Shown here: piece after piece, positions 1 to 64,000 of the stretch
How the letters are laid out: every line of letters starts with the position of its first letter
Position numbering within the stretch: the stretch's first letter is position 1
From: Lytechinus pictus
Taxonomy: Eukaryota
Assembly: GCF_037042905.1 (NCBI RefSeq)
Contig: NC_087251.1
Coordinates: forward strand, 4,032,001-4,096,000
Direction: 5' to 3'
DNA: 64,000 bases
The notes under the pieces: model-generated
The model's input: only the letters and a program-made list of their open reading frames with translations
Told to the model about the DNA's origin: nothing
The model's database searches: none
Made by a program: the position numbers and the translations under genes

Positions 1-364
1 TCCTAGTCCTCTTTTAACTTATCATTTTATTTAAAATTCTAATTCATACTCATTCATTGAATTATTAAGTTATGAAAAAAGGAATATGTATCCATTCCTT
101 TTTCATAAAACGTTTGTAGCATAGGTGTCCTCGTATTTGATAGTGGAGATGAGTACATGATGGGAAACATGGAATGGATAAAATGAAATTGAAAAAAGTA
201 TAACATCAGATTCAGTCTCAATCTACTGCCCCCAGCTCCTCAACAGCACAACTCATGTAGAATATTTTCTAATTGGTTTCATGTTGTTAATAATCTTTCC
301 GGGGGGGGGTCGGGATTTGGGGGCATCTCCCGGGCTCCCCACCACTCAAAGTGCCAATTCACAG

Positions 365-905
365 AGCACAATGCTGAAAATTTCAACAAAATCAGATAAC
401 AAATAATTAAGTTATTGAATTTTAAAGTTTAGCAATATTTTGTGAAAATAGTTATATGCACACCATCATGAATATTCATTAGGTGGGCTGATGATGTCAC
501 GTCCCCACTTTCGTTTTTCTTATGTTATTACAATCATGAAATCATAGATGTTTCATTTTTTTTATGACACATGTATGTCTCCGTCATAATGAAATGAGTT
601 GCAGAAATAAATATATAATGCCTTAAATCAGTTGTCAATCCAATTTTTTTCAGTTCTTGGTAGAAAAAACAACAACCTCATTTCATATAATAACATATAA
701 AAGAACAAGTGGTGATATGACATCAATTTACTCATGTAATATTCATGAACACATGCCTAGAACTATTTCACATGAATAATGCAAATCTCTAAATGCCATT
801 CGTTGTTATTCCTTGTCAGATTTTGATCAAATTTTCAGTGATTTGTTTGTTTGATTTTTCTTTATCTGTTTAATTCATATTATTTTCAGCCTGGAGCATC
901 ACTTA
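365..905. mobile_element. Kolobok-like MITE remnant (same family as 14544-15091 and 24880-25142)
   Basis: Shares gaacaagtgg.gatatgacatcatc...gaatattcatgaa.acatgcctagaa...ttttcagcctggag..tc.cttaa with 24930-25142; right end at TTAA. Confidence 0.6.
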
Positions 906-1901
906 AGGTGTCATTCATGTAACAGTGGACTATGTCAAACATTTTCCTGGTAGTTTCATGTGGGTACCTTAGCTTGCCAGCTGATCTAGCTCAACATTGT
1001 TGGGGGGGGGGGGTCAGGATTTTGGGAGCATCTGGCGGGGGTGCCCTACCACTGAAAGTGTCAGTTAAGTGTCATTCATGTACAAGTGAACTATGCCAAA
1101 CATTTTCCTGTTGGTTTCATGTGGTTACCTTGTCAGCTAATCTAGCTCAATATTGGGGGGGGGGGGGGCGTCTGCCGGGGGCGTCTCACCACTTAAAGTG
1201 TCAGTTATGAATTATTCATGTACAAGTAAACTATGCCAAACATTTTCCTGTTGGTTTCAAGTGGTTACCTTTCCAGCTGATCTAGCTCAATTTGGGGCCC
1301 CCAATTGGGGGCGTCTGCCGGGGGTGCCCCACCACTTTAAGTGTCAGTTAAGTATCATTCATGTACAAGTGAACTATGCCGAACATTTTCCTGTTCGTTT
1401 CAAGTGGTTACCTTTCCAGCTGATCTAGCTCAATTTGGGAGGGGGCGGGGTTTTAGGGGCGTCTGCCGGGGGCGCCCCACCACTTAAAGTGTCAGTTAAG
1501 TGTCATTCATATACAAGTGAGCTATGCCGAACATTATCCTGTTGGTTTCAAATGGTTACCTTTCCAGCTGATCTAGCTCAATTTGGGGCCCCCAATTGGG
1601 GGCGTCTGCCGGGGGTGCCCCACCACTTAAAGTGTCAGTTAAGTATCATTCATGTACAAGTGAACTATGCCGAACATTTTCCTGTTGGTTTCAGGTGGTT
1701 ACCTTTCCAGCTGATCTAGCTCAATTTTGGGGCCTCTTTTTAGGGCCCCTACGGCCACATCCACCACTTAGGACACGGCAGACGCCCCATTCATTGCATT
1801 GTGTGATATGGGGAATCACGTCATTAACATGAAAATTGTCTACCTTTTCAGCTATGCTGACCCCTCCTGGCTCCTGCTCTAATATAGCTGAGGTGGAAAA
1901 A
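900..1901. repeat. Tandem array of about 6 x ~140-bp units, probably inside a Helentron/HINE-like element
   Basis: Unit acttaaagtgtcagttaagtgtcattcatgtacaagtgaactatgccgaacattttcctgttggtttc...gctgatctagctcaatttgggg repeats over 900-1730. It is followed by the terminal inverted pair ctaccttttcagctat/atagctgaggtggaaaaa (1840-1901). Confidence 0.75.
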
Positions 1902-2733
1902 CAGGGTTAGAGAAAGGGTGAGGGAAACAAAGGAGAACTGCAATATTGTCGCAGCGCTGAAGCAAAATTCATATATATAAATTTAGAGCAAGAGTTACGG
2001 AGTTTCTGTTTTGAGAAAAAAAAAAAAGAATAAAAAGAAAAACCCACAAAGCTAGCTTTCTTCCCTTTCCTCTCTTCGCTTTTCCTTTTCTCCTCTCTTT
2101 TTCCCCTTCTTTTTTTTTTCTTTTTGGGGACGTTTTGGGGGGGCGACCGCCCCCACCGCCCCCCCTGGCTGCGCGCCTGACCTGCATTATCTGCATGCAT
2201 GGTTTCATTGATTCTAGTTGCGTAAGCAGCTCATCTTTTGGCTGACGTGAGATATTAGCATACGCGTTCTCAACTCATACGTATGCTACAAGCTGACGTA
2301 TGGTAAAAGCATACGCGTGCATAAAACCCAAATCGAGCTCGCTGATTGGTCCACTGTTTCTGGAGAACACGTACTCAATTATAAGCCTGTTCACGGTTGT
2401 AAACTGCGCACGAGCAGAAAAGGGTCATTGGAGACAACCATGAAGGTGGCTATCGAATTCACTGACATAGGCATTTGTGATTTGATGATTATTCATGTAT
2501 TCCTTTCAAAACATTTATCACATCCAAGCTGAAGAGTAATAAATAGAGCCTTCATAATCACTGGTATTTGACAGTAGCCTAAACAATAGTCAAATGTGCC
2601 AAAGGCAGACAATAAAACAGATTTCCAAACTTTATCCCTGATGTACTATTCTAGTCACCGGGGGGGGGGGGGGGGGCGTTTCATGAAAGGACTTGTCGGA
2701 CGTTTTATCCGACAAGTCCCATTTTATCCGACA

Positions 2734-4277
2734 CCCAGGACCAAAATCCAGTTGAAACCAATTAGAGCAAAACCAATTGAAACCAGTTGGCCAACTGGTT
2801 TCAATAGGGAAATTGGAACAACTGGAACCAATTGAAACCAGTCGCCAACTGGTTCCAGTTTAAAACCAATTGGGCAACTGGAACCAGTTGGCAATTGGTT
2901 TCAGTTCCAGTTGAAACTAATTAAGCAACCAGTTGGCAACTGGTTTCAATTGGTTCCAGTTGTTCCAATTTCCCTATTAAAACCAGTTGAATCAAATTGG
3001 AGGTAACTGGTTTCAATTGGTTCCAGTTGAAACCAATTGGAGGCAACTGGTTTCAACTGGAACCAGTTGAAACTAATTGGTTTCCAACTGGATCCAATTG
3101 GAACTTCTAGTTGGAATGACTTAATTAGTTACAAATTAATTAGATTTTGCACTAACTATGCCAACAAAGAAGCAGTGCTATATGTCTATAATACCAATGT
3201 AAAGGGCATTGATAAATAGACTTTCATAATGTATATATACATGAAAGATCTTCAAATATATGTATTTGTATTTGATGTAATTTGGTAACAGTTAGTGGTG
3301 TACTAATTATCTTATAATCTGTTTTAATTATAATCTATAACATTTATGAACATGGTTTTCACTGCTAAGTATTCTAAACACTTATCTGAAACAAGTATGG
3401 TACTTGAAATAGAAAAGAATTAAATAGATACATTTTAAATGATGATGAATCACATAAAACATTAATCTGTGCACACTGGCATATAATATGCAAATTAACT
3501 GGTTTCAATTGGAACCAGTTGGGTAACTGGAAAATTTCCAATTGGAAACCAATTGGAAGTCATTTCCAGTTACCCAACTGGATCCAGTTAGGATTTCCAG
3601 TTACCCAACTGGTTCCAGTTAGGATTTCCAGTTACCCAACTGGTTCCAGTTAGGATTTCCAGTTACCCAACTGGTTCCAGTTAGGATTTCCAGTTACCCA
3701 ACTGGTTCCAGTTAGAAATTATTTCCAGTTGGAAGTCATTTCCAGTTACCCAACTGGTTCCAGTTAGAAATCATTTCCAGTTGGAAGTCATTTCCAGTTA
3801 CCCAACTGGTTACAGTTAGGATTTCCAGTTACCCAACTGGTTCCAGTTAGAAATCATTTCCAGTTGGAAGTCATTTCCAGTTACCCAACTGGTTCCAGTT
3901 AGGATTTCCAGTTACCCAACTGGTTCCAGTTAGGATTTCCAGTTACCCAACTGGTTCCAGTTAGAAATCATTTCCAGTTGGAAGTCATTTCCAGTTACCC
4001 AACTGGTTCCAGTTAGGATTTCCAGTTACCCAACTGGTTCCAGTTAGAAATCATTTCCAGTTGGAAGTCATTTCCAGTTACCCAACTGGTTCCAGTTAGG
4101 ATTTCCAGTTGCCCAACTGGTTTCAATTGGTTTAAACTGGAAATTGTTATATTCCAGTTAAAACCAATTGAAACCAGTTGAAACCAATTGAAACCAATTG
4201 AAACCAGTTGAAACCAATTGAAACCAATTGAAACCAGTTGGAAATCCAACTGGTTTCAATTGGATTTTGGTCCTGGG
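2734..4277. mobile_element. Non-autonomous CACTA/EnSpm-like (CMC) element with subterminal repeats and an internal minisatellite
   Basis: TIR cccaggaccaaaatcca.ttgaaacca / tggtttcaattggattttggtcctggg; 2-bp TSD CA; dense CCAGTT/AACTGG/CAATTG motifs; 31-bp unit ggatttccagttacccaactggttccagtta at about 3560-4120. Superfamily is inferred from termini and TSD length. Confidence 0.75.
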
Positions 4278-4469
4278 CAGTTACCATAGTAACAGTACCT
4301 CTCAGCCAATCAACATCAGAGAAAGATACAATGCCTTTTGTTCTTAGAATTTCAATACTCTACCGGTAAAGCTTACGCAACATCTACATTTGAAAATGAT
4401 AGTGCTTAATTATCCTAATGAAAAATCACAAAGGTCATTTGAGAAAAGTTGATCATGAGCTAACCGTGA

Positions 4470-4691
4470 ACTGGCTTAATTGAGCATACGTATGGTAGTT
4501 GGCGTTATTGAGCGGCTTGGCTTTCCATAGCTTTCGTACGCGTCACGCGATCTCGTACTCGTACCGGTACGTCGAATCTTCGTGTTTGTTTGGGGAGGAT
4601 GAAGGTTGGTCTGCATGTTGCTTTGAATTTGACGGATCTGGAACATAGATTTCCCAATTGAAACTACGAGAGACAGTGGAGAAGGAACAAG
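4470..4691 (+). promoter_or_regulatory. Probable ATP6V1D promoter / 5' UTR
   Basis: Locally CpG-rich stretch immediately upstream of the ATG at 4692; the transcription start cannot be determined. Confidence 0.4.
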
Positions 4692-7600
4692 ATGTCGAAA
4701 GATAGAATAGCTGTGTTTCCATCTCGCATGTGAGTTCATATTTTTGCCAGCTGCCGTGGAGTAGGCCCTGGCCTGGGCCTAAAAATCATTTGCGAGGTGG
4801 AGTCCTCTAACCAATGTGGTATAAACTGGCGACATAGCTCGCGTGCAATTCGAATGACAATATCAGATAATCGTGATTTCACTGTTCAATTTGTGTGCAT
4901 GAGAATCGCATTAGATTGTGATGAATCTGGCCATGAGGTCAACTATCGAGTAGTGTGAAGGGGGGGGGGGGGGGGCATTTCTGCGCACCCATTTTAACTC
5001 GAATTTCTTTTAATTTTTTGTTTACAATAATAATTTTGGTTGGTACGGTAATGTTAATGAGTTTGGTAAATTTTTGAAAGTTTTTTTTTCTTGGAAAGCT
5101 TGTGACACTTGTGTTGGGTAAGTTGTGAATGGTGCCACAACTTGGCGTCGAGTTAGCATCGGATCTTTCTTGGACCATGCACATAGGACCTTATCGCAAA
5201 TAGCGTTTGTCGCGTTGCGTGAGGGCGTATGTCACCTAGTCTTGAGGACTCCATGATGATGTCTTTTAAAACAAATTTGACATATACTTCTCCATCATGG
5301 AGTCTTGAATCCCTTCCCATACATGCATAAGAGAATCTTGTAAATACAGATGGATTTCCCCAGGAAATCCATCTTTTTTATTAAAAATCACGAAAATTAG
5401 CAGGATTTTATTATTCTCTACGCCTAATGCATAAGAAGGTTTTAAAAAATATTGAATAAAAATACGTAAAAATAAAGGTTTCTTACCAGACCGATGTCGT
5501 GTAGATCCTTCGCTCCACATGTACACACTATTGTATTTGCGCTGTGTACATGTGGAGCGAAGGATCTACACGACATCGGTCTGGTAAGAAACCTTTATTT
5601 TTACATATTTTTATTCAATATTTTTTAAAACCTTCTTATGCATTAGGCGTAGGAAGGTGTAGACAAGGCTCGACATTAGCGGTGGCCCGGGGCCACCAGA
5701 AATTCACCTCGGGCAACCATTATTGATAAAATGTTAAGTTTTGGTGGCCCGAATCGGGCAACCAATAATTTTCAAAGTAGCGCAATTTTTCTCCTGATTT
5801 TGCACGCATTTATCAACTTTCTACAGTTCAAATTGCAACTCAGTTCGTCATGCGCCCTTTTTGTTGATCTACACACAAATACACACACACAAAGTTTGCA
5901 TATTAGGCCTACAGCTATAGCATACAGTAGCTATTATCCAGCCAGCCGCGCCGGCCGGCTGGCGTGAGCTTTGCATGAAGCCACTGCATACAGCTGTGCT
6001 CTAGATGGAGCTGCGATAAAAAATGTTGCTGCAAAGAAATCTTCCACAGAACTTTGAAAATCTGAGTCAAAGTCAAATTTTACACCAATGAAATGACATT
6101 CTACAGTCTATATTACGAAAATTTGGTGTACCCTTATTATTTGCAAGCATTAAGAAGAGGAATTATGACCTCTCTTTTGACTACAAAAGACCGATTTTCA
6201 AATGAATTAATACACATAAAAACACATAGGCAAGTACATCACAGTCCCACGTGTGCATTTGTATGTATGTTGATACTTGGTTTCTTTCGTAGCTGTGTCT
6301 TTTCTAGCCAAAAATAAACAGACAGTTTCTTTCTTTATTGTTTATAATTGACTTCTAAACCACTCTTGAGAAAGTAAATACTTTGGGAAGGCATTTCATT
6401 GATATGAAATGTGAATTTTTCCAACATTTTGGCAAATATAGGGAAGGACTTTTCTCACACTTTTTTTCCAGATATAACTTTTGCCGTTTTCTTCTTATTT
6501 TTTTCTTTCATTTTTTTACAGTGGTTAAACCATTTATACCCCTTCCCATTGAATATGCCTGATTGAAAAATATGTTTCTACTGAAAATAAAATAATATAA
6601 ACTAAAGGATATAAAAATAGAAATGTGCCATATTCCCAGAAGGTAAGTGAAAATTATTTGCTTGGCTTTTAATTATATTCCAGTCAGAATAGACTGTTGC
6701 CACATCTGTTAAAAAATATTCGTAATGGCTTCTTAATTTTCCCCATGTTTACATCAATTTTGTTTTATTCATTTTTCTTTCACTTTTTTTTTTTTTTCTC
6801 TCTAAATTTTTTCTTTTCTTTTTTTCCATGTTCTTTGTTTTTTCTTTCTTCATTTTCTTTCTTTTGTTTTATTTCACTTATTTCTTTTATTATTTTTGTT
6901 TTCTTTTTGTAATATACTTTTTGAAAATTATTTTCATTTGTTTCCCCCTTTTATGCATTGTTCTAATTTTGCAGCATATTTATCTGTGATTTTCTCAGGA
7001 CTGCTATAATATGCTGCAAAAGAGAAAACAGAAATAAACTGGATTTGGGGCCTGCATAATCTAGGTTTTAGGATTCAAAGAGGAAGAAATGAAAAACCAA
7101 TGTTTTGTACATCTATCTGAGTTTGCTATGGCTATGCACTATTTATTTACTTTACCAATATGAGTATGTGTCTATACGGAGATAAAAAAAAAGTCCACAC
7201 AACCTGCAAACAATAAAATTCATTTATTCTCTTTCAATCATTTCATTTTTACAACGATAGAAACAGTTTATATTTTACCACAAGCCAATTAGCAAAGTAA
7301 AATAACAGCAAACAAGGTTTACATACAAGATGATAAAGTGAAAGTAACTTAGTGGTAGTGGCTGCAGAATTAATATTTCAGAAGTTTGTTTTATTAATTT
7401 TTAATGTGTTTCTTTATATTTTTCGGGCCACCAAACTTTAATATCGGGCCACCAAAAATTTTTTTTTGATGGTTTTGGTGGCCCGAACGGGCCACCACCA
7501 AAAAAAGTTAATGTGGAGCCTTGGTGTAGAGAATAATAAAATCCTGCTAATTTTCGTGATTTTTATCTGGGGAAATCCATCTGTATTTACAAGATTCTCT

Positions 7601-10600
7601 TATGCATGTATGGGAAGGGATTCAAGACTCCATGATGGAGAAGTATATGTCAAATTTGTTTTAAAAGACATCATCATGGAGTCCTCAAGACTATATGTCA
7701 CCGCAAAGGTCCAGTACAATATCCTGTACTTGGCCATGTAAGGCCCACATACGGTACCCTAACTTTTCCTGAAGTTCTTTGAAAACGCAGATCTCCATGA
7801 AAATTGCATATCTCTATGGGGGAGTCTAAATTTGGTGAGAATTAACTCAATAATAACTTAAATATACATGACAATGAAGAAATCGTCAAACTTTATTGGC
7901 AGTTTTTAATAATATACCCGAAATGTAAACTCTGTCTGAAACAGAAAATCACCATCATTGAGGCCTTTACTGAACGATTGTCCCCCAGAGCTCTGGCAGA
8001 GAGACAGAGCTCAGACTGGCTAGCTAGTACAACCACTAATGCGGGCGTGCGTGAGCCTCCCGCCGGCCTTGTAAAATAGATGGAGCTTTGTTTGATGATT
8101 ATTGTCTGATATTTACCTCATCCCCTAGAAAAAATAAAACAAATGATTTTTAAAGGAGAATGAAACCCTTGAAACCAGCTGAATCCATATCAAAGAGAAA
8201 AATCAAAGAAACATATTGTTGAAAGTTTGAGGAAGATTGAATGAATAATAAGAAAGTTATGAGCATTCGAATATTGAGATCACTAGTGCCATGTAGATCC
8301 TCCCAACGGCAATGCGACCAAGATCTGTGATATCACACACGTACAACTCCCTCATTACTTTAGTACTTATTTCACTTATATTCTCACTTTTATAGAGTCT
8401 ATCACAAGGTGAGGTGTTCTCTTTATGAGATGACAAGTACAGAGGTTTCACAACATTATATCATTGATGAATCGTTTGTCATATGATTAGAATGAGCAAA
8501 AAGAGATGTTTTGGGGTATATTTTCAGTGTCCAAATGGGAGAGTTGTACGTGTGTGACATCACAGATCCTGGTCGCATTGCCAATGGGAGGATCTCCATA
8601 GCATTAGTGATCTCGACATTCAAATGCTCATAACTCTTTTATTGCTAGTCCTATTTTACTCAAAGTTTTGTTGATCTTATTCTTTGATTTTTCTGCTTTC
8701 ACAAAAGCTAACTTGCTCCAAGAGTTTCATTCTCCTTTAAGTAATAATCAACAAATAAGGTAAGTTATTTTGGATGTTAATAGGCTGTTTTGAAAAGCAA
8801 AGCCGAATGACAACTCACCAATGCGAGGTTACTAGACTGGGATTTATTTCCTGTGTAATTCGAATTATTTTATCACAGAAATGTGATATCTGTAGGGAAA
8901 ATGTGCATTAGAAATTGCACATGGTGGTAGTCATAATACATGCAACTGTTTCCCGACCGTTGCGTTTATTTTTTTTTCATACCATGTGTATGGAAAAATG
9001 TGGTACAGAAAAAAAGACGCAACTTCGGAATTTGAAACTGTGCTCCTCGCTATTTTCAAGGCTTGTTCATGATTTTGAGTTGTTATCGCTTGGCAATAAT
9101 TTCTGTGGGGGACATTAAGATTTTATGTCGCCCCTGAAAGCATGATTTTGGGTGATTTCGAGGGCGACTTTAGGCATTTCCGGGGCGAATTGCCTGCCGC
9201 CCCCGTGTATTTTTGTCGCTGATCTTGAGTTTCATTTCTTCTCAATTTCTTTGATGAAAGGCTAGGCACAGTGTATAAAACACTTGAAAGTGCTAAATTT
9301 TTATCCCTACTTATGCCCGTGTTACTTGTACAGTCGTAGTAGACAAGACTCTTTTCTGATCAGTATCTACAATACATGTAAGTAACTGTCATGGAAAATG
9401 TAAAAGGTTCACTAACCTTCCTTAATATAATTTAAATATTATTTTTGTAGCACTTCAGGGCTTCGTAACAAAAAGGTTCGCGATGGATTGCATATATGTA
9501 AGAACCACACTGATTGGTCCCTGGTCAGTATTTCAAACCAAATGCGTATGTAACATTGATATTGATTGGTCAGTTCATTTAGCGAATGATCGCTAATCTT
9601 TGTGTTACGGAGCCCAGATTGTCCAATGGGATGAGATGCCATCTTCTTTACAGTTAAAAACATATAGTTTGTTAATTATTAATCCTCCCCAACACCCTCT
9701 CACATCTAAGAGTGAACCACTGTCTCCGAGTTTCAGACAGATTGAATTCTGCAACTTTTACGATTGCAAATTGACCTAGAGAGCAGAGACCATGTAGGAT
9801 TCATCCCTTGTTTATAGTCTTTACCCTGTTTTGATTTGTCTTCATTATTTTTTCATGTGTACACAAGGGCCTTGACCACCATGAAGATCAGACTGAAAGG
9901 TGCACAGAAGGGTCACAGTCTTCTGAAGAAAAAGGCAGACGCGCTCACTCTGAGGTTCAGACAAATCCTTGGAAAAATTATTGAGGTGAGACTTGTAATT
10001 AAGCATGGGACATTGTGACATGCCCCCTAATTCCAGAATTTATGCATAGGTTAAAAGTTTGAGCCCTGGATCATGTTTATCGGATGTTGAAGTTAAAGTT
10101 CGGTCCTGTTAGATCTTTATTCAAAATATTCTGTAAAAAAACTAATTTATTATACAGCGATGGTATTCTGAGGCAATTTCATCTTTAAATATTTCATTTT
10201 ATCTCTTAAAATGAAATTGGTATTCTGAGATGAAATATTTATCTCTGAGATAAAAATAACCACTGCAATGCGGTGCACCCTTGTCACTTTAATTAAAGAA
10301 AAAGTAAAATAACCTTTAAATAGGGTTATGACTGCTTTATCTCCGGGACGTTCATTTCATGAATATTTCTAGGTGAATTAGCTCCAAATGTTGAAATGAA
10401 AATGAAGAAAAGATATACTGTAGTTATTGAGAGTAACACCTTGACATTATTTCCATGTTGTTATGTATTTTTCCCCCTCTATCTCTCTCTTTCCATCTGT
10501 TTCCCCTTTCTCCCTTTCCTCTCTTCCCTTTCTTTACTTGCCACTCTACATGTATGTCTCGTTTTTTTCTATCCAGTTGACTTTTTTCTTTTTGCTTTTA

Positions 10601-13600
10601 CATGGTCTCTTCCATCCTTTCTCCTCAGTTATCTCTCATTACTCTTTTTTCATTCTGTCGTATGAGTAATTATTTTGCTAATTCCTTTTCATTGTGTTGC
10701 AATATATGTTCATTTTATATTCCTTTAATGTTAAATATTTGTTAATTTATACTTCATTAGTGTTCTTTAACTTTTTTTATTTATGTATTTCATCATGTTA
10801 TAATGTACTGCCAGTGGAGGACACATTTCTATGTTTTTTAATATGGACCAATAAATAAATCTGAATCTGAAATCATTGTTATGGTAGTGACCCACTGAAG
10901 TACACACCTCTCAACCATTCTTATTTTTTGAGCTCTTTTGATGAGATATTCCTATTTTTTGTTGACATTACTGTGCAATCCTATGGAAAATCCTGTTTTT
11001 CTGATGATTTTCAGCAAAATCATCCCTATTTTCCATTTATATCTACATGTAGGTTGGCAGTAGTTTCCTTTTGTTTGATTCAGATTGTTTCTCTGTTGAA
11101 TTTAATACAATATTAATTATAATTCAAATCGATGGTTTGAATTTATGACAAAGAACTGTTTTAATGTAAACTTTTCTAGTGCAATATAAGAATGGCCCAT
11201 CTGATGTGGTATATATTTATCATACTTGGACTGATACTATGAATGATGCATACTTTAGTAATGCAGGAAGTCTGACTGGAATCAGAACAAGAATACAGAG
11301 GAAGTACAGATCCAGTTGAGAGGAAACTCACTGTCATTACAATGTATAAAGCATAGCTCAGATATTGACCAAACAGGAGAGCTTGGATGGCAGATATAGT
11401 GAGAGAGATAGGGGAAGAGACAGAGAGAGAAGGGGGAGGGTGTTAGTAGATGTACAACATGTAGTGACATAAATTGGGTGCCATGGGAAATTGATATACC
11501 TGTACAGAGGGGTAGCTAACTAGGAACCTAGCTATACTTAGAAAGGGAGATGGCTGCTAGGGTGAAAGATTCTTGCAAGAGGACATATTTTATGTGAACC
11601 TCTCAGTATAAAAATGAGTATTAAAAAAAGAAAAGATAATTATTCCATATCACATTATGATATGATTTCTTAATCTCTAATGTATTTCTATAATTTCCCT
11701 ATCTTTTCAGAACAAAACATTAATGGGAGAAGCAATGAAGCTTGCTTCTCTGTCTCTTGCAGAAGCAAAGTTTGCAATGGGAGACATAAGGTAATATGGA
11801 ACTTTTGTGAGTAGCTTTGAAACACAAGTTTTTTATATTACTTTCAACTGTATCATCTTAAAATCTTTCTGTGTCAGAATTTAAAATGGTGTTTAAAATC
11901 AGGAATACATTATTAATATTTATATTTGGTGAGCATAAATCCATCCATGGCAATACACTCAATTCATTTATCTAAGAACTCCCTTCTATATAAGATAATA
12001 CATTTTGTGTATTTTTTTTAAGACTCATTTATATGTTTTTCTTTTCACTCATGAGCTTATTTCATATACCATTCTTTTTATTTCTTGATGACCATTAAGG
12101 TTGAGGAAATTCTTTCATAATTACTAGGTGAGTACCTGATTATATTATAATTGATGTCGTTTGAAATATCATTATTCTGTTTGTGTGTTATTTTCAGTCA
12201 CAATGTTCTTCAGAATGTAACTAAAGCACAGACGAAAGTTAGATCAAAGAAAGAGAATGTAGCTGGAGTCAATCTACCTGTCTTTGAACATTACACAGAT
12301 GGAGCAGACAGTAAGTATTGACCAAATAATGTTGATGTACATGTAAACTTGCAGAGGTTGAACTTCCATGAGACAAATATTTGCCAAAGTTGAAAACGAT
12401 TGAAGACCAGATTATTCAAAACATATACGTGTTGTAGGCTATACCTCATCTAATTGAAATTTCTCCTAAGTTGAACAAATTTCTATGCCCCCCATCCATT
12501 GACTTCAGAAAAAATTATCTGTATTTATCATAGAGAAGTATTAGTGAAATTGTTACTTTGTGACCAATTCTTCAAATTTTGATAACATAAAAGTTTTAGA
12601 CTACTAAAATGATTTTTTTAATTTTTGATAAAGGTGTATCATGAGGGAAATGTGAACTGAATTCTTGGACACAGTAAATCTCTTGCTATAGTATAAACCC
12701 ATATGCTTTAGGTTATTCCTTTTTATAAGACAATTGAAAATATATTGGGAAGTTTGGTTTGAAAAATATAATGGACATTTTATATTTATTGAATAAGAGG
12801 CCAATGCTTTGAACCATACATTTTTTTCTTAGCAAATATTATGGTATGAGTGTTGTAAATAGAAGCAGAAACTTGTTTATCATTCATTTGGGCATATATG
12901 AAAAGGTTGCATCATCTAAATAATACAGCCTGGATATTGATCCATGAAAATTAGATCTGGGCTTCAAAAATTTCCTGTAGAACAAAGCTGCTTGTCACAC
13001 AGGACTTTAAATGCAAGTGGAATGTTAATATGTTACATGTCCCATCGATAGGCTCATACATTTGTTTCTATTAATTTCAGAAATTTGCATTTCTTCTATT
13101 AATATCACTTCTCTGCTGGGACAATGTTTGTTCAACATACATATGATTAATGATTTGCTTTGTAGCTTATGAGCTGACTGGTCTTTCCCGTGGAGGGCAG
13201 CAGATTGACAGACTAAAGAAAAACTATGCCAAAGCTATTGAGCTCCTCGTTGAGTTAGCCTCTCTCCAGACCTCCTTCATTACACTTGATGAAGTCATCA
13301 AAATCACCAACAGACGTGTAAATGCCATTGAACATGGTAAGTACATTATACATTGTAAAACGAATCTGATATGTTTTATGTGCGATAAAAACAATATAAT
13401 TTGTTAAATTAGTATTGCTTTGTATTATTGTTGTTGCTGTCATAATTTCCTTAAGATCATTAACTCTTTGTTTTTTTACATTCCAATTATCCTGGTTGGA
13501 GGTCCATATTGTAGTCTCTTGCTGCACTTGAACTGTGGTCTAAATTGTTAACTTTGGCAAGTCAATTATGACCAAACCTTAGATCGCTGTTTAAATTATT

Positions 13601-14113
13601 CAAACTAAAGAATGATGTGATAATCCCAGTAAACATTTTTTTAAGAAAAATATATAAATGGTGTTTTGTCATTTCCAGTTGACCCAGACTTAGACCACAT
13701 GTTAGCATGTTAATCCTGAGTTAGGAATACAGGCCATAAAGATGACATGATAATTGATGTATATGAATGAAGTGAAGTTGAGCTACACCCCCCAAAAAAG
13801 TGATGTTTTCATGCTATTTCAGCACTACTGTATATTAATTGTAAGCCACATTTATCTTACATTGGTATGTCCTTGTATCCCTTATACAGTCATCATTCCA
13901 CGTATAGAAAACACTATCTCCTACATCACTACTGAACTTGATGAACGAGAGAGGGAAGAGTTTTATCGTTTGAAGAAGATCCAAGAAAAGAAGAAGAAGA
14001 TAAAGGCCAAGGATGAAGCATTGAGAAAGAGCAGACAAGTGCAGGGAAACTATGGGGATTCCAGGAATTTAATAGATGATGATGTAGATGAAGATTTATT
14101 GTTTGACTCATAG
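4692..14113 (+). CDS. ATP6V1D: V-type proton ATPase subunit D, 6 coding exons, 247 aa
   Basis: Exons 4692-4729, 9868-9985, 11711-11790, 12198-12310, 13166-13336, 13890-14113 join in frame (744 nt) with GT-AG introns. Translation [39 protein letters not shown]...[39 protein letters not shown]...[20 protein letters not shown]...DEDLLFDS* matches the recognisable V1-D family. Confidence 0.97.
5237..7693. mobile_element. Foldback (near-perfect palindrome) DNA transposon with 9-bp TSD, AcademH- or MULE-like, interrupted by an insertion
   Basis: Left arm 5237-5527, 15-bp spacer, right arm 5543-5652 plus about 7526-7693; termini TAGTC...GACTA; TSD tatgtcacc at 5228-5236 and 7694-7702. Confidence 0.88.
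5664..7523. mobile_element. Non-autonomous hAT-like (or P-like) element nested in the foldback element
   Basis: TIR caaggctcgacatta / taatgtggagccttg; flanking direct repeat gtgtaga; subterminal GGTGGCCCG/CGGGCCACC motifs at both ends; no transposase ORF. Confidence 0.8.
8154..8736. mobile_element. Kolobok-like palindromic MITE (AGGAGAATGAAAC family)
   Basis: TTAA TSD on both sides; termini AGGAGAATGAAAC/GTTTCATTCTCCT; long imperfect arms; second full copy at 44083-44665. Confidence 0.8.
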
Positions 14114-14543
14114 TGCAATAATAGGAAAAGATTTAGAGGGAGATATTTAGTAAAGAAATATATCTATTTACATCTGGAGGTATTGTATGTTGGTTATGAG
14201 ATGTTTTCTTTTTAAAATGACATTAATTTATAGGAATGTTATGGGTTACTGAGATAAAGATGTCTTCTTTTTTAAATTCATTTAATGCAAAAACTTACAT
14301 ATTTTGTGTATAATATATTATATTGTATGTTATCTTATTTGACAGTTCATTTGAATAATTATCAAATCAATTGTAGTCATGTGATGTTCATTTGTTTACA
14401 GCCAGAATGTTATCCAAACCTGAAACCCAGTACTTGAATACTTAACCAAGTTAAGATAATTCCTGTTTTGTTCAGAATTCTATCATGAGAGTTCATATTA
14501 TGTGTGTTAAATAAGTGGTACCTGTTGGCTCATTTAGCCTAAA

Positions 14544-15091
14544 AGGGTTACTTCAGGCTAAAAATTGTTATTTGAACAGCAATAGTAAAATTAAATGAAC
14601 AAAATTCTGACATTTTTTATCAAAGTTTAGGAAAAACAATGTTATGACTTAATGACAATCAAAATTTTGCATTATTTTGGCGAAACAATTCTATAACGTC
14701 CTCATAAGGCTCATAAATATACAATGAGCGAGCTGATGATATTTTAAATTTCAGTGTTTGGAAATATATATTTGTTTGTCCTTTGAGAATGTAACATTGG
14801 ATTGACTGCTGATATACTGTGCAAGTTAATTTTCTTTTACACACATGAATTGACATTGATTTCATGTAATGAAGTAAGAAAAGGAAAAGTGGAGGACACG
14901 ACATCATCATCCCAACTAGTGCATATTCACGACAACATGCATAAAACTGTTTTCACAAATTATTGCCATACTTAAAATTAGCAACTTCTCTATACATGTA
15001 TATAAGATTTTGCCATTTTTAGTGTTTTGCTCATAATTTTTCTATATATTTGTATTAGGTATCATTATTATTTTCAGACTGAAGTACCCCT
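14544..15091. mobile_element. Kolobok-like MITE just downstream of the ATP6V1D stop codon
   Basis: Termini agggttacttcagg.taaaa / ttttcagactgaagtacccct; right TTAA intact, left degenerate. Confidence 0.65.
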
Positions 15092-16238
15092 TTAAATACT
15101 GTACTGAACAACTCTTCTACCACGGTGTATCATCTGAATAGTATGGTTTGTTGTGCTGGATGATTTAATTGATTGATTGATTCATCAGCCTTTCTGGCCA
15201 CTTATTCATCTATGCTCTTAAGATATAGATACTTCCATGTGTTCCTTTACCCTGAGTAATATATTTTACCAAGATAAACCATCATATACTAGGTGACATA
15301 TACTTACAGTATGCCATCCCTATTTTGTCAGTATGTAATCTCAATCAAAATGTGTGAAAGGGGGGGGGATCACTTAGTTCACTTTCAGGAAATTGTGAAG
15401 TTTTCCTGTTAGTGGTATGTTTACCTTACCTTCTTTTGAATTTGCCACTTCTTTCTTTTTACATTCCAATACCGGGGATAGTGTAGAAGTAATGCCTCTC
15501 TAAAAGGGGAAAAAATCCTTTCATGGCAACTATTGTATTATTGGTTTCATTTAACAACAAGCATAATTTTCAAATATATTGCAGGTTGTGTTGATGGAAA
15601 AGTGAGACAAGGTTTTGGCAAAAAAAAATCAATGATCATGTACATGTAGTTGTAAACATGTATCGTGCATTTAAATGTTATTATTGTATGCTTGTTTTAT
15701 TTAGTGTAATTCATGCAATGTTCAGTACTGGATATTCAAATTGCAAGGGTGTCATTAAACTGACTTCTGTTGTGAAAGTATAAAGATTTGAAATGGTATC
15801 AAATATAAAGATCTAACAAATATAGTGTTTTTTTCTTTGTTAAAAGGGGAATTAAACCCTTGTAACAAGTTAGCTTGTATGAAAACAAGATAACAAATAA
15901 GATCAGTGAATGTACAATGAGAAAATAATATGAAAGTTATGAACACTTGAATTTCAAAATCACTAATGCTATAAAGATCCTCTCATTGGCAATATGCTTT
16001 TCCAGCATTCTAATATTAGAAAAAACTCTGTCCATGATATATTTTATGAAACCTCCATTACATGACCCCCCATGAAAAATATGCCTGATCTGTGGATAGA
16101 ATTAATGAAATGACAAAATATGTAGAAAAGTAATAGGGGAGTTATTCAAGTTGCGACATCACACATTTTGGTCGCATTGCCAATAGAAGGATGTCATCAT
16201 AGTGATCTCAACATTTAACTGCTTATTACTTCTTTTAA

Positions 16239-16687
16239 AGGGCCAAGCCACTGACAAATCATGGGGAAATTGAAATTTGCAAAAGGCCAATTGACTTGCA
16301 TAATATAATCTGTCCGTCATGAGCGCCCGTCGGACTAATGCGATAAAAGTTCGTACAGCACGAATTTGACCGAACTCTTGATGGTTATTTACTTCGGATC
16401 ATCGCAGTTCCAGTTTCCAACAATCCCAATTCCTAGACTCGTAGCATGTCTGTTGATTGCTAAACCAAAATAAATGACCTCTGTTAAGTTACATGTTTCA
16501 AAGGTGAAAACGCGCAGTTTACTTCTGGTTGGTTAGTCTACTAATTGCTCTCCTATAGACCTCCCAGACATGCCGGCGTCTATTACATAATACACCCCCA
16601 GGCATGCGGCCGAGTGAAAGACTTGAATCCCTTCTCTGTTCTGAGATTAGCCTTGATTTCCCCATGATTTGTCAATTAAAGGTCGCT
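16239..16687. mobile_element. TTAA-flanked MITE nested in a decayed AGGAGAA-family element (about 16020-16780)
   Basis: TTAA at 16235-16238 and 16688-16691; internal inverted repeat tgacaaatcatggggaaat / atttccccatgatttgtca; the flanks rejoin into the right arm of the 8154-type element. Confidence 0.65.
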
Positions 16688-19600
16688 TTAATGTTCATCT
16701 TTTTTCAAATTTTCATTGATGTGTGTCTTTGATTTTTCTTTTCTCATATAAGCTAACTTGTTCTTTGGGTTTTGTTCTCTATATTAGATGGTCTTGGTTT
16801 TTATGGGTAGAGGAGACAAAAGTCAATGGGCAGAGGAGACAAGTCAATTTAATGTAATGGTAAAAGTAAATGGAAAAGGATATCAATCTAGAAACTGGTT
16901 CGAATCTTAAATTACTATATAATGAGTTTTTTATGTAGTAACATACATGTACGAATTTTAATTTGGGTGCAATATTACATTTTTTCAATAGGTTTACTAA
17001 ATTTTGTGAAACAATAAACTCTAAAAGGCTTTTAATACCCCTTTCCAATTTACAGTCATTTCGCTGGCTGAAATAATAATTTGGCAAATCAAAATTCAGA
17101 TGTAAAGATTTTGCTTGGGCAAAGAGTTGGTTCAGGTCTGACCAAGGCAAAAAAGCTTTTTTTGGTGTCACAATATTTTAAGGTCATGCATGCATGTATG
17201 TAGGTAGATACAGGTACATAGATAGGAAGGGGTTTAAGGTTTACTTTTGTCAGCCTTCATGGAGAATTTGACACCATTCTGATGTGTATTGGATAATTTT
17301 TGTCTGTTATCCAGGTTGGAATGAGTTTAATGAACAGCAGACATTCTATGATATTATTTCCACCCATTGTCACATGTGGAAGTGCTGTATTTTGCCTGAC
17401 AAACAGCACCTGAAGCTAATAGTGGGACTGTTTGTTCACATTGCTCCAGAGATGTTACTAGAGTACAGGTATCTCTATTGCTTTTCATAATGGCTGGTGT
17501 CAGCAAAATTTTTGTATACTCTCCATGAAATCCAACAATGTATTTTACCTACATATACCAATGAATACAAAAGAATTTAGAATCTGCTTTTGCTATGAAT
17601 ATAAAGTGTTTATTACAATATATATATGAAAATACATAATTCTCATCATTTGTAATGCTTTCCATGAAATGTTGTTCCATTTACAAAAGAAAGTATAGCA
17701 TAAACCTACAAAAAGAAAAAAAATTGCACTACTTGGGTTACTTCATTTTAATGAAAAGTTAGCAATAAAATGGATACATGTACATATCTATAATGATAAA
17801 CCATAGTAATTGTGTCTTTGTGTCCTTTCGTAAGCCCCACCTAAGCTTAGAGCAGTCAACAAATATTTCAGTCATATGATACATACCAGTGGACGTCAAA
17901 TGTACACACTCCTCATTTAACTACTGGAATTCATGAAAAAGTTCTTATGTATTCACAAGTACCCAAATAACATAGCTTTTTACTTGGCAATTACAAAAAT
18001 TATGGAAAAAGCAAATAGATATTTGACAGGAATGCATATGTGGTATAAAATTTGTAGGGTTACAAATGATTATCATTTAATGGCAAGGAAATTTGACTTA
18101 AGTTATCAACTTATTGACATCTCAGAAGGATTCCTCAGATAGGGTACAGGCAAATACTACTATAACCATAATAGAAAAACCCTTCTGGAAAAAAAATGAT
18201 AAAGAGGGTTTATCTAGAAAACAGACATTTTCTCTATGTGAGAAGGAAGAAAAACACAAATGCAAATTATTAACCATAAACTGCAAACAGTTGTGATTAA
18301 CACACATCTATTATATCTAATTATGATTTCATTCAGATTTCTCACAAACATATTTACATACAGCATTTTAAATAAGATGTAAAAATATACCTAAGCAAAC
18401 AGATTCTGCCATGAGATTTCTAATATCCAGAGGATATAGTAGCATATGAGGTAATTCATTCAGAAAGCAGTACTTGACGATTCCTAAAGCAAAGTATAAA
18501 TCACACATGCATTTCAATATGAATTTCTAATGGTAAGATATTTCACATTAAGTGCACTCCACCACACAGTTTAAATGACCTATAAAGAAAATTATATCAA
18601 GTCAGGAAATTACAAATGGTAAAAACTAATGGAATATTACTTTCCAGAAGTAATATTAAGTATTCCCAGAACTAATATTCCATGAACACGGGGTTGTAGT
18701 ATTGCAAAGTTTTTCCTTCCAAAATACAATTCAGTTATTAAGAGTGGAGGTTCTGATGACACAATTTTTTACTCAACATAATTTGCAGTATCAGACCATT
18801 TATCTAGCCTTGCAATGGAAATGTTCCCTGACAGCTAAGTTCTACAGGTTTGCAGTTCTGGAATTGTCATGGACTTTTCTTGCAGTCCTATATAAATGAT
18901 GTACATTCACCATTCAAAGAACTTATTTAAATGAAAGCAAAAAGTAAATCTATTTACCTTGTATGCAATTGCTAGCAATTCACACTACGTTACAACAAAA
19001 TGCAAAAAGATAGCCTGCAAAATGTTATGACTTTTCTGAAAGTCTCGCGCAACTGTTGAGACTAATAGCTATTTTTTTTACTTTGTGTACAAAGTCTATG
19101 GGAGGTGAAATTCATATAAAGGTTATAATTTTTTTTCTAATTTGTCTGCTTAATTAATTTAGGGTTTAATTGAGTTTTTAAATGGTCTATAATAATTTCC
19201 ATTGAAAAAAAAAAAATATATATACATAAGAAATTCTAAAAACACAGAAATACATAGGGAAAAAATTTGGCTTTTGCAATATTTCTTTGTGGAAACCTTT
19301 AAATTAGATTACAAAGATGACATCTGGGAAAAAAAAAATTTTGAAGTGAAATTGGGTGTTAAATATGCAAATAACGTTTTTCACGAATAGATTTGCATAT
19401 TTTATTCATAATTATTTTCAGAATTTTTTTTTATACTTGTAGTTTATGTGGTAAAGAATGTGAGCGCAAACGCCGAGATCAGAAGGGGGGGGGGGCTGTC
19501 ATGGCCCCCCCCCCCCAGTCCTCAATACATGTCAAATAGCCCAGTCCTTTTAGGGTTAAAAAGAGGGATGGTTGAAAATACCCATTAAAGTTTGGAGATG

Positions 19601-20228
19601 CTAAGTACTATAATTTCTTTTTTCAAAGGTTGGCAGCTCTGCTTCCGACACTTCAACAAGAACATTAACAAGAACGATCAGAAAAATTAGATATGAAATA
19701 CTGGTGAAGGTGTAATGAAAATCCATCAAAGAATAAGGGAGTTATGAATTTTAAAACTTTTGATTTTGTGACATCTCAGACAAGCAGCTCCTCTATATGT
19801 TGTATGATATAAACTCCCCAAAATGCCTTTTCTCAAAACTTTGAAAGTAATTTTATCTGTGTGGCGGATGTATCATCCAAGACATTTCATACCCCCTTCT
19901 ATAAGAAAAATTTGTTTTCATTATATTCCATTTAAAAATTTGAATCTAGGGACATTACACGATAAAAATTATGGGGAAGCTGCTCGCATATGATGTCACA
20001 AATTTGTTAAATTTGGCAGAGTCTCTGACTATTAAATACCTAAAACTATGTCTCTTCTCTGTGCCTTACATTCGTTTCCAATCTTGCCCAATAATGTTGG
20101 CTTGATGGAGGTTATCAGTCAGTCTGGTAAGAGAATGAGTTAGATGTGAAGTTTATTGTAGTCTTTCTTTGTATCTTCTTCATACTAGGAGCGATTGACA
20201 CCCGGCCAGAGACATCTAATATCTTTTT

Positions 20229-23200
20229 TCAGTCATCCTAGAAGAGATGGAAATCAAATAAAATACTTGATTTATTATGTCAGGAATAGGGTCTGATCAT
20301 TCAATGATAGACAACATCTGCAAAAAAAAAATTGATATATGCAATAGCATTCTAGCCTCCCTATCTTTCCTGCACATGATATTAAAAACGAATCAAATTG
20401 TCTTTGTATAATCCATTCACCAAAATCATTAAATGTCCATACTTTAAGTCAATCAGACCAAATCATTGATTTAATTTATTATTGTACAATGCCTACTTGC
20501 TTTACAATTTACCCAACACCCAGTTATCTAAACTCCAAAAGCCTCAAAACGCTGCAGCACGCATGGTCACCCTATCTAAAAAACATGTTCATACCGCACC
20601 CATTCTGAAATCTCTACATTGGTTAAAGATCAACGATCACATCGTCTTCAAAATCCTTCTACTTCTATTCCATGCAATTATTACAATGCAATATTAATCT
20701 CATTATCAAATACACTCCTGTCAGGTCTCTACTTTCATCCAACTCTGGTTCCCTAGTTATTCCCAAATCTATTAAAACATGGGGGCACAGGTTTTTGCTC
20801 ACGCTGGCCAGCCCATTGCATGCACTTAGTAATTGCAGACGCGCAGGTTTACTGGCTAAATGTGCATTGTCATTGCAGATCAGATGCACATTTTAGGGAC
20901 TTTTGCTTTCAAAAATTTGTCTCTTATTTTTATAGATTAAACTAGGAACAAGTGGAGCGCCTCTTGCTGTCTCACCTGCATCGCGCGATTCAATATAGCA
21001 GCAGTGCTGACTTTGAAAACTACTATAAAATAATTATTCAAAAAAACACCATTCATATAATGATAAAATACTACATTCATTGACAATAAATGACATTTGA
21101 CCTTGACCATGCGACCTAAAACTTGTCAGTGATACTTGATTACCCCTATATCCACATTTTATAAACTGTATCTCTAAACTTTGAAAGTTATGACAGCAAT
21201 CTAATAATTACTTCCAAAATGGCCAAAGTTCAATGACATTAAATGACCTTTGACTTCGGTCATGTGACCTGAAACTCGCATGAGATGTTCAGTGATACTT
21301 GATTACTCTTATGTCCAAGTTTTATGAACTAGATCCATACACTTTCAGAATTATGATGGTTATTTAACAAATACCCCCAACATGGCCAAAGTCCATTGAC
21401 CTTTGACTTTGGTCATGTGACCTGAAACTCGCACAGGATGTTCAGTGATGCTTGATTACTCTTATGTCCAAGTTCTATTAACTAGACCAATACACTTACA
21501 GAGTTATGTTGTTAATTCTACAAATTATACCCCCACCATGGCCAAAGTTCATTGATCTTAAATGACCTTTGACCTTGATCATGTGACCTGAAACTCGCAC
21601 AGGATGTTCAGTGATACTTGATTACTCTTGTGTCCAAATTTTATGAATCAGATCGATAAACTATCAAAGTTACGATGGTAATTCAACAGATCCCCCCTAC
21701 ATGGCCAAAGTTCATAGACCTTTGACCTTAATCATGTGACCTGACATTCACACAGGATATTTAGTGATACTTGATTACTCTTATGTCCAAGTTTTATGAA
21801 CTAGACCAATAAACTTTCAAAGTTATGATGGTAATTCAACAAATACCCCCAACTTGGCCAAAGTTCATTGACCTTAAATGACCTTTGACCTTGGTCATGT
21901 GACTTTAAACTCCGGCAGGATGTTCAGTAATACTTGATTAACATTATGTCCAAGTTTCATGAACTAGGTCCATATACTTTCTAAGTTACGATGGTAATTC
22001 AACAGATCCCCCCAACATGGCCAAAGTTCATAGACCTTTGACCTTGGTCATGTGACCTGATATTCACACAGGATGTTTAGTGATACTTGATTACTCTTAT
22101 ATCCAAGTTTTATGAACTAGACCAATAAACTTTCAAAGTTATGACGGTAATTCAACAAATACCCCCAACTTGGCCAAAGTTCATTGACCTTACATGACCT
22201 TTGACCTTGGTCATGTGACTTTAAACTCCGGCAGGATGTTCAGGAATACTTGATTAACATTATGTCCAAGTTTCATGAACTAGGTCTATATACTTTCTAA
22301 GTTATGATGTCATTTCAAAAACTTAACCTTAGGTTAAGATTTTGATGTTGATTCCCCCAACATGGTCTAAGTTCATTGACCCCAAATGATCTTTGGCCTT
22401 GGTCATGTGACCTGAAACTCAGGCAGGATGTTCAGTAATACTTGATTAAGCTTATGTCCAAGTTTCATGAACTTGGTCCATATACTTTTTAAGTTATGTC
22501 ATTTCAAAAACTTAACCTTCAGTTAAGATTTGGTGTTGACGCCACCGTCGCCTATAGTCTCACTCTGCTATGCAGGTGAGACAAAAGCTTGATTATTGTT
22601 TGTATTTTCGCTAACTTCGAAGGCATTGTACAACACAAATAGCGAATATTCTTATTCGTGCAATGGCGGAGGTTTCGCATTCGGTGAAAGAAATTAACAA
22701 TCTTTCTATCACCTCATGCGAAATCGTATTCATGCCTATTCGCTATTTGTATACTATAAAGCAACATTAAAGGTACCATTCTCATTTGATATTCAAAACT
22801 GATTTCACTCAAACTGAATTGTATATTAGGGTGAATAATGGAATCACCAAAGGGTAATCCAGTTAGTAAAATATTGTTATGTAACATTGATAACTCTGAG
22901 AAATAATGTCCCTAATTGCTCATGATGTTGATTTTCACAAATTCTCCAATTTCATTCACCTCAACAAAGAATAAAAAATCTTGAATCAGTGCAAATTACA
23001 AAATTTATTGACTTTTGCTGAAAATTTCAATAAATTTTACTGAAATTATGCAAAGATCCTTCAATTTAACTAAACACAACATCAAAAGTAAGTTCCCCCT
23101 CAAGAACCCCAATCAAATTGTCAGGTGTAACAAATCATTTAAGTTGAAACCAAGCATGGGATATAGCTAGGGTTGTTAGAAAGTGTTTTTTTTTCACAAA

Positions 23201-26200
23201 TTTGCTACATCCATGACTTAACGGCTTTATTAGCACAACATGAACAAAAAAATGACACTTCAAAGACAGCAAATCTGCGTTTTAATGATTTTTTTTGTGA
23301 AAATTACTGTAATGCTTGCTTTCACGGCTTAAGAATCACAAATTAAAGACCATATAAGTAATTTTCAAATTTACAAGAGTGATTTAAAACATTTCAGTTC
23401 ATTTTCAATGTGCCATCTTGTCACATCCCTTTTCATTCAAAGTCATGCTTTGGACACAAAGGGGTGAGCAGCATGAGGAATACTGTGTTCAACCAATCAC
23501 AGAGTTTGGTGGTGGAAGCCGGAATAGCTACAACGACCAAGACACCGCTCATCATTAATGGACACCTGAATGCCAACAGATACGTGGATGAAATCCTGCA
23601 TCCACATGTCGTACCAGTCGCCGCTGCCATTGGTGATGACTTTGAACTGATGGATGACAACGCTCGCCCACATCGAGCAAGAGCGGGATGCGTTCTTGGC
23701 ACATGAGGGTATCAAAGGATGGTGTGGCCCGTCAACTCACCTGACCTTAACCCACTTGAACATCTGTAGGACCAGCTAAAGCGAGCTGTATGTGCACGCA
23801 TTAATGCCAACACCATCCTTGCTGACCTGGCCCAGATGTTGGAAGAAGAATAGAATGCCATTCCCCAGCAAAGAGCCACAAGACTCGTGTACGCCATGAG
23901 GTGAAGGGGCCAAGAAGTCATAGAAAAACGTGGCGGCTACACACATTATTAAACTGTATACTCTCTGATAAAGAATAAGTCAATAAAGCAAAGATTTTGC
24001 TGTTTTTGAAAATGCGTCATTTTCTGTTGGTGTTGTGCTCATTCAGTCGTTAGGTCACGGATATCTCTAATTTTCGAGAATATGATTCCTAATAACCCTA
24101 GCAATATCCCATGCTTGGTTTCAACTTGAATAATTTGTTACAATGGCAGATTTGATGGGGTTCTTTAGAGGGGAACTTGCTTTTGATGTTGTAATGCAAA
24201 AGCTGCCTCACAGTAAGCTTAGTGAATTTGATCTCTTGCAATAAACTCACCCATTCATCATCCCCTGCTCCTTCATTCTCTTCCTGTCCTGGTTTAGGGT
24301 TGGGTGGGTCATGTGACTTGACACTCATAATCTTGTCTGTCCAGGATTCTCCTAACTGACCTGATCCAGCCATGTTGGTTATCTCCTTCGTCTTCGTATC
24401 CAACTTCCCTACAGAATCTTAGTCATTATGTGAGTAAGAAAAGAAAATAATTATTGGTCTATTATGGAAACTAATATCATTCTACTTCCAATCTGTTTGG
24501 GCAATAAGTGTTCAAAGAAAAGTCATCATTAACCATCTCTTACATTATAAATAGGTATTAATTGAAGCATCAGATCTTTTTGTAAGCCCTACTGAATAGT
24601 TACACTGCAAAACATACACATTAATGTAAGATCCACTTATGTTTGATTTTATCTTTCAATCCTGCAACAATCATTCCAGTAACGTTGGTAACTTGATTAG
24701 AAAGTAATCCCAAATGGATGCACTTGTTTGATTTTTGAGGTTACGAGATGCATATCGAATGTTCATTGTCTGTAAGGTTATAGCAATGAATAGCAAACTA
24801 AATATGCCATATTGAATAATTTGTATATTCATACTATATACTATACAGATTCGATGAATACTTAATTTCATAATACATAAAAATACATTAAAAAAAGAAA
24901 TAAATAATTTTATATAATAAAATACAAAAGAACAAGTGGGGATATGACATCATCAGTTTGCTGATTGAATATTCATGAAGACATGCCTAGAAGTACTGTT
25001 TCACCGGAATAATGCAAATCTTTAAAATGCCGTAACTTTGTTATTCCTTGTCTGATTTTGATCAAATTTTCAGTGTTTTGTTTGTCTGATTTTTCTTAAT
25101 GTGTTCATATCAAATTATTTTTAGCCTGGAGTATCCCTTTAAAGGTGTCAAAACACTGAAATACTGAAAAAAGGATATATATTTCGCCAGGAAAGCTATG
25201 TGTTACGGTGAAATTTTTGAGGGTATAAAAAAAAGGACTAAAATGCTTTATAAAGGATGTACTTTTGGCCCAACACTACGTCTTGGGGTTTTGAGCGAGG
25301 TGTGGTGGTACTAAAGGTAAAGCCGACATCCGTGACATAACAATTAACATATTGCTGTACAGGGGGTCAATTCAGGGAATAGTTGTCAAGGGTACCATTT
25401 TGTTTCCAATACTTGTTAAGGGTAGGGTTTCACTTGGCAATACTTGTTAAGGGGTGCATTTTAAGAATATGGAAAATACTTGTTTAAGGGTGCTTTTAAG
25501 AACCCCATGGTTGCCCTGGTATCCACTCGTCAATGGAAGTCCCCCCCCCCTCGGGAATTTGTCTGTCTCTGCATCCAGAATTTGAGAATGACAATATGGA
25601 TAGCATATCATGAAAATATAGAAATAGAAATGAAATCAATCTGAAATCTATAGGAGATAAAATTACTGAACCAGATTCTTACAAATGAAAGGTCCATCTC
25701 CTTTAGTCCTGAGTAAGATGCTATCATCATCTTCAAAATCCATATCCTTTAGTTCAAGCTCCGTCATCCAGAATGCTAAGCATCCATCAGGGGTGTGTCT
25801 TTGGGTCAGAGTTGTTAGAGATGGTTTGTTGACCAGTGTAGAGAGCTGGGATTGTGTAAGGCGGTCAGTCTGTCCTTTGGCTTCTACCTCTTTAAAAGCA
25901 TATGGAGTGAAATTTGGTGTCAACATTTGATTCTAGCTGGTATACAGAAAATAATATTACTAGAATGGCTTAAATAAGATTAAAGTTTACTTCGAATGGA
26001 TAGTCTAGGGGAATCCCATGGTTTAAAGTTGGTTATTGGTATGTAAGACAGTTCTATACAATGCATCAACAATTACGGCAAGAAAGGGAAAACCATATCC
26101 ATATCCCCAAAAAATAAATAAATCTTCACAATACCATAGAATAGTATTACTAGCATAGCCGGGCACTTAGGAATGACAACTAGAACAATATTTTTAAATC

Positions 26201-28407
26201 ATTTAAAACATAGGCAGGAGGAAAGAGAAAGAAGAGATAGACAGAGGGATGGGGAGGGGAAAAAAGAGTAAGTGATAAAAATCAGGAAGGTTGTAGAGAA
26301 GAATGTGGTAGGTAAAGCCAATGGCAAGATGAGGACGATCAGGATATACAACGGAAGAAAACTGAGTAAAGAGAGAAGGAATAATAAAAAAAAAAGAGAG
26401 AGCTACCATTAACTTACTATATGACGACATAAGATATCCAGTATTGACCTTTTGAGTAGCATCCATATTGGGTTCAATCTCCTCTCCATTGCTGTTGAAT
26501 TGTCTTCTATGTGCAATGCTTACCCTCACATGTAATACAAAGTATCGACTCTGAAAATAAAAACAAATTCATCCTAGTTCAATGAAAAACTCCCTTATTA
26601 ATTCATATTTCTCATCATCAGTTCCTTCAACACTGGATTTGAGTTGGATTTTTCTGTGCTATTTGCAAAAGAAATTAAACAATACGCTAATTGTTTTGGT
26701 ACCATAGTATCAGGCATTTTTTTTTTTTTTTATATTAGTTCAATTATCACTACCTTATGTTATTAAGACACTGAGTTATTACTAAAAAAAGTTTATCAAC
26801 CTACAGTTAGGAGTATGACACTAATTTAAACTTACATCTCAAACTCAGTACTTACTTTGTTATGTTTAGAGTCTGTGATAACATGCCTAGACCTTGCTTT
26901 GATTGTTCCTTTCAATACAGCTCCAGATCCACTGCAAGTTAAACAAAGCAAATATTAATTATTTTCTTTATCAACTATAGCTTTTATTTTTACTTTTAAG
27001 TTTGTGTGGATCTTGATAATATTAATCTTCAAAGTTTTGATTCTTTATAAACAAGTGGAGCACCCCTGGCAGTCTCGCCTGCATTACGCTATTCTATATA
27101 GCAGCAGTGCCGACTATGAAAACAAAAAATAAGTATTCACCAAAAAAATTCATATACTGATATAATACTATTTTCATTGATTGTAAATGACATTTGACCT
27201 TGATCATGTGACCCAACACTTGTAAGTGATACTTGATTACCCCTATGTCCATATTTCATAAACTATATCCATAAACTTTCAGTTATTATGGCAATTCAAC
27301 AATTACCCCAAACATGGCCGAAGTCAATTGACCTTAAATAACCTTTGACATCGGTCATGTGACCTGAAACTCGCACAGGATGTTCAGTGATACTTGATTA
27401 CTCTTATGTCCAAGTTTTATGAGCTAGATCCATAAACTATATTGGTAATTCAACAAATACCCCGACTTGGCCAAAGATTTAATTTGATGTTGACGCCGAA
27501 GTCGCAAAAGCGGCGCCTATAGTCTCACTCTGCTATGAAGGCGTGACCAAAATGGAGTCCGAGTCTATCAGAAAACACAAGCTGTGGCTAAAGATGCAGT
27601 TTTTATGGCAAAGGCGCACTCTGTGTGTGGAACGATTCCTATTCAATTTTTTTCAACAGAGGCTGCAGTAAATCTCTAAATGCAGAGAAAACCAACAACT
27701 TTGGAATTTTTGAGTTATAATTCGCTTTAATTTCATTTTATCCTATAATAATTTGAATATATTTTAGAAATTGAGGCACAGGAAATACTATTTTTTGCAT
27801 GATAAATCGAGTGCGTAGCTTTTTAGGACCCCTTACATCGGGCGGCGAAATCAAGAGGTGTTCGGAAAACACGGCGGGATTTTCGAATGAGTGAGTTTTT
27901 CTGTATTTTCTTCTTGGTTAACGATCTTTAGAATGTTTGCCACAAATTATTGAAAGATAATTTGTTGAAATATTAAAATTGGGATACTTTTTATTGTTTG
28001 AAAACAAAGTGCGTAGCTTTAGGTCCCCCCATCATACAAAATTACAAGTGTGAGTGCTGTCTGCCTAGTATTACACGGACGAGTCCTGGGCTCCGGCCCA
28101 CAAAGCTGGGTTAGCTGAGTGAGTGAAGTCAACACATACCTGTACTAATGTCTTTTAATCACAGGAATAATTGACCAACATTATTCGATTTATATGGGAC
28201 TAAATCTGAGAGAGCTAGTCTAAACTCTAATTTGATGTCGATCAGTCGATCGTCTGAACCTTGTTGTACGGTAAATTAAATGTTTATTGCTGTTGTGGAA
28301 CATTACCATGATTACCTTTGAAACTGTTGTGGTTCCCAGATTCCAGACCAAGTCTGATTCTGTACTGGAACTGACTGAAGTGGTTTGTCATCATAAATGC
28401 GAGACAT
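20229..28407 (-). CDS. ARPIN: Arpin (Arp2/3 complex inhibitor), 6 coding exons, 227 aa
   Basis: Exons (5'->3') 28407-28316, 26931-26856, 26550-26418, 25889-25683, 24417-24251, 20237-20229 (684 nt), in frame. Translation MSRIYDDKPLQSVPVQ...HRRQFNSNGEEIEPNMDATQKVNTGYLMSSYKVEAKGQTDRL...AFWM...RTKGDGPF...SWTDKIM...GAGDDEWDD* ends in the acidic tail with a subterminal Trp typical of Arpin. Confidence 0.95.
20482..20800 (+). mobile_element. Decayed L2/CR1-group LINE ORF2 C-terminal fragment
   Basis: LLYNLPNTQLSKLQKPQNAAARMVT...HTAPILKSLHWLKINDHIVFKILLL resembles the post-RT QNAAAR...L.LHWL motif of L2-type LINEs. Confidence 0.75.
20947..22586 (-). mobile_element. Helentron-associated (HINE/DINE-like) element with an internal ~120-bp tandem array
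   Basis: Subterminal inverted repeats gtctcacctgcat / atgcaggtgagac; extra short IR gtctcactctgc; (gcc/gtc)n microsatellite; about 11 tandem units; inserted in an A/T run with no TSD. Confidence 0.8.
22628..22755. repeat. Small inverted-repeat element (MITE remnant)
   Basis: acaaatagcgaata ... tattcgctatttgt. Confidence 0.45.
23206..24064 (+). mobile_element. Degenerate, internally deleted Tc1-family transposon with a pseudogenised DDE transposase fragment (about 23500-23953)
   Basis: Imperfect ~65-bp TIRs. Translation across stops and frameshifts: GHLNANRYVDEIL...LMDDNARPHRAR...WPVNSPDLNPLEHL*DQLKR...KRGGYTHY*. Confidence 0.88.
27050..27552 (-). mobile_element. HINE-like element, short copy
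   Basis: Same termini (acaagtggagc..ctggcagtctcgcctgcat ... gcggcgcctatagtctcactctgctatg) and about 2 tandem units. Confidence 0.78.
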
Positions 28408-28670
28408 CTTTCCACAGGTCCGATCCGCTTTTCGCCTCGAAGTAGATTTCCTCGCAAATTCCTCCTATCAATCCGGCGGCACTCGGCGCGGCAGCTAAGC
28501 ATGCAGCGCAGCACTTGCTAGCGGAGGGCTACCGGCGCGCTAGGCTAGGCTACGCTGCGCTGGGAAACTCGCTAGGTAGAGCGGTCGCGGGGCCTGGGGA
28601 TATCTCTGACATCGACAACAAGTGTCTGTAAAGGTGGGCGTGGTCGATTGCATCGACGAGACTTTTGTAT
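28408..28670. promoter_or_regulatory. GC/CpG-rich ARPIN 5' UTR and promoter, possibly bidirectional
   Basis: Sharp GC/CpG enrichment directly upstream of the ARPIN ATG; Sp/KLF-type gggcgtgg at about 28636-28643. Confidence 0.5.
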
Positions 28671-29366
28671 AACGCTGTGTGGAATTACATCTAATTTTTT
28701 AATGAAATAAAATTATAAATCATACAAAAATCACAACATTAACAAAGGATTTACATGATGAAAATACAAATAATAGTGATGACAATAATAACAGTTATCG
28801 ATAAGTAGTGCCAAAATAAGTAGTGCATCTTAATTTGTCTGAAGGAGAGCAGCAATAGACATTCTACTTTGATCAAAGAAGAGGCTTAGTGCTACAACAT
28901 CGTTGGATTAAACTAAACTAAACTATACAAATGTCTATATGATACTTTTTTTTCGAATAGATCTATGTCAAAATCTTTCCAAAAAATAAATATCTGTATT
29001 GATAAGTAACGTGAACTCTCAAATGCACATTTCCAATCTTCAGATTGCAAATATCCTCACTCGCCTCATATATAAACCCCTCGCATAGATATTTCATTGC
29101 AACATCACTCTTCTCCTCGACAACGTTAAACAAATTTAGTATTAGAATATATTCCCCAAGGCATTATGTTGTAGTTAATGAACTCTGTCAAACAGAAAAC
29201 ATTGATTACACAAAGAAAATCTCCTTTACAGTGATAACAAGATAAAGGAATGACTCATATATGATGACATAACAACACCATTTTGGAGAAGGGTAATTTG
29301 CTTTGCATGTTAATGATGTTGAATAACGTGTCAGAAGTGCACTACAATGTATGAGTTGCAGGGGCC

Positions 29367-29615
29367 ATGGGCGGAAATCTGTCCCCAAAGGTAGGGGGGA
29401 CCACTCACACCAGGGGCTGGAAACTTTGATAAGTTAAAAAAAAAAAGTTTTCACCCAAAATGTGATTGTGAGGTCATTTAGTCCAAAATACATATTATTT
29501 CGATTGTGAATTATGCATTTTTCTCCACCATAAAAGATTGTAGGGGGACATTTGATATTGTGTCCCCCCCTACTATTTTTGGTAGGGCCGCATCCCCCCT
29601 GGGATTTCCGCCCAT
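29367..29615. mobile_element. Short TIR element (MITE)
   Basis: Perfect 14-bp TIR catgggcggaaatc / gatttccgcccatg; no clear TSD. Confidence 0.6.
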
Positions 29616-31793
29616 GATAATGGCTATCTGTTACCAAGTCATCACATTTCAGTTGATGATGGACAAAAATAATACATGTAATTGCTTTTGACGCTTATCC
29701 AATTTTATCATGCATGTCTCTTTTTTCCTTAGGTGTCTACTCTTTGTATGTTGTGTGCCAGTTGCTACAAACAAAGTGATTTACTGAAGATTGAACCACA
29801 GATATTACACACTTTGGAATACAGTCTCCTTTTCCCCACCGCTATTGATTTTCTGCCTCTTTTTTTCACCCTTGCTGATATTGAGGATGAGACGGTAATC
29901 TCATGGCATCTTTTAAACATTGAATTTTTTCTTTTGGCTGCACTGGACTCATTGACTGTTCATTGCTCTTTTTTTTCCATTTCATTGTGGTTTTTTTCTT
30001 TATCATATATATAAAAAAGTTCAGTATTGAGCAGGTACTAATGAGAAAAAGGGAATACTAAATTAATGAACATTAATGTAGAATTAATCAAGCTTGTAAA
30101 ATAGTTGGTTTCATCATTTCTTCCATATAAAGGAAATAAAATATGGATTCCTACTTGCCCATTATAGTTGAACATAATTGAAATTAATTGCTTTGTAAGT
30201 TCTGGTAATTGTTGATATATATAGTTTGTCTTTTCTTCTTTTCTTGTTGATCTAAAGCTGGTCTTCATGTGTAACTACCAGTGGATCTTACCCTACCATT
30301 GCTCCATTCCATGGACTCCCACCCATCGATTTGGGCTGCTGCTGCCATCTTTTTATCCCTCACAATTCGAAGATTCCATCACCTATCTAACAATGAGCAG
30401 AATAATCAATTCAGAGTGAATAATTGTGGAGAGACTGTATGGAGTTTCCACCTGCAGACAGTATATTTTCACATTCTCAATAATAAAGTTTAGGTTAGTG
30501 TAAATATTTCTAAATATACATTTTTTGTGTGAAATTTAGCTTCTACTAAGTTAAATATCATTCAGTGAACTTCACTCATATTACAACATTTTGAGAATCA
30601 TGTGAATTCTCTTATGTATTTTTTTTTCTTTGTTGGCGATGTCATCTTTCTAATGTTCACCAATCATTCTTTTTTTTTCATGAGTTAGTGGCACTTTCAT
30701 CAAAGTAATCACTTATTTGTTTTTGTTTTGTTCACAATTTAAATTCAGTAGAATAGTTTACATAGAGCATTATCCAATTATTCTGTTCATGTTTTGTTTT
30801 CAGTAGATTAGTTTATGTTGCCAATAAATATTCTTGTACAAGAAAATTTCATTGTTTGTATTTTTATTCTTCAGAAAGAATACAATTATAAGCACCTATG
30901 GCCATACTTTGACTGGTATGTCCATTTTAAGCCCATCTGGCATGAAGGGCTAGATGAGCTCTCCCCATGGCGTGGTATCAACATGATTCTTCATTTCATG
31001 TCCGATTTCCATTCTGTTAATTCAACTGTTCAAAACATTGGAGAGGATGAAAAGTAAAGTTTATATATCTTATACACTTAGCCTTTAATCTTTAATCAAA
31101 ATTATAGATTGAAGACCGACCCAAGATATGCATGTACCATTAATTGAGGATTTGAGGGTAGAAATCCCCAAAATGAAACTATTAAAGGCACCAAAACAGG
31201 AAAAAGAGGGAAAAGGGATGAGAAAAGAAAGAGCATCAAAAGAGCTATTGGTTGTGTGAGATTAGTAAATGATCACCTCACCTATCAAACTTCCCTCGTG
31301 CCATCACTGACCAAAGCCACTATTTCTAACCCCCCCCCCTCCAAATGATTTGATGAATGGTGCAATATACATGTATCTATCATTTTGAATAAATTAAAAA
31401 ATGATAAAGGAATGCCTGAATGTTATGTCCCAAAACAAAAATGAAACTGATATAATCATGTATCTTTTATCATAACTCGGATCTACAGCTTTTTATTATT
31501 CAAACTTCATGCATGAGGGAATAAGAAATAAGCGCTGAATTTAGAGAGGTCACCAAAAGATAATTTGATGGGCGATATCTAAATTTCAATTTCCTGAACA
31601 GTTCAATTTATGCCATTTAATTTGACACATCAATAAAGAGAATGAATGGGCAATAGCAAAGTTTATTTTATTTGAAAACTAGAAATTTGACGCGTCAAAA
31701 GGACACAGATGCCCCCGCTTAACGCGATCATAAATTCATTCAATATGATTGAAATTAATATCGTGCAGAAACCAATATGCATAATTATAATGA

Positions 31794-33106
31794 AACAAGC
31801 CTCTGGCAGTCTCGCCTGCATTACGCAATTTAATATAGCAGCAGTGCTAACTTTGAAAACTACTATAAAATAATTATTCACAAAAAGATCATTCATATAA
31901 TGACATAATACCACGTTCATTGACCATAAATGACATTTGAACGGAGACTTAAGACTGTCAACTACACCCATGTCCACATTTCATTCACTCTATGCATAAA
32001 CTTTCAAAGTTATGATGGCACTTCAACAATTACCCCAACATGGCCTAAGTTTATTGACCTTAACTGACCTTTGACTTGGTTTTGTGACCTGAAACTCACA
32101 GGGGATGTTCAGTGATGCTTGATTACTCTTATATCCCAAGTTTTATGAACTAGATCCATAAACTTCAGAGTTAGGATGGTAATTCAACAAATACCCCCAA
32201 CACGGCCAAAGTTCATTGACCTTTAATGACCTTTGACCATGGTCATGTGACCTGAAACTCGTACAGGATGTTCAGTGATACTTGATTACTCTTATGTCCA
32301 AGTTTTATGAACTAGATCCATAAACTTTCAGAGTTAGGATGGTAATTTAACATATACCCCCAACACGGCCAAAGTTCATTGACCTTAAATGACCATTGAC
32401 CATGGTCATGTGACCTGAAACTCGCACAGGATATTCAGTGGTACTTGATTAACCTAATTTCCAAGTTTCATGAACTAAATCCATAAATTTTCAAAGTTAT
32501 GATGGTAATTCAACAAATACCCCCAACTTGGCCAAAGTTCATTGACCCTAAATGACCTTTGACCTTGGTCATGTGACCTGAAACTCAGGCAGGATGTTCA
32601 CTAATACTTGATTAACCTTATGTCCAAGTTTCATGGACTAGATCCATAAATTTTCAAAGTTATGATAGTAATTCAACAAATACCCCCAACTTGACCAAAG
32701 TTCATTGACCCTAAATGACATTTGACCTTGGTCACGTGACCTGAAACTCGAGCAGGATGTTCACTTATACTTGATTAACCTTATGCCCAAGTTTCATAAA
32801 CTAGGTCCATATACTTTCTAAGTTATGATGTCATTTCAAAAACTTAACCTTCGGTTAAGATTTTGAAAATAATTTCCCCAACATGGTCTAAGTTCATTGA
32901 CCCTAAATGACCTTTGACCTTGGTCATGCGACCTGAAACTCAGGCAGGATGTTCAGTAATACTTGATTAACCTTATGTCTAAGTTTCATGAACTAGGTCC
33001 ATATACTTTCTAAGTTATGATGTCATTTCAAAAACTTAACCTTAGGTTAAGATTTGATGTTTACGCCGCCGTCGCCGTCGGAAAAGCGGCGCCTATAGAG
33101 ACAAAA
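31794..33106 (-). mobile_element. HINE-like element with ~120-bp tandem array
   Basis: Same family as 20947-22586; about 8 units; terminal hairpin partly deleted (ctatag|agacaaaa). Confidence 0.8.
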
Positions 33107-33437
33107 ATTATACCTTTTCGCATATATAATGAGCTGTGGACTCCGAATTGGAACTTAGCCTGTATTTTGGTGTCATCTACCTACACACCAATTTTTAAAA
33201 TCCATTAAATATTTTTCGAGTTATTGCGCGGAAACCAACTCGCATATTTAATGAGCTGTGACCTTTGACCTGCGGACTCCAAATTTGAACTTAGCCGGTA
33301 TTTTGGTGTCATCTACCTACACACCAATTTTTAAAATCCATTTAATATTTTTCGAGTTATTGCACAGAAACCAAGTGGGGGGACGGACGGAAGGACAGGA
33401 GCAACGCTTAAATGCCTTCCTCTGCAGGGGTATAAAA
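33107..33437 (-). mobile_element. Fragment of a different HINE-like family abutting the previous element
   Basis: Two ~125-bp tandem units (gagctgtg...tttttcgagttattgc..gaaaccaa), (ggac)n microsatellite, terminal atgccttcctctgcaggggtataaaaa. Confidence 0.6.
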
Positions 33438-33964
33438 ATGCTTGTATTCCATAATTTTACAAATCCAAGAAGCATTAATTACAGGATAGTCTGTAACAAC
33501 AGCAAACCGAGATAAAATTTTCATTGTGACATGTCCTTTTGGGGGTAATTACCAAAACTTAAAATAAGCTTCACCACTGTTTTTGTTTATGATAAATCAT
33601 GTCTTCTATCAGTGGCAACTATATGAAATACATTTGTTTCATGAAATTTATGAATGCAAATTGTATTTCAAATAATCATAATTTTGCAATATTTTTTCTT
33701 GAGGTGTCATCCTAAAAGGAAAAAAATGATTAATGTTATTTTCTTTTAAATTCAGATACTGCTGGCCAACTTTTGGTAGCCTCTTTCAAATTGTTTCCTT
33801 ACTCATTTGAAGTGTTTCATATCATATTGAAGTTGCCTAAAGTGGAAGAGGATATAAGCTTTCCAAGTATGAAATAAGTTTTATTGTAATTAAGTTATGA
33901 TAAGCAAACAAGTATAAATTGATTTTCTCATTTTTTACCGGAGGGGGGGGGGGGGGACACTATA

Positions 33965-34951
33965 CAGTGCGTATCAAAAAAAAGTTTACACTTTGAAAAA
34001 GCCCTGGGAATTAAAAAATATACAACATGTGGGTAATTTTTTCACATATAATCTTGGGTTTGGGTCTCATCTATCAAATGAAAGTAAAAGTTTTGACAGA
34101 ATGTTACACTTGAGTGAGCACCGTCCATTTTTGTAAAGCTCGCAGAAATCTGTTTGTGCAGAAATGCTCGTTTTCACGCTGTGTCAAGGGGAACGGGCGA
34201 AATCAAACTTACCCTGCGAAACATTTTTCATACATTTCCCTTGCACTTTTAGTCAATTTAGATAAAATGGATACATTAAAGCATTTTGTAACAATTTTGC
34301 CACCCAAATTGAGATTTCAACACTTGGTAAGCACAACCTTTACCCTTTTTGTGCCAGCTGGATCTGAGGACATAAACTGCATCTGAACAAAAGTATACAT
34401 CAGACATTTCCAGCATTTTTTCACTAAGTTTTTATCATTTAAAGTGGGTTTACATTCCATTTTTCATATAATACTTGTTTCTCCACACTTTTCCCAAGCT
34501 TGACAATGATTAACAAAATGAAAATCAAGCCTAAGCCATTTCATGTAAATCACAGCTCAGTCAAAGCAAATATCGTCTTGATGGCCTCGGATTGTGGGGG
34601 AGTGGGGTGGGGCGCAATGCACTCTTTGAAGTGTTTTGGGCAAGGAAACAAGTTAAAAAAGGTAAAAGATATCTTCAAATAAATTTTACTAGCTAAATTC
34701 CATGTGTTCTTCATGATTAAGGTCTACTTTTATTCGCATAACTATACCAAAGTTCTGCGCAAATCATTTTTCACTTACTTTTCAAAAGTAAGTGGTGCTC
34801 ACTCAAGCGGAAATATTTTTCGATAGTTATATCTTCATATGCTTAAATGGATCTGTACCAATGTTAAAATGTGGAAAAATCTTCAGGATATTACAAATGT
34901 ATAATTTTACAGGATTTTTTCAAAGTGTAAACTTTTTTTTGATATGCACTG
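33965..34951. mobile_element. Non-autonomous Tc1/mariner element
   Basis: TA TSD; TIR cagtgcgtatcaaaaaaaagtttacactttgaaaa / ttttcaaagtgtaaacttttttttgatatgcactg. Confidence 0.88.
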
Positions 34952-35670
34952 TATATATTCATAGAACGCTATTGAACTGCATACCAATAATTGAATTAGT
35001 GAAATTATCTTAATCTCTGGATTGAGCATAAAAGTAAAATTGTCGATATCTTAGTGAAAAAGTAATTCTTGCATTATTGCATCCCATAAGTATGTGCATT
35101 GTAGATGACAATGTACAGGTGTAAGTCTATTTATGGGCTATTCATTATATATCAAGTTTGACAAAAATTTTAGGAATTTATTAAAATCCATATCAGTTCA
35201 ACCAAAACATTTCAAAATGACTGACAACAGGAATGGAACCATTATTGAAATTTAGAATTTATTAAAAACTGGTACACATATGGTCAAATATTTTCATAAA
35301 TAGCTTTTGTCTTATTTACAAATACTGTCTTTTGAGTTGATTTGACTAAAAGACAAAAATGCTGACATCCTGATAACCCTGCACTTTTGAGGTTGAGATT
35401 GAATAATACAGGCATTTACAACAAAATGTACAAACGTATGTTGACAACTTTTTGAAGTGTGTGACATACACTGGCTTTTGGAACCCTTATCAAAACCATC
35501 AGACATAGTGCCTTCAGAGAATTCAACAAACTATTTGGTTCTAAAGCTTAGGTTTTAAATACAATTAAACCTGTTTCTGACCTCTACGTATGTTCATTCT
35601 TCTAAAACCTGCTGTAATAGCTTATACTGCTGTGGTTTACAGAGTGACTAACTTTTAAAGAAAGGGGGGG

Positions 35671-35840
35671 GGGGGCATTTCATGAAAGTTGTTAGCACAG
35701 ACTACATTGTCAATGCTGACTATTAACAGTGAAATCCTTACTATTGATTGGCTGAGAAGCACCGGGCCTTTAGCTGTTACTACGGTAACTGTCGGACAAA
35801 GACATCTTGTTAGTGCTGACAACTATCATGAAACGGTCTC
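35671..35840. mobile_element. Harbinger-like MITE related to the host element split at 2673-2733/4278-4320
   Basis: Termini ggggcatttcatgaaagttgt / acaactatcatgaaacgg; the reverse complement contains ccgacagttacc.tagtaacag...ctcagccaatca, as at 2727-4310. Confidence 0.55.
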
Positions 35841-36570
35841 AAGGTCTCCTTACTACATGTATATTTGATATTAGTTTTCAAGGAACATGGATACTCTTCA
35901 CTACTACCAGCATTGTATGAATCTGGTCAATTTGAAATTATCCTTCAACAATACACAACTTTGACATCTTAAAATGCACTTTCTTGAAGCAGGCCTATGT
36001 AGTCATCCTCCAGAAGACCAATTTTATGAATCCTTAAGCTCAAAGTACATTATTCCATCGGTTAACAGTTATACAGAAATGTTTAAGACTCACAGGTACT
36101 CTGTGAGTTTCTGGAGTTGGAAAACTTGATGATATATTCTTAGAAAGAGAAGAGCCAATCAAATATAGACAATGAGATCTACTCACAAGACATCAGGTTC
36201 ACCTTTGGAAAAGGACAATCATACCCCTCAGAGCTTTTATGCAGAAGAACAGTAACCCCTCTCCCTACAATAGTCACTCAAAGGATTATCATGCCAAGCC
36301 AGCTCTACTTACAGCAGGGTGGTGCAGTCTTGTTTGAACATTCTCAGGAAGAGTACATCCAATAAATGAGTTCTTACTCACAAGACTCGTAGTTATATAT
36401 CTTTGGAAATGAACAGTGTCTCTTGGAGTTTTCATTCTACAGACCAAAATTTGTCCTTTTTCAATGCTCTAGTCATTTAGAAAGCATTTTCTAAAGATAC
36501 CACAGCTACAATGTTAATGCATGCTGATCTTTTCTGAATTACTTTGTTTGTTAATTTTTTGGGCGGATAC

Positions 36571-64000
<27,430 letters not shown>

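What the first reader, a model, noticed from the sequence alone, without database searches (positions are those of the whole stretch)
20947..22586. Mobile tandem arrays packed with perfect nuclear-receptor response elements
Seen: each ~120-bp unit carries aAGTTCAtTGACCTtaaaTGACCTtTGACCTTGGTCAtgTGACYT (e.g. 21861-21905). That is six RGKTCA-type half-sites in about 45 bp, arranged as IR1, DR4, a perfect DR1 (AGGTCAaAGGTCA, 21879-21891), an everted pair and IR2. Dozens of such clusters lie in the six copies of this family in the window. Known: DR1 binds RXR/COUP-TF/HNF4/TR2-4; DR4 binds TR/LXR; IR1 binds FXR/EcR-type receptors. Inference: the element may spread multimerised nuclear-receptor platforms (enhancer, silencer or factor sink), or exploit a host receptor for its own amplification.
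Basis: partly seen in the sequence, partly recalled or inferred. Interest (0 to 1): 0.7.

Follow-up and report, generated by a model that had tools for sequence, protein, structure and literature searches.

The report
Urchin transposon carrying receptor-type DNA box
This is a very common non-coding jumping element of a sea urchin, of a known rolling-circle type, whose 153/163-base internal repeat carries a cluster of nuclear-receptor-type DNA words that related repeats also keep, likely because a host protein docking there helps the element spread, although no binding has been shown.

Summary
The motif is real, but overstated. At 21861-21905 there are four strict RGKTCA half-sites (IR1, DR4, perfect DR1). 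The 'everted pair' and 'IR2' need mismatched sites. The unit is 153/163 bp, not about 120 bp. Only 6 of 23 units keep IR1+DR4+DR1.

The host is a sea urchin. The array is the central repeat of a high-copy non-autonomous Helentron (HINE/HLE2; DINE-1/pearl/Cg_HINE type), with subterminal inverted repeats, A/T-run ends and no flush target duplication.

Half-site columns vary about half as much as the rest of the unit (p 0.01-0.2 depending on the test). A second HINE family in the window shares the box although its backbone does not align. Repeats in metagenome DNA share a three-box skeleton. Against a receptor-specific design: the two other boxes are equally conserved and do not look like receptor sites; oyster HINEs change or lack the geometry; and extra half-sites in the metagenome repeats were no more conserved than backbone.

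Best reading: an inherited protein-docking box kept for the element's own spread, likely bound by an orphan nuclear receptor (about 0.4). The scan reported this before, twice in this genome and once in a mollusc.

The parts
20947..22586 (-). Copy A of a non-autonomous Helentron-type element (HINE/HLE2), family 1; canonical 5' end at 22586
22549..22586 (-). Canonical 5' end: T-run, subterminal inverted repeat (22567-22583) and nested inverted repeat forming a hairpin (-9.6 kcal/mol as DNA)
   Evidence: (I11)
20947..20984 (-). Canonical 3' end: second subterminal repeat (20968-20984), weak stem-loop, terminal CTTGTT
21076..22540 (+). Central array: one degenerate first unit plus 8 full units, 153/163/166 bp alternating (316-bp higher-order period), last units 191-192 bp
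21861..21905 (+). Box 1 in unit A5: four strict half-sites (IR1, DR4, perfect DR1 at 21879-21891) plus two one-mismatch sites
21950..21957 (+). Box 2 (CCAAGTTT), AARTTT 73 nt after the DR1 start; as conserved as the half-sites
21983..21989 (+). Box 3 (consensus AAGTTAT; one mismatch in this unit), 31 nt after box 2
27050..27551 (-). Family 1 copy B (short)
31794..33106 (-). Family 1 copy C, nested in a family 3 HINE
37975..38862 (-). Family 1 copy D, in an MCM8 intron
39547..39916 (-). Family 1 copy E, lacking the AACAAG end, in an MCM8 intron
62174..63220 (-). Family 1 copy F, in an MCM8 intron
49728..51195 (-). Family 2 HINE: same subterminal repeats, 152/154-bp unit sharing the short form of box 1 (8 perfect DR1) and boxes 2/3 at the same offsets, backbone not alignable to family 1
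31677..33438 (-). Family 3 HINE (split by copy C): different ends, GGAC microsatellite, one perfect DR1 at 33259

Best explanation
The array is the central repeat of a non-coding, high-copy Helentron-type element, and its cluster of AGGTCA-type words is one of three inherited boxes in the repeat that is likely kept because a host orphan nuclear receptor docking there would help the element get copied. Shown: the element's ends, the repeat structure, lower variability of the box, and the same box at the same distance from boxes 2 and 3 in families whose other letters do not align. From established knowledge: such elements are moved in trans by an autonomous Helentron's Rep/helicase (PMC4067079, PMC11417382, passages). 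A perfect AGGTCA-n-AGGTCA is a DR-type response element (PMC1785376, abstract); that RXR, COUP-TF, TR2/4 and HNF4 read DR1 is recalled. Inferred: a receptor present in germ line or early embryo binds the multimerised sites and keeps copies accessible or brings them together, so box-bearing copies found more daughters. Slippage between the TGACCT words adds or removes half-sites (the 153- and 163-bp forms differ by one 10-bp step that holds a half-site). What is kept is therefore half-site density, not one DR/IR geometry, and a specific ligand response (thyroid, ecdysone/FXR type) is unlikely.
For: HINE anatomy: 17-nt subterminal inverted repeat, 94%; 5' hairpin of -9.6 to -11.1 kcal/mol in 3 of 3 ends folded; shared ends in 5 copies; no flush flank duplication in 5 of 5. 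High copy: contig depth 10^5-6x10^6 on the element against about 30-200 on most unique flank bins in 3 DNA runs (not a copy number). Family 1, 23 units: mismatch 0.068 in 36 half-site columns against 0.125 in 115 others (p=0.012; 4 of 150 mask shifts as low). Genome-wide contigs: 0 of 18 positions in the three inner TGACCT sites vary at 9% or more, against 23 of 84 others (p=0.006, subset chosen after the fact). The one common change in a canonical box-1 site inside that interval is TGACCT to TGACCC (62%), which still fits RGKTCA. Family 2: 1 of 24 half-site columns variable against 29 of 110 (p=0.011). Families 1 and 2 share 27 of 28 aligned letters over box 1, while the family 1 backbone finds nothing in the family 2 unit (score 13; 482 of 500 shuffles as high). 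Metagenome DNA: about 1800 stretches hold two DR1 words 148-178 apart. The 120 fetched fall into 45 backbone clusters. Boxes 2+3 follow the DR1 at the same offsets in 6.2 of 45 weighted clusters against 0.02 in shuffles (0 of 300). The HINE microsatellite lies downstream on the same strand in 43 of 120 loci against 4-6 in each other arrangement. Oyster Cg_HINE cluster CL6 also carries a TGACCT cluster.
Against: No binding, chromatin or transposition data. All six reader sites together: 3 of 25 against 20 of 77, p=0.12. Tree-based counts give only p=0.02-0.22, with no difference between internal and terminal branches, so selection during amplification cannot be told from selection after insertion. 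Boxes 2 and 3 are as conserved (0.054, 0.070 against 0.135) and are not receptor-like. An 18-nt backbone stretch is also invariant. In metagenome repeats, half-sites outside the search seeds were no better kept than backbone (0.189 against about 0.20; 6 of 20 clusters below the neutral expectation). The perfect DR1 word occurs once in 3.35 million characters of oyster HINE arrays. The 4 rows seen of the most abundant oyster cluster, CL1, show no such cluster, so HINEs can spread without it. One-mismatch neighbours favour RGKTCA only weakly: TGACCC 18.7 tops the transitions, but CGACCT is 14.3 and TGACAT 10.5 exceeds TGAACT 7.0. The DR1 and the period in the metagenome set are there by construction. 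Only 26 of 120 loci have a neighbour unit at least 70% identical.
Confidence: 0.42

Rival explanations
1. All three boxes are recognised by the element's own machinery (Rep/helicase, iteron-like short repeats) or meet a structural need of rolling-circle copying; the likeness to receptor sites is coincidence.
For: Boxes 2 and 3 are equally conserved and sit at a fixed 31-nt spacing in families 1 and 2 and at the peak in metagenome clusters. Half-sites are mostly direct repeats of one polarity (50 of 55). Conserved segments in core repeats of such elements have been linked to transposase-related turnover (PMC3879986, passages).
Against: HINE ends, not central repeats, are what autonomous and non-autonomous partners share (PMC4067079, PMC11417382, passages). 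Related flanks carry unrelated repeats (PMC7492417 part 3). The word is the exact receptor consensus, and its one common variant is a tolerated one.
Confidence: 0.25
2. The box is incidental: one ancestral TGACCT word (possibly from CpG decay, as for Alu DR2 sites) was multiplied by slippage and carried along by descent, with no selection on it.
For: 10-bp slippage form seen directly. Geometry differs among families. Cross-taxon pair test negative. CGACCT is a common neighbour word. Alu DR2 sites arose largely by CpG deamination (PMC1785376, abstract). Only 6 of 23 units are fully intact.
Against: The box survives nearly letter for letter between families whose backbone no longer aligns, and it is less variable in both window families. 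Dropping CpG-prone columns barely changes the family 1 contrast.
Confidence: 0.2
3. The copies work for the host as dispersed receptor-responsive enhancers, silencers or factor sinks, and host selection keeps the sites.
For: Precedents: Caenorhabditis Helitrons supply clustered heat-shock elements bound by HSF-1 (PMC6927752, abstract start and passages); Alu DR2 sites recruit RAR (PMC1785376, abstract). Terminal-branch changes are also somewhat fewer at half-sites (0.94 against 1.28 per column, p=0.06).
Against: Copies here are 78-90% identical in their unique part and most units are eroded. Neighbours are housekeeping-type genes (MCM8, V-ATPase D). Retention across unrelated hosts is more simply explained at the element level.
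Confidence: 0.13

Closest known systems
Cg_HINE elements of Crassostrea gigas, especially Cg_HINE_6/cluster CL6 (PMC7492417; parts 1-4 of 7 read, supplement 2 searched)
   Same: Subterminal inverted repeats with nested inverted repeat, T-rich insertion without duplication, short arrays of 140-180-bp central repeats in fixed orientation, related flanks with unrelated repeats; CL6 units carry several TGACCT/AGGTCA words.
   Different: Sea urchin host; DR1/IR1/DR4 geometry, where oyster CL6 has DR0 and other spacings; the parts read do not discuss receptor-type words.
DINE-1 / HINE non-autonomous Helentrons, HLE2 group (PMC4067079, PMC11417382; passages)
   Same: End structure, TT target, no coding capacity, variable central repeats; sea-urchin DINE-1-like elements (Tsp, cited there) and Helentron proteins are on record.
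   Different: No receptor-site box described in the passages seen. Identity to Tsp or to any Repbase family could not be tested.
DTC84 and pearl elements of bivalves (PMC3879986; passages)
   Same: About 156-bp core repeats, truncated first unit, position-specific last-unit variants, segments of reduced variability.
   Different: Their conserved landmark is a palindrome or microsatellite-like motif, not a half-site cluster.
Caenorhabditis Helitrons carrying clustered heat-shock elements (PMC6927752; abstract start, passages)
   Same: Works-like model: a rolling-circle transposon spreading dense clusters of a host factor's site.
   Different: There binding and gene control are shown by ChIP and RNA data; here nothing is shown; different factor.
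Alu-borne DR2/DR4 response elements (PMC1785376; abstract)
   Same: A transposon spreading RGKTCA direct repeats genome-wide.
   Different: Retrotransposon, single site per copy, made by CpG decay after insertion; here the sites are in the family consensus and multimerised.

Membership tests
HINE / non-autonomous HLE2 (Helentron) | Subterminal inverted repeats of about 11-17 nt, one 2-4 nt from the 5' end | tested here: met
   17 nt, 94%, 20968-20984 / 22567-22583, 3 nt from the T-run end
HINE / non-autonomous HLE2 (Helentron) | Short inverted repeat next to the 5' subterminal repeat (DINE-1 type) | tested here: met
   Hairpins of -9.6, -11.1, -10.1 kcal/mol in copies A, F and family 2
HINE / non-autonomous HLE2 (Helentron) | Stem-loop/palindrome after the 3' subterminal repeat | tested here: inconclusive
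   Only weak folds at the 3' ends of A and F (-4.6, -3.8); clearer in family 2 (-8.1) and family 3
HINE / non-autonomous HLE2 (Helentron) | T-run ends, TT target, no target-site duplication | tested here: met
   A-runs on + strand at the right end of all copies; longest flank match 2-4 nt in 4 of 5 copies, and a 7-nt AT-rich match not flush with the junction in copy C. No empty site was seen, so exact target letters are not fixed.
HINE / non-autonomous HLE2 (Helentron) | No coding capacity; central tandem repeats; microsatellite next to the 5' module | tested here: met
   Only a 62-aa stop-to-stop frame overlaps copy A; arrays; short GAC/GCC runs in copy F and family 2, reduced in copy A
HINE / non-autonomous HLE2 (Helentron) | Autonomous RepHel partner with the same ends in the genome | not testable with these tools
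   No whole genome is held
Canonical Helitron (HLE1) | 5' TC, 3' hairpin plus CTRR, A-T target | tested here: not met
   Ends are T-run/subterminal repeat and CTTGTT; definitions
MITE (cut-and-paste) | Terminal inverted repeats plus target-site duplication | tested here: not met
   Repeats are subterminal and asymmetric; no flush duplication
Nuclear-receptor response element array | Consensus RGKTCA half-sites at canonical spacing | tested here: met
   DR1 in 10, IR1 in 12, DR4 in 10 of 23 units; IR2 in 0 of 23, and no ER1 in the window
Nuclear-receptor response element array | Half-sites under constraint relative to the rest of the unit | tested here: inconclusive
   For: subset; family 2. 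Weak or against: all six; metagenome clusters
Nuclear-receptor response element array | Receptor binding and transcriptional effect | not testable with these tools
   No binding or chromatin data available

The most novel reading that the evidence does not exclude
Central repeats of Helentron-type elements across marine animals are an ancient three-box cassette whose first box is a landing pad for host orphan nuclear receptors; rolling-circle transposons use these receptors to be copied in the germ line, and in doing so have seeded tens of thousands of multimerised receptor sites through urchin and other invertebrate genomes.
Probability: 0.3. Interest if true: 0.75.

Novelty: new variant of a known kind. 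Interest (0 to 1): 0.4.

Why it matters
The element type is well known, and transposons spreading factor sites is an established theme. What I did not find in print is a receptor-type box as a conserved part of HINE central repeats (ten searches; open-access library only, Repbase notes not covered). If receptors do bind, it would give a testable answer to why these non-coding central repeats hold conserved segments, a question left open in PMC3879986. It would name a host cofactor for Helentron spread. It would also mean that a large share of perfect DR1 sites in an urchin genome is transposon-borne (19 of 19 in this window), which matters for motif scans and gene-network work in a classic developmental model.

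Tried and rejected
Whole-genome unit alignment: not possible, no genome held; replaced by contig laying. That table under-reports linked variants and the outer 30 nt at each end, so only 32222-32323 was scored. Empty-site search around copy B: no joint skipping the element among the 15 of 267 joints shown; a contig of run X6 spans the left junction. Expression: no RNA holder listed among indexed runs. RNA reads of X21 cover the repeat equally on both strands, as they do a neighbouring exon, so nothing can be said about an element transcript. An early reading that sites decay neutrally after insertion (singletons 0.53 against 0.63 per column, shared variants 4 against 37) was not upheld by tree-based counts. 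Automatic end detection in metagenome loci was insensitive: it found 1 of 7 and 2 of 7 window elements, and only 3 convincing loci (L013, L077, L117). No composition-matched control pattern could be run on the metagenome collection (single scan used). Three-box pattern in viral contigs: 0 hits. Rfam on the element: 0. Scan look-ups by sequence and nearby place: nothing. ALT-telomere precedent (COUP-TF2/TR4 on variant repeats, PMC3518223, outline and section 10): variant repeats did not suffice for recombination copying, so it is only a loose analogy. The target-duplication check for families 2 and 3 used left ends about 7-10 nt off and was dropped. The mask on the family 2 unit failed, so the family 1 backbone was compared with the whole family 2 unit, which is the stricter test. 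Oyster supplement sequences were only counted by motif, not aligned. Per-cluster counts for all 13 oyster clusters were not obtained (rows seen: CL1, CL6, CL9).

Full report
Observation. The quoted letters are present at 21861-21905. They hold four strict RGKTCA half-sites: AGTTCA at 21862 and TGACCT at 21869, 21879 and 21886, which make an IR1, a DR4 and a perfect DR1. The enrichment is far beyond chance: 19 perfect DR1 in the window, all on one strand, against none in 20 Markov simulations, and 18.6 half-sites per kb in the six copies against 1.95 outside families 1 and 2. The unit is 153, 163 or 166 bp inside and 191-192 bp at the end, not about 120 bp. The 153 and 163 forms differ by one 10-bp step that holds a half-site. 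Of 23 full units, 10 keep the DR1, 12 the IR1, 10 the DR4 and 6 all three.

Host and setting. Exons in the window match sea-urchin MCM8 (92% to the Strongylocentrotus purpuratus cluster) and V-ATPase D (82% to the Diadema cluster). MCM8 runs on the minus strand from 63375 to 36574; copies D, E, F and family 2 lie in its introns. Copies A, B and C lie between the 3' ends of the two genes.

What the element is. Five copies share a left end starting AACAAG, and all six end in an A-run after a short inverted repeat. Copy A has a 17-nt subterminal inverted repeat. Read on the minus strand, it begins with a T-run, the subterminal repeat and a nested hairpin (-9.6 kcal/mol; -11.1 in copy F), and ends with the second repeat, a weak stem-loop and CTTGTT. 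No flush target duplication is seen in 5 of 5 copies with both ends, and there is no coding frame beyond 62 residues. These are the features given for HINE/DINE-1 elements, non-autonomous Helentrons of the HLE2 group (PMC4067079 passages; PMC11417382 passages), and for the oyster Cg_HINE elements with 140-180-bp central repeats (PMC7492417 parts 1-4 of 7). Summed contig depth on copy B is 10^5 to 6x10^6 against about 30-200 on most unique flank bins in three DNA runs. That is not a copy number, but it shows a very abundant family. The autonomous partner could not be sought.

Is the box constrained? For: in 23 units, mismatch is 0.068 at 36 half-site columns against 0.125 at 115 others (p=0.012; 4 of 150 mask shifts as low). 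In genome-wide contigs laid on one unit, none of 18 positions of the three inner TGACCT words varies at 9% or more, against 23 of 84 others (p=0.006, subset chosen afterwards). The one common change in a canonical box-1 site inside the scored interval is TGACCT to TGACCC, which still fits the consensus. In family 2, 1 of 24 half-site columns varies against 29 of 110 (p=0.011). Tree-based counts give p=0.02-0.22 and no internal/terminal contrast. Two other boxes, CCAAGTTT and AAGTTAT, are as conserved (0.054 and 0.070 against 0.135).

Relatives. Family 2 (49728-51195) has the same subterminal repeats and matches box 1 at 27 of 28 aligned letters, while the family 1 backbone finds nothing in its unit. 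Yet boxes 2 and 3 sit at the same offsets (73/104 against 74/105 from the DR1). A third HINE family, split by copy C, also carries a DR1. A scan for two DR1 words 148-178 apart found about 1800 stretches in metagenomes, of which 120 were fetched. These fall into 45 backbone clusters, and none aligns to the family 1 backbone. Their hosts are unknown; animal origin is inferred. The DR1 and the period are there by construction, and only 26 of 120 have a neighbour unit at least 70% identical. Three features were not selected for. First, 2.9 extra half-sites per unit against 0.59 expected in 19 cluster representatives, 50 of 55 in the same polarity (some are short-period minisatellites that inflate the count). 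Second, a HINE-type microsatellite downstream in 43 of 120 loci against 4-6 in each other arrangement. Third, boxes 2 and 3 at matching offsets in 6.2 of 45 weighted clusters against 0.02 in shuffles, with a 31-nt spacing peak (offset windows set after seeing the data, and the test was prompted by note e1-9850203). The units are therefore most likely old homologues with a three-box skeleton. However, extra half-sites were no better kept between neighbouring units than backbone (0.189 against about 0.20; 6 of 20 clusters below the neutral expectation; misalignment in slippage-prone clusters may add to this). One-mismatch neighbours favour receptor-tolerated changes only weakly. In the oyster supplement, cluster CL6 carries a TGACCT cluster with DR0 and other spacings, the CL9 rows seen a single TGACCTTG per unit, the four CL1 rows seen no cluster, and the perfect DR1 word occurs once in 3.35 million characters.

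How it most likely works. Shown: a mobile non-coding element with a multimerised, moderately constrained, widely shared half-site box. Established: trans-mobilisation by a Helentron Rep/helicase; DR-type RGKTCA repeats are receptor sites; which receptors read DR1 or DR0 is recalled. Inferred (about 0.4): a host orphan receptor present in germ line or early embryo docks on the box and makes copies better templates, so the box is kept at the level of the element, while slippage reshuffles the spacing. This predicts promiscuous half-site readers (COUP-TF, TR2/4, GCNF or NR5A types, recalled) and not a ligand-specific DR4 or IR1 switch. Rivals: recognition by the element's own enzyme or a structural need (0.25), incidental inheritance (0.2), host co-option (0.13).

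Comparison and novelty. The element is a member of the HINE/HLE2 kind by every end feature that could be tested; the 3' stem-loop is weak and the partner untested. It may work like the Caenorhabditis Helitrons that carry clustered heat-shock elements (PMC6927752, passages) or Alu-borne DR2 sites (PMC1785376, abstract), but there binding is shown. Ten literature searches turned up no description of receptor-type boxes in HINE repeats. Conserved segments of unknown role are noted for DTC84 and pearl (PMC3879986, passages), and the 'conserved boxes' of PMC8268682 are element ends or adjoining segments (passages). Subscription papers, Repbase notes and bioRxiv supplements were not visible. The scan itself reached much the same reading before: twice in this genome and once in a mollusc. 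These are unchecked notes, not independent support.

Verdict. Observation partly confirmed; interpretation partly supported; new variant of a known kind; interest 0.4.

Noticed in passing
window 20947-63220: All 8 HINE-type elements found (6 of family 1, families 2 and 3) point the same way, the sense of MCM8 in their canonical orientation; about 0.008 if independent and random.
   Followed up: no
window 31677-33438: Copy C is nested inside a different HINE (family 3) whose subterminal repeat resembles that of metagenome loci L013, L077 and L117.
   Followed up: partly
window 38862-38870: Copy D ends about 2 nt from a likely splice donor of an MCM8 exon on the minus strand.
   Followed up: no
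window 21853-21867: The letters leading into the first half-site (GGCCAAAGTTCA) resemble an HNF4-type DR1 on the opposite strand (motif recalled); terminal units change it. A further TGAACT half-site lies just after box 2 and is polymorphic.
   Followed up: partly
window 26413-26568 (-): Exon-like frame covered by RNA reads, between MCM8 and V-ATPase D; an unidentified third gene may host copies A-C.
   Followed up: no
window 20470-20697 (+) and 23383-23979: Frames that look like the tail of a LINE reverse transcriptase and a Tc1-type transposase fragment flank copy A (resemblance recalled, not tested).
   Followed up: no
window 27606-28123: Another high-copy repeat directly right of copy B.
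   Followed up: no
window 1022-1734, 2981-4249, 40721-41054, 51983-52574: Other tandem arrays without a half-site cluster: 143-bp, 10/30/31-bp CCAGTT-rich, (ACT)n, 170-bp.
   Followed up: no
L001: Telomere-like TAACCC repeats grade directly into the TGACCT cluster, a possible origin of the word.
   Followed up: no
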